Positions 1 through 64,000 of a stretch of 64,000 bases of DNA are shown here, one piece after another. The DNA lies in assembly GCA_977016875.1 (NCBI GenBank), contig CDRNST010000199.1, positions 248,001-312,000 of the forward strand. The letters run 5' to 3'. The position numbers and the translations under genes are program-made. The DNA comes from Pavona decussata. Taxonomy: Eukaryota. Under the pieces are notes generated by a model. That model did no database searches and had not been told where the DNA came from. It was given only the letters and a program-made list of their open reading frames with translations. Position 1 is the first letter of the stretch. The number at the start of each line of letters is the position of its first letter.

Positions 1-456
1 ATTTTTATCATGCCTTGTTGGCAACTGAGCTTCTGTTATGAAATATTTATAAAAATTCATTTTAAACTATTCTACTTATACAATGTTTTACTTTTGTACT
101 GAATTTCACAAACGTTACTAAGCAAGTCGGAGTACTCAGCTTCTGCATTGCGAAATTAATGACATTTGTGTCCTCAGTCTTTATTTTTCTGTTCCTTCTT
201 TCTGTTTTTGCGCCAACATTTTAAGATTTTTAAACGTATTTTAGGGAAAAGGACGAATTTTCTCACAGTTAATCAGATCATAGGCTTAATTTTTAACGGT
301 GCTATAATAAATATATTCTACTCTTACAGAAGTCGCTCGCTGGTCCATGATCACAGGTTCGCTATCGCGTACTGTAGTTTGTGGTAACTCTAGTCATATT
401 TGCGATTGCTCCGTCCGGAGTGCCACACTTTTTTTGTTTGAAAGTATTTTCATTTT

Positions 457-3039
457 TCATCGTTGATTGTGGTTTGTAGTGACTCCAGCCATCTCTAGGA
501 TTGCTTTGTCCGGGTTGTCGTCCCATCTTCCTGGACGCTTAACCTGGAAAAAGTGCCCGCATGTTTGTGTTACTAGTGTGAACCTGTATGCGCCCGGTTC
601 AACGCGTCTAAGTAGCCCTTTTCTCACTGGCAACCTACAGGCTGGTGCCAAACCAGCAAGTTTCCTGACAATTTTACTTGTATATGTGTTTATTTTGTCG
701 TGCACACAAAAATATAAAAATCTTGCCCTAAAATGTAAGCTTGTCGGCAAATGTTGTTCGAATACAACCTGCCTAAGCGAAGTCCACTGCACAGAAGACT
801 ATTCTATAATCAGTCATTTTTATTTATGTTGAACAAGTGCTGTTACGTCAGGTGACCGACTCAACCTAACTGAACTTTGAACTGATAATAAGGCTTATTT
901 TAAAGGCAGTTAAGGACGGTGCCTACTAATAGCGAAGTATTTTTGCACGGTTCATCACTATGCGGGAAAAGCAGGTCTTGGTAGCGGGTATTGAAATCCA
1001 AAAAGAAAACTGCGGGTAACCACGCATTTTTTAGAGATAACTAAGCAACAATTATTCTAAAAAGCAGCAAAATACAAAGCAATGTATGACGCTTTTTTCC
1101 AAATTAAAGATTTATTATCTCTGAAAAATGCATGGTTACCCCCCATTTTCTTTTTGCATACCAAAATCACTTGCTAAGTTCTGCTTTCTCCGCATAGTTT
1201 TAAAGCGCGCAAAAATATCCCTGTAATAGTAGGCACCACCCATAGGAAACCCGAGTATCTCCAGATGCGCAGAACGTATGCACAGTAACAATAGTAGGCA
1301 CCGTCCTTAAGAGTTCCCGCCACTGCATACAAGTGCTTTCTTGCTTAACTATGTAAATGAAATAGAAACTCGCTACCCTATCCCAGGCGATCATATTCAA
1401 CATTACAGACCTGAAGAAATATTCCGCAGGGCACAAGCATAGAGAGGACAGCTTTTAAGAAAATGCCGGCATTTTGTCTTAACAGTCTTAAAATAACGCT
1501 GGGAGTGCGTAAAAGAACTACAACTGCATTAAACCTCGCCAAACGTTTGTATTTCTTTATTGTACCATGTTAAGTAAGAGCTACGAAGGGAACTGTCTGA
1601 CCTTTTGAAGTTTTTCTGCTTGTTTCCGTTCCCACTGTTGCTGTTTCTCTTGTTTTTCCTTTACTCCTTCTCCTCCACAGCCCCAAACCTTGATCAATGA
1701 ATACAGACAAAGTACAATAGATTTTATTCAATTATCCGGATGCCTTGAAAAAATTGATGCTCGTTTTGGCGCAAGCGCTCGCCCAAGAAGCGCTAAAGTG
1801 GATAAAGAATTAAGCATGAATATTTCCGTTACACGCCAAAAGAGACCAAAAATCTTTTGTTACGCCTTAGCAGACCATCTTGTCCAAACCTAAGATAATG
1901 CAACTTTTTTTTTTTTTTTCGGCGGTCCTTCACAAACGAAATTCGATGTTTTCTGCCAAATGATATCCTATCACTTCAGGCCAATCACAAGGCCCCAAGC
2001 GTTATAGTTTAAACGGAGTCAAAGAAAAATTAAGATATAAAATAATACTTCAACTGGACGAAAGGAGTTTGCACGTATCCATTTATCAGTCTCGGCACAG
2101 TTGTTCGAAAGCCGATTAACGCTAATCCCCGGCTAAAAGTTAGCCGAGGTTTTCGTGTCGCTCACTAAAAATACTTTTGAAAGCTGATTTTAAGTTAATG
2201 GTAAAGAAACGTGAAAGTCAAAACTGAGGAATAAAATTGTTTCGGAAGAATCTTGATGGATTAGGAATTAAACTCCAAGTTCTCTTTAATCAAGGATACC
2301 TTTATCGGGCTTTGAATAACTGGGCCCTGATTAGTAGGTTCAATCACATGCGCCAATTCATGCGTTACATCTTGTCGGCCGATGTCTTTTACTGTTGGTA
2401 TAGTAGTACAGGGTGAAATTCGGCCAGATTAAAAACAAAAACTGTAGGACTGCCATAGATGACTAATTTTTTTTTTGTCCAATTGAGCCAAATCGGCCAG
2501 ATGGATAGGTCACGTGTAAATTGACCTTGGCCCAGTTGTTCAAAGCCCGATTAGGCTAATCCTGGGTTAACGTGAACTTTGATTCGAGTATATTTACTAA
2601 TCCGTAAGGATTCGTCCAAAAGATTTTGTCCCTTAGTTCTGTCTTAGACTTTCCTTTGCCATTAGCTTAAAATGAGCCTTTAAAATCGTCGAAAAACCTC
2701 GGTTAACTTTTTATCGTGGATTAACGTCAATCGGCTTTCGAACAACCCGGCCCTTAAGAATGCAAACCTGAGTCGGGTTATCCGTTGAAATTTACGCGGC
2801 GAAACACTGACAATGACTAGCGTGGATTGTTGCGTGTGCCCATTTCCTCGCTCGCTCCAGTTGCTTATAGTTCAAAAATCGAGCGAACGCACATGTTCTT
2901 ACGGACCAACGCAAAAATACGCACTACAGTGTAAATGCTCTTTTCAGTAAGATTTCGTATTTCTTACAGGTAACATTTGGGTTTTTCTCATGTTTTTAGT
3001 CGTACAGCAGCGTCCAAATAAAACAACAACAACAACAAC

Positions 3040-3078
<39 letters not shown>

Positions 3079-6000
3079 TGCAAAGAAATGATCCAGAAAA
3101 TAACTTATTAAGAGGATTTGTTTAGGCCAAAAACACGTTTATGGGTTAGGTGCACCTTAATATTAATAGTCAGAGCCTGGAACCTTACCTCGATTTTAAT
3201 GACTGTTTGTGGTGACAAATCTGTTTGATAATGAAGTTTAGCTGATGCCAAACTTGTGTCCAGTGTAACACATGGTCTTGATGTCTGGCCCAGCACAATA
3301 CCTGATGGTAAACCTCTGGCTCGCTCGTTGAAAAATATCAAGTTCGGACCAGCTAATGAAAACAAAATAGCATTTAGAGGCTGCAACAGTTTGTGTGATA
3401 AAAAGTTCACTTTGGATGCAGATGTGGTTTGTAGCAACTGGGGCAAGTCTTGCATCTTGAGATTTTAGTCAAGTCTTCAAAACAATACTACCCTAACCAT
3501 CATTCCGGGGACTATGTTCCCTACTCTTTCAGAACAGTGTGTCGGTTCTTTAATGTCCCACAGATTATTTGGAACAAGTATTGTGAGACGGGACCTACGG
3601 TTTATCGACCTTATCTGAGAAGACTAGAAAGTCTAACCGTTTGTATATGCCATTACAAAGGCAACACTTTCTTCTCAGTTATTTAAGACCTTGAGTGTTG
3701 GTTCGGCCGAAGTTTGAACCCGCAACCTTCCGCACGGTAGTCTGGTGTTCTCAGTCCCATCTGACCTAACCAGTCGGCGAATACAGGGATTACTAGGTCT
3801 TACTACTCTCTCTGGTCACTTGTTCAAACTTCCGCACACGTTTGAGATGTAACGTTTGTCTATTGGGATAAGGCCCAACATCCAACGGTTTCCAAAAAAG
3901 ACAGGGGTATGGAGAAGGCTGAAAATAAAACAGTCCTTTCACATATATTCCAGTTTTTCATCTATCCTGTTTCTTCGCCCAAACAGCGCTTTCGGCTTTG
4001 AATATGTCAAAAATGCGATATTCAAGGCCGCTGCCTAACAAGATCCTGGTAGCCTAGTGCACCCACGAAAATGCTCTGGGCCCCAAATTTTTTTGCAGCA
4101 GCACCTAACACTTCACATGTTGGGCTTCTAACTTGGCGTTTGGCTTTGTCGGCCCCTTGAAATTTTTCTTAGGCAACAGCCTTGGATATAATTATCACAA
4201 AATCTTGATCTCACTTTTGTAAGTAGTTTTTACCTCTTAATACTTGAAACTTGGGTCTCACTTGAATAATTCTACAGTCTGAGTTTCCCCAGCTGGAAGA
4301 AGACTCCCTGTGAAACAAATACAGATATAAAGTATCACATAAAGTACATACTAGAACCTCAAAACCAAGAAAAATCCGTTAAAGTTGAACGGTACGAAAT
4401 TCAGCCCTTGGCTGCCATGTATTATTTTCAAAAAAATCTTATCTTTACCTAAAAATAAGGGTTTCACTTTGACAACGTCGACGACGAAACGTCGAGGTTT
4501 CACGATGATAAATACATAGGTTAATTAGATCAATTTACATTGCAGCTAAGTGGCTGAATTGCGTAAATTTACAATTGGCTGATATTATTACAAATTGTAG
4601 ACGCTAAAATTTACAAATTATCAAGGTAATTTACATAATAATAGGAGTTTTATTGTAACTTTATCTTTAATATTCACATGTCTTTGCTTTAGCAAATCTC
4701 TCTGACTTTTCTAATTTACGTTTGATCACGGTCACGGGCCTGGGTAAAATAGGAAACATTGCAGACAAATATGATGTTCCTCAGCCGAGTCACTTTAGCT
4801 GCGCAAGAAGCATATATGTTGTGGACCTAGATCATACTTCATGGGCGCAAGAAAATGTTTTTGAATCAGGTCAAAAACATTCTTGCCTCATGAATTCAAA
4901 TTTTTCTTCCGAAACATATCTTTCCAGTTTAGGCAGCGAGGAAACGTTTTACAACATACATGTTTAATATGTAACTCTGTTCCAGATCTCTTCTGACGGA
5001 TAATTGCAGTTTGCTTGGGACACATGTTTTCTAACCATCTAAAGGAAAAATAACATTTTTATGCTTCCTGCCAGTTTAGCCTCTCCGAAAACAATCATTG
5101 TGAATGTTTGCTTGTTTAGCTGTTTTAATGTACTGGCAACAGTCTGATACTATCAAGCAAGTTGCACCATAGAAAGGGCTAGCATCTCCTTTCACCCTCG
5201 CCATGTGAAACTGTGAGATCACGGTGAATCAAGCTGCCTGTGAAATAAAATTGCCTCAAACTGAAATATAACTACTACTAACAAGATAGTTAACTTGAAG
5301 TTCAACTTCCTCGTCAAAAATCATACAAAATTTAATAGTCATAGAATTCATGCAAGAAGCATATTGATTGTCATTTGATGATGCTGTCAAACCAACTGTA
5401 GGTGAGAACTTCCTCAGTTACAAGTATAAACAGGCATTTTACCTCCACTCCACATCAACAGCTATGATCAGTAATCCTTCATTTCCAACCCTTAACAGTG
5501 TAACAGTTGGTCCGCGGTATGCCATGCAGTGATGCTTAAACCTACAAACAGGACCACAGGAGGAAAGCTATTTTTGCATTATATTTTAAAAGTTTTTAAT
5601 TTGGGAAACAAATCAGTATGGTTACCGGTAAATGAAACGAAAAAAAAACAAAAAGTTTCCGCAATGGCCGAATAAACCATGAGATTGTACTAGTATTTCA
5701 TGGCATCACAGATCACCTTGAGTAATCTACTTCTGGCAATAAAAGTAACTCAGAGTTAACCTCAGTCTGATGATGCGAAATCAGGATCAGGGGAACCTCC
5801 AAACTTGTGAAGAGGTGAATCAGAAATTTTAAAAGAGACAGGCCCTAAAGCTTATCTAGAATCTCATTTTCAAGGTTTGTCTTCACGTCTAACAAGAAAC
5901 AATTCTTTGAAAAAGTAGTTTCTGTCACTTTTTCTTATGCCTTTATAGTCTCTACCATCCGATCAGAAACACAAATTTTTAACTGTTAAAGGTATAAAAT

Positions 6001-9000
6001 GACAACCTCTAAACTGGTATTTGGCTTGTTGGCTCTGATTAATTCTTTATAATGCATTGCAGTCACAGCTAGTAAGCTAAGTGGGGTTGGCAGAGTTCAA
6101 AGTTATTAAAAATATATATGTACTATGTTAAAGAATGAAGGCAAGGCTGTTGCCTAAGAAACTTTTCAAGAAGCCCACAAGGCCAAAACCTGAGAATAGG
6201 AGTCCAATATGTAAATTGTTAAGTGCTATTAATGCAAAACATTTAGGCACCCAGAGCATTTTCTTGGGGGCCCCAGGCTACCGGGCTCCCGTTAGGCACC
6301 AGCATTGGATGAAGGCCAGTTCTACTTAATTAACCTCCCCCTCTTTAATTAAAAGTTAAAGCTTTATACCACTGTTGAAATACATCACATGCATAAAACC
6401 GCACCTGTTTAAACTCTGCCCATGTTGATCACTGTCATAAAGCAGTCCCCATTCCCTGTGCTGACACAAAAGTACACCGACATTCAAATGATCACCACAA
6501 ATGATTAGCCACTGTGGTCATTATATATCACTGTCATAGATCTGTTGAAAAAAGACAACAGGATAAGATAGACCTACCTTTTCCATGGATTTCTTTTCAT
6601 CTGCATTTGTAGACTGCGGATCTCTTGAACTGGATGTCTGAGCTACATTACCAAGGAAACGGGTAGGAAGGATTGTAGAGAGAATCCAAAGGGTTTCTGT
6701 GTTTAACAAGGTCTGGCTGTCAAATTGTCCTGTAAGACGTGGTATGGCATGAAATCCCTATGAAAGCAAAACAAACAACATATAGTGAGGCCAAAAAGCC
6801 TAAAATGAGTTTGTGGATAATGCATCAGTCAATTCCAACAATGCCCATCCCCCCCCCCCCCCCCCCGGGCCGACCCCCGGGAATTTGGAATTTTTGAAAA
6901 TAAACTTGCAAATGCCCAACCGCCGAGACAAAATAGTTGTTCATTGACAAATGCCCCGGGGTGGTAGCTCAAACATGTCATAAATGTTTTATTTTCTTCA
7001 TCTCTCATCTTACTTGAAATCAGTAAAATCTAAGCTAATTCAGGCCAAATTAAGTCCTAGCTGGGTCTTGTTTCCCGTAGTTAGTGCAAAAATAGGTCAT
7101 TCTACAGCTCTAGCGTCCCATTTTATGTCCTAATCTAGACGTATTCAATAAGAAACTTACTGTATTTGCCCATGAATTTGTCATTAAGGAAGCGACAATG
7201 CTGTAGGGTGAAAAAAAGTGAGATGGTCAAATGCCCTGGGGTAATTGGGTGGAAGGCTAATGCCCGACCCCCGGGATGGACAGTGTGGAAAAAAAGGCCC
7301 ACTATTGCCCGGGGGGAGGGGGATGGGCACAGCTGGAATTGACTGATGCATAAAGAGGTTAGGTCTGAAAAAGGGTATAGTGGATAATAAGGTCAGGATT
7401 TGGAGAACTGGACACATACTCAAAAACAAACAAAGCAAAACAAAAAAAAGGAGTGGCACCCCTCCCCATTGCAGAATGCTTGAGTATTGGAAAAAGACAT
7501 ATCATCATTGTAGCTTAATTACAGAAGACTTAGATTGTCAAATCATTTTTCTCCCATACCTCAGAGGTGGTGCCTGGTGAATGTCCTCTATACAGCAACA
7601 TCTTTATCATCCACCAGTGAATACCATCAAACACTCTTGGACAATTTTGTTTTGCCCATTGACAGAATTTGTCACTGTCTATGTGGGTGCTGCCATCGCC
7701 CATCTAGTAATTAAAGTAATTAAGGATGTTAATTTAAGGATAGCAAACTAAGATAAAAGAATCCAACCCTAACAATCTTATACAACTGTACTCACCACAA
7801 ATCCCCCAACACTATACAGTACAATACAATCTTTATTTGATGTATTATCTAGTGAACCTGTAGTCAGGGTTGGCTGCCATCAAGCTTTTAGTCATATGTA
7901 TGTTACATTGAGCTTCCACAGGCCTGTAAAGTCAATCTTGCTGGTTTGTGGGTATAATTAATCAGACAATAAACCTTCAACAGTCAATATCACTTAACAT
8001 TGTCTGAAAGAGATCTTACCACCAGCTGAAATTTCAACAGGATGTAAATTCTGGAGGCCAATTTTAAAGGTGCATGTAGTCGCATGAGCTGGTTGGGTTT
8101 ATTAATTTATGAGCCTGCTGATCAGGTTTTTCATAGCTACACTCATCTCTGGATTTGTGCAACAGATGAGGACTGTAGCCTGTGAGAGTGTGAATCATCA
8201 TCTCTTGTAATCGACTAAAATTGACCACTTTGCACCCAAATTATTATTAAAATATAATAATTATAGCACCCTTCAACTCTTGATTTGAAACCAGCAATGA
8301 TTCGAATCATTTACTCACAATAGAGCGTGCCCATACATCTGCTATTGTTTCTGTTTCAGACTTTGGACCTTGTACAGCACCTGTGCCAACAGCCATGGCT
8401 AAGGACTTTGAGATATGGAACATCTCCACCAAATCTAGAACAGAAAATTAAATGAAGGGGAACCTCTTTGATTTTCAAATTATTCAGCTAAAGTGTCTCA
8501 CAAACTGAACAACCTTAATTAAAAGGTATTAAAAATTAATACTACACTGTCAAGAAAGAAACTATAGACTTTCAGCTGTTAACTTAAATACCTGTGAAAG
8601 ACATGGTTGATTCTCCATCACTGAAAACTGAGAAGTATGACTCTAACTTTCCTGCGATAGTTCCACCTGTGGACATGGCATAAAGTATATAAAATTATAT
8701 TAATTTACAGATCTATGATGAATTCCCCAAGATGCAAATTTACATGAAACATTATGATCAGAGTGTCAAAAATTTCTGCTCAAAATTAGCAAACACATTA
8801 ACATAAGTGATCTTATACATGTCAACAGTCATATGTACCTCTGTCTAAGAAGTTTTCAAATCCAGTTATAAACTCATCTTCTGTTAATGCCACAGTGTTT
8901 CTGTTCTTTCCTCCAACTGACGCAATGTGGGAGAAGAGTAACTCATCAAAATCATCTACTTTACATCTGAAATAGTTCTAAAAACACATCCAAGAACTTT

Positions 9001-11076
9001 ATTTAAAAAAATTAACATAATATCAGGCAAGGTATGTTATTATTTTGTCTCACCACTGACTACTCATCAGCCAAGGGTTACAGACGAAAGCATCCAAAGG
9101 CCAACTCAAGATTACTAAATGCATCACTCTGAGATGGTTCACTAGAAGTTTTATTCCTTTGAGTAATGGACAGTTTAAGTCAATCTTTAATGAAATACCA
9201 GGTGATAAGCTGCAACTTGTCAGCTGAAAATTGTATTAATTTAAAATCATATTACCGTATTACAAAAATCAACTTAATATATAGTGCCAACATCAATATG
9301 AATATTTTCATCAGTGCTTGACATGAAAATAATAATAAAATACAATAAAAAAATTATATACTATTCCAAATATACTATTACAGCGAGAAAATCTAAAGCT
9401 GGTCATGTAAGTGATCATGTGCAACAGTCCCATCCAACTGCTTCCCTTCCAATTCTTTGAATCAGAACATGTTGATAATTTGTTGAAAAAAGTTTGACTA
9501 TTTTAATGATAATATATGATATTAACAATAGTTAATTTAGGTTAACAAATGACTGTACACACTAGAATAGTACAGGTATATCACGATTGCATTTCATGTT
9601 GATCACCACACCTGGGGTATGTAGTTTTAATTGCTGTTATCATTTTGTTTTTGCTTCTTTTTTTTGTGTGTTGTTATTATAATTTTATAATTTGAAGACA
9701 TACTAAGTAGAAAAAGCACCATTTAAAGTTATACCTGTCCAGTTAACAGCTAAAAGGCACCAGATAGAAGATCCATCATGCAATGCAAGCAAGTAGAGGG
9801 ATACATAGGATTACATAAAGTTTGAACGGCTGATGTACATTTTGTAAGTGAGTTTTGTGAAGAAAGAAGCATTTATTTTGCAATTTTTGTTATACCAGTT
9901 CAAACGTTTTCTGGTTGTACTCATTATATACAGGGTATAGTAGTTTATTTGCAAGGGTGTGATCAAAGAAGGGTAAAATCGCTTACTTACAAGGCTGTTT
10001 TATTACACCTTCATCAGAAAACAAGGAATGCTTTATACATTATCTACCTGAAATGTTTCCTTCTGGATGGTAGCTTTCCCATCTTTAACTTCAGCAAGCT
10101 CCTGTTTATTTCAGATCAGACTAAATTATTTGAATAACATCACAGCATAACATACTACAAAAATTTTATAATTTAATGCTAGCCCTTTAAAATGGGTAAT
10201 AGTAGGGAGGAGAGGACGGGGAGTGGGAAGGAGGGTTGGGCTGGTGGTATACCATTCAGGCTAGAGAGGCTTTTTTGAGTGAACAACAACTTTGCTGACA
10301 CTTCATTTTCCACATAAAATGACTTTAGTAAAAGATCCAAATTTAACTCTAATTTATTGCTTATTTTGGCTGCTGCAGCTCCATAACTGTCCGATTTGAC
10401 CTGTCCAATTATTGCAGGCAGCTTGCAATCAGACAGGTCAACTCAGACACTTAAACACAGTCAGCCAATAAAAATAAAGTAGCAAATATTACTGGCCAAT
10501 GAAATATTTTAACTACCCAGCCTGCACTAACCAATCAAAACCAAGGAAAATTTTCAAGTAAGCAGGTTGCCAAGCTTCAGTTTGAAAACTAAAATGAATG
10601 AAATTAACTGGTCAAATAGATTTTTGGACAGTATTATCTCAACAGTTTCACCAAAATTTGTAAGCTAGCTATGTTTTCCTTTGGAAATTTGAGCTGTAAG
10701 CTGATGTCCAGGAATAGGCTTATTAAGTTTCTAATAATCTGGTTGCTTCTATGGAAATATTTACTTACATAGAAGATAAATCATAATAATCATAATCATT
10801 TTTAAGCTTATTTAACAACAAGCTTAGTTGTTATTGATAAGCTTATTAAACAATTATGATGATTATGATTAGTATTCTATATAAGTTAATATTTCCATAG
10901 AAGCTACCGGGTTATTAGAAACTTAATAAGATTATTCCTGGACATTTTAAGTTAAGACTACAGTCAAGTTGCGCCTGCCGCCGTTTTGAGTCCAATACCT
11001 CATACAATCTTGAAAGGCTTTCGTGATACGGAGATCGTTGCACTGGTTCCTGTTGAGAAGCCTGTTTGTTTCCCAT
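457..11076 (-). CDS. TLDc-domain protein, MEAK7/TLDC1/EAK-7/Rtc5-like; 13 coding exons, ~450 aa, predicted N-myristoylated
   Basis: Manual splice model, all GT-AG with consistent phases, 1353 nt in total. Exons: 11076-10999, 10101-10048, 8977-8839, 8666-8592, 8434-8319, 7703-7560, 6757-6578, 6460-6405, 5541-5443, 4307-4234, 3352-3189, 1688-1602, 543-457. Starts MGNKQASQ. TLDc hallmarks: WGLLYDSDQHGQSLNRFKHHCMAYRGPTVTLL, and IEVWGCGG at the domain end. C-terminal WDDNPDKAILEMAG resembles the MEAK7/Rtc5-type tail. Exact orthologue not determined. Confidence 0.85.
914..1306. mobile_element. MITE, Kolobok-like, in the last intron of the TLDc gene
   Basis: TIR GGACGGTGCCTACTA; TTAA TSD at 910-913 and 1307-1310. 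Confidence 0.85.
2094..2326. mobile_element. PIF/Harbinger-like MITE (GGCCCAGTTGTTC family), copy 1
   Basis: Imperfect TIRs GGCACAGTTGTTCGAAAGCCGAT ... ATCGGGCTTTGAATAACTGGGCC; related to the copies at 2529 and 26619. Confidence 0.7.
2529..2752. mobile_element. PIF/Harbinger-like MITE, copy 2
   Basis: TIRs GGCCCAGTTGTTCAAAGCCCGATT ... AATCGGCTTTCGAACAACCCGGCC. Confidence 0.7.
3021..3077. repeat. Compound microsatellite (AAC)n(AAT)n
   Basis: Read directly. Confidence 0.95.
3505..3779 (-). mobile_element. tRNA-derived SINE
   Basis: Minus-strand B-box (GGTTCAAAC) in the head. The body is clearly homologous to the second copy at 59661-59895. Confidence 0.7.
6821..7350. mobile_element. PIF/Harbinger-like MITE
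   Basis: TIR TGCATCAGTCAATTCCA..TGCCCATCCCCC; TAA TSD on both sides. Confidence 0.85.
10704..10945. repeat. Foldback palindrome / MITE, ~240 bp, in TLDc intron 1
   Basis: Almost the whole length is self-complementary: ATGTCCAGGAATA..CTTATTAAGTTTCTAATAA / TTATTAGAAACTTAATAAG..TATTCCTGGACAT. Confidence 0.8.
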
Positions 11077-11593
11077 CTGCTTTTCACGATGATTTCATTC
11101 ATAACAGCGAAAGAAATCCGGGAATTATAAAGACATCCAGTTTACCGCTATCATCTCTTTGAGTCGCTCTGCTACTCGTCACAGGATACTCGCTATTTAT
11201 ACTGGTCACATGACACTCAGGATCGTGCTACGCGCCGTTCGTCACGCAAATTGTTCACCGTGACGGCACGCATCATCGTTTGTACTGATCACCAATATCA
11301 CGAGATGACATTTAATGAAAAAAAAAAACTTTTTGTCAATCTTCTTGTATATATTTTCAGCCTTTTTACACGATTTTGCACCAATCCTTTTTTACAAGGA
11401 AAGAAAATATTACATACATGTAACTCGTGCCTGTCACACGTAGTGGTCACGCGTAAGTGTGAGCCCACGTCAGCGGATTACCTTCGAAGAATTCGTGGCA
11501 CTTTTGCTTTGCGAGCGAAGCGCGAGCGAAGGAAGCATATAAACTGAAATGCAGCTTTACACAATTGGAACTTAACTGCAGTTCTGGCTCAAA
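11077..11593. promoter_or_regulatory. Bidirectional promoter shared by the TLDc gene and DYM
   Basis: 517 bp between two divergent ATGs, CpG-richer than the flanking introns. Minus-strand TATAAATA at 11194-11201 next to E-box GTCACATGAC at 11205-11214. Plus-strand TATAAA at 11538-11543. Several GTCAC/TCACG half sites. Confidence 0.65.
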
Positions 11594-14500
11594 ATGGGGG
11601 CTAAACCCTCATCTATTAGCGACCTACAACATAACCCTGTCCTCCACAAGTTCACTGGGGAGGCAGCTATCGGGGAAGAGGATGAATTCTGGGACGATAT
11701 TTTAGCGTTTTCATTTCAAGCTCCATACAACAGGTAGGTTTGTATACGCTTTAAACATGTAAATGTTAGTTATAAACATTGTTTGTGTATTACGCTTACT
11801 TGAGGACTAGTTATGAACTGGTGATTTTATCACCCAATGTTGTGTCCTTCTTTATTTAATAGTGCCGTTTGTTTAGTAGAGTCATTCCCAAAGTGTTTGT
11901 ACGACAGTTGGTATCACCTGAATTTTTAAATTCACAAGATGGGCATATGTATGCGATGTAATCCACCGCATAATGCATATCTAAGTAATTTATCAGCTTT
12001 GAATTTATGCTTTTATGTGGTAAAAAATCTCTGCCGGTCTTCTCAAAGTTATCTAGCGTATTTTTCCTTTGTTGAAACGAGTTCAGAAGCCCTCTTAAAT
12101 CACTAATGGCGCGGCTGCTAGTGTAGTTATCACTTGAATAAAATATGATTTAAGTGTTATCACTTTCATTTAGCGCAAGTCGAGTTTATACGTGTACATA
12201 ATTTGTTTTCATAATTATAACTGTTTTATCCTGGCTGGTCTTTCATGGTTAAATTTTCAGTCTTTCAACTGGTCAGGAATCTGATTTCGTGGTCAGGTTA
12301 AACTACATAATTTGTAATCTTACAAATAATAAATCAAGCGCAGGCAAACTCAGTCATTTGCAAGGAATTTTAATTTGTTGTAATTATAAACAAAATTGAA
12401 GACAGGCATTTTTTGGTAATTTAATTACTGCACTAACTGATGAAACTAAATAATATTGTTTCATTTAGTTTGAATGCGTCTGGAAATCAGATATAACTGT
12501 TGATAATCAGTGAGAGTAATTTCATTCTGATGGAAAGCAGTTTTGTTCAGGCTACAGTTCATTTAAAATTAAGAATTTAACACAAATGTCCTGAGTGTTC
12601 TCTGTTAAAAGTCTGGATGTGAATTTGAAGCACCTGATTAACAGTGTGATGTTTTTGTTTTTCCTTTAAATCAGTGCTGATGCAAGATTATTGGAAGAAG
12701 CTACAGAGCCAATTTGCCAAAAGTTAGGTAAATGGAGACATGCTCTAAATAATAAATTGAATTACACATCTTAAATTAAGTCTGTATTGATTGGTTACCT
12801 GACCTTAGTATAATTCTCAGTGTTCTTCTAGGATCTTTCAGAAATCTTCAGATAATTTTGGAAAAAGTATTACCCTTGACTCAAACTTGAATTAATATCT
12901 TTAGAATATCATGTTCTCTTTCCTTTGGTCTAAGATGCCAAGAGACTTGCTTTAATAGTGAGAAAAATAAATTCAAGGCTAATATAAGAAAAAGAGACTA
13001 ATGGCTGCAGGGCTGCAAATAACTAACGGACAGGCGCCGGTCACGTTGTCCGGTCAAACATGTTTTTGCTCGGACACTACCCGTTTTTGGCCGGTCAAAT
13101 TTTAACAGTCGTAACTCTTGCGATAGTGAAACCAAATTGCACAGTAATCCTTTTATAACTAAAAAACAACTGAATCCAAGTCGGTTTGGCAATAAAAATT
13201 ACAAGTTGATAGTTTTACTACTCTTTACTGCACAAGCAGCCTCGCATTCAGTACGTGGAACGGTTACGCAAGATACATGTACAACCGCAATTGTCCGTTT
13301 TGCTTTGCATCTGGCAAAATCACTTACAATTAAATATAACACTTTGACAATCGACACATCATTTGTACAACTGAACTTTAAGTAAAATGTGCAAAACATA
13401 TTAAAGCTGAAGGGTTCAATCGATCTCTTAATTAATTTGAAAAAAGAAGTTAACTGAAATGTAAACTTAAACAAGATACACTTAACTCTAATTCATATCG
13501 TCTAAGGGTTTCGAAATTTGGCAGCACTGTATGTAATTGTATTAAATGCATGGCGTCTTATTCCAAGTACAACTGTTGCGCTCGCTGACTTTCTTCCATT
13601 TAGAATCCCTTTAAGACAACTTTATTCTTCCACTTTTTGTGTTATACGCTCCATTTTTGAGTTGCATCGAGTGATGAAATCACCAGAAAGCTTAGTAACC
13701 AAGCATGTTTTGCAGGGTATGCTGGAAGTAACGTATAGTTTGTTTTCTTTTCGCACTTTGCAACAAATGCTACGTGGAGTATTCTCGGTGCAGCGAGACT
13801 ATTCTTCGTGAGGGTGCTTTCCGATCATTCAATCAATCAAATAATCAATCACTTTATTTAAGAGTCAATCAAGCTATCTAGCCAAAGGCAAAACCCTCTA
13901 CTAATTGGGAACACTTAAAGTAAATAAAATAATGGTCGCATTGCGGTCGCGACAGGACTTGATGACATCGTGGAAATTTGCGACTACCGGGAATTTCTCA
14001 ACCACTAATTTGTCTATAGTTTTATCATAGTTAATTCGTTTTGTTTTCTTTCGGAAACATGAATGTTGTCCCTCGTGATTATCAAATCGTTGAAAATTAA
14101 AATTTCTCTGAACGAGTCGGTAAAGGACCGGACAAGATGTCCGGCAATCCAAGGATTTGTCCGGTCAATACCTAATTTTGACCGGACATTGTCCGTTGAC
14201 CGGCAGTTATTTGCAGCCCTGGGCTGCCTTGGTTGATTCTTGAAAGTTGCGGGAACTGTGCTTTTTGCACCAACTTGGCTTAATTACAACTTACAGTTGG
14301 AATCTTGATGTGGGGTGTATCTTAATTTTCTTATATTTAATTCCTTTATCTTAATTATTTCTTACTATTTTTAAAATAACAATATTGAAGTTTGAATGAG
14401 GCCCTTAACTACTGTTAAAATTATTATAGGTTAAAAATCCAAGCTTTTGCTGATCAACAGCATCATCAGGACCGTTGATCGGCAAAAGCTTGGTTTTTTA

Positions 14501-17500
14501 ACCTATAATTAACCTACTGAAAGACAACATGCAAAGATTACTATTATTAGTTTTGGGTTTTTAACTTTGAAATCATATGATTATATCTTTTTTAGAATCT
14601 ACCAGTATATTTATCTTTTATTCGCATCCAATTAATGCTAGAGGGTCTGACACAGCAATACATTCTAAAGTTTACTACCATCTACTACTCATTGTGGACC
14701 CATTAAATTCAGAACTACATACATACATATCATTTTTGTTGAGGCAGGTTGGTTTGCGGCAACCCAAAGACTGGTGTGGACCTGCCAGGATCTAAAAAAA
14801 TACTTAAATATATGTACAAGTCTTAATTTATAAATTTAAAGCTTACTTAACGGAAAGAAATTTCAAGAACTTAGAAATATAAAAATCCGTTTGCTTTGAT
14901 GTTATCACACAGGCCTCCTTTTCGAATTAATTACAATCTACGTAATGTCCTTGAGGACTGTCTAACTGATTTATCACTAAATTTTGAAGTGACCAGTGCT
15001 TAAGTACAGAAAATATTAAAATATATATTAAGTTACCCAGTTACAGTTAATAAGTACTCAACATTAGATTTTTACTGGTTGTTTTTCAGTTGGAAACAAT
15101 TTGAAAACAAGCAATTTTGTCACGCTGATTAAAGTGTTTTTAAAGAGAATTCCTGATCTTAAAGACAACACCAAATGTGAAGAGTAAGTATATCTGCAGG
15201 TCAAAGAATTAATAAATGAGCTGATAGGTCATGACAGTTACACATTCAAATGATGGATCAGAGAAATGACTTTGCAGAGTATGCTAGAGTTCTAAAGTGA
15301 ACCTATGAATTTCTACTGAGCATTAGCCCTAGAAATGAAATGTGAGACCGCATGAGGCAAAGAAAAAGGCCTTCTAGATACCTTGGGAATTGAACCTACA
15401 ACCCCCTGATTTGATCAACTATTATTGCTTTACCGACTAAGCTACATGTACAATGTACAAAGCCAGACAGTAGCAAGTAAGAAAGTTCATCAGTTAACTT
15501 TCACACTCTCACATACATTGTAGCGTTAATTAAATCTAATCCATCATGTGTGTTAGTCATGATCATTAGTACAAGCATCACAAAATTCATTCATGATAGT
15601 TATAGATACACAATTTAAATTAGCAGCTGTGGCCAAATTTAAACCTGCAAAAATTGATAACTCAAATGTCATCAGAACCCTGCATTATTTCTGCAGTACT
15701 AGTGCAATGCTGTACCAAGTTAGCTATCAAGCCAACTGGGAGCTGTTCATTTTGTATTAAGTTTGTAATATACTGCAGAAGATGCAGTGGTAGATTATAA
15801 GCTCAGTTGGTAGAACACTACAATTTCCTTCACCTAAAAGCGTGGGAAATTATTACAATTTTGACAAAAGGCACACAAAGTTATTTCCTAATTTCACCCG
15901 TCACCATTATCTTTATTATCGTTATTACCCAATGCAAATACACTGTACATGTATATGCTCAACACTAGTACATAGAGAAAACCTTGTAATTAACAATTCT
16001 CAGTCTTCTCAAAAGCTGACTTGCATTTTTATTTCAGTGAGGACTTCACGTGGGAAACATACAATGCCATCCTTCTGGTGCGAAGTTTTTCAAAGTATTT
16101 TATTGAGTTTTTACCCAATGAGGAAGTAATAAAGCAGTTAGGTGGCTCAGTAGTCAAGTCACAGGGAGATGAAGAGGTGTCTGGCTTCACTGAACATGTA
16201 CTGCATTGTACAGGTAAGCCACTGATGGTGATAATGACATACATGAAATATGAATGACATTTGCATGGTACATGTAACAAGATTTAAACAAACAGTCCTC
16301 TGAATGCATGATTGTTTTAAAATTAAATTTAGTAATTAGCCTATGTTACATGTACAGTGTATGGGAGGCTTAATTATTGTGAGTAAGATTTCCTGTTACC
16401 AACAGTATTTTCATTAAAATTTCTTGTTATTTTTCCGGCAGATTGTGGTATCATTGAGGATCTTATTTGTGGGCTTGTAGATGTCATTATTAATGTGCCT
16501 GTCAGGTATTCATTTAATAATTTATTTAAAGTATGCTAATACATGTATTCATAATTATAATATTATATTTTTTTAAATTAGCAAGTGTCTGTATCCTTCA
16601 TAAATAAATACAGCTGTATGTGCAAGAAAAACGTTCCATAAAAACACTAGTATTAATAACAAAATTAATAAATTACTGAATTGCCTTTTAAGCCTCTGTT
16701 CATGGTTCGTACAACTTCAGACAAACAAAATTCAAGGACTTTTCAAGGACAAAAACTAGTTTTCAAGGACCAACGTTTATTCAATATAACGACCTTTTTC
16801 GTACCCTTTTTTCACACCAAAAACACAATTCATTTATAACCCATTCCGGTTTTTAAATAGTTCAGTTTTGGTTGATGACCTTTGTCCTGGTAAGGCCATC
16901 TTGTAAAATGATCAATCACTGTCTATTTTACTTGCACTTACGTCTGAGTTAAAGAAATAAATTTTGAAAAACAGATACAGGAATACAATATCGTTCAACA
17001 AAAAAAATGATACCAAATGTTTCAGCAGCCTTTTAGAGCTTCCAATTTTCCATTTAGTTTGTCCTCAACTTCTTGCAGTTGAAGAGTCTTATCTTTGGCT
17101 GCCTTTCTAAGAGCATTGGACTTTAATAGTGACAAGAGTCAGCTTCCCAGTTTCTTCAGCTTTGACACTCAAATCAAATCAAATCAAATCAATGTCCACA
17201 GAATCTCAGCAGAGAGCACGTCATTTTTTCCCACAAAATTCGCCAATGTGCCACATCCTTGACATCCGTCAGTACGCTTGACTGTTGACTGACCATATGG
17301 TGCTGGTGGTGGCAGGGGAACAGAAAATTGATCGTTATTCGCTTCTGCACAACTAGGACCAGATTCCAACCTTTGATCACAACTTGAACTACGTTCTTTA
17401 TGTAAAAATGTAGTCGTCAGCACAGACTGAGTGGAAGTTGAAGTTGCACCAGTGTTCCTTTTTTGTTTCTCGCCTTTCATGTGTGACTTCAAGACGCTTT

Positions 17501-20500
17501 CTCCCATGCTTTCTTATGTCTTTCACTTTGTTACAAACGCAACACATGGCCTTGTGTTTGTCGCCTTTGAATTCTTTCACCCAGCTAAACTTTGCATCAC
17601 TTAACCATTTACGATTAAATACACATTTGCCCATCACTCGTTTAAATTGCAAATGAAGGGAAAGTCAACAATAGCTCGCTTACAAAACGCAACACATCAC
17701 AAAGCCCCTGAAACCAAATGCATGCAGTGGACAACCCCACATTAAAGGCCTGGTGAGACGTGCATGAAATTGAGGCAAAGATCAATTTTCACTTTGTGTA
17801 CACTCAAATGTGTTATACAGACTATTTGTCATATTGTTATCGCCAGTCATTCGGTTGTCAATGATCCAATTTTCCCAGCAAAATCATTCATTTTTTTAGA
17901 AAAGTGCTATGGCATAAACAAATTACCAAATTTCGAGGACTTTTCAAGACCTAATTAAGAAATCAAGTACTTTTCAAGGACCTTAACTGAATTCAAGGAC
18001 TTTTCAAGACAAGTACTAAAATTCAAGACCTTTTCAAGCTTGTACGAACCATGTCTGTTGATAGTAAGGAGTTCTTAGCTAGGGTTCCCCAGTTGATAAT
18101 TATTATCAACTGGGGAAGAGGTCAAGACTGCTATACTCAAACAGGACCCACCAAACCACAAAATACTGTCTAGATGGCAGTCTCTGCCTGCATCCCACTA
18201 CCTCAACCTGAAAAAGATTATTGAAAGATCTTTATTGCATAGCCACCCCTCCAGCTATAGCTAGCTGAATATTTCTGTGTCAACTCAAATTTTAAAGCCA
18301 ATAAACTTTGTTGGTAATGTTCATGAGATAGGTGGTGTCTTTGATAACTCCCCACCCCAGACATTAGGTACTGAGCCCTCTTCAAACAAGCACGTTATTC
18401 AAGACCAGTTCCCTTTAGAAAGTTTCCCGTTCCCATGAGTGACTTGATGATCCTAATTAATCATGATCATAAGGACTGTTGTGTCGCTTATGTGACTGTG
18501 GAATGCCGAAAAACATGCCCATCTGGTTATTAATCAAAGACGTTTATGATTGACATAATCATAATCATAAGAAATTGGTCAAACATCATCTTATGATTAT
18601 AACGATGCCTATGATCATTATTGCTGGCGCAGCAAGGGAGCCTGAAGTGACCAAGTGAGGCAGCACTCTAATAGCATTGGATAGTTGGGGAAGGGGGGCG
18701 CTGGTTTGCTAAATATTTGAATGACTTTTCAAATGTTTTGCTGGATATTAATCCTTTTCAAATGACAAGCTTAACATGAAAACATTTTATTTCATTTCAG
18801 ATTTTTCATTTCGTGACTTTCCACTGCCAATAAATACACTTTGGGTTGTTATACACGTTATTTACCCATTATACCAAGGTTTCTTGAATCATATAGGCAC
18901 AATGGGCCACGTTCAACCTTTCCTTCCCATTCTCACCTCCCTTCCCACAGCAGCATTTACTGCTGTTCCATTGAACTAGTCATTATGATTATGCCACTAG
19001 TGGGAACCAAACCTAAAAATGAAGGAGATGCCCTTCCAAAATAAACGGTTTTTAATTATAAACATTTAAGTAGAATTGTGTATTAATCTGTACCCAATAA
19101 AGTAATTACAGAATGAGTTTTTTTTTTTCCAATATTTCCACTGGGAATGCAGTGGACAGAGGTCAGTTTAGAGCCTGTGGATATGCCACTGAGCGAATTT
19201 CCCATTGTTTATAAATTTAGTTATTTTATTGTGTAAGAGATCTGACTTTTGCTGTTATCTTTTGTTGTTTCATATCTAGTGAGGTGACATATCCTATTCA
19301 TGTGGAAGCAATCAATACATTATTAGTTATGTTGTCAGTTCAAATGTTTGATCCTGGAGCCTCTCACAGTAGCATCTTCTACCAAGTCATCATGAAAGGA
19401 AGATGGTAAGAAATCAGTATTTTGAATGAGTACCCCTGTTGTGTGGATCTGATAAAAAATTGCAAAACAAAGCCCTAAGCCAATAATTAAAATTGGATGT
19501 ACAACACATACAGGGTATGTATACTGTATGTATACACATGTTTGAATTAGAACTTTACGCAGCTCATAGCATGTACTGGTATAATGGTATAATTATAAGT
19601 GAGTGCTTGTATATCAGTTGTCTTGGTAATCAATGCAAAACCTATCAATTGGCAACTGTATGCATGCCTTTTTTTATTGGGTAAATATGAACTCAGCCCA
19701 GGTAAACATTTAACATGCTTAATTCTTGTTGCTCAGTTAATCATCAGTCAAGAGTTCAATGGTATTATCCATACACCGACAAATCAGTGCAGTGATGTCT
19801 TTACAATTCAATGGTTAAAACTGAGAGAAATTTATGGATTACTATAAAGTAACTCACAGATAATTAAGCTGGATAAACGAATAATATGTCAGTCATGTAG
19901 GTTACAGTTATCTTTTTCCTGGACAATGCAGCTGTTAACTTAAGTCAGCAACTGATCTGTCTGCAACATACCGAAAACTGTTAGTACTGGTTGCACTCAA
20001 AATGGATACTAAGAAAACTACCATCTGAAACTACATGTCATATTATTGACAAATGAAATTCATACTAACAAAGAAACAAAACAGGACAAAACAGATCTGT
20101 TAATTACTGATAAAAATATTAAAAGTTAGAGCATTTTTAGCAGAATATATTAATAGACATTTATGATACAGAACTATGTATGTGTTCAAAATTTATCAAA
20201 AACCATCCAGTTTACATTTAATTAATAAAAGTTTACATTCGCTTCTTTTGTAATTTTGTTTATGGGTTATTGTGATGAGTATCAATATATAATTAAGCTT
20301 CCTCTCCTTTAATTCTAGTCATTCAAGTGCAGATGATCTTGTTAGAGTTCTTTTGAAGAATTTCATTAAAAGAGAGAAAACTCCACCAGAGCTGACAAGG
20401 GTGACCAATGGAGGCTGGTTCTGTAAGTGATATTGTTGAGATTGGTGATGATATTTTACATGATACAGTAAATGAATTTATTGAAGAATGTCAGGAATGT

Positions 20501-22515
20501 TCAACTGACTTCAGGTAAAAACTAAAGTGTGCCCGGCCAGAGAAAGAATCTCCCCCCCCCCCCCCCACCCCCTTCCCTCCTTCCATGAGAAATAATTCCT
20601 GAGCTGAAAGTGTAGGTATATGAAAGTCTAGCTACAAAAGTGCCACCCTTGAATTGACATGCAAAGCAATCCATGAGGAAACTGTAGTTCAGAGCAAGTA
20701 TTCTGAATACGGGCTCATAGCAGTACTGCAGTATATTAATAAACATGCGGTAAATTTACTTTTGTTGATATTTTTCAGCTGGTGTTTGGTCTTGGTTTGG
20801 TTCTCATAGTGCAGATGAAGATGATTCATCTCTTCTGGCAAATCAGAGTTTGCTTCTGCTTCTTGTTCTTGTTAATCATTGTACGCAAGACAAGAAGAAA
20901 ATGAATCCCTACAGGCATGCACTGTTTTCCTTTACAAACAGAAAAGTCAAAGGTACTGTGCATAGCTGTCATTTCATGCAATAATAATCAACATAATAGC
21001 ATAACTGTCTTATTAAAATAAAAATTGATGTGTAAAGGTGTACATGTACATGTTCGTGGCATTTTTTGTCTCATTTTTCAGTTTTAACATATTAATGGTT
21101 TAAAGTACATAATCACTAATTAGGAACTGGGTTACAATAGTGTATTTACAACTGGGTATGTTCAAAAAGTACATAAATATTAAAACTTGTGGTTGTATTT
21201 TTTAAATAACATGGCTGGCAAGAAACTGAACATTCTTAAAACAATTAAATGCATTCATCCCCCACATCCATGGCGAGCTAAAAGAGCATCTGCATAGGAG
21301 GCTACTCAAAGTCCTGTTTGAAAAAATATTGCAAACAGCTTCTCTTTGAAGCAGATGTTCTTGGGAGAAGAATGTCTAATGTCTGGTGAGCCCAAAGAGT
21401 TTATTAATGTCTGAGTAGGACTGGCTGCAGCTGTAAGTAAAATGTAGATGTTTGTCATGTACAACAGTTGGGTTTAGAGATGGTAGCTGATAGCATGATT
21501 GTATAATTTGTTTGTAATTCAGACAGTGCAGCTGAAGATGGTGAATCAGAACAGAACGGCAAACCACCGTTTACTCTACACATTGGCATGCTCTATACTG
21601 CAATTTGCAGGTTGGTCTGAAAACATGTCACCAAAAAACAAAACTTCACACCTGTCATCTGTTTGTTTTGATGGAGTAGTTTTCAATAGAATATCGTAAA
21701 ACCAAAACCATTTTGAAAGTAATTACTCTGGCCATCACAAGAGATGTAAACGGTGCAGTAAGCCAATCAGAATTTGAGGCACATACTGTACATGTAATCA
21801 ATTATCTAACCATGCAGCGCCAAGTGCAGAAAAACACATGCTTGGTTTGGTTTTGCTTCTTGTTGGTTGATAAAGACTAGTGCAGTGGTGCCAGTTTTGC
21901 TAACAAATCAGGAAGCTGACCTAAATTTAAGAACTGAAGGGCTTGGAACATAACTGACATATAACTTGAATGTGCTTTTTACGTGCAAACCCCTTTTTGT
22001 TGTTTTAGCTGCGATTTTCCAGATTTTTTGAATGTGGCCTTGAATTCCTTCAGCAAACGTTGGCCTAACTTTTTAACCTCTTCTTTACACTTTGTTTGCC
22101 ATAAAACCCCATGATTATAGGCAAGATTTCCATTTTTATCACAAAGCAGTGGATAAAACATAGACCATTGGAGCAACATTTCCTGAAGGAATTGGAGTCT
22201 ACATGCAAAACCACTGGTGAATCTGAGCTAAAACGACAAAAAAGTGATCTAAAAAATAATCACTATTAGTTTTGCCTCAAGCTCTTCAATATTAATGCTG
22301 AGTCCACAATGTTCTGAATAACTTATTGTCTGAGCTGAGAGCCAAATGTTTATACAATGTTTGTTCATGACTATTTAAATTGCAGAGACTTGCATAAAGA
22401 CCAAACAACACTTCTGCTGTATTTACTACTGCATCGCAATCCCAATGTGGCAACTTTTATCCTTTCAAGGACAGATATTGATAATTTGGTAAGTATTTGT
22501 AATGGTAGTAGGACT

Positions 22516-22556
<41 letters not shown>

Positions 22557-25500
22557 AAATCGACCGAGCGCGTAGCACGAGGCCGATTTGAAATTACTAG
22601 CCTGATTACCCTGAATTGTACGACACAAAGTCCTATTACCAATATTAATTGTGCCAATAACAAAATGCGAGAATCTCAGTCTTGGAATATTTATTCTGAA
22701 TAAAAGTCACTGGACCAGTTAGTTTCCTCCATTTTTCTTTTCCAGTTGAAGCTAGACAGCTTACCTGGTCACAATTTTGTCATTGATTTTGATTGGTTGT
22801 CATGTGCCATTTAGTGAAATTTCATTGGCTAGTGGCATTTGCTACTTAAGTTTCATTGGTTTTTTAACTGTCCGATTTGACCTGTCCTATTACAAGCTTC
22901 TAGTAATCGGACAGGCCAAATCGGACAGTTTTAGAGTTAAATAGCAAAATTAAGCTATAAATATGGGCTGTTAAGAACCAATCATATTCAAACATTTTGT
23001 TATTGACACAATTATGTTTAGAATAGTCACAGTGCAAATCAAAGAACTTGTGAACACTTTGACATAGTTTTGATAGCTTTCCTTTGTATGAGATTTCAAA
23101 CTTGCTGGAAATGTCAACTGAATGGCGACAAGAAATATTATGCTTAGAACTTTCTTTTGTTTTTGTTTCTGGTTGTTTTGTTTTTTTCCTGCAAATTATT
23201 GTTTGTCTTAGTACCGTGCATGATTCTCACAGTACATTCAAGATGAGATTAGGAAGTTCAATTTGTTATAAAATATCTCTTAGACTCACTGTACTCTTGC
23301 ATTTAAAAGGATAAAATTAAACCACAACATATATATTCGTACACATATGTACTTCTTCACTTGTTGTACATACTTTAAATCTAATATGTATCATTCAGTC
23401 AAGTCTTGATTGATTCGAATGATTTCAATTTTGTTGATAACGAGTGGTAAAATATTGTTTAAATGACAAATTAAAAATTATTGATCAGTTGATCCAGTTG
23501 TTTGATTACAACTGATTACATATCTTTTCTCTTTCTTCCTAGGTGATGCCTATTTTAAAGCTGCTCTACAATGCAGATGATCACAATGCTCACCATATTT
23601 ATATGTCACTTATTATTCTACTTATCCTGAGCCAGGATGAGAACTTCAACAAATCTGTCCATGAGCTGGTACAGTTTACATTATTCTATTGATAATATAT
23701 TCCCTGGATTGTTCACAGTCCCCTATTTTTCCGTGGGATTTTTGAGACATGTACGCTTCAATTGAACTTCCGCCATCTTGGTTTAATGGCGAAGGCAACC
23801 TGGGGAGAGTGTCTAAGGCTACCAAGGGGAGCAGGAGTGGGGAGCGGAATCTCGCTCCTCCTCCCCCACTCAACGTACCCTGACTAGGGTCCCCCTTGGT
23901 AGTTTAGACACTCTTCCCAGGTTGCGCTTGCCTTTACAAACTGATGGTGGGAGCTCGACCGAGGCGTACAAGTCTCGAAAATCCCATGGAAAAATAGGGG
24001 ACTGTGAACAATCTATATATTTATTCCCTTTTATGGCTGCGAATTAGTTTTTCCAGATGTTTTCCCTGAGAATGTGGATGTCATATTAATTTTCTAAATA
24101 CAGCTGTAGTAGTATTTGGCAAATTATTTTTTTGATGTTCTGGCTCTGTGCAACCAGCTTTCTTATTTTTTTCTGTACCTATATTCCTTCTGGGTTTACA
24201 TTTTACCAACGCTGAACGGAAACAGTACAATATTAGTACAAAATGCAGAGAAGTTAAAATAGGCATAAAACTACATGGATTGTATAACTGTAAGTAGGTA
24301 GACACATTCCTCTACTAAATCAGTGAGGGGGTCTCAATTTAGCACTCTTGTGTAAAAAAAGATCTGAGTCCTGAAACAAGATGTGAAAAAAAAAACATAA
24401 AAGGTGATCTCAGTTTAATAACTTTAGAGATGGATAAACATGTACATGTACTGTAACAGTTGATCATTGGTTATTGTCCACCAAATTTTTGAAATGTGGG
24501 ACTTAAAATTTAACTTCAGTTAGTAATAAATTGGATCTGTTCAAGGTTTGATGATTTTCCATGAATTTCTCTGAGCCTTTGCATATACAGATAACACGAC
24601 ATGTAGCATTCATGTTCATCCTTTGTTAACTTATCACATTTGCTTCTAGATAACAGACAGATAACAGACTTGAAATCAATAAATTATTATTGTCTTGTCA
24701 GCCAGCAAAAAATACACGTGCATTTCCAGCCCTGAAAGTCTTGATTTTCCTTTTATGTTTCAGATAATCCCCTCAATCCCATGGTACACGGAGCGAGTCA
24801 TCACAAACATCACTCTTGGAGGACTGCTAGTATTGGTGGTGCTTAGAACAATTCAATATAACATGACAAAAATGAGGGTGAGTGTATACTAACTTTTATT
24901 TTATTGTATGAGGAGGGCAGCGATGTGGAGTGAGATATTGAATACATTCGATCATTTCATGTAGAATCAGAACTACAATTTATTGTTTGCTGTCTCCAAA
25001 ATGTAACTTCAAATTGACTGCTGGCCAAACTTTGAGGTGGTTTCCTGCGCCATCCTTCAAACCCTTTGAATCTAATTCATACCAAACCATGTTGTACATG
25101 TGTGTGTTATTTTACATGCCTGTTTAATTAAGACTTGGTGCGAGCCGGCTTTGTCACATCATTCAATTAAATTTTTTGGTGCCTTTCTTTCTTGTTTTTC
25201 TCCCTTTTTCATTTGAAAACAAAAAGAGGTAAATATTTATGTCTATAAAACAACATTATGCTCTGATAGTTCCCTAAAACCATGTCCATTTTTATTTTCA
25301 GACCAGAACGTTTCTATATAGCTTGTATAAGGGAGCCCCTTCCCCTCCCCTTCCCAGTGGGAAAATTGTTTTTTAGTCTCTAGGACAAGTGTAATAGCCT
25401 CTAGTACTGAGTGCCTATTCACAACAATAGGCATGGCTTAATACTGAAGTACGTGTAATATGATTGTTGTTTTCCTTGCAGGACAAATACCTACACACAA

Positions 25501-28500
25501 ATTGCCTGGCAACGTTAGCTAACATGTCTTCACAATTCCACGCTCTTCATCCATATGTAACACAGAGAATAGTAAGGTACTCCCAGCTTCTAATCCACAT
25601 TAAATGCTTGTAAATAAAAAAAAGCTTCTAATTTTTGTTATAAAATGCTCTTTGACAGGAATCTAATTCAACTCAAATATTTTCTCTTTTCTGCCCTGAA
25701 CTAGAGAGTGCAATGTTTTTCGTCAAATGTCCTGTTCATTTGTGAGTAGGACTGAGTGGTATCAGTCAACTCTGTTGTCTATTTAATGGAATTTATTTTA
25801 TTTCCCTCCACTCATTTGGCGCCCATCTTATGTTGCATGAGATGTCTTCAGCCAATTACGGTTTCCTTAGCTGACTGATAATTTTTAATGGGTAATTAAT
25901 TGGTGACGAGTGAAATTAGGAAATAATTCCACGCGCGTTTTGTCAATATTCTAATAATGTCGGTAGCCTAAAGGCTCAGGAAATTATTAGAATTTTGACA
26001 AAACACAAGTGAAATTATTTCCTTATTTCACGAGTATACCATTTAATTACCTTTTAATATCGTGGGTGACAAATTACGCTCACAATCGTGAGGTTTGGCT
26101 TGTTTATTGTATCGAGAAACGCTGCCATAGCAATTTTGTTTTCTCCCGTGTGAAATTATAAATTAATGCTCTAATTTCGCGCCAAAATTAAGGAGTAATT
26201 TGTCACCCATGATATTATGGGAGTAATTATTTCATGATAATATTTTATTTTATATACGTTATTTTTTTGTCTGTATGATGTTTTTTTACAGTTTATATGC
26301 GTTGCTCTCCAAGAAGCATGCTAAAGTGATGGAGCATATCAAACAAGCTGAAAGTAACCCACAAGAGAATGCCGAGGGAGCGCGTCACAGTGATTATGTA
26401 GGTATCTTAGAAAATTGCAGTGTACACCCATAAGGAAACCTCATTTTCAATCCCTAGTCAAGATTATTTTGTCAGGTATAGTGTAAACCCAGCAGAGATA
26501 GCCACAGGTAACCCAAGCTCGTAGCTTTAGTACGGTGTAACTCCATTGCAAAGAAAAATGTCGTGGAATCGTATTGGTTAATCTTCATCACGCCATCACA
26601 AGCCCAGATATACACCTGGCCCCAGTTGTTCAAAGAGCGGATAACTTTATCCAACGGATAAGTCGCTATCCAGCGGATAACATGTATTGGTTGGAAAGCA
26701 TTTTATCCGCAAGATAGCGATTTTTCCACTGGATAGAGTTATCCGCTCTTTGAACAACCGGGGCCTGTACACTATAGTATAAAAAGACAGTAACAGAACA
26801 TCATGTGCATTAAAGAAAGCGACACCCTGCTACTCTATTCCGAGCTTCCACCCTAGAAATCTTACAAGAAAAAACATCCTCACCTGTTTCGTATTTTATT
26901 ATTATTATTTTTTTTTTTTGTTAATACTATTTATCAACGTTCACGATGGAATGAGCTTGTCGAAGGTTTCTTCAGCTCAAACAGCGTAGAGTGTTCTGTT
27001 TTTCCACGGTGGTCATCTCACTGCTGCTATCGTATTTTTTTCTACGGTGTTCTTTAGCTTTCGGATTTGGCCATCCTGGAAGAAGTGATTCGAATGGTAC
27101 TGGAGATTATCAACTCGTGCGTCACCAATACCCTTCATCACAATCCAAACCTGGTTTACACACTGCTGCACAGACGAGAGTTGTTTGCTCAGTTTAGAAC
27201 GCATCCGACTTTCCACGATATCATAGAGAATATCGACACGGTAAGTCGACACGTAAAGAAGAAAGTGGAAGAAAACAATGTCTTTGTGAACAAGCTTTAT
27301 TTCTTGTTTCTCTTATCAAACCATACTCTTTCATGTTGGTATTTTACAAATGAAACGTAAGGCCGGCCTTGTCCCAAATTAACTGAACAGGTTATCAAGT
27401 AGTATCGCTGAAGGCAGTGAAGAAGGAATCTGACACAAGTAAAATACACACATTGGCATTCAAATCCTAGCAGTATGCAGGATGTTTGTCACATGAACCT
27501 AGTTTAATGGCCTTAGCTCCCACGAGTCTCGTCTTTAACTAGTAATCGGAAAGTCTTAGGATTTCCTTTTTTCGAGTTTGCCCGTGTCACTCATACATCA
27601 TTTTCAAATAGAATAAGTTCAAAGGATTCAGGAAGAGGGTGGGGACTTAAATTGTCGGACTAATGCTCTTTATAACCACTTCGTTGTTACGTTACATAGC
27701 GTTTTTAGCGACCATCCTTGGACACGCCGTTTGAGATAAACTTAGAGTAACCGTCCCAATTTTAATACACAAAAGTGAGATTCATTTTAAAGGCTTACAG
27801 CTCACGGAACTGTCTACACGAAGCAATTGTTTGGGATAAACCTGACGTGTGTAAGACATTAACCAGAAATAGTCTGGCTTGTTGACTCTAGAAAACGTAA
27901 AGAATTTTAATTCTGGATCACCGAACATTTTTAGCCGGCGACAGGGTGGAGTAGTTGATCCTAGTACCTCCGGGTTAAAAACCACTGCCCTAACCAAGCG
28001 TCTGCGCCGCCTCTTATGACATACTTTTACTCTGAGGTGCAGTATACTCTTATAAACTTGGCCATTTTTTCTGTGTCCTTGCCTGAAAAAGCACCTAAAT
28101 TTACCAGTAAGTCTTTTCAAGGATGTAATGAGTATTTTTGTTATATTTCAGGTGCTGGCATTTTTCAGTGCCCGCCTTGAACAGCATCCTGATCAGACAC
28201 TATCTGTGGGCGTGGTTTTAGATGTCATTAAACAAGGAACGCTCCAGTGGCCGAGAGACAGATTAAAGGTAAACATATTTGTCAAGTTACGCCATGTAGT
28301 TCTTGCTGTATTGTGTAAACAACACTTTGGGTGGTTACTAAAGTACAGTGGCCTCTCCTGATCATGAATTCTTTCAAGGTCACATCGCTACAAAAAAAAA
28401 AAAATTCGATGATGGGGTTATTGGGAAGATAAACATACCTAAAAAGCTGACACATCTTTGAAGCCTCTTGAGGGAAGTTTCAAGAATACAATTGAGAGCC

Positions 28501-28810
28501 ATTACTGGCTTAGCTGTGCATGTGAATTAATTCGGGACTGACATTGCTTTATATGTATGCCTCGGAGAGGTTTCTGGGTCGATCATGTCAATGTCTTGGC
28601 CAAGGCTAAATAGACAATTATTATCTTTATATTTTGCTTTTCATCTTCCAGAAATTTCCTGAATTAAAATTTAAATACGTTGAGGAGGAGCAGCCCGAGG
28701 AATTTTTTATACCGTATGTTTGGTCACTTGTTTACAAATCATCCACACTCTACTGGAACCCAGATCACATTCAGCTCTTCCACCCTGAGAAGGAAGAGAC
28801 TGGAGCTTAG
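11594..28810 (+). CDS. DYM: Dymeclin; 17 coding exons, 673 aa
   Basis: Exons (GT-AG, phases consistent, 2022 nt): 11594-11733, 12675-12727, 15090-15183, 16038-16213, 16442-16505, 19280-19405, 20319-20422, 20779-20952, 21523-21610, 22386-22488, 23543-23668, 24764-24877, 25482-25576, 26292-26397, 27058-27240, 28152-28268, 28652-28810. Near-identical to known dymeclin segments: [75 protein letters not shown]-terminal MG myristoylation site. Confidence 0.97.
13008..14221. mobile_element. Non-autonomous hAT-like element with 5-bp TSD (hAT5-like), DYM intron 2
   Basis: TIR CAGGGCTGCAAATAACT; GGCTG directly repeated on both flanks; subterminal CCGGTCAA motifs. Confidence 0.8.
16701..18053 (-). mobile_element. 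Internally deleted hAT-like transposon with 6-bp TSD (hAT6-like) and transposase remnant, DYM intron 5
   Basis: TIR CATGGTTCGTACAA; TSD TCTGTT; subterminal TTTTCAAGGAC repeats. Minus-strand remnant [31 protein letters not shown] (zinc finger, frameshifted) ..AEILWTL, joined to C-terminal [21 protein letters not shown]. Confidence 0.8.
22500..23016 (-). mobile_element. Non-autonomous Crypton-like hairpin-ended element, DYM intron 10
   Basis: ~140-nt terminal hairpin at 22503-22641 and CCAAT near the opposite end (~22978). Same layout as the autonomous element, reversed. A related fragment lies at ~10385-10550. Confidence 0.6.
23705..24015. mobile_element. Foldback MITE
   Basis: Long TIRs GATTGTTCACAGTCCCCTATTTTTCC ... 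GGAAAAATAGGGGACTGTGAACAATC; related smaller element at 36539-36731. Confidence 0.75.
25890..26230. mobile_element. Hairpin-ended non-autonomous element, DYM intron 13
   Basis: ~160-nt imperfect palindrome at 25891-26051 and a second inverted pair (ATATCGTGGGTGACAAATTAC / GTAATTTGTCACCCATGATAT); fragment of the same family at ~15825-15905. Confidence 0.55.
26619..26764. mobile_element. PIF/Harbinger-like MITE, 146 bp
   Basis: TIR GCCCCAGTTGTTCAAAGAGCGGATAACT; CTG TSD. Confidence 0.85.
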
Positions 28811-30849
28811 CCAAAGAACAGAACCAATGGTGCATCTATGAAGGAGCGAGCACCAGAATATCTCAACAGGATCTCATCAGGATCGTCCGGCTTGTCAGGA
28901 CCAACTGGTTCAACAAACCGGTAATAACGTAGGAGGTGGGTTCCCAAATGCGGATGGCTGATATCAATGACCAGAACATCTTTAGTAAAGTTGTTAGTCG
29001 AGAGAGCTGGGTTGTCTCACGTCAGACATCCTGGAAATCTTAGAGCGATAAGCTGGACAGTACAGTTTTAATATATAACATTATTGAACATAATTCTAGT
29101 AACATTCCAACATCTTTTACACAATCTTGACATTATAATTTAGTATTGGCATACGTGAGAGCTTGAGTAGCGTTTATAAACTACTTAAAGTTTGGTCTAT
29201 TGGTCCGGTACTCAGGGTATATTCTAGAAATTGGCCAATGACAGCCCAGTGGGTCCCCTTTTGTAATTTTAGGGGCCCTTTTTCAAGAATGGGGGCCCCC
29301 CAAAAAAGATATTTGAACTCCTTTGTACAGTCTATTCGGTGAGAGATCAATGTCTTATCACATGGTAATGGTAATTGGACGAAACGTGTTCCCGATCACG
29401 ATGAGCTTAGCTGCAATGGAAATGTAGCTATTAGATTGGAAAGAAAACTTCTAATATTCTGTAAAGATTCTCGCCGGCCATTTCTAGACTTGTAGCTTCA
29501 CGGCACAAGTTAAAACGAATCAGTGCCCAACTAGGCAGTGAAAAACGATCGTGTTTCCACCACAACATTTTTTTGGTTAGACAGTGAACTTTATCTAGGG
29601 TTGTCTGGGATAAGATTATTTTTCCACTCCATATTTATTACACGTAACTCGTAAGATTATATTTTTCCTCACTGAATTGTTTGTCGAAGCCACCGCCTCT
29701 TAACCATAAACTGTCTGTAGTCGGAATAATTGATTTAGCTAGTTAACGGTAATTTCTTGGTGTCGTGTAGACATTTTATGATTGGATTCTCCACACTCTT
29801 ATTTTTGAGTCAGTCGGGTTTAATCGCGTGAGGTTAGTCAAAGATAAATTTGCTTTGCGTCTGATAAATTGAGAGATGATTTAGAGAATTCAGGAAACGG
29901 AAAAAAGGAAATAGGAAATATTTTGTTATTTACTCTAGGTAGCAGTTCGAAAACCGCTGTATTGAACGGTATCTTTCCAAAACAATTCTACTCGTAAGAC
30001 GTTTTTTTTTGTTTATTATTATTGTTATTTTATTTTAACAAAAACGTCTTACGAGTACCTAAAACTGAGGGATTCCTGCTTTGTAACAAACCAGATTTAA
30101 CAGTTTCAAGATAAGCACGAAATGAGACGGACAAGGCTCTTTACAGCCAGATTAATGTTAAAGCTTTATAAAGCTCATGCAGAGTTTAAAGTTAAAGTCG
30201 CATTCGCCACAGTATAAGCCGCTATTATCACTTCAGAAACAGCCGCTTTGTTTACTTAACAGGATAAGCAGTAACTCTTTTGAGGAATCAAAGCGCTTAT
30301 TCAAGGGATAGTCTTAGAATTTGGCAGATCCGTAATGTTTAGTCTGCAGTTTAAGACTATCCTTGTGCGTCCTAAGTTGCCTTTTTTAATATGTGAGTGT
30401 AAATTTCTAAACCAGTTCGTCTCGAGAGTGCTTTTAAGGGAAGCATTCCCTATTGTAATCCAAACATAAGCTTATATATGTACAGGGAACAGCTACATAA
30501 TTGGTACAAAATTTTCTTCACTCTTCGTGAGGAAGTTAAGCAACAATTCAGGCCATAACCCTTTCACTCTGAAGAGTTCTCGCGAAAAATATTTTAAAAA
30601 CGTCCCCGCATGCCGGACAGCACTCGAGGAAATACAAAAGTCTGAATTTGCCACTTTTACAAAGAAAGGAATGGCGTACAGGAAGAGAAGACTGCCCTCA
30701 TGCCATAATTTTGTTATTAAAAATCGCAAACTTTTAATATTTTAGATATATATTCCCGAGTTTTTTTTTTTCCAGAAATTTACGGAACTCCTCATTTATA
30801 CGCTACAATTCATAAATGACGAAAGTTCGTCAACTTTTTATTAATTTAA

Positions 30850-31162
30850 AGCGGCACTATCACGAAGACTTTACTGTGTTTTGGTCAAAATATTTGACTT
30901 TGAGAATGTTCACGAAGATAATACATCAAGTGATTTAACTCTAATTAGGTTTTGGCGATTTTTCAAAGAACTTGAAAAATTTTCCCAATGTTTTTAAGTT
31001 GCAATCCATTTTCATCCTAGCCGGCTGCAACCAGAAAAGATAAGCACTAGTTTCTGTGCGAATTGTTAACAAAATGAACCTTTAATTTTGACGTTTCTGT
31101 TGCAAACGAATCTGTTTCTTGGCTTTTGAAAGTGACAATAAAAAGTAAGTGACATTGTCCCT
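30850..31162. mobile_element. Degenerate Kolobok-like MITE
   Basis: TTAA-AGCGGCACTATCAC ... GTGACATTGTCCCT-TTAA. Confidence 0.55.
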
Positions 31163-32315
31163 TTAATCTATTACTCTATTTAAAATATCGTACTCGCCAC
31201 GAATTGTGCAGGGTTTCATTCACGGACTGTAACATTGAATGTTACAATCTGATTGAGTGGTGTACGACCTTAGGAGCTCTTGTACTGTAAGGGTTAATAA
31301 ACGAAAAAATATATATACTTATTCGTAAAAATGGTCCCCTGATTCCAGAGGTTTTCTTTCTTAATTTTCCTCTAACAAAATTTAGCCGTGAAGCGACGAG
31401 TAAGTGGCTTAATTTTGTTTGAAGAAAAAGAAGAGAGAAAAGCTCTGACACCAGGGTATAAAATGGTATTAATGTACGATCCGACACAGGTTGTCTGGGT
31501 CCTAATTTATAAACAGAGGGTTTAACTTTGCACAGTTAATACTGCGGAATACATATAAGAAAAACTCAAAGTTATTTAAGATACCAGAGTGTAATAATTA
31601 CTCCTTGAACGTGATTTTGGATGAGTGTAGCTGAATATTTTACTTCTTGAATAAACTGAATGATTAACGGTGCTGGACAGGAAATAAAACGTTTGACACG
31701 GAATGTAAACCCGTGCGCGGAATTTATACATGTGTTTAAATAGTTGGGCATGGAGGCGCAGCACCCAAAATGGCTCCGATATTAACTCCTCTTACACAAG
31801 CATTTGATTCCAAACCTGTGAATTCTGTGACCAGATTTTAGCTTGTGAAATATCTACACTTTTTCCAAACCAAAACGAGCGACTTGCAACAAGTGAATAA
31901 AAATCGTGGAATAATTGTCCGATTATGGTGGTACTAAGTTGTCCGCTTGATGACAAACAGACTGCTTTCAGATCCCCACTCAAGATTCTGTGAGAAGACT
32001 AGTACGACTAAGGGATTGTTTGGGAAAACGGATGGACATTGCACCGACGAATAAATACATCTTATCAGCATTTTGCAAGAAATGCACTTATTTATCGGCG
32101 CAATTTCCATCCGTCTACCAAAACAATCCCATTATCCATGAGACTGGTGCTCGAGTCCTCGCTGGTAAAACACTCGCACTCGCTTTTTGAAATATTACTC
32201 TACACGTTTGCATACTTTGTTCCTTTCATACTGTGATCCTATGCGAAAATATGGCTGATCCACTTAGTATGAATATTCCTTGCTGTCTGTCTCATGTTTC
32301 TACCAGTCTCCCCTT

Positions 32316-32753
32316 NNNNNNNNNNNNNNNNNNNNNNNNNNNNNNNNNNNNNNNNNNNNNNNNNNNNNNNNNNNNNNNNNNNNNNNNNNNNNNNNNNNNN
32401 NNNNNNNNNNNNNNNNNNNNNNNNNNNNNNNNNNNNNNNNNNNNNNNNNNNNNNNNNNNNNNNNNNNNNNNNNNNNNNNNNNNNNNNNNNNNNNNNNNNN
32501 NNNNNNNNNNNNNNNNNNNNNNNNNNNNNTACTACTNNNNNNNNNNNNNNNNNNNNNNNNNNNNNNNNNNNNNNNNNNNNNNNNNNNNNNNNNNNNNNNN
32601 NNNNNNNNNNNNNNNNNNNNNNNNNNNNNNNNNNNNNNNNNNNNNNNNNNNNNNNNNNNNNNNNNNNNNNNNNNNNNNNNNNNNNNNNNNNNNNNNNNNN
32701 NNNNNNNNNNNNNNNNNNNNNNNNNNNNNNNNNNNNNNNNNNNNNNNNNNNNN
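32316..32753. other. Assembly gap or masked run of N with a 7-nt island (TACTACT, 32530-32536)
   Basis: Read directly. Confidence 0.99.
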
Positions 32754-33102
32754 GTAAAATCTTCAGTATTACATTATAATAAGTTAAAAACTCCACAAGT
32801 TAAAACAAAAATATTGTTTCACAAGATTGTCGCGCGGGACCCTGACTAAAAGTTGTTGTAAAGTGGATCAATTTCCCTTTTAAAGCGACCAAGAGAGTAT
32901 TCAAACGTAACACAAACCTGGACGAAAACGGTAAGGCCCACTCTTGTCTTTGCTCGTCCTCTTTGTCCTTGTGGTAGGGCAGGATATACGTAGAGGTATT
33001 CTTGTTCCGAGGTCCCGCGTTATGACCTTGGTTGCGTTTCACGAAACATTTCTGGACCAAAACATTATTTACGTGCACGATGGCTAGGCATTAGCAGAAA
33101 TA

Positions 33103-33133
<31 letters not shown>

Positions 33134-33558
33134 ACTAACTTCTTGCTGAAAACGTATTACTGAAAGGTTAATATAACGAAAATTACCAACAATTGATAGA
33201 CCACGAATTTAAAAAGTTCTTTTCAGTCCCCAAAGCTCCTCGGGTGTTTTGAGAAAGGGATCGGATTGCGACGCCCATGATTTCTCGTGCTTCAATTTCA
33301 GCGAGTCTCCTTCGCAGCCGTTCTTAGTTTCGTCACGCAACGCTCCGGCTGCGAAGGAGGCACTGAGGACACTAAATTTCAGCCTGATGATTGTTGATAC
33401 ACAAAAGAATCCACGTCCACTTTCGCTTCCACAAGCTCCAATTAAGAATGCAAAGAACCATCCAGCATGAGGGAAGGCAGATAGCAACGGTTGTTTAAAG
33501 GAGTGACGTGAGTGAAAACCGAGAATAGCCTGGTTTTTAATTCGTATTGAGCTGATAA

Positions 33559-33809
33559 AGGCCAATTTAGACGGTACAACTTTTGCTTACCACTGTCGCA
33601 TGCCTCGCACACAACTCTCGTCATTCAACAATGCCTATACCTACGATTGTCGTAGGATTTTGAAACATGTTTTAAAATTCTACGACGTTCTTGTGACGTA
33701 CACGACAGTAGTAAGCGAGTTGTAGGTTTGATTTACACGAAACAATTCGTGTCGTAGGCCTGTCGTAAGCTTGTCGCATGCGACAAAGTCGTACCGTGTA
33801 AATCAGCCT
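33559..33809. mobile_element. PIF/Harbinger-like MITE
   Basis: TIR AGGCCAATTTAGACGGTAC / GTACCGTGTAAATCAGCCT; TAA TSD. Confidence 0.7.
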
Positions 33810-34848
33810 TAAGAGTCCGTACAAATACTCATTAGCGAAATACAAAGAATGTGTTGATTCAGTCTTGTGCTTGCCTTTTCCGAGATGTGAAAACCAGACT
33901 TAAAGAAGACTACTTACTGGAGCCCGCCACCATGCATTCCACAATCAGCTGCACAGATCTTAACCCTTTCCTTACCAAATTTTTTGGCCCATTTTCCCGA
34001 AACGGTAAAGAAAAACCCAGCCTGCTAGTGTAATATGTCGTTTAATAGGTCTTGATGAGTGTAATTCATTTCTGAAATCAAGATAACTGAAGGAAGTCAG
34101 GTCTTTGATTGAAATGGCTTTAGAACGTCAAAAATAATTTTAAAAAAAACAAATTTCACTGATCGACTCATGTGATAGGTATACCTCAAAACTGTAGCTT
34201 ATTTTGCAGCTTTTAATACATAGATGACTCTGAGATGTGTGAGAGTCTGTAAATGCATTAAGGGTCAATGAGTATTAAACCCGGACGATACATCGCGCTA
34301 AACCAGGCGATTTGGTATACTAAGGAATCTTAAAATACAATAATGTACCTAATGATCAGCCATAAAGTTCCCTCTTAATAGTGCTAATTTGCCCCTCTTG
34401 GTAGGCTCGATTTTCGCCGTCTCCCGGGTCCGGTCTGTGGCTGGTAATCGAGCCTACCCTCTTGGAAACTGACAGAAAAAAAGACTCAAAGTAAAGAAAT
34501 TGGCCCTCCTCGGGGGGTCATCAAATCACAGCACAAATTGGGAAGCTAATAGCCAGGCCCTGTGATAAGCATCATAACGCTCACATATATCACACTGGAT
34601 CATTGGACAGATTTGCATGACAATACCTGAACTGACAGAATCCACCAATAACGAATTGTTCAGTTGCGGAACCTACAGCCCGGCAGAAAATGTGGTCTGT
34701 TTCCCCTTCATTTACAACGATTACATCAAGGAATACAACGTGGCTTCTTGTTTACAAAGGCTTCTATCCCCTTAGTGTACCAAACGAGAAAACAAACCTC
34801 CCTCTCACCCCTCCCCCTGCCAGGCAAATTATCAATCAAATCTTCATA

Positions 34849-35623
34849 CAGTCAAACCTGTATTAAGCGGACACCCTCTTTTAAGCGAACAGCAACACAA
34901 GTTCTGTTTTTCTCCCCCACATTTACTGTAAAAAGAACCTGTATTGAACGGACACCTCTATTAAGCGGACGCGGACACATTAAACTTGACTTGTATGGTG
35001 ATTTTTATTGTCAGAAACCTGTATTAAACGGTCACTGCAAAACGGATTGCATGTTTTTTTGTCCACGTTTTCACAGCTCGATCATTTAACTTTGCCGACA
35101 AAAGAGCTGTCACATCTTTGTAGAATTTACTCCGGCAAAGCAATTACACGTGGATAGCAGCTCGGGCAAAGAGCATGAACTAGACGCAAAAGAGCCTGCC
35201 TTAATATCTGACCGTGAGGCTTTAAAATTGACAGATATGTTACTAGGGTATTCTCGCTATCTTAGACGGGACGACCTTTCACTGGCCATCAGTTAAATTA
35301 ATGACTTACTTCAAATAAGAAGGCTTCAGAACATGTGTTTTTATTCTTGTTTTGATTGTGTGAATTAGACTTTACATAATTCAATTGTTACGCTTTACAT
35401 CTTCTAATAAAGCAAATGATCACATATACTTGCCATTGCTTATGAAAATACGGCATTCCTGAGTCGTATACGTTCACGCACGAGAATGGTATTTGACCTT
35501 TTCAAGGCCTTTTAATAATGAGGAATATTAATATGACTCTTTTAAGACGAATTCTAAGGGAACCTGTTTTCAGCGGACACTAGGAAGGGTCCCGAGAGTG
35601 TCCGCTTAATACAGGTTTGGCTG
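34849..35623. mobile_element. Tc1/mariner (pogo-like) non-autonomous element
   Basis: TIR CAGTCAAACCTGTATTAAGCGGACAC; TA TSD; subterminal repeats of the TIR motif. Confidence 0.85.
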
Positions 35624-38600
35624 TATAAGTCCCCATAAAAAGGTTTACTTGCCCGAAGTACATAAAACCTTTCAATGGTATGAAAAGAAAAGAAACTGAT
35701 TTATACGATATTCAAGGCAATATTACAAAACCTAAGAGAAATGCGGATGTGGTCACGACGCAAATAACACAAGAGCGTCTGAAGAAGCCCAGTCGGCCGA
35801 CAAAAAACGAGATTATCATAATCTGTCTAATCTATTACCGCGATCGTGATGAAAGCATCGGGTATACAATGATAATGATAAAATCCACAGCACTCATTTT
35901 GTATATATTATTTTACTCGACACGTATAAATTATGCACCTCATGAGTTCGTAATTCATAATGCCGACTGTTATTTTATAAAGGCAGTAGTCCTTCTCGCT
36001 GGTGGCTAAGTCCTAATGTATTACTGCGGTTTGTTAGTGGTTTGTCTCGCTGTTAAATGACGTTTACTTGGTTTAAATTCAGCACTTCTTGCATATTGTG
36101 CACGTATTTCTCAGACAGGAAATATAGCAAAGGAACTATTATAATAATGTCTATATATGTCTACCGCTCCGAAAATAGCGACTCCCAGGAAGAAATGAAT
36201 CGAAATGCATCTTTGATGAGCTAACATTCAGTCAGTTGGACCAGAAAACATTCTGAGGTGAAGTTTTGTTGAAAGAAGGTTACCTCTTGAGATCTCTTGA
36301 TTACCCCTGAATCAGCAAAAGCTAGAGCTAGAGAGTACAAAAGCTTTCAATTCTCAAATTTCAGCCACTATAGAGTGAAGGCATGTTAAAAATGGTACAT
36401 ACTTTAGAATCTTTACCAAAACACACCTTGCTCTTTTCATTTTATATGGTCTGTTTGAATGAGATGATGGGGGAGAAGGGGGGGGGGGGGGGGGGGCGGC
36501 CAACTGAAAAAGTGACAGGGTGATTGTCGGAAATTTGATAGACCGCGAACAGTCTTTCTTCTCCTAAGTTCTGTAGCGCGCGCGATGGATTAAGCGAGCG
36601 GCCATGCCGCGAGAAACGCGGGAGCGGAGGGGAGGAAGGAATCCCTCCTCGTTCACTTTTCTAATTTGCATAATTTTACCGTCACTTTCCGCGCGTGATT
36701 TGAGGGAAAAAGTACGACTGTTCGCAGTCTAGAAATTTGAAAAGGGACGCTAATATGTGCCAAAATCTCAATGTGCTTTGGTGAAGTTCCAATTCGACTT
36801 TCTCTTATGAGACGTACCAATTCGTTCTGGTAAACAGTTATTTTCATTTCTTTCCGGCAAAACAACGTAGCTCCATAAGCATTCCAAAGGATGACCTCTA
36901 TTAAAGAGGCCGGATACTGGGAATTATGCAGCCGCGTCGCTCTCTCTCGTTTGCCAAGTCATCCGCCCCTGTGAAATCTGCGGGGGATGCCATCTCCAGT
37001 CTCGACTCCAATCTGTATTAGGAGTGGGTTCTTCTAACGTTGTCGAATGTGTAAAGAAGAATGAATCACATAAGTATAATTCTGAATAATCACTATGTTG
37101 TAGTGTAGAGGTGTAGTACGGATGAAACAGTCGAACTAGTAAGACCCTTTAGCAACAATTTTAGGTCTGGCAACAGTTGTAAAATATTTCCTCAGCACCG
37201 GTTTTGGCCGAGACACCAAGCCCTTCCTTGACCTTGCTAAGATCCGCGGGTCTCAGACATTTGTTTGTTTTCAGTCCAAAACAGCATGCAGTTGATATCA
37301 CGGTCAGTATCGTAACCTTTTATCAGCGAAACGGTAAGCAAAAGATTATCTGGGTCTCCGATGAAAAACCTGTTTGCTAATGAGTGGCATGCATAACTGA
37401 ACTACCGCAAAACTTCTACTTGTACGAAAAAGTCTTGTATGGGCTATATTTCCATAGTTTGGATAACCTGTGAACCGTGTGTTGACTTTTATTGAATAAT
37501 TCGATTATGAATTTCGCAACTGGTCTTTAAAGTGGGATTGTCTGGGTCTACAAATGAAAGGAATTTTGTTTTCAATGCTCTGTAACAGAATTGAAACGTG
37601 TACGAATGTTATTTTAACGCATCATCTTGAAAGACCTTAAAGGTGACTTACAACACTAAGGTGAACATTTGGTCTTAGATTACCCACGTTCTTGAAAACA
37701 GAAATTCCTCTCATTTTGCAAGACTCTTGCAAGCTACTTTCTCTAGATGCCGTGGCCTTCAGATTTTCCCCGATTGTCAGCCATCGAAGCTGCACTCCTT
37801 TTTACTTTCCTGAAAATGTTCAATTTTCGCCACTTTTTGTGTCCTTCCGTCTGTGAAAATATTATTTTGAGGTTTTGTTTTCTCGATTTAAATAAAATTC
37901 CGTTTGTTGAAAGAAATGATTAAGAATATATCTTGACATTGACCCAATTTAGAAAAAATGCTATTAAAAATAAAATAGTTTATTGTGTACGGATTGACTG
38001 TCGAGTGTATTGAATTTCAAATAACTGACTGACGCGTTTTAGCTCGATTAGGTTCAGTATTACAAACTGTATTTCAGGATTCTAGATTGTCAAATTACTG
38101 ACAAGTGGCTTACAGCGAAGTATTTAATTTGAAGGCGTATCATCCCATCAAAAGAATCTTTTGAAACTTGTAATCCGTTACTCGAACAGCCATAGTGATA
38201 GCATTCCTTTGCCGTAAAACCTACGCTCAATGCCACCAAAGACATGACACGGATGTGCTACCTCAGAAAACAGACGAGCTTTATTGTATTCCGTCCAAAC
38301 GAAACTCTTATCACAGACGAAATCTTGCATGCTGGGCGTTTGACCAGGGTGGGGCTGGTCAGTACCCTCATGATCCCTCCAGAGAGAGACTTGTAAATGT
38401 CCCGTGGGGATAGTACTCTTCTAAAGTGAACCTTGGCCCAATGTATATTGAAACAGCGTTGCCTCACCCTAGACTTACATTACTTATTTACGTTTTAGTT
38501 AATTTGATCTGTTCTGGATATCCAGCGTACAACTTTTTTGCTTGTTTGTTTGTTTGTTTGTTTGTTTGCGTGCAGTTCTCACAGTTTGGGGCCACATGTG

Positions 38601-41600
38601 CTTTTTATATCAGGATTGTTTTATCAACATGAATCTAGCTGGAACAGTTACAGGGAACCCACCAGTTCTGACATGATCATGACAGTTCTAGAATGAATAC
38701 TAGGCACGTGCACTCAAGTTATGCGGAGCAACCCTTGACGACCCTCAGTCTGAAACATGACAATAGGAGATCAGGTTACTAGTATGATGTTGGCTGGGGA
38801 TGCTGACAGCGTTTAATCGTACTCAAACTATACTAAGTGACTGACTGACTAACTGACTCAGCCTAACTGGTTGAGGTAGTAGATAGCATAAGTAGAACGA
38901 GTGCTTGCATGTCACGTGTTTCATGGATAATCTAATCCGCATCAAAACACTCAATTTCGTTTCAATCGACGGCAATTCGAAACTGGAGTGGGATAACGTT
39001 TCCACGTCCACTTCCGCAGACGAAATCGAGATTGCGTTCGACGTTCATGAGCGTTTTGTATCAGATTAAACAACCGTTTAAATACCCAGTGGTTAACAGT
39101 GTTGTATTTAGTTTAAGCCGGTGCTGTTTTACTATTTACGTTGAGCGATAGGTTAGAATTCGTGAGTACAGCATGAAATGCTTAAATTAAGTCACGGTTC
39201 CGGCGTTGACACAAAGAAAGAAAGAAAAAATTTTGGGAAAAAACTGTCATATTGAGTGAGCGTACAAAAATGAACCGTCTGGGAATCACTGAGCAGTGAC
39301 TGGGAGCTCATCAAATGATGGAGCCGAATTGGAAGCACTTACGTGGTGCGTTTTTATTCAGCTAGTTCCTTAAACTAAAAAGGATTAACAATAGAGATCA
39401 GCCTTGCCAATAGCTACTGAAGACCAATTTTGGAGAAGGTGGATTTTTGACCCCTTAAGGCGCCATGGAACTACGATCGCTCAAACACGGCCGAGCGACG
39501 AAGTCAGTTCAGCTGGATCTTCGCAATATGAAAATGGCCCAATCTGGCCTACCGGCACCTCTATTTTTAAAAATTCTTTGTTTCCGGCTTTTCATTGCGG
39601 TATTTTTCTGCAAATTCCGAGTTACCTCTTGTACTCAGTTGTGGCTCAAAAAAATGTTTTGTTTTTTTTTTCAGGCTGTTATCAGGCCGGGTTACTTGCC
39701 TGATCGAACGCGAAGCGTCGCCGACCGAAGCTCCTCCGGTTTCTTGATGTCAACTGATGTACCGACAATTCTTAAACGATATTGTATTATCTGATACAAC
39801 ACAATTCTTCAGGGGTAGTTTAGTCTAACCACCTTTAAATTTTAAAAACGCAACATACCATTTACTCACAGGGGCACTGAAAGTTTGCTTCAATAGACGG
39901 TGACTTGACCTCGCTGATTGATTGCTTTCTGATCGATGCCTGCTCCTTTGACTGCGAGTTCAGGAGCTTTTACTGACAATGAATAGTTCTTTATATATAC
40001 ACTGATATATATCAGTAACCTGTTGTGATTACTTCGCTAATCCATGTTTAAGCTACTATATGATTTGTGCAGGGAGATGGAAGAAAGCCAAACAATATGC
40101 ATGGTCCGAATGGTTATTCTTTCCTCGGCTGCCAGACGATGCTTGTTCGTCGCGAACGCTTAACTTCATTTCGCACGAAATGCTAACACCAGGAGCCGAA
40201 TAATAACGAAAATACAACAATTAAGCACTAATAAAGGGATATTCAAAACCTAAATATGCTTTGTCTTGAGGTGTCGGCGATGCAAGCAGATAAACGATTA
40301 GACTTGGAAGCCTAAATAGAACTATTCACTATTGGCTCGGATAAAGCGCCCGCCCGCAAAGGCGAGCGAGGGTGGTCCGCAGCCGCAATCATTGTGCCAG
40401 GTCACTTATAAACTGAACATTTTGTAGCGTAACATGAATCTAGTTTGGAGGATAGTTAGGTGTGAACACCAAACCTCATATTCTCTTCATGCCGCTATAT
40501 AAGGACTGGTGACGTTAGGTGACGGCAGCGGAGGCTCCGCCATAAAAGGGGTCCCTTCATGTTCACACAATATTCGAAAGGTTAGCGAAAAACATGCAGA
40601 CAGTGAATCGAAACAAGGAGAGCATTGAATTACAGTGTAGCAAGGACTAAGCAAAAACGTCCCTGGAAGAAATTACAACGTTGCCCGGCCGTGCCGGTCA
40701 GCTGACTATCGGCAAGAAATATTGCTGCCCTGTCTTTGGGGTGAAATTTTAGTTTTATGCAGGTCTGTGAAAGGGGATTGATGATGATTCGTTCTCAGTG
40801 ACGAAAGGCTAACGCTCGAAACGTCAGCACTCGAATCTCTTTGCGGTGGCCAATCTATCCGCTTTAGTTATCTTTCTGTTGATAAATCAAACATTCGTTC
40901 ACCGGCTAAGTTAGCATGTGAAAAAAAAGGTCGATCACCTCCGGCTGAACGCTCGGCTTCCCACTGGGTTCCTTTAATAGAACTAAACTGCCCTGCAAAA
41001 CACGCCCGTGCATTCCAGTTTAAAACAAATACGTGCTGCGATGCATTCGGAAAATTACAATTATTGGATCAGAACCATAAATATGTTGAATTGTAAAAAA
41101 TCAAAATAAAAATTAAAAAAAAACAAACAAACAAAAAAATTTGGCATGCCAAATATGCTGAATTATTAAAAGGGCCATTATAGAAAAGACAGACAGGCGG
41201 GGAATAATTTGATCATGCAGTCTACCTTTGTTAAAGTAACGATCAAAATTTTCCACAGTGGCCGAATGACATCAATAAGACTTTCTATCCGCACGAAACG
41301 AAACTCAAGGTTACATTGATTCCCAAAAATGAAACATTCCTTGACAACCAGACTGTTTTTTGCTTCAATGTTTCCATGCCTTATTAATCAAGCCATCCTC
41401 GTGGCCCTCCGTTGGGTTGCTCGTAAAAATGTAAACATAATTTATCTGCCGGCTCTGTAGTGGTGCGGCCTTTGCATTGCACCTCATATAAAGTGTGTGG
41501 CATTTGGGACAATAATTCCTATCTTACTTCTTCCAAGAGTGGGCAAAACTGGCGGATTTGAAACGGAACTGAGTTCTTGTAACGTGTTCAAATTAGTCCG

Positions 41601-44600
41601 ACACAACTGGCAAAATGTGGCTCAATATTAGGCTTTCTCGACACGAGCCAGGTTGTATATGAGGCGGGTGGCATTTTCAGTGGAATTTAAAAAGTTCGAA
41701 ATCACCTTGTAAATCAGTCATACTCGGATGCAATACAGGAAAATGCCAGTCATTAGCTTTCATGGATGGTTTAAGTAATCGCCAAAGGCTCCTCTTAATC
41801 TCGAGCCACGTTTAAAGCGTAATAATATAAAGAACCACAGAAAATAACTGCTCAATATCAGTGAACCAACAAACTTGTTTGGAATTTATTCACCACACGA
41901 ACTTAAGACAGAAGCGCTTAGTTACTGTTCAGCAAGGAAGAACTGCACGCAAACCGCGCCGACAGCTATCACGTGGAATTTACCGGATGATTATTTCGCG
42001 ACCAGTGAAAGTGTAGTTTTACTGGGAGGGTCTTTTCTCCATGCAATGTAGTTTTACTGTCTGTAATTTCCAAGAATAAAAACAAAGCGAAGTATTATGA
42101 CACTGTAGTAGTACACACTGATTCAATTTGCTGAACTGTAGTCGACGCGTTCGGCTAGCTGTGTCTGATGAAATAGCACATGGTACAAACATTGAATATA
42201 CCTCGGTCATTCTGCTCAGTGCAGGACTGAATGCCTCACTGTAAGCAAAACCTTTTTCTTGGAAGATTTCCTATTCAAATTCTCTCCCTTTCTTAGCGTA
42301 ACTCGCTGTACCACTCCCCCTTTCTTTTCTTCGGCCGCCATTTCTCATTCTCACACTCGCAGTGCAAACGCAGTTGTTCAAATGTCGAACTTTTCATGTG
42401 CTGATCGGAACCTAATGTAAATGAGAGAAAGCGTTTTTTTTTTTTCCTTTTTTTTTTTTTTTAACTAATTTGCATTTGGTTAGGCACATGTAAAGTCTGA
42501 CGTTTCAACCGGGCCTAAGGCGTAAGGCTTTGCAATTTTTCACGCAACTTATCTGACAATCACAAGTTGTACGAATCGTTGCAACTTGTACTGACTGAAG
42601 TGAACAATCTTTGACAGGAGTAAAGCTCGATTCGACTTCGTAAAACGCTGATTGCAGACGAAACGTCACTAGGCGTTTTCATCTTAAAGCGTATTACACT
42701 AGTAACGTTTCGTTCAACAACTTGTCTCAGTTGTGTCACAAAGGCCCAACCATGCCGAAAATTGCGAGTCAAGTTGAAAAAAAAATTGCCCGGTGTATCA
42801 TAAACTTTAATTCCAATGAAGTAATTTGCTAAGGATTTGCTTCGACAACTTTGATAATCATTAAGCACCAGTAAAGAACACGTCAGTTTAAAATTTAAAG
42901 ACGCGGTTAATTTGCTTGCAAAGTGAATGTCAGCGTTTCAGTAATCATATGCAGCGGAGGATGGTTAGAGTCTGAAGCAATATGGGAAAGCAAGTATATT
43001 GGCTACCAGACATACCAATCTCTATTCATGGAATTCATCAACCTTGGCTTTAAAAGAGTTCCGTTTATTCATAACCAGACAGAGTTGCGTTGCACGGAAG
43101 ACATGATAAATACATGCTATTGTTGTCGCTCTTCGAGCTTAAGTCCCACATGACAGTACCAAAAAGATGATCGCTCACCACGGCAACTCGCTTACAGTGT
43201 GACACCGTCATTTCACCATCCATTTCAGGCCTTTCAACGCAGAACACTTCCACATGAATTTGTTTCCTCGATGTGTTTTTGTCGTGTTTAGTCTTTTTTT
43301 TTCCTCGTTCTAAAGGCGTGCACATGGGTAAAATAAACATGGCATTTCCTTTTTCTCCGGCTAGACTCAGCTGTGCTAATTTAAATATGAAAGACTCCCT
43401 TCATTGTCTCAAAAATAAAGCACGGAATGAATGACAAATCATGAATGTTTAGAGCCTCAATTTGTCTCCTTCCGTACTATGATTTAGTGTTTCCCACCTA
43501 CAGGTGATTCATGCCACCTTCCGTTGTTCTCGCTTCGAAAACTAACTTCTTAAAGTGTCTGTGTTTTGCTGTAAATAGAGAACCAAGTTGCCACAAGCAA
43601 GAATTTGCGTAGAATACGAAATTGAACGAGAATTTCCGTTTCAAATTACAAAGCGAAAGACCAACACGAGTGCTTGACCAAAAACAACAGAATTTCATAC
43701 ACTTCAAAAAGTACTTTATTTTTATCCTTCAAAAAAGGAATTTTCCGGATATTCTCATTGGAGATTCAAAAAAGCATTTGTTATTTCACCTAAGCATGTA
43801 ATTTTAGCGAGTCTGATGAGATACGGAAGCGAAAAGTTGAAATGAGTCAAGACTTGTTTCTTCAACGCGTGAGAGGTGAGCACATCAGAGACCGTCAGAG
43901 GTCACCAGTGCGATAGACGTGGTTGGCAAAACGTGAACAACACTATTGTCTGAAGTTTAAAGTTCAGTCATAGAGCAAGTTTGCTGTTTGATATATTGCG
44001 AAGGTTTATTTTGGTCTCGAAAACCTTTTCAGTGGATCAGTCAACTTAAATGGAAAATGCGAAGGAAGCCAAGAGGTTGAAAGCACGAAACAGTCGAGCT
44101 AAAACCAGTCATTATGTAAAACGTCTGGTTCGTATTTAAATTTGGAATTTGTGGGAGTAATTTCCGCTTTTCTTTGCAGTCTTCCTTTCTCCCCCATTGA
44201 TTCCTACTTGACAATCAAGAGTTTATAAACCTCATATTAACACTCAAACCATGAGATTTCTGTAATGTAATATTATGTATTGTACATTGACGCCTCAAAA
44301 TATGGCGTCGTTTTCGCCATCCGCGAGCTATCAGTGATCTGCTTGGATGGTTTCCAAATGTCTTTTCGAATTGTGCGAATATATTCATTGCCACCAAGTA
44401 AACCTCAAGCCATTCAAAAATTATTTGTTATGTCTGCAGTGTATAAATGTTTTCTTGCACGCAATACCGTGCCTATTTAGTACATACAAATTGGGAATAT
44501 AGCATTTTGGGGCAAATGCTTCTAAAATATTTTTGTCGCAAGCAAAGAACTTTTAGCCACGGTCGACCCGATTATTGATCTTCCTTGCAAAGCAAACAAC

Positions 44601-45977
44601 AGCTGTTCCATTCTGTTTCAATATCTAAGGATCTAATTTTGTGATGTCTGAAAATTAATATTCCCCCCACAAGGCCGACACATAATTTGCATGTATTCCC
44701 GACATCTCTTAACGACAAAAAAACTGTTTAAATTGTCAATAGAAAATGCCTTCATACATCATCGCTATATTCGTGTTTTCGTGCACGCAGCGGTAACCAG
44801 CTAGACAGACAAATTATTCAATACGCAAACTGTTTTTATAAGCAAGTAAGCAGAAGGCTCGCTTTTTGCTACTGTTGTCATCAAAGTTCTTTCTTACATA
44901 TATATTTTTGAATTCCATCTTCGAATTTCAGTGGTATAATACGAAAATAAAGAGAATCACGGGTTATATAGTTGAAACACGTGCACTTTAGGATTTATTA
45001 TACTGCAGCCAGCCCCTGTACTTTGTATTCAACCCAATTAAGAGTCGAGACCCAATATCACAGTTAAAGATTAGCTAACTTTTCAACGCACAGACACTTG
45101 CTTAAAGCAGATTAGCGATCGTGTTTTGCCCTTTGGTCCCAAATTTCATCCATAGAAAATTTCCTATCGAAAACATAGTGACAGCTGAGGGCTTTGCGCG
45201 TGGCTGGGTTTTAGTCTCATCCATAAATGGATGACAGTTGCCCAATGGCACATGATTTATAGGCCGTAATGTACACAAAGTGGTTTCAGCTAGTCTGACA
45301 AGCCTGAAAAAAAAAATATATAGCTTAGCTATGTCAAAAGGTAGCCCTCGGAATTAATCACTTTCATAAGCACTGGAAGACATCGAATGCTTCAATTGTC
45401 CCAAAGCAGGCTTTTAAGAGATTCATATTGTTCAAGAATTGAAGAAGCGAAACAGCAAAAATCGCTATTCTTTCAATCAGAGCGGAACGTCTACTCAAAT
45501 GTCTGACAAGCCGTACTGAAGGCAGATTAGTCTGGCAGCGGTGTAATTTCAGTTGGAATATAAACTCAACGGCTTATACCGGATGCCGAAATACCTCACT
45601 GGCTCATGCAACATCAATAAAGAATAAGAGTCACCATTGAAAATATAATATATTCATTTTTAGTGTATTTTTCACTCGTGTAACAACATTATACAACAAT
45701 AAAGCTGTACAAAGGATTGTTTTCTCCTATGGAGAGAAATCTATATGACTTTGGTTTCCAAATTTGGAATGTTCTCGGACTATGTCCGTGTTTTTGGTAC
45801 CTTAAATTATATTTTCGTCCAGTCAATATTCTATATACAATATACATAATATAATCTATGTAGGTATCATACTTGTGTGACTATAACTCTGTGGAATGCT
45901 TAGCTGGACGCGATCGGTGAAGAGAAAGACCAATTTGAGCAAATCATCGTTTATATAGCGTATCGCGTACACGCGCG

Positions 45978-47634
45978 TTACCGCGAGACATAAAGATGGA
46001 TTTCGACCCAACACGGGCAAGATGTTACCAGTGGTCTGCAGTACTTCTTCGAAGATGAAGTGGCACCCCAGCCTTTCTTAAAACTTATTCTAACCGATTC
46101 GGGATGATAGCATCTAACTCCAGCGCTGTCGACAGCCCGACATACTTGAGAAGAGAACTTGTAATCGTAAACCTTCAGTGAATAGCCGGGAGGAACTTTA
46201 TGCACCACAATATTATGTCTCAGTTTTCCACCGGGACTGTCTTCATTGGAGTAAGTCAGCGTAGGGCCATTTGCAAATAAAGAATAATTGCTTCGATTAT
46301 AAATCCATATTCCGTCGCCTTCGCGTGTTAACTGCAGCCCGTAGCCTATTTGTGACCGGACCCGTTTTGTCCCCTCCGAAACATCGCTGCGTCTGTTTAG
46401 ATCAGCCAAGCAAAATCCAGTGGGCTCGGGCAGCGACTCAAAAACATTGACAACGTCTGTTGTTCCTTCAAACGAAGGCCCGATTCTTTCATTGTGCTCC
46501 CAGTACGCGATTGAACACCAATGTTTCGGCCATTCTTTCCCAGCGGCAAAATGATAAGCTTCTCCTGAAAGGGCAAGGAAAATAAACTTAGTTCTGCCGG
46601 CCATACAGAAGATCACACACTGAAAATCGCGCTATTCTTCGTTTCGATAAATAATTGAGGGCATAGATATATTATGTTTAAGTGCGTAACCCCATTCCAG
46701 TGTGGAAATGAAGGAATCGGTAACCGGCCGAATGAAACAGTTGAAATCTAGAATAACAATACACAGCAAAAGGTCACAGAAAAATATTTCAATTCTTGTA
46801 CCTGTGGTTTGCGAAGAAGACAGCGAGTAAGACGTTCTGCTATCCAGTTGGCAAGTTGTGGACAGCGTTGGGTTGCTTACAAACCCTGTAAAGCGAAAAG
46901 AATAATTTGTGAGTAAAGCAGACGGATGATGTCTGGAAAAGCGCACGAACACGGACACATTATAACAGCGAAATTTTTGATCGATCGATGTAAAATACCT
47001 GAACTTTCGTCGTATTCGGAATCTACGACGCTCGGCAATGCTCTATAAATCCCACCGACTGGACCTGGAAAGAATCAAACAAAATAAATCATAACTAGAG
47101 CGAAACGAGAAAACAAGAAGGACCGTCTCGTATGCAAATAAGATGCAAAAGATGTTCTAAAAGCTAGCTCGTACACAAACTGACACAAGAGTTCGCTTTG
47201 TGGAGCAAGATTTCTAATTTTACGACGTAGAATTTACCTGTGCTCATTACAGCGCTGAAATGGAAAGGATTAATACACTGTTTCTTCTCCAGGCCATTAC
47301 ATGACGAACAAGAAGCGATATGCTTGATTTCGCTCGAGCTTCGAATCTGCGGCAGGCGAAATATTCGGAACAAAACAAGTTGTGGTTCGACCGCCACTCG
47401 TTTACCCAGTCTCTCGTGAGTTTGGAAGAAAATACAAGGCGTTTCGCAGCCGCCTTGCGTCTCCAATGCCCTTATCAGAACAGCGAAATCCTTCTCCTTT
47501 AGCCGTTTCAGGATCGAATGAGTTACTGCTTTGAGTTCAGCACTTTCGTCAGGCGAAAAATCCTTGCGGCCCGTAAGAACCGAGTATTTCTCGAGAAGGG
47601 ACAGTTTGCTGACAAATCTGAACAACTTGAACAT
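45978..47634 (-). CDS. SMAD6/7: Inhibitory Smad (Smad6/7 family); 4 coding exons, ~377 aa
   Basis: Exons 47634-47238, 47064-46999, 46885-46802, 46564-45978; all introns phase 1; 1134 nt. I-Smad MH1-like region (SILKRLKE..LIRALETQGG..C, CINPFHFS). MH2 domain (HWCSIAYWEHNERIG, GFCL, VRSQIGYG, IWIYNRS, VHKVPPGYSLKVYDY, SVRISFKKGWG, SCPCWVEI). No C-terminal SSXS, so inhibitory class. An in-frame upstream ATG at 47775 makes the start uncertain. Confidence 0.93.
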
Positions 47635-47739
47635 ATAACATTTGTTCCTAGCGATCACATCCAGCCGATCGGAGAGATGTACGTGGTCTTGAAAGCGAAG
47701 GAAGAAGCGATGCTTGCTGATCACGTCGCAAACTGAACC

Positions 47740-47980
47740 GTCTAGACAGCATGTAAGAAGCTGGCACATCCACATCAACTAATTCCTCTCTCAACCATAG
47801 CACACACAACGGTAACTGAGTGCCGACCTACCAGCAATAGAAACACAAACCGATTGGCTGATCAATGTCACGTGCCTGTCTAGACACATTGGCGCGTCTA
47901 TAGTTGTCTGATGTGGGTGTTACGTAAATAACAATTTCAATAAGCTTTCGCTAATGCTGATTGGTCAGGATAATGAGTCA
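47740..47980 (-). promoter_or_regulatory. Smad6/7 proximal promoter with palindromic SBEs, E-box, BMP-type GC element, CCAAT boxes and AP-1 site
   Basis: GTCTAGAC at 47878-47885 and 47740-47747. CACGTG at 47869-47874. Gene-strand CGCGCC-N5-GTCT overlapping the upstream SBE. CCAAT (minus strand) at 47853, 47888 and 47960. TTACGTAA at 47920-47927. TGAGTCA at 47974-47980. Confidence 0.75.
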
Positions 47981-50900
47981 GGCGGAAATCGCTCTTGACT
48001 CCCCCCAAAGATCGAATTCACAATAAGCCCAATCCACTTTGTTTGTTCCAAAGATGTCTGGTTTCTTTGTGGATTTGAGGTATTTTGTATTAACCATGTG
48101 GTGCCGTGTTAAAAGCACTTCTCAGGAGCGTCCAGATGTTTGGAGTTCATTCACTAATTCGATTTTAGGGTCGAAAATTTACCGCCGTTCATCTAATTTC
48201 TGTTCTGGCTGTTTTACACCATTCAAAACAAATTATAACAGAATGTACCCGTATTTGTATGCTCCCAAATTAAAATCCATTACAACTTGTAATCGAGGTA
48301 TTCATCGTCATGTGCCTAATTTAGCAAGATATTCAAATAACGTCACCAGATTATTGAATATCATGAGTTCATGTGATTTGTATTCAATGAATACAGACGC
48401 CACCCAAGGTCACCTTTAATCTTGTTTTAGTAGTCTGAACTGATTCCATTGAAATATTTGTCCCGCAATAACGTATTTTTTTATGCCGTCGATCAATCAA
48501 ATTTAGAAAGCGCTGTTGATCATGAATGGCGCTGTAGCATTGAACTGTGAATAATCCATGGCTTAGTCAGCCGATTTATTTTCTATGTCGCCCGTGTGCA
48601 TGAAATTCGTTCCGACATATTTCCATCGTCCCTCGATCCCAGAGCGTTGCCCTTTCGAAAATTGAGAGGGCACGAAAAGCCGAGTTTTGCTGGGATCAAT
48701 GTTGATCACGTGTTTCTGTTGAAATTTCGTAAGCATGGTACTCCATGTATGCGATCCTGAATGTCTTTCACTCCTCTTCTTTCCGCTACAGCATTGTATC
48801 GTGGCTATTAGCGTGCTGTTATGAAACCGACATAGGGGGAATTAATTACAATCCAATCACTGACTTTGTTGCCCACGTTGAGGGACTGCGGGTTTCTCGC
48901 TTGCAACTGCTTAGCGCATTTTAGTACGTAAACCTCTTACTTCCACCGCGTCTAGCCAGTTCTTAGATTTGATTTTGTGAAACGTTCCCAACGACAGTGA
49001 CAACAGTGTACCACCAGACATGGAACGAACTGATTAAATACACTCATATTTTGAGTAGACCGTAACACTTTCACGGGCCGCACGATGAACTACCTTTTTA
49101 TTGCATTCATTGAAATAATGTAGTAAACAATCACAAAAGTTTAGAAAATTTTTACGACAACCTTTATTTCGATGCGAATTACCTTAGCTTCGCGGCGGCG
49201 GGTAAAGAACAAAGCTTCAATAAACATGGAGGGCCTGGGGCCAAAACAGGAGGCCATGAGAGCAGGGGACTGGGTCGAGGTACTGAATTCATTCCAAGTG
49301 AAAAACTATGACACCGCAAACAAAGTTCAAAATTTATCCGAATATTTCTTATGACAAATATTTTTTCTCTACTATTTAGTCAGGCAAAGCCTGGCTTCTC
49401 CAGCGAACGTTGTTCCCCTGAAGAAGTCACGACGCGTCAAGTGACAGGAAACACTGGAGAAAATAAATATACACCCGAATTTTTTGAAAGGTGGCCGATG
49501 AAACCGCTTGAGCGCTTTTCGTGAAACGACACTGAATCACGGGTTTTATGGACCCAAGGAGGCTTGAGAATGATTCAGAGGAGAAAAGAAAGAAGCAAGG
49601 AGAGAGACAGGAGACGGAAAAAAGACTATGGAACCATTGTTTTTGTACTGGCAACTTTGGAGACAGAAAACCATTCAAACTATACTGACAAAGAAGCGGA
49701 CTCGTTTTCAAAATGCGAGAAGATATTATATAAAATCTCAGTGGTGCAGTCTGTTTTTCATCATTAGTATTTATTGCATTTTCTAGAATTTGCTCTGACT
49801 AAATACACCAGCATCCGGAGCCTTCAGTTTTGTCCAACCAGCGGCCAAATGTTGTTGTAGGCCTATATTCAGTTTACTTTTCCCACTGTCAGTTTTAACA
49901 GAGATATCATGGCTCTCAACACACCTGTCTATCAGTAAATACAATAAAATCTGCAATTCCACAGCGACAAACCAATGAGTGGTGCCGGATCACTTGTACA
50001 TGTAGACCTGGATCAGCAAATTATCTCAAGTACAAAATATTAACGGCAGACTGATCCCAACGGCGGAGGTGACGAGCTTCCTCGGGGGTTGAACGAAAAA
50101 GAAAAGTGAGAAACATAAAAGGATCGTTACAAAGAAGATTTAAAATATAAAATGCGTTAAAATTTCTGTTTATCAGTAGACTGAATGTTGTTGCCCTCAG
50201 TTACCTTTTAATCTTATCAAAATATATAATTGAGGTTTCGTTCTAGTGGCACATCTGCGAGTTATAGAAACTAAGGTGTTTTTGCACTCCTTTGCCGACC
50301 TATCACTGACGAGAATCTACCCTTGTTTAAATAGTCACAAGAGCCCTAATACTGTATTAACATAATTTAAATACAACCTTCTCGAATGTAAATTCTACAC
50401 AGACTGAAAAGAGAGACAAACTGAAAATAATAACCGAAAATAATACTGACCTCTCCTGACTACCTAAACTTAATCATAGTACAGCCGTCCGGTTTTGGTC
50501 TTGGCCGGAGCAGAAAAAAGAGTCCTTCATGTGCAACTGTATACTTGCTTTTTACCCAGTCTCAAAAGAAAGGTGCCATGTGTCTACTGTTTGTTTCATC
50601 GGTTTTTCTGGAAATATCCAGCCTCGTTCCCAGGGTCCTCTCCTATTCGACCGGTCAGCGGTGAAACAACAATATTTTGCCGGTTAGCAACACCGGCACA
50701 AAACGAAATCCAAGTTCTCCGAACAGGAATGGAACATATGACCTTCAATAACCCGTTCGGGTGCTCTACCATATTCATATTCAGTCTCTCTTTGACTTTG
50801 AGCCCGCTGCAGTTTAGAAAGAGTCAAGTTGCACGACGTGTGACTCTTAAGGTTGTACAGCTGTTTACTGCGAGTTCGGTACTTGTGCAGTTTTGTCTTT

Positions 50901-52152
50901 TACGCTTTTTTTCATGAAGACAACAGTACTGTTATCTTTCTGGCCGACAGCTGTTTATAAAGAGAACGTTTGTAGATATCTCGACGCTTAAAGAAACTAT
51001 TGTGGTCCCAGCTGTTGACTGTACAGTTGTTCATAGAGAGTTCCGTCTATGTCTATTATCATTTGTTTAGAAGCCAGAGAAGATAACTGAATATGTGGCT
51101 CTGCAGCTGTTGACAAAGATTTCAGTTGCACCCTCACTTTTTTTTTCTAGCTGTTTTCAAAGAGTATGTCATGACTGGCTCTTGGTTGACGGTGCGTACA
51201 GGTTTACTCTGTAGATAGAGATCTTGGTGCAAGCTACGATGAAAGAAGCTAGATTCTTAAGGTTCAGACAGCTGTCTACGCTTGTGGCTTTTTATGACTA
51301 TGGGCATATGGAATTCAATACTGTAAATTCCACGATGGTCATCAGTTATCCTTCTGCTACTATTTCTCTTTTTGTTGTCCATGGCCAGGACAGTAGCCAG
51401 ACTTTCAGGCGATTGAAGCAAGTATTGTGGAAAGCGCTGAAGGCGCGAGCCTCTAGGAGGGTCTGGGGCATCAGTACCCATCAAAAAAATTTTGAAACGA
51501 AGAAGCTCTGTAATAGTAAATTTTTACCACTTCTTCTTGGGTAACTTATTTATTCCTTACAAGTCAACAATATTTATTCTCGCTCCAGCCCCCCCGCTCC
51601 CCCCCCCCCCCTCCCACGGGGCCATTGTATGGTGGAGGAACATTCGAATATGATTGAAAAACGGTGGGAGGCTTTCTCTATTATTGGCTGCTTTTCCTCA
51701 TGGTTTTTCGACCAGTTTAGTTTCATGTGTATATTTATAGCTCAAAGGTCATTTCTTTGTTATGACTTCATTCTGTGGCTTTTGCCTGCCTTCAGGCTCT
51801 TTACTTTTTGTTTGTCCCATTTAAATCCGTGATATTTCTTACAACTTTTATTGGTGAGATTAATGTGTAATAAGCTTGATTATCATCTTGCAAACTTGCC
51901 GACTGTGCTCTGAATATGCGTTAAAGACCACGGTTTGTTAATACTCCGCTCCATCGGTAGACCTCACCCCTTTCCGGGATGAGTTGCTCTTAACGCAGTG
52001 ATGTCCATAATTCTTGTGGCATAATAAGCATAGTGGCAAATTAAATAGAACAAGAGGTACAATTCAGTTTAAAGAGAACGCCAAAGCCACAAGACTCAAA
52101 ATAAATAAACGACCTTTGCGCTCCTAATTTGAAAAAAGCGATGGTTCTGCAT

Positions 52153-53050
52153 CCCGGGGGAAGGGGGCGGGGGGGGGGGGGTTCTTGGGTTCAGTTTTGC
52201 TGGGTATGTGCCGCTGGCCTCTCATAGCCCCTGCCCCATTATAGTCTATTTTGTGGCCAGCCCCATCCTAGTCACTTTTTGGGAAAATGTAATTTTCGCG
52301 ATCCTAACTAAGTCACCTTCTATTTATGCATCTACTTTCAAGAACGGAATGTAATGCGAGGTGATTGTTACATTTAAGGTGGGGGTTCACCTGAAAGCCG
52401 TTTTCGCGCCGCTTAAAATCGGTCAAATGAAAATATCTTATTTGCATTTCAAGCAGTACAAAAACCCTCCATTCATAACACAAATCAATGATTTGGGGTG
52501 TTTTATGAATTTTTGGGTGATTTTTAGGTATATTTGGATGCAGAGTCCCACCCTCACCGGTCCACCCGCCGAGGGAGCTCCGAAAACCTGTTGATGCTGA
52601 AAACATTATAAATAGGACGCGACAGCGTCTTTCCCTCCCATGTGGGACACATTTTCTTAGACGTGCACGAGGCACGGCCTCGTTTTGGTGCGAAGCTTGT
52701 TTTCGTCCTATAGCGGATAAAATCACTTTTTTCGTTCACAACTCTGACAGAAGTCTTGAACGCGTGGATTTCTTGACATCTTTTGGGTTAATGTTGATTA
52801 CATCAAGGATTTTCTTGAAAATGTTCGTCTTAATAAACAACAACTTTCTGAACTTTTTAACCGAGACCATTTTGAATCCCTACTTAATAGAATTTTCTTA
52901 CCCCAAAAATCCGAAAATGTGCGACACCATTCTAGTAACTCTATTGAATATGCAACCCCATTGCAGTCAATCCAGTCATGAAAATGCGACCCCATCCAGC
53001 GGCACATCCCCATTAGCCTCTTATAAGGAAGTAACCCCCCCCCCCCCCGG
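52153..53050. mobile_element. C/G-tract-ended MITE, probably with a nested truncated insertion (~52373-52856)
   Basis: CCCGGGGG..GGGGTTCTT and AAGTAACCCCCCCCCCCCGGG ends; abrupt internal change starting at TTAAGGTGGGGG. Confidence 0.45.
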
Positions 53051-53208
53051 GTTCTGCATGTACTGTTCAGTCAGCATCAGCCAGACATAACTATTAGTAA
53101 TCAATGATCTGTTACGTCAATGAGTAATCAATTGATTAATCATTAAGTATTGGCAATACTCAAGGGGTAATCAATTACTAATATTAATAGAACCAAAATT
53201 TTTGTGGG

Positions 53209-53610
53209 CTATTGACTACTCATTGATGTCATTGATTACTCATTGATATCATTGATTACTCATTGAAATCATTGATTACCAATTGATATCATTGATTACT
53301 CGTTGATATCATTGATTACTCATTGAAATCATTGATTACTCATTGAAATCATTGATTACTCATTGAAATCACTGATTACTCATTGATATCATTGATTGCT
53401 CATTGAAATCATTGATTACTAATTGATATCATTGATTACTCATTGATATCATTGATTACTCATTGGAATCGTTGATTACTCATTGAAATCATTGATTACT
53501 CATTGATATCATCGATTACTCATTGAAATCATTGATTACTAATTGATATCATTGATTACTCATTGATGTCATTGATTACTAATTGATATCATTGATTAAT
53601 AATTGATATT
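53209..53610. repeat. Minisatellite, ~20 copies of 20-bp CATTGATATCATTGATTACT (left half)
   Basis: Tandem units read directly, with variants GAAATC/GATGTC and ACTA/ACTC; no spacers. Confidence 0.95.
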
Positions 53611-53794
53611 ATTATACAATGCTGATGCTATCTCAATTTTGATTGGCTAAAAGCACCCCGCTAATTCTAGATGGCGCTGTGTCATCGCGTCACATCTACA
53701 GACACTGGCGTTTATGCATGTAGGTATGACGCGTTTTTGCAGACAATGGTTTTCGTCACCTGACAAGCTAGCCGGCGGTTTGAGCAAGATTGTC

Positions 53795-54979
53795 ATGGCG
53801 GAGTCCGCTCCAAGATTCGCGTCAGTCTCAGAAGCGGATTTAGGACGCCTTGTTGACGACAAGGACGCAAAGAACACCAAACGAGCTACCAAGACAGCTC
53901 TTAGAGTTTTACAGCAGTATTTGAAGGAGAAGAAAGTTCCCGAACCGCAAACCAAAGATGGCATCAGTAACGTTCTCAAACTATTTTATGCCGAAGCTAG
54001 AAAAGTCGATGGAACTTCTTATTCCAAAAGCACTCTCAACAGCCTGAGATTTGGACTGGGCAGACACTTCAAGGCGACTCTTGGCTTCGATATAATAAAC
54101 GATCCAGCATTTGCCGAGGCAAACAAAGTTTTTGGCGCCAAGTGCGTTGAACTAAAACGACAAGGGCTCGCCAAAGTCGAACACACGCCACCGATCTGCG
54201 AAGAAGATCTTAAAAAGCTGTACGAAAGCGATGTTTTTAACCAAAACAGCCCGGAAACGCTTCAAAACAAAGTTTTTTTCGAGGTTATGTTGTACTTTTG
54301 TCGCCGAGGAAGGCAAAATCTTCGTGAACTCAAAAAAGCTGATTTTTCATTCAGCACGGATGGCAAAGGTGCAAAACATGTGTGCAAAACAACAGATGAA
54401 CTCACAAACAACCGACGAGAAAATGATGAAGGATTTGAAGGAGGCGTGATGTTCGAGAAACCAGGACCACACTGTCCTGTGGCTTCATTTGAACGGTACA
54501 TACAGCACCTGAATCCCTCAAACGAATTTTTGTTTCAGCAGCCGAAGAAAAACGCCGGCATATCTGATCAAGTGTGGTACGATAACATGGTTGTCGGAGA
54601 GCGTTTGCTCGGTGAAAAAATGAAAAGGATCTCTCGAGAAGCCAAACTTTCAAAGTGTTACACCAATCACTCGATCAGGGCAACGGCGGTTACAATCCTG
54701 GACAAGTCCGGGTTCGAAGCAAGGCATATCATGGCGGTGAGCGGGCACAGAAATGAATCCAGCTTTCGGAGCTATAGCAGGACTGACATTTCAACCAAGA
54801 GAAAAATGTCGGAAACCCTGACGACAGAAAGCGAGGTGAGAGGTGAGGAAGTGGCTATTAATCCGCACCAGTTATCTCCTGTTATTAGCCTTTCTCAAGA
54901 GGAATTTATTGTACAGAACTCTCATTCAGAGATAACGAAAAATTTTAATTTCTTCAACTGTAATGTCAACATTCATTAA
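53795..54979 (+). CDS. Crypton-type tyrosine recombinase (DUF3504-related), intronless, ~394 aa
   Basis: Inside ORF 53714-54979; likely start MAESAPRFASVSE at 53795. YR catalytic motifs: YFCRRG (R), YTNHSIRAT (HxxR), IMAVSGHRNESSFRSY (H, Y). CPVASF, WYDN and C-terminal FFNCNVNI are typical of animal Crypton YRs. Confidence 0.9.
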   Translation: MAESAPRFASVSEADLGRLVDDKDAKNTKRATKTALRVLQQYLKEKKVPEPQTKDGISNVLKLFYAEARKVDGTSYSKSTLNSLRFGLGRHFKATLGFDIINDPAFAEANKVFGAKCVELKRQGLAKVEHTPPICEEDLKKLYESDVFNQNSPETLQNKVFFEVMLYFCRRGRQNLRELKKADFSFSTDGKGAKHVCKTTDELTNNRRENDEGFEGGVMFEKPGPHCPVASFERYIQHLNPSNEFLFQQPKKNAGISDQVWYDNMVVGERLLGEKMKRISREAKLSKCYTNHSIRATAVTILDKSGFEARHIMAVSGHRNESSFRSYSRTDISTKRKMSETLTTESEVRGEEVAINPHQLSPVISLSQEEFIVQNSHSEITKNFNFFNCNVNIH

Positions 54980-55020
54980 ACGCAAATCGGGAACATTTTT
55001 CATAAGACCGTACAACTTAA

Positions 55021-55848
55021 GGTGGCCGAACACAGTTTGCGCGCGCTTAACAGATTCTGTTAAGCGCGTTAAGCTTCGTGAAAAATGTGCTTTAATAAAT
55101 TGAATTGAAAATCTGTTAGGTGATGCTATTAACCGCGCGCTAGGGTTGTGGTAAGCAAATACTATCGATCCCTCGATTTTATACCAAATAGATCACAAAG
55201 GTAAGTTTTGCACTTAAAATAACTTAGTTTCTCGTTTGTGAATCCTTCTTCATTTATCGCCGAACAAGGAAAGTGAGTTTACAATGAGCTAAGCCTTTTT
55301 GTACGCTTTTCATCTTTGCTGAGAAAACCTAATTAAAAGCCACGCATGCGCATTTGAGCAAAAAATTGTGACTGGTTGTTTTAATGCAAATGAACTGTTT
55401 TCTAAGGAACCGCTCGTTAGAATTTCGTGAAATTTGACAAAACAGTAGTTTTCTATAAGCGTAACTTGCCTACAAACCAAAAACAAAATCTAACAGAAGG
55501 TATCTTCAAAAAACATTAAAGTGCAAAACCAACATTTACAGGAGATCTGTCTGTTAAAATTACATGGAAGAAGCGTCACTAAGTCAGTATTTTGTGAGTT
55601 TTTCTGGACACAAAAAATGGAAAAAATCTAACGAGTGCATTTTCCAAAAATTAAGAAAAACCATTATTTGTGGACGGTTAAAAGCTTGCTGCGTTGCCAT
55701 GGCAACGGCACCATGCTCAATAAGAAGTGTCAAAATTTATTCCTTCTTAGTTAATCTTGCACCATGCTAATTTCAGGTACTCAGAAGTATGTAGTTTTCA
55801 AATAATGTTTACTAACACCTGTGTACTGGAAAACTGTGTTCGGCCACC
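55021..55848. mobile_element. Non-autonomous TIR element (Kolobok-like) nested in the Crypton 3' region
   Basis: Perfect 18-bp TIR GGTGGCCGAACACAGTTT. TTAA TSD at 55017-55020 and 55849-55852. RR..YY termini with TTAA fit Kolobok rather than piggyBac. Confidence 0.85.
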
Positions 55849-56230
55849 TTAACTTTAGAATTTTGTTCAAAAGTTTCAGTTCGATTCAGTTTTTCCTGAA
55901 ACGTTTTCAGATGTTTTAAGCTTAAATCCTTTCTGTAAACCTTTTGAATTCCGCTTTACACGTTATTCACGGCTGTCATTAATAAAGATGTTTACACTGA
56001 AACGTGTCATTGCGTGGCTTACTTTGTTGTTGTTCTGTGAAATGTCTCAACGCTTGTACATTTATAATTGTATAATAAAACAATTATTGGATTCGGTTTT
56101 CGCATTATAGCGAAATTATCAAGGCCTTGGTTTGTGTTATCCGCCTCAGCCTTCGGCTTTGGCAGATAACACAAACCTCGGCCTTGATAATTCTCGCTAT
56201 CATGCTCAACCTCATCCAATAATTGCTTAT

Positions 56231-56645
56231 CATCGATTACTCATTGATATCATTGATTACTAACTGACATCATTGATTACCCATTGATATCATTGATTAC
56301 TCATTGATATCATTGATTACTCATTGATATCATTGATTATTAACTGACATCATTGATTACTAATTGATATCATTGATTACTAATTGATATCATTGATTAC
56401 TCATTGTTATCATTGATTACTCATTGAAATCATTGATTACTAATTAAAATCATTGATTACTAATTGATATCATTGATTACTAATTGATATCATTGATTAC
56501 TCATTGATATCATTGATTACTAATTAAAATCATTGATTACTAATTAAATATCATTGATTACTAATCGATATCATTGATTACTAATTGATATCACTGATTA
56601 CTCTATGACATCATTGATTACTCATTGATCTCACTGATTACTCAC
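56231..56645. repeat. Minisatellite, ~21 copies of the same 20-bp unit (right half)
   Basis: Same unit and orientation as 53209-53610; resumes immediately after the Crypton right end. Confidence 0.95.
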
Positions 56646-57377
56646 GATTAAAGATATAGAACCGTCATGCTTAATTTCCACACATGCATTTTATCCTTAT
56701 CTGGCTATTCAACAAATGTTTCGTTTCCCATCGCCCAACTAGCCCAATTTTTTGAAGTGACCACTGATATCTAACATACAAATGATCTTGAAACACCAGT
56801 TTTGAAGGGACAACGGCTTCTTTTAAATTTTCAATCTTGGGGACGACATATACTTCGAATTATTTCTTTTTTTTATTTCGTCGGCTGTCATTCTCGCAAT
56901 TATACCAACGGCTTTAATTTTTTTAATTTCCCATGCACAGATTCTATTTTTTGCCTTATCTTGGAGAAACTGTTATCCATCTTGAAAGAATTATTGCATA
57001 CCGTTTATCATAAGTAAGAAAAAAGTATGTTCCGTCGGCCAGTAAAATGACTATAAAGCCTTCCATTGTACCAGGATAGAAACAAGGAACAGTAAAGATG
57101 TGATTCAAAAATAAACGTGGAAACAACAAGTAAACACTGAAGGTGTTAGTTTTGAACAAATCAGTTGCCCTCTGGGATCATTTGGATATTTCCTGAACTC
57201 CCTTACCTTAGAACGATTAACAATCGGAAAACGCTATTTCGGAAATTATTTTCAGCCAACAGCAGTTTTCTTTATTTGTTTCGGGATAGACTTTTGACGA
57301 GGCAAGTGAATTATCTTACCTTATGCTGGCTACGGCCCAGTGTTGTCAATGCTGTTAACTTCTTTCTCTGTTTATTC

Positions 57378-57578
57378 GCGAGGGCGCTTATTTGAGGAAG
57401 CACTTATTCGAGGTGGGCTTATTTGAGGGTGCGTTTATTCGAGGGGCGCTTATTTGAGGGGACACTTTTTAGAGGGGGCTTATTTGAGGGCGCGTTTATT
57501 CGAGAGGCGCTTACTTAAGGAGGCACGTATTTGGGGGATTCGCTCATTCGAGGACTGCGCGCGCTTATTTTATTCGAA
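57378..57578. repeat. Degenerate tandem repeat, ~15-bp unit (GAGGGCGCTTATTYG)
   Basis: About 12 imperfect copies; typical of subterminal repeats in TIR elements. Confidence 0.8.
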
Positions 57579-57729
57579 TGTTTTGGTATTAGTGGAAACA
57601 TTATCCAGAGGAAATGAGTTATTGTTCATTGATAGCGAGACGCTACAGCGGCAGTCTTCTGAAATCCTAGCGGCTCATCAGTTTCTACATCAAGCTGGAT
57701 CTGGGAACCTTCCTCCCTTCCTTCGGGGA

Positions 57730-57935
57730 GGCGGCGTGGCCCAGCGGATAAGGCGCCGGACTTGAAATCCAGAGGTCCCGCGTTCAAGCCCCGTCCTCAG
57801 CCACGCTTGTAAATAGCTAGGTGGTCTTTTTCATGTTTAATTTGAGTATTATTTGTTTCCCGTTATTTCTGAGTGGAGTCCCTGTTACCTACCTTTGGGG
57901 AGCTAAGTGCATTTCCACTATAAACAAGCATTTGA
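57730..57935 (+). mobile_element. tRNA-derived SINE (tRNA-like head)
   Basis: A-box TGGCCCAGCGG, anticodon-like arm GGA-CTTGAAA-TCC and B-box GTTCAAGCC, but no acceptor stem; followed by a non-tRNA body. Confidence 0.6.
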
Positions 57936-59180
57936 CATTTGATACAGCATTTGATCAGATTTCTGTTATTTTATATTAAAGAAACTTCCATTTGGAAAGG
58001 TTTGGTCAGCTTGGTCAACCAATCAAATGGCTAACTTGTCAGGTAGGATCAGAGGATACTCCTCGATCGTCGGAATTTGAGTCGTGTGCCACCCGGTTTT
58101 CCAAGTTCTGGCCCTCTTTCTGCCCAAACTATTTAATTTTGCCAATGATTGGCCCACTTTCAGACCTTCTCACTAAAACCCATTCCCATTTTAAGACCTA
58201 AAGTTTCAGACGATGCAAAATGGCTCAAAACATGTAACACTTCTAAAAAAAACCACATCCTCTGGGGCATTGTACACCTATATAGTAGAAACCAATAATT
58301 AACAGTGTTTGCAAGGACCACCGTGACAAAGTAAAAGTACCGGATCCTGTAGTGAAGGATTCAATCAGCAAAAAAAAATTGTTGAAAAAATAATCTAAAA
58401 AAGAGCAAGGCTGATTTCACGGTCAGGAAAGCATATTTTTCCAATATTTCGAAAGGCACGGCCTTTCTTCTTCATGGAATGTTTGATACTGTAGTATGAT
58501 AGTTTGTGTAAGAGGGTATAGCACCCCCTCCCCCCACCGAGGTAAATGTTAAGTTATGTTTCTTTTAGTAATTCCAGTTTCGTGTCAAAACTCGGTGAAA
58601 TGGCCAACTGAATCGCAGTTTCTCGTTCCGCTCTACATTCCCCTGGAACTTAGTCTTTTCGCAGCCTAGGCCATGGTTTCGTTTTGTGTGGACCAATCAG
58701 AGTACAAGAAAGTCAATAATACAAAATTCGACTAACTGAGTATCATCTGCATCCATCCAATAGAACTCACGGCGTCCACAATGGAGAGGGAAGTTGCCAA
58801 AAAAAGAGGGGAGGAAAAAATACCCTCCTCCTTTTTTCTTCCCTCAAAATCCCCTCTCGTCCTCCTTTTCGGCTTTTTCGCAGGCCATCGCGCCCTTGAT
58901 ATTTCCACTTATTATAATGAGTCTGTAATTGTATGTAAATAGATCACTCTTGGATCACCCAGATGCAAGGCCAAAGTAAGTATACTATCGAGCAAGTCAA
59001 AGCGGTATCTTTTAGCAGGTGGTAATGTATTTATATACCGCACGTATCACATAGTCTCTCACCCCATGACGTCCGTGAGAACGGACGTCAGCACGAAAAG
59101 GCACCACTGGCAAACGCCATCACTCCATATTTTGGTCTCACCCACCCAACTTAACTCACGCATGAATGTGAAATACATAT

Positions 59181-59470
59181 ATCTTATTCGATAGTTTTAC
59201 ATATAATACGCGCGGATATTTTGCGAGTTGTGTGGTATTTTTCCAAGCCGTGAAGCGGCGAGGAAAAATACGAGCAATGAGCAAAATGCAATGTCCGCGT
59301 GCATTATATGTAAAACCATCGAATAAGAGATTTATTATTCCACTACAAAAATATTTTGTTATTTTGGCTTCTCGTTTCCGATAAGAGTGTTGAAATACAC
59401 CCGGCATTTTACTGTCCACCAGTATACCGGCGTGTGCGAATGACGTAAACGACACAAAAAGCCAGTGAAA
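59181..59470 (-). mobile_element. Crypton-like hairpin-ended element, truncated
   Basis: ~150-nt hairpin at 59181-59329 with apex CC-AA-GCCGT-GAA-GCGGC-GA-GG. Confidence 0.55.
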
Positions 59471-59660
59471 TGTCTCAATCTCGTTCCCAGCGTCTCTCCT
59501 CTTCCTGGGAACGAGGTTGGAATGTCTTTTTGTCTTGTCCGTACTTGCTCTGTTGAAAACCGGTCAAACCGGAACACTTTAACGTATTACGGTCTTATAC
59601 GTATTTGGAGAAATGACAGAACAGTGCAATAATAAATATGAATACACAACAACATTGGTC

Positions 59661-59895
59661 ACCGGAGATTACGTCCCCTACTTTTTTCAAACAGTGTGTG
59701 GGTTCTTTAACGTCCCGCAGATTTTCAGGAACACGTATTGTGAGACGGGACCTACGATTTCTCGTCCCTATCTTAGAAGAGTAGAAAGTCTAACCGTTTG
59801 CAGATGTCATTATAAAGGCAGCACTTTTCCTCAGTAATTTAAAGGCCCTGAGTGTTGTTCCGGCTGGGGTTTGAACCCGCGACCTTCCGCACGGT
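59661..59895 (-). mobile_element. tRNA-derived SINE, same family as 3505-3779
   Basis: Shared body, e.g. TATTGTGAGACGGGACCTACG..TAGAAAGTCTAACCGTTTG..TGAGTGTTG..TTTGAACCCGC. Confidence 0.7.
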
Positions 59896-59952
59896 CTGTC
59901 AGCTGTGTGGCGAGGCCGCTGGCCTTGGACCCCGGGGGTACTATATATATTA

Positions 59953-60576
59953 GGCCCGGTTCATACGTCGAACTTTACATGAGCCGAACCTAATACCTAT
60001 TAAGGTCGACCCAAATAATTAAGTTCGGCAGTTGATTCAGACGTCGAACCTAACTGAAGTCGAACTTAATTAAAGCTCAAGTGAAAAAGTAGATTTTCGT
60101 GGTCAGCGGCTGTTGTTTTTTCTCAACAAGATTCAAAATGGCGGGAAAGATGAAAAAGCTTGTTTGGTAAAATGGAATTGGGGGTGGTCAATAGTTTATT
60201 TTAGTATTAGTTTTTATTGATATTTCTTATGATTCTTTATAGTTATTATATTTTTATATAAAATTTTTAAATTCATGTAAAGCGCTTTTGAAGTCCTTTG
60301 CGCATGCTAAGTCGATGGAACGCGCAGATCTCTGGGATAGATATAATTTATTTAATTTATGCGTAACGTATGCATTTGGTTCGGCACATGTAAAGTTCGA
60401 CGTATGAATCGAAGTCGAACTTTTGCCGTTCTATTCGACTGGCGCAGTCGAATAGAAAGGCGGGTCGACCCAAATACAAATCTGTCGATCCTAACTGATT
60501 CATACGTCGATCTTTACATGCGCCGAACCAAATGATTAGGTTCGGCTCATGTAAAGTTCGACGTATGAACCGGGCC
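59953..60576. mobile_element. PIF/Harbinger-like MITE
   Basis: Perfect ~41-bp TIR GGCCCGGTTCATACGTCGAACTTTACATGAGCCGAACCTAA; TTA TSD; degenerate relative at ~42370-42516. Confidence 0.9.
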
Positions 60577-60578
60577 TT

Positions 60579-60950
60579 AGGGAGCTAGCTTAATCAACGA
60601 CGACGGCGACGGCAACGACAACGCCGCAAAACAATAGGTTTGATGAGCAAAAACAATCGCTCTGCACGTGCGTTTTACATTTTGGTACATTTCTTTGCCG
60701 TCCTCTGCAAAACAACAACGTGAAATGACTACATTTAAGGTTTTGTGGAGAACGTGAACGCACGACGGTGAATTTTTCATTTTCTTTCTTAAGTTGTACG
60801 CCACTCCAACCAATTTGGTCCCTGGATAGTCCGCCATTTTTGTAAAAGTTGAACGAGTTGAAATAATCGTGAAGTAGCACAAATGAAATAAAGATATATT
60901 TTCAGGTGACGTTTTCGTTGCCGTTTCCGTCGTCGTTGCTTAAGCTCCCT
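60579..60950. mobile_element. MITE (AGGGAGCTTAAGCAACGACG family), copy A
   Basis: TIRs with (GAC/GGC)-rich subtermini; inverted near-identical copy at 61173-61544. Confidence 0.85.
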
Positions 60951-61172
60951 TTTACGTATGTGCGGCGCGAATGTCAAATTATTAGGGTATGGTAAGAATT
61001 TTTGAGCCGTTTCGGTCTGAACATAGTGAATTGAAGGCAATGGTTAGGAAACCTGACAAACTTCTTTGTTATATGTTTTTGTTTGCCTTTTGGCCTTAAC
61101 CCTGCCCAAACAACAATAGAATTTGGAATGTTTTGGAGCAACTGACCAATGGAAACGTTTTTGTTAGATATT

Positions 61173-61544
61173 AGGGAGCTTAAGCAACGACGACGGCAAC
61201 GGCAACGAAAACGTCACCTGAAAATATATCTTTATTTCATTTGTGCTACTTCGCGATTATTTCAACTCGCTCAAATTTTACAAATTAAAATGGTGAACTA
61301 TCCAGGAACCAAATTGGTAGGAGTGGCGTACAAGTTAAGAAAGAATATGAAAACTTCACCGTCGTGCGTTCACGTTCTCCACAAAACCTTAAATGTGGTC
61401 ATTTCACGCTGTTGTTTTGCAGAGGACGGCAAAGAAATGTACCAAAATGCAAAACGCACGTGCAGAGCGATTGTTTTTGCTCATTAAACCTATTGTTTTG
61501 CGGCGTTGTCGTTGCCGTCGCCGTCGTCGTTGCTTAAGCTCCCT
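61173..61544. mobile_element. MITE (AGGGAGCTTAAGCAACGACG family), copy B, inverted relative to A
   Basis: TIR AGGGAGCTTAAGCAACGACGACGGC; internal sequence is the reverse complement of 60579-60950. Confidence 0.85.
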
Positions 61545-63081
61545 ATTCAACTGTGGTGTGAACGTTAAAACAAAGGATTGTGAAGGGTCGCGGCCCTTCC
61601 AACATAAATTGCAGCAGCATTGTTTTCATGGCAAGGTTTCCTAACCAGTCCCTCAATTAACTATGGTCTAAAGTAGGGTAAAGATTTTAACCATTTTGGT
61701 CTGAATTCTGAAAACGGGTAGTGAATTCTAGAGGCTCAGGTCTGAAAAAGGCTAGCAGAAAATTACATATTTTGGTCTGAAATAGCCGTAGGGTCAGAAC
61801 CACGTGCCGCACGGGGGAGTGGTTCTTGAACTTGGCCTTGAATACTTATTTATTCAAATAGGTTACCAAAACAAACATCAGTGCTGTAGCCATGAATTTA
61901 TAATGATTTTATATTGTTAAAAACGAAGTAAAAATCGAGTACACCGTTTAAATTTTTACATACTTGTCTTTTTCTTTACGATTTATGACATGAAATCATC
62001 AAATTTCTAAATTCCCTTTATATCTGAGCGACATAATTGTGCTACTTGTAGCGCTTCCACCGAACTGTTATAGATTCCTACAATTCAGTCGAATCAATAT
62101 CCAAAATTTTTCCCTCCTATTATTGGACGGTATATCTGGAATGGCGTCCCTCTATCTATTCGAACAAACTCCTCATAAGAAATTATTTAAGGTAGTTCTT
62201 TTGAAATTGTACTTCTCTTAATATTAAGATCGACTTAGTATAATTGTTCTGATCTTACTATCATCGTTATTAATAGTTTTGTCCTGTGTCTATGAAAGGG
62301 GTGGAGCGGGCATGTAGATGGCGGAAACTGCGCCCTGGCGGAAGCTAGTGCACAATGGCGTTACCAAAGTGAAGTCAAGATGGCGGGTGGAAGGTCAACC
62401 ACGCCGGAAATGCGGTCTTAGCGCGGACGGCTTGCTCCACTCGGATCTGAGCGGCCTGTGTTTATGTTATATCTATTTTCTTTCGTTTTCTTTTTTCAAA
62501 AAAAAAATAAATAAATAATAAAAAAAAGAATTTCTCCTTCACAATTCAACCATATATCTTTGTATGTTAAAGGGTAAGTATCAGTTAAACCTGGCTCTTT
62601 CTCCGTTCAAAATTTTGTTCTTTTTTGTCAATAATTGTTGCTGTTTTGATGTATTCTGTGGAGATGAATAAAGATATTAAAAAAATACTATTTTCGAGGC
62701 TAAAACGTTAAAAAAAGGATTAAGAACCAAACGTTTTCGACTAATTGAGTCATCTTCAGGGTGTTGAAAACGCTTGGTCCTCAGTGATCCTTATTATTAT
62801 TATTTTTTTTTTAACTTTTTTATCCTTGTAGTTTTTTATAGTATTTAAAAATCTCTAGCGAATTTTATGGACAACGAAAATAAAGATATGTTCTGAATTT
62901 CGTATCGGCTGAAGTTCAGGAAAACTTTAAACTTTTTGACTTTCCGCTATCTGGCAGTCCATTCTAGAACTTTGTCTCATGTATGGTGCGAAGAAAACAA
63001 TGAAAAACCCGGGTTACCTGTACTCAGTATAGATTTTTAGCATGCATTAATGTAGTGTGCGCTATGCATGCATACAATTTT

Positions 63082-63433
63082 TTACAATAACTGTCCAAAT
63101 TCCCGCGCGCTGATTGGCTCGTAGCTATTGTCTATAAGAGTACAGACAATAAAACAGTGACGTCACATGTAACGCGCGCGCTTTCTCAACGAAAAAAAAA
63201 AAAGCCAATCCCCCTCGCACTTTTTCCATGTTATTGTAAAAAACAAATCGACGGCAGTTTTCTATGGTCTATAGTTTTCTATGGCCTATACTCTACTCTA
63301 TGGTCTAAACTTGGCAGTGAAACCACTCGCCTGCGGCTCGTGGTTCCACTTGAGTTTTGAACATTTTTTGACGTCATTTTAAGGTCTATTTAACAATTAT
63401 TCCACGAGCGCGCGTTGGATATGAGTAATAGAT

Positions 63434-63466
<33 letters not shown>

Positions 63467-63723
63467 AATCATCTCACATCCAACAAGCGCAAGTGGAATA
63501 ATTGTTTTATTAAAAACAACCGAGAAATATTGCTAGATCTTACTGATTTCGCTGTGCAAGAACGACCAGAAGGCAATTTAATGGTCGCCATTTCTCGGCC
63601 ATGGCATAATTGCTCATATACCATGGCCGCTAAGCCAATCAAATCCCTCGAATTGCATTATACAATGATGCAGTTTTTAATAAAAGAGTATAGACCATAG
63701 AAAACTGCCGTCAATTTGTTAAA
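63082..63723 (+). mobile_element. Crypton-like non-autonomous element interrupted by a second one (63390-63683, opposite orientation)
   Basis: Outer element: CTGATTGGCT near the left end; hairpin arms AACAAATCGACGGCAGTTTTCTATGGTCTATA / TATAGACCATAGAAAACTGCCGTCAATTTGTT split by the insert. Inner element: hairpin at 63392-63506 and CCAAT at ~63635. Confidence 0.65.
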
Positions 63724-64000
63724 TACATCCGAGTGTTGATTTTATTGTCTCCAAAGGAAAAAAATGACGAAAATAAAATTCAGGAAAGAATTACATCTCA
63801 GTAATGAATAAAACTTGGAGACAGCAAAAGCCGCGTGAACGATGATCGTGTTTTTAAAATTATTTCGTCGTATCTAAGTGATTCAATGTACAGGTGGGCA
63901 ATTAATCTGTTATGTTAGTGCTACTAATATGATATGAAATTTTTACCATAATAGTTAGTAACATCTGTACCTAAGAAGGCTGGTCTGGCTAGCCGAAATA

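Follow-up and report, generated by a model that had tools for sequence, protein, structure and literature searches.

Can the wiring by which TGF-beta/BMP signaling restrains itself be traced by sequence to before the split between cnidarians and bilaterians? The promoter of an inhibitory Smad (I-Smad) gene in the coral Pavona decussata raises this question. Non-coding elements that are recognizable across cnidarians and bilaterians are extremely rare, and as of 2015 the count of elements predating the protostome-deuterostome split stood at only about half a dozen (PMC4613772, PMC3410860). The coral promoter offers a candidate addition whose mammalian function is known in detail, the Smad/E-box element by which TGF-beta induces its own inhibitor. 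If the element was inherited, the feedback wiring of the pathway itself, beyond its genes, would date back as far as the pathway's part in patterning the body axis. Smad6/7 negative feedback of TGF-beta/BMP would then join the very small set of cis-regulatory circuits whose sequence can be followed back past the Cnidaria-Bilateria split. In the literature searched, we found no earlier report of a cnidarian I-Smad promoter module.

The I-Smad gene and its transcripts

The window, by which we mean the whole stretch of 64,000 nucleotides that was analyzed, contains a four-exon I-Smad gene with MH1 and MH2 domains. It lies on the minus strand, downstream of the promoter element, and is the coral's single inhibitory-Smad (Smad6/7) gene. 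Its exons are as follows.

47238 to 47825, minus strand: exon 1, with 5′ UTR from at least 47825 and coding sequence at 47634-47238 (MH1)
47064-46999, 46885-46802 and 46564-45637, minus strand: exons 2 to 4, placed by transcript-contig joints, with AG/GT boundaries

The start ATG is at 47634-47632 on the minus strand and a GT donor follows exon 1 at 47237-47236. Searched singly, never as one joined protein, exon 1 matches Pfam MH1 at 1.5e-20 and the last exon matches Pfam MH2 at 6.2e-41. The last exon also carries the stop codon (45980-45978) and a 3′ UTR extending to at least 45637. The protein ends in ...CPCWVEIHLYVSR and has no SSXS tail. Eight more MH1 exon matches, candidate trans factors for such a promoter, are present in the genome, one of them in a Smad2/3-type gene 18 kb away.

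Spliced transcript contigs reach 5′ ends at 47825 (run X1) and 47796 (run X2), contig ends that do not define a transcription start site (TSS). Two metatranscriptome contigs, X7 and X9, were rejected as evidence of transcription: they are unspliced and about 3% diverged, and represent genomic DNA of a related coral. Near-identical sequence was also found in RNA libraries labeled 'coral metagenome'.

A Smad/E-box composite in the proximal promoter

Upstream of exon 1 and within its 5′ UTR, we find the following sites.

47896 to 47867, minus strand: the whole stretch CGCGCC-AATGT-GTCTAGAC-AGG-CACGTGAC, read directly as CGCGCCAATGTGTCTAGACAGGCACGTGAC
47869 to 47885, minus strand: core composite of the palindromic SBE GTCTAGAC (47885-47878), the spacer AGG and the E-box CACGTG (47874-47869; with its flank CACGTGAC, to 47867)
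47891 to 47896, minus strand: GC-rich Smad site CGCGCC (GGCGC on the opposite strand), 5 bp before GTCT, BRE/AE-like
47853 to 47857, minus strand: putative NF-Y site, a CCAAT box 11 bp past the E-box
47920 to 47927, minus strand: palindromic bZIP-type site TTACGTAA, inside the conserved TATTTACGTAAC, 42 bp 5′ of the SBE
47896 to 47910, minus strand: extra Smad half-sites CAGAC (47910-47906) and AGAC (47899-47896), block CATCAGACAACTATAGACGCGCC
47960 to 48023, minus strand: upstream anthozoan blocks TTGTGAATTCGATC (~48023-48010), GATTTCC (47990-47984) and a distal CCAAT (47964-47960)
48055 to 48061, minus strand: distal CAGA-type box CCAGACA, ~175 bp 5′ of the SBE
47740 to 47747, minus strand: second perfect GTCTAGAC, in the 5′ UTR, at about +80 from the furthest transcript end

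A sequence-only reading of the window had reported the order CGCGCC, AATGT, SBE, AGG, E-box on the gene strand, and the same letters stand at 47896..47867. Its estimate of ~240 bp upstream of the ATG agrees with our measurements: the stretch from CGCGCC to the E-box lies 235-262 bp 5′ of the ATG, the E-box ending at 235 bp and the SBE starting at 251 bp. The second perfect GTCTAGAC that it placed at 47740 was located at 47747-47740, and its CCAAT boxes are at 47964-47960, 47892-47888 and 47857-47853. The furthest 5′ end among the spliced transcript contigs is at least 44 bp downstream of the stretch. The 5′ flank of the I-Smad gene holds a perfect 8-bp palindrome with a gene-proximal CACGTG at 3 bp, as in SMAD7-type elements, and the palindrome is the exact 8-bp sequence that the Smad3/Smad4 MH1 domains select in vitro (PMC3185416).

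Both pairings in this arrangement are unique in the 602-Mb genome. GTCTAGAC-N3-CACGTG occurs once, at the I-Smad promoter, and CGCGCC-N5-GTCTAGAC also occurs once, in the same promoter. The composite is found nowhere else in the genome and is therefore not a commonly reinvented arrangement. It appeared in none of 100 shuffles of the window (0/100), and an origin of the promoter in a repeat or transposon was ruled out, the promoter being single copy. When CRCGCC-N5-GTCTAGAC-N3-CACGTG was searched blind against 241 million metagenome records, there were 6 matches, all of them (6/6) ~240 bp 5′ of I-Smad exon 1. The composite can thus serve as a compact sequence tag for I-Smad promoters.

Conservation across I-Smad loci

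We sampled, within Hexacorallia, more than ten coral-like loci and Nematostella vectensis, and outside the cnidarians two invertebrate loci (L013 and L014) and a teleost smad7 locus (L012). The three bilaterian loci (L012, L013 and L014) were chosen blind to promoter content. In a tree, the L013 and L014 proteins group with vertebrate and insect I-Smads, outside a cnidarian clade supported at 95/95. One locus, L004, was left out, its contig being too short for a promoter. Another, L009 (P0015, MH2 43% identical), was uninformative: the 10 kb upstream contain no exon 1, and GTCTAGAC is absent.

Every locus recovered has an unchanged SBE GTCTAGAC 5′ of I-Smad exon 1, including all eleven in alignment A2 (11/11). 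In nine of these eleven, the E-box stands at +11 from it (9/11); it is at +12 in L014 and lost in L007, which reads CTAGTG. It takes the form CATGTG in L001-3 and L008, two lineages, and among anthozoans it is less constrained than the SBE. At -11, corals, Nematostella, L013 and L014 all carry C[GA]CGCC, which stands at -12 in L007; the 5-bp spacer between the GC site and GTCT is fixed in length and variable in sequence across species. In 10/11 loci a CCAAT box follows, +27 to +30 relative to the SBE and 10-12 bp beyond the E-box. Further upstream, TT[AG]CG[CT]AA occurs at -42 to -38 in the window, L001, L005, L006, L010 and L008, as well as in L013 and L012 (both TTGCGCAA).

The sequence-only reading had named absence of the motif or its spacing from related anthozoans and intermediate lineages as the result that would count against it, and we observed the opposite. 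All coral relatives carry the SBE, most with the E-box at +11, and in Nematostella the pair is intact: the promoter of its smad6 gene (NV2.13963) reads GTCTAGAC-aga-CACGTGAC-N10-CCAAT, with the site at DS469604.1, ~380732-380739. The fish promoter has the same SBE-N3-E-box layout (AGCGACAGGGTGTCTAGAC-gca-CACGTGAC), with neither a GC box nor a CCAAT. L013 reads TTGCGCAA..GCCGCGCC-N5-GTCTAGAC-N3-CACGTG-N11-CCAAT, where GCCGCGCC may correspond to an element of Smad6, and L014 reads CGCGCC-N5-GTCTAGAC-N4-CACGTG-N12-CCAAT. In the literature searched, the one match to GCCGCGCC was an unrelated oligo. The exact composite is thus present in 2/3 bilaterian loci (L012 and L013), with a 4-bp gap in the third. 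Outside the SBE, the flanks of the coral and L013 agree at 39/73 positions, where the null mean is 18.5 (z = 5.5). The SBE-to-ATG distance is ~250 bp in cnidarians versus 650-960 bp in bilaterians.

Because the SBE/E-box pair is found at the I-Smad gene in an anemone, corals, two non-cnidarian invertebrates and a fish, it has probably been kept since before the cnidarian-bilaterian split. Among named deuterostomes, it is represented by the fish locus and a human probe. The cnidarian-to-mammal grammar proposed earlier holds in order, orientation and spacing across corals, Nematostella, L012, L013 and the human probe, with L014 departing by its 4-bp gap.

Relation to known Smad-responsive elements

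In mammalian SMAD7, experiments have defined the palindromic SBE as the Smad site (Nagarajan 1999, Stopa 2000 and Hua 2000, cited through PMC3185416, PMC11063908 and PMC5889486). By its title, Stopa et al. 2000 reports that the SMAD7 TGF-beta response element requires a functional SBE and E-box, and TFE3 is listed among the cofactors of Smad3, with PAI-1 and SMAD7 as its targets (PMC11063908). Our human comparison is one published 29-nt oligo, the SMAD7 SBE probe, printed as AGCGACAGGGTGTCTAGACGGCCACGTGA (PMC5889486). The SBE-GGC-E-box layout that the sequence-only reading gave for mammals matches this printed probe, including the 3-bp spacer. When the probe and the fish promoter are set against the coral, 16/16 motif positions of TGTCTAGAC/CACGTGA are identical. 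The mammalian SMAD7 element shares with the coral its orthologous gene class, the perfect GTCTAGAC, the gene-proximal CACGTGA, the 3-bp spacer and the T before the SBE, and fish smad7 and corals alike have a TTGCGCAA/TTACGTAA site ~40 bp upstream. Relative to the fish, the cnidarian and invertebrate version has an extra CGCGCC-type site (-11) and a CCAAT 10-12 bp past the E-box. Counted from the ATG, the coral module is at a distance of ~250 bp (and ~45 bp or more before the mapped end of the transcript), whereas SMAD7-type promoters carry theirs ~1 kb from the ATG. Also unlike the SMAD7 element, the coral version has a second SBE in the 5′ UTR and an E-box that is replaceable in some anthozoans. 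The SBE-N3-E-box grammar is reported in PAI-1 as well.

The BMP response or activating element has the consensus GGCGCC-N5-GTCT and is known from the BREs of Id1, Vent2 and Smad6 and from the AE of Drosophila Dad, the last of these intronic. As in the coral, its GC-rich hexamer stands exactly 5 bp before GTCT. The hexamer in the I-Smad promoters is CGCGCC or CACGCC rather than GGCGCC, and their GTCT belongs to a full palindrome. The proposal that the coral carries this BMP composite with one mismatch stands in part: the 5-bp spacing is exact and C[GA]CGCC is conserved, while CGCGCC agrees with GGCGCC at 5/6 positions. GGCGC is counted among the 5-bp GC Smad motifs (PMC11063908), and BREs are described in many Nematostella pSMAD1/5 targets (PMC10849676).

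Bicore1, a Smad/E2F/ATF BMP-responsive Id enhancer that deuterostomes share with protostomes (Clarke et al. 2012, PMC3410860), resembles the I-Smad module in that Smad sites and those of partner factors are grouped within a short stretch at a TGF-beta/BMP target gene, with an 8-bp palindrome as its most conserved core. Bicore1 has kept order, orientation and spacing for >600 Myr, and the I-Smad module likewise keeps all three. They differ in gene, partners and reach: Bicore1 belongs to an Id gene with E2F and ATF partners, whereas here the gene is an I-Smad, the accompanying sites are E-box, CCAAT and bZIP, and the reach is to Cnidaria. The text of PMC3410860 does not name Nematostella, and its sole cnidarian mention concerns another enhancer. 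In human ChIP-seq, NF-Y together with USF1/2 and MAX prefers a CCAAT box that is 10-12 bp from the E-box (Dolfini et al. 2016, PMC4889920). The CACGTG-CCAAT gap is 11 bp in the coral and within this range in 10/11 loci. In the coral the pair is embedded in a cluster of Smad sites, and it is missing from the fish promoter.

A probable inherited feedback module and its alternatives

From these promoters, we consider it quite probable that a Smad-responsive module of ~90 bp has been inherited in the proximal promoter of the coral I-Smad gene. Read along the gene, it comprises TTACGTAA (-42), CGCGCC (-11), GTCTAGAC (0), CACGTG (+11) and CCAAT (+28), and it stops ~30-45 bp short of the furthest transcript end that was mapped. 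A little more tentatively, we favor an origin in the cnidarian-bilaterian ancestor for the full series (bZIP, GC-SBE, N5, GTCTAGAC, N3, E-box, N10-12, CCAAT), which corals, anemones and bilaterian invertebrates would have inherited with base-level spacing and which would have been reduced in vertebrates. The identity of the bound proteins, responsiveness to signal in the coral, and common descent over repeated invention are all points that we infer from sequence.

Receptor-activated R-Smad/Smad4 complexes would occupy the palindromic SBE, with the GC site at 5 bp serving Smad1/5-type complexes. At the E-box, 3 bp from the SBE, a bHLH-ZIP factor may act together with these complexes; CACGTGA would fit a factor of the MiT/TFE or USF type, and the CATGTGA variants would favor MiT/TFE. 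A search of the genome with the MiT/TFE C-terminal family gave no match, and the search itself was uninformative. NF-Y could bind the CCAAT box 10-12 bp past the E-box. Joint occupancy would turn on the I-Smad gene and so damp the pathway, a transcriptional negative feedback that has been demonstrated experimentally for mammalian SMAD7. The spacing rules of the module (gaps of 5 bp and 3 bp, then 10-12 bp to CCAAT) can be tested directly in Nematostella, a species with available transgenesis and pSMAD ChIP.

The same promoters could have arisen by convergence, with physically favored placements of Smad MH1 and bHLH-ZIP proteins gained independently in cnidarian and bilaterian I-Smad promoters in response to a common need for feedback. 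Short transcription-factor grammars can evolve more than once, and both the SBE-N3-E-box and the GC-N5-GTCT grammar recur at unrelated genes, in PAI-1 for TFE3/Smad3 (PMC11063908) and in the BREs of Nematostella pSMAD1/5 targets (PMC10849676). The differing ATG distance and surrounding sequence in cnidarians versus bilaterians, and the fish promoter lacking GC box and CCAAT, would also suit independent gain. We nonetheless regard convergence as unlikely. Four to five sites are collinear at -40, -11, 0, +11 and +28 in corals and L013, the coral-L013 identity outside the SBE is about twice what is expected, and the module is in every I-Smad promoter recovered, including 3/3 blind-chosen bilaterian loci. 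Slightly harder to sustain is the idea of a conserved promoter element that is no Smad switch, in which a generic USF/NF-Y pair accompanies a palindrome that is structural or bound by another factor, with no feedback role in cnidarians. The 10-12 bp between E-box and CCAAT is indeed a general NF-Y/USF arrangement, and neither smad6 nor smad7 is among the listed rows of the Nematostella pSMAD1/5 ChIP target tables (PMC10849676), which is a weak point. However, the part that is invariant is exactly the 8 bp selected by Smad3/Smad4 MH1 (PMC3185416), whereas the E-box varies. The same palindrome is the SMAD7 Smad site defined in mammals, a GC Smad site stands beside it at the canonical 5 bp along with further CAGAC/AGAC boxes, and a second perfect SBE is kept 115-138 bp downstream.

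An element acting in RNA would have its TSS further upstream, making the block a 5′ UTR signal like those of RPLP1/2. There is precedent for such deep 5′ UTR conservation in the RPLP1/2 genes (PMC4613772), the contigs cannot fix the TSS, and the downstream 5′ UTR is itself strongly conserved, with its uORF and second SBE. This explanation is very improbable given that both spliced contigs end downstream of the module, that palindromes and known DNA-binding motifs separated by variable spacers of fixed length are the signature of protein-DNA sites, and that the mammalian site is Smad-bound promoter DNA. Chance co-occurrence can be set aside as refuted. Each motif is short, and GTCTAGAC alone appears at least twice in 4/100 shuffles of the window, but the composite's absence from all shuffles, its single occurrence in the genome, the I-Smad identity of every metagenome match and its recurrence in every orthologous locus leave chance with almost no weight.

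Sites around the module

The module sits within further sites that are conserved mainly among anthozoans. The half-site block CATCAGACAACTATAGACGCGCC is near-invariant in anthozoan alignments and is not common to the bilaterian loci. In the alignment of eight anthozoan promoters (A3), the distal CAGA-type box has an invariant GAC and a near-invariant CCAGACA, with AGCCAGACA in L007; ATTTCC and CC-AT of the upstream blocks are invariant in the eight taxa, including Nematostella. Two other candidates were rejected as parts of the module. The AP-1 site claimed by the sequence-only reading exists as TGACTCA at 47980-47974, but it is species-specific and outside the module, being absent from L001, L005, L006 and L010. 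The CCAAT at 47892-47888, in the spacer between GC site and SBE, is present in only some corals (the window, L006, L010 and L016).

Downstream of the module, the 5′ UTR is strongly conserved and contains a uORF along with the second SBE. An upstream ATG at 47752-47750 overlaps this second GTCTAGAC. Corals, L008 and Nematostella have this second copy 115-138 bp past the first, and L007 has GTCTGGAC in its place; in the bilaterian loci, a second SBE is not collinear.

An inhibitory Smad gene and the composite in its promoter

The minus-strand gene studied here is an inhibitory Smad (I-Smad, Smad6/7), since its coding exon 1 (ATG at 47634, donor after 47238) encodes an MH1 domain (Pfam, 1.5e-20), its last exon encodes an MH2 domain (Pfam, 6.2e-41) and the C-terminus of the protein, ...CPCWVEIHLYVSR, lacks an SSXS tail. 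Spliced transcript contigs from the public runs X1 and X2 define four exons, with GT-AG introns throughout; each exon was searched singly.

Composite, read directly, and exons from spliced transcript contigs (runs X1, X2), all on the minus strand
47896..47867, composite CGCGCC-AATGT-GTCTAGAC-AGG-CACGTGAC
at least 47825..47238, exon 1
47064..46999, exon 2
46885..46802, exon 3
46564..45637 or beyond, exon 4

The 5' ends of the transcript contigs fall at 47825 and 47796, so the Smad-binding element (SBE, GTCTAGAC) and E-box (47885-47869) lie upstream of all mapped RNA, at least 44 bp away. The source is a coral: 'coral metagenome' RNA libraries contain sequence near-identical to the window. Contigs from two 'metatranscriptomic' coral libraries (X7, X9) were rejected as transcripts, as they cover 43500-48600 whole and unspliced with ~3% differences; they are genomic DNA that is present in RNA libraries and comes from a related lineage or haplotype of coral.

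The sequence-only reading had reported the composite, which the minus strand matches letter for letter, and a second perfect GTCTAGAC, which we found at 47747-47740 (minus strand), within the I-Smad 5' UTR. The composite is more than chance. It appeared in 0/100 dinucleotide shuffles of the window, and in the whole 602-Mb genome GTCTAGAC-N3-CACGTG and CGCGCC-N5-GTCTAGAC each occur once, both times at the I-Smad promoter, itself single copy. A scan of 241 million JGI metagenome records with CRCGCC-N5-GTCTAGAC-N3-CACGTG matched six stretches, every one followed after ~240 bp by a correctly oriented I-Smad exon 1 (69-87% identity to the window's exon 1). In practice, the GC-SBE-E-box composite is a tag for the I-Smad promoter; because all six matches are coral-like, the scan shows specificity rather than taxonomic breadth.

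Conservation across cnidarians and bilaterians

Orthologous I-Smad loci were recovered via their MH2 and MH1 exons, and their contigs were then read. Three bilaterian exon-1 proteins were chosen blind to promoter content.

I-Smad promoters compared with the window
L006 (MH2 85% identity to window), GACGCGCC-aatgc-GTCTAGAC-aga-CACGTGAC
L010 (Tara coral metagenome), ...-atg-CACGTGAC
L005 (MH2 67% identity), ...-atg-CACGTGAT
L001-3 (MH2 80% identity), ...-aag-CATGTGAC
L008 (exon 1 40% identity), GTCTAGAC-ttg-CATGTG
L007 (exon 1 51% identity), GTCTAGAC-aag-CTAGTG
L011 (Nematostella vectensis DS469604.1, protein EDO39628.1), GACACGCC-gacct-GTCTAGAC-aga-CACGTGAC-N10-CCAAT
L012 (fish smad7, Xenoophorus captivus), AGCGACAGGGTGTCTAGAC-gca-CACGTGAC, 960 bp upstream of ATG
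L013 (protein P0056), TTATTTGCGCAAC...GCCGCGCC-aaaaa-GTCTAGAC-acc-CACGTG-N11-GCCAAT, 655 bp upstream of ATG
L014 (protein P0185), CGCGCC-agtat-GTCTAGAC-cggt-CACGTG-N12-GCCAAT, 822 bp upstream of ATG

Related anthozoans keep the SBE throughout, with the E-box 3 bp away except in L007, where it reads CTAGTG. The second GTCTAGAC, 115-138 bp downstream of the first, is kept in all these cnidarian loci but L007 (GTCTGGAC). An alignment of eight anthozoan promoters (A3) shows further shared blocks: a distal CCAGACA box (48061-48055), GATTTCC (47990-47984), a distal CCAAT (47964-47960), and, immediately before the GC site, CAGAC and AGAC boxes. TGACTCA, the AP-1 site noted in the sequence-only reading, is present (47980-47974, minus strand) but kept in no relative and is probably species-specific. 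Relative to all coral promoters, Nematostella carries an insertion of ~165 bp (L011, ~5430-5640) that separates the GC/SBE module from a conserved TATTT block, and has lost the upstream bZIP-type site.

SBE and E-box were present in 3/3 bilaterian loci (spacer 3 bp in L012 and L013, 4 bp in L014). P0056 begins with MFRSKRHSLVKRLW, as in vertebrate Smad6/7. A maximum-likelihood tree built from exon-1 proteins unites the cnidarian sequences in one clade (support 95/95) and places P0056 and P0185 outside it, with vertebrate and insect I-Smads.

The Smad-site/E-box element is already well known in mammals. The human SMAD7 SBE probe is printed as AGCGACAGGGTGTCTAGACGGCCACGTGA (PMC5889486), bearing out the mammalian site given in the sequence-only reading: it agrees with the coral in order and 3-bp spacer, and its motif letters are identical at 16/16 positions of TGTCTAGAC/CACGTGA, the human side of the comparison being this published oligo only. 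The left flank of the fish SBE is identical to the human probe. According to its title, Stopa et al. 2000 found functional SBE and E-box sequences to be required by the SMAD7 TGF-beta response element; a 2024 review (PMC11063908) lists TFE3 as cooperating with Smad3 at PAI-1 and SMAD7, and one paper describes SMAD7 as the first natural vertebrate promoter with the 8-bp palindrome.

Module sites, numbered with the first SBE G as 0
-42 to -38, TT[AG]CG[CT]AA: window, L001, L005, L006, L010, L008, L013, fish
-11, C[GA]CGCC: coral-like loci except L007 (-12) and L008 (none); also Nematostella, L013, L014
+11, E-box: all loci except L014 (+12) and L007 (lost)
+27 to +30, CCAAT: all loci except fish

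Inheritance or convergence

Across 11 I-Smad promoter loci (alignment A2), spacers are fixed in length and variable in sequence, the usual footprint of neighboring protein-binding sites. The module is quite likely inherited by cnidarians and bilaterians from common ancestry, as judged on three bilaterian loci, in a sample that includes neither Medusozoa nor Octocorallia, sponges, placozoans or a named protostome. Alternatively, the Smad-site/E-box grammar of I-Smad promoters could have been gained independently. Such convergence would fit the recurrence of the same grammars at other genes, the reduced vertebrate version and the unlike distances from module to ATG between groups. However, the module was found in every I-Smad promoter recovered, four to five of its sites are collinear at equal distances, and the composite recurs nowhere else in the 602-Mb genome. 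Flank identity also exceeds background: outside the 8-bp SBE, coral and L013 are identical at 39/73 anchored positions (null mean 18.5; z = 5.5), and coral and fish at 29/73 (z = 2.9).

In the literature covered (PMC4613772, PMC3410860), the non-coding elements that predate the protostome-deuterostome split amount to no more than a handful, among them the Smad-dependent Id enhancer Bicore1 (PMC3410860). Within coverage that left out subscription journals, we found no literature joining GTCTAGAC with Nematostella, and invertebrate or cnidarian I-Smad promoters were undescribed among the best-ranked matches.

A putative feedback mechanism

The MH1 domains of Smad3 and Smad4 select the 8-bp palindrome in vitro, and it was crystallized with Smad4 dimers (PMC3185416). 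GGCGC, contained in CGCGCC on the opposite strand, belongs to the 5-bp GC motifs that Smad1/5, Smad3 and Smad4 bind (PMC11063908). We read the module as Smad-responsive on these grounds. R-Smad/Smad4 complexes would occupy the SBE and GC site, with a bHLH-ZIP factor on the E-box 3 bp from the SBE, NF-Y on the CCAAT box and a bZIP factor ~40 bp upstream. The CACGTGA flank is compatible with MiT/TFE or USF, and the CATGTGA swap in two lineages may favor MiT/TFE, given known binding preferences. The module's E-box-CCAAT distance, 10-12 bp, is that preferred by NF-Y with USF and MAX in human ChIP-seq (PMC4889920). The outcome would be induction of the pathway's own inhibitor, which has been demonstrated for mammalian SMAD7. 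For the coral, we infer the binding proteins, the inducibility and the involvement of BMP-type versus Activin-type Smads. That the module is both inherited and Smad-responsive in coral is probable, somewhat less firmly than inheritance itself. In the portion of the Nematostella pSMAD1/5 target tables that was covered, smad6 and smad7 do not appear, a weak argument against BMP-type Smads occupying the site at the two assayed stages.

Translational context and a neighboring Smad gene

An upstream ATG (ACATGCTGTCTAGAC) that overlaps the second SBE starts a uORF of 34 codons (MLSRRFSLRR...; 47752-47648, minus strand) whose stop lies 14 nt before the main I-Smad ATG. This ATG and the first uORF codons are conserved in coral relatives, so the second SBE may owe part of its conservation to translation; in L008 the same ATG shares the reading frame of the main ORF, and protein P0037 begins MLSR.... 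The start context ATGNNATATG (47641-47632, minus strand), which includes a further ATG, out of frame and 7 nt before the main one, is invariant in eight anthozoans (the window, L001, L005, L006, L007, L008, L010 and L011), suggesting conserved translational control of I-Smad.

The coral genome contains eight other MH1 exon matches, one of them a Smad2/3-type MH1 exon ~1.5 kb past the window's right end:
G000:C199:313495-313794, plus strand, Smad2/3-type MH1 exon (L021), ..LPFTPPIVKRLLGWK..KAVKSLVKKLKKTG..DEVCVNPFHYQRVETP

This gene stands head to head with I-Smad, ~17.6-18 kb from its promoter. In vertebrates SMAD3 is likewise linked to SMAD6, and SMAD2 to SMAD7, so the neighborhood may reflect an ancient R-Smad/I-Smad linkage.

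Follow-up and report, generated by a model that had tools for sequence, protein, structure and literature searches.

We found that a 2.6-kb element splitting a 20-bp minisatellite of the coral Pavona decussata belongs to a young, multi-copy Crypton family of the DUF3504 type and very probably integrated into the minisatellite when the latter already existed. As insertions of a young and well-defined Crypton family go, this one is ordinary, and the array has no special relation to the Crypton. The features are collected in Table 1, with positions counted along the window, i.e., the whole stretch of 64,000 nucleotides that was analyzed.

Table 1. Features of the Crypton, its junctions and the flanking repeat array, in window coordinates
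Feature	Position	Strand	Details
Outer part, inverted-repeat arm of dispersed MITE-like family	53081..53210	.	genome matches, BLAST
Left array (Tandem Repeats Finder)	53211-53613		period 20, 20.1 copies, 90% matches
Left minisatellite half	53211..53606	+	units 1-20; pattern confined to this locus
Unit 20, TAAT variant	53591-53606 plus core
ATAA, upstream half of target motif	53599..53602	+	produced by variant unit
Left junction repeat TATTAT	53607..53612	+	6 bp; crossover microhomology
Crypton body	53613..56227	+	at least 40 matches, 96-100% identity
Insert between arrays	53614-56227		2,614 bp
Tyrosine-recombinase ORF	53714..54979	+	421 aa (421 codons); only long ORF of insert
Nested MITE	55021..55848	.	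828 bp; perfect 17-bp terminal inverted repeats
Internal 12-mer	56067..56078	+	complementary to putative circle junction (core plus first 5 left-end bases)
Terminal hairpin	56081..56225	+	145 nt; DNA fold -53.9 kcal/mol, z-score -15
Right array (Tandem Repeats Finder)	56228-56642		period 20, 20.7 copies, 88% matches
Right minisatellite half	56228..56645	+	units 21-41
Right junction repeat, here TATCAT	56228..56233	+

A young Crypton family and its recombinase

The predicted protein joins a DUF3504 domain (PF12012; residues 167-307, 45.6 bits against a Pfam cut-off of 29.7) to the Phage_integrase recombinase core (PF00589; residues 260-357, 28.0 bits against 27.1), and its translation, read by eye, displays HSIR and GHR...Y motifs near the C-terminus; a second in-frame ATG lies at 53795. 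The nearest Atlas clusters, from Mollusca and Cnidaria, carry DUF3504 and Phage_integrase, and no solved structure matches the recombinase by sequence at an E-value of 1 or below. The encoded recombinase is predicted to be the active enzyme. The element displays the hallmarks of a Crypton: it codes for a tyrosine recombinase, has neither a reverse transcriptase nor long terminal or inverted terminal repeats (an inverted-repeat search gives the internal 3′ hairpin only, with no matching termini), and occurs as dispersed copies in unrelated flanks, a sign of mobility. The union of DUF3504 with the recombinase core places it in CryptonA, the DUF3504 group.

The assembly holds 45 left ends and about 48 right ends (about 45-48 copies), and the other copies end at identical bases. 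Mean pairwise identity across 38 aligned copies is 99.1%, with the window insert less than 1% different from its relatives, and the 421-codon frame is intact in 19 of the 38. The family is young and is probably still mobile; it is probably also transcribed, and a coral metatranscriptome run has a 1,664-nt contig of its canonical form. In its canonical form the mobile unit measures about 1.79 kb, with 1,782-1,783 bp between the junction repeats, and has a single long ORF, whereas the window copy is 832 bp longer by virtue of a nested insertion, and its family matches are split into element positions 1-1407 and 2232-2614. The nested element, a MITE, is flanked by TTAA at 55017-55020 and 55849-55852, sits 3′ of the stop codon of the recombinase ORF and is missing from all other Crypton copies; contigs of all four runs contain a joint 55015->55848 that skips 832 bases.

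Junction repeats and target motif

The target motif of the family is short and AT-rich and comprises ATAA, four free bases and TATTAT. At positions -15 to -12 the 37 other copies have A in 30, T in 27, A in 29 and A in 30 cases, and exact ATAA is found there in 18 of 36 other copies versus about 0.5 expected by chance. Exact TATTAT marks the left junction in 25 and the right junction in 17 of 36 other copies; of the 25 copies in which one or both hexamers depart from the consensus, none had the same variant on both sides. Since TATTAT is present at both junctions without left/right covariation, we interpret it as a crossover microhomology, as is characteristic of the short constant end repeats of Cryptons, rather than as a target-site duplication. 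The right hexamer of the window copy has a C at the position occupied by T in 37 of 37 other copies. Only 3 of 36 copies (L006, L018 and L034) have their junction at a run of (TAA)n or (ATT)n.

With a target matrix built without the window copy, the true site scores 10.5 bits, the top of the array, and ranks 19 of 121,764 window positions; a second matrix build gave best array scores of 9.0 and 8.9 bits, either of which may belong to the true site. Unit 20 shares the 8-mer AATAATTG, followed by TAT, with the right end of the element at an offset of one base: the gap between ATAA and the hexamer is 4 bases in the target and 5 in the element's own arm, such that the likeness is one base out of register. 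An earlier note on this DNA had described a tyrosine-recombinase (Crypton-type) element that lacks a target-site duplication, integrates by way of a short shared core and adjoins a flank resembling its own end. The DUF3504 and Phage_integrase matches, the discordant variant hexamers and the TATTAT at both junctions bear out the first three of these points, and the resemblance reflects a real target preference, as indicated by the ATAA counts.

Proposed crossover register and circular intermediate

The earlier note had also placed the insert between some 20 and some 21 units in the same phase, which is true provided that 2,621 bp are taken out (53607-56227, the insert plus 7 bases), upon which units 20 and 21 come into register; removing 2,614 or 2,618 bp instead breaks the register. 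Because removal of exactly 2,621 bp restores the phase, the array was continuous before the insertion and predates the Crypton. Following the Goodwin/Kojima scheme for Cryptons, we infer both a circular intermediate and the exact crossover register: an excised circle with the joined ends ...AATAATTGCT-TATTAT-TATACAATG... would recombine with a chromosomal ATAA-N4-TATTAT site, and a crossover inside the shared TATTAT would leave one copy of the hexamer at each junction. At this locus, a C-to-A change in unit 20 gives ATAA, then TATCAT, the sole such motif in the array, and this accounts for the position of the element. The replacement of TACT by TAAT, which had been noted earlier as unique, is indeed confined to unit 20 among the array units.

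No empty allele was found in contigs of public runs, which are short-read contigs only. One joint, 53257->56231, with 24 letters on its short side and unknown intervening letters, was not counted as an empty allele because a similar string inside the left array (53505-53520) can explain it. Paralogous empty sites at three insertions in high-copy repeats (L021, L023 and L017) were likewise rejected; these insertions lie just outside MITE termini, and the paralogues therefore do not give the pre-insertion sequence. A pattern search of the assembly and the metagenome contigs gave no circle or tandem (head-to-tail) junction, nor was there a back-joint among the matches listed for contigs of the four runs. 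Given that neither an empty allele nor a circle or tandem junction was found, the crossover register is read from the array phase alone.

The same reading with a different register, in which the mobile unit is the body plus 4 bases and the circle junction reads GC-TTATTAT-ACAATG, is conceivable though unlikely; with equal reserve, the target unit would then already have carried a 3-bp TAT insertion, making a near-perfect site. The internal 12-mer is complementary to TTATTAT followed directly by ACAAT, and the joined form folds slightly better than with 7 added bases (-65.4 versus -64.8 kcal/mol); moreover, the element would favor a rare variant that creates its target, and the (TAA)n site L006 is compatible with both registers. 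However, this alternative calls for an indel of 3 bp precisely where the element inserted, in an array that displays a single 1-bp indel over its 41 units, and it puts the target ATAA two bases, not one, out of register with the element's arm.

The terminal hairpin and copies in other corals

Near its right end the element features a long hairpin that pairs CAATTATTGG with terminal CCAATAATTG. An independent MITE was rejected as an identity for this hairpin, as it was found only with the element, the 96 first-look candidates representing about 48 loci times two orientations. In-silico joining of the element's ends lengthens the stem by 12 bp and shifts the fold from -57.7 to -64.8 or -65.4 kcal/mol, depending on the register. 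Recombination may proceed through a folded or cruciform site, with the hairpin complete, by these 12 additional bp, only in the circle. Folded single strands are known substrates of tyrosine recombinases in the case of the integron attC and the CTX-phage attP sites; the coral element is similar to these in placing a long imperfect hairpin at a tyrosine-recombinase recombination site, a resemblance only, and differs from them in that there is no evidence in it for single-stranded intermediates.

A nearly identical element is also present in other coral hosts. Four of the metagenome flanks (L080, L086, L079 and L082) have only 70-83% partial matches or none as empty counterparts in this genome; lacking a close counterpart here, they point to other taxa as hosts. 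These copies may reflect recent horizontal spread. A folded recombination site borne by the hairpin, taken jointly with an active animal Crypton having recently spread by horizontal transfer, is an improbable combination in our estimate.

Origin of the minisatellite

The array arose at this one locus, where a subrepeat of a MITE-like element, located in its inverted-repeat arm, has expanded. The array head and the 130 bp preceding it are part of a dispersed inverted-repeat family: the window segment 53080-53320 gave 556 first-look candidates in the genome, with many loci matching at 72-81%, and the 130-bp part leads from a terminus-like CCAGACATAAC to a loop by way of a 10-bp motif in short inverted runs. 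Two full MITE-like members (L045 and L046) were examined, both by BLAST against the window; other members of the family have moderately expanded runs of the same motif in the absence of a Crypton. Downstream of the array, the window did not reveal another inverted-repeat arm belonging to the host MITE-like element. The array-unit pattern has 35 matches in the 602-Mb assembly, 33 of them inside the two arrays, and forms no array elsewhere in the assembly. The Crypton and array together lie about 5.7 kb from the Smad6/7 promoter noted earlier for this DNA, with no sign of function.

The earlier note had proposed that the array serves as an attB-like landing pad in many copies, or else that the element promotes the expansion of the array, and neither proposal held up. 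In keeping with the former, by which the element would seek out the minisatellite, the array is 5-9 times richer than the rest of the window in weak target-matrix matches (3.9% of positions reach 4 bits or more, versus 0.42%), and the neighboring unit has the above-mentioned AATAATTG plus TAT in common with the right end of the element. However, a score typical of real sites is attained within the array by the single variant unit alone, the array is found once in the assembly, and only one of about 45-48 Crypton copies lies inside it. Furthermore, 36 other copies have flanks related neither to one another nor to the array, and 13 further independent left flanks from coral metagenome contigs again display the ATAA/TATTAT pattern and are unrelated to the array unit; unrelated flanks are what the earlier note, in calling for this comparison, had named as the outcome that would refute a landing pad, which we accordingly regard as very improbable.

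Expansion driven by the element or its recombinase could account for the nearly equal halves of the array (20.1 versus 20.7 units), and is to our mind extremely improbable. The array is in register after the 2,621-bp removal, hence was continuous before the insertion, and its units diverge by 10-12% from their consensus compared with less than 1% between the insert and its relatives. No other Crypton copy is flanked on its two sides by an array derived from the target; where copies lie in (TAA)n or (ATT)n, as a few do, these are ordinary microsatellites. Moderately expanded motif runs are also present in MITE-like members that lack a Crypton. A DDE-type cut-and-paste transposon with a short target-site duplication and an incidental integrase-like gene would explain the short direct repeats flanking each copy, but has a practically negligible probability, given that the repeat sequence is constant in nearly all copies, that variant sides never agree (0/25) as the variable duplications of such transposons should, that terminal inverted repeats are absent and that the only long ORF codes for a tyrosine recombinase.

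Relationship to known Cryptons and site-specific recombinases

The coral family resembles CryptonA (PMC3212892; PMC13465315) in that its one ORF combines a tyrosine-recombinase domain with DUF3504 and in having no reverse transcriptase, terminal inverted repeats or C-terminal DNA-binding domain. Its host is a cnidarian, and its nested transposon is comparable to the nested insertions of other transposons reported for medaka Cryptons (PMC3212892; Glomhopper paper, PMC13465315). Animal Cryptons lacked terminal repeats in the survey of Kojima and Jurka (2011, PMC3212892); unlike these, the coral family displays a clear TATTAT junction repeat, and it also has a 145-nt terminal hairpin and, upstream in its target, an ATAA element. 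As cited in that survey, CryptonF and CryptonS of fungi and oomycetes have 4-6-bp terminal direct repeats (Goodwin et al. 2003); going by this account, the coral family shares with them short direct repeats of constant sequence at either end, regarded as the microhomology substrate of circle-by-target recombination, and differs in its protein group (no GCR1_C domain), its core sequence (CryptonS has, for example, TATGG) and its animal host. CryptonV comprises target-site-specific cnidarian Cryptons in microsatellites (Kapitonov and Jurka, Repbase Reports 2012, as cited in PMC8869645). Compared by this description only, the coral family is similar in its cnidarian host, marked target preference and few copies in (TAA)n or (ATT)n; however, microsatellite-specific insertion is not seen, with 3 of 36 copies in a microsatellite at the junction, and most copies occupy single ATAA-N4-TATTAT sites in DNA that is unique or derived from transposons.

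That a site-preferring transposon met one suitable string of bases in a repeat array is in itself ordinary. The family is useful to transposon specialists in being very young, with half of its copies intact, and probably transcribed, and it has a clearly defined junction repeat and bipartite target, while animal Cryptons have been reported without recognizable terminal repeats. Being young and half-intact with a defined junction and target, it is well suited to studies of how sites are selected and cut by the tyrosine-recombinase transposons of eukaryotes.

Phage integration between attP and attB (e.g., by lambda Int) proceeds by crossover in a short common core and uses secondary sites that resemble the core. 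The coral family is comparable in its proposed crossover in a short core with no duplication beyond it, its tolerance of imperfect sites and the resemblance of one target arm to an arm of the element's own site; it differs in that the target displays no second, symmetric arm and in its core of only 6 bp, within which the left/right partition of the hexamer variants suggests a very short exchange region.

Anatomy of the inserted element

We found that two 20-bp minisatellite arrays bracket an insert of 2,614 bp, whose single long ORF encodes a protein with DUF3504 (45.6 bits) and Phage_integrase (28.0 bits) domains, both above the Pfam curated cut-off. Tandem Repeats Finder, the ORF and Pfam thus bear out the arrangement of arrays around a tyrosine recombinase that an earlier note had read from the sequence. 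The two domains are the make-up of CryptonA (DUF3504-type) tyrosine-recombinase DNA transposons as described in two papers (PMC3212892, PMC13465315), and the nearest ESM-Atlas clusters are of mollusc and cnidarian proteins with DUF3504 and Phage_integrase likewise. The public runs in which the stretch occurs carry coral or coral-metagenome labels.

Features of the insertion locus, in window positions
Feature	Position	Strand	Details
Single inverted-repeat arm of MITE-like family	53081-53320
Left minisatellite	53211-53613		period 20, 20.1 copies (Tandem Repeats Finder)
Single long ORF of insert	53714..54979	+	421 codons
Nested MITE	55021-55848		828 bp; terminal inverted repeats perfect over 17 bp, beginning GGTGGCCGAACACAG; TTAA on both sides
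Terminal hairpin	56081-56225		145 nt; -53.9 kcal/mol; z-score -15
Right minisatellite	56228-56642		period 20, 20.7 copies (Tandem Repeats Finder)

The nested MITE lies downstream of the recombinase stop codon, and a form of the element without it (skipping 832) is present in all four runs. Because its word depth in contigs of three DNA runs is ~10-40x that of the Crypton, it belongs to a very high-copy family, for which the TTAA suggests a piggyBac-type origin. The terminal hairpin occurs in the genome only with the element. When right and left ends were joined by script, its stem grew by 12 bp, since the 12-mer at 56067-56078 complements the junction core together with the five bases that open the left end, and the folding energy dropped from -57.7 to about -65 kcal/mol.

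Copies, variants and spread of the family

A genome-wide search returned at least 40 matches of 96-100% identity, all split into element positions 1-1407 and 2232-2614, so a canonical copy measures 1,782 bp and the one in the window is longer by an additional segment, the nested MITE. The assembly holds 45 left ends by exact-pattern count and right ends at ~48 loci, counted via the right-end hairpin. Mean identity among 38 aligned copies is 99.1% (range 97.9-99.8%); the full 421-codon frame is intact in 19 of them, and the window copy has seven private substitutions. In short-read run contigs the collapsed element stands at ~70x the word depth of the single-copy right flank, a depth that does not equal copy number, and a coral metatranscriptome run contains a 1,664-nt contig in the canonical form. 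This is a young family, and its continuing mobility is plausible.

Several copies depart from the canonical form. As judged solely from the spacing of matching left and right ends, two are internally deleted (contig C15:1758984-1759968, ~985 bp; C233:5875852-5877448, ~1,597 bp) and two have large nested insertions (C273:883451-888050, ~4.6 kb; C47:1631020-1643501, ~12.5 kb). At L008, a full copy (C204:3280120-3281901) is immediately preceded, across an ATT spacer, by another instance of the element's opening 24 bases, a pattern that would fit one copy having inserted into another's 5' end and homologous recombination having then collapsed the pair. Two pairs of copies, L029 and L039 (0.92 Mb apart on contig C78) and L085 and L087 (metagenome contigs), have one flank in common at 99% and the other different; inter-copy recombination or a duplication with its breakpoint in the element could account for both, and an assembly chimera could also explain the metagenome pair.

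Four full copies on metagenome contigs (L080, L085, L086 and L087) are 99.6% identical to those of the assembly, yet their flanks lack a close counterpart there: for four such contigs the 0.6-1.5-kb flanks have only partial matches at 70-83%, or none. Either the hosts are other taxa, which would point to recent horizontal spread, or the loci concerned are absent from the assembly; the element may have been transferred between coral hosts. Runs bearing five distinct organism codes contain the element's 31-mers.

Target motif and junction repeat

Immediately left of the element start (ATACAATG...) nearly all copies have (T)ATTATT, and right of the element end (...AATAATTGCT) they have TATT(A/G)(T). 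Further out, ATAA occupies positions -15..-12 in the majority of copies (A30, T27, A29 and A30 of 37), being exact in 18 of 36 against ~0.5 expected, and the flanks are 71% AT versus 61% for the window. Fourteen metagenome contigs add 13 more, distinct left flanks with the matching pattern. Read in one register, TATTAT brackets each copy (left -7..-2, right +1..+6), and both hexamers decay outwards, the left at its 5' side and the right at its 3' side. In 25 copies at least one hexamer is variant, and in no case do the two sides share that variant; the junctions therefore fit crossover in a short common core rather than target-site duplication, whose absence the earlier note had also reported. 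In this the 6-bp repeat resembles the terminal direct repeats, 4-6 bp long, of CryptonF and CryptonS in fungi and oomycetes. For animal Cryptons the 2011 survey reported none (PMC3212892).

Order of events at the array

With 2,621 bp (53607-56227) taken out, units 20 and 21 follow each other exactly in phase, whereas removal of 2,614 or 2,618 bp does not restore the register. This implies that the array was continuous before insertion and that the inserted DNA comprises 2,614 bp plus 7 bases; on this provision the common phase claimed for the two arrays holds. The mobile unit would accordingly be 1,789 bp, its joined ends would carry TATTAT then T, and the target core, TATCAT, would have one mismatch to that of the element. 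An alternative with 2,614 bp plus 4 bases demands a 3-bp insertion in the array at exactly that point; we regard it as unlikely, with an appreciable residual chance. The public-run contigs yielded no empty allele, and neither a circle junction nor a tandem dimer turned up in the assembly, in metagenome contigs or among the joints listed for the run contigs.

The continuity of the array before insertion also speaks against the earlier suggestion that the element promotes its expansion. The other suggestion, of the array as a multi-copy landing pad, is refuted, on the note's own criterion, by the flanks of 37 other copies, which have no kinship to the 20-bp unit or to one another (bar the duplicated locus L014 = L035 and the right flank common to L029 and L039), and by the array being a one-off, no possible general target, since 33 of 35 matches to a 31-base array-unit pattern (up to 2 mismatches) in 602 Mb fall within these two arrays. 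The insertion in the array is confirmed, neither reading of it is upheld, and the event itself is ordinary: it belongs to a young and well-characterisable Crypton family whose junction repeat is 6 bp long and whose AT-rich target is bipartite.

Unit 20 alone among the array units has TAAT instead of TACT, a change that creates ATAA at 53599-53602, four bases ahead of TATTAT at 53607-53612. Under a target position matrix from 36 other copies (11 bits), the reconstructed pre-insertion site scores 10.5 bits, the best in the ~820-bp array (next best 9.0), and ranks 19 of 121,764 window positions, several of the higher ones lying in a single (ATT)n run near 3040-3060. A matrix built a second way gives array top scores of 9.0 and 8.9, one of which may be the true site, and 5-9x more weak matches in the whole array than in the rest of the window. 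The likeness of the flank to the element's end, noted earlier, is real, and is limited to this single variant. The 8-mer in common, AATAATTG, is offset by one base relative to the core, and the family-wide ATAA spacing is that of the window site, not that in the element's own arm.

The (ATT)n run (~3040-3070, - strand) has the window's highest matrix scores, yet is unoccupied. Elsewhere, copies L017, L021 and L023 lie a few bases from the ends of palindromic MITEs that belong to two high-copy families (1,648 and 2,134 first-look candidates). L021 and L023 share both the family and the end, and are oriented oppositely.

Origin of the array

Both the 130 bp that precede the array and its opening units are similar, at 72-81%, to a dispersed MITE-like family with 556 first-look candidates in the genome. 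Its complete members L045 (850-1745) and L046 (800-1715), each ~0.9 kb, have long, internally palindromic terminal inverted repeats built from short runs of the 10-bp motif also seen at the array (TAATCAATGR / YCATTGATTA), and show apparent 6-bp target duplications. The window contains just one such arm, at the array, with no second arm found downstream; the minisatellite therefore represents a transposon subrepeat that has expanded locally. Moderately longer motif runs occur in some other members with no Crypton present.

To the left, the arm adjoins a very abundant repeat (52854-53161), which in three DNA runs reaches a contig word depth ~1,000-2,500x that of single-copy flanking sequence. 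On the right, 0.7 kb beyond the array, a G-rich tandem repeat (57370-57537) displays nested periods of 16, 31 and 61 bp with a GGGCGCTTATTTGAG-like unit.
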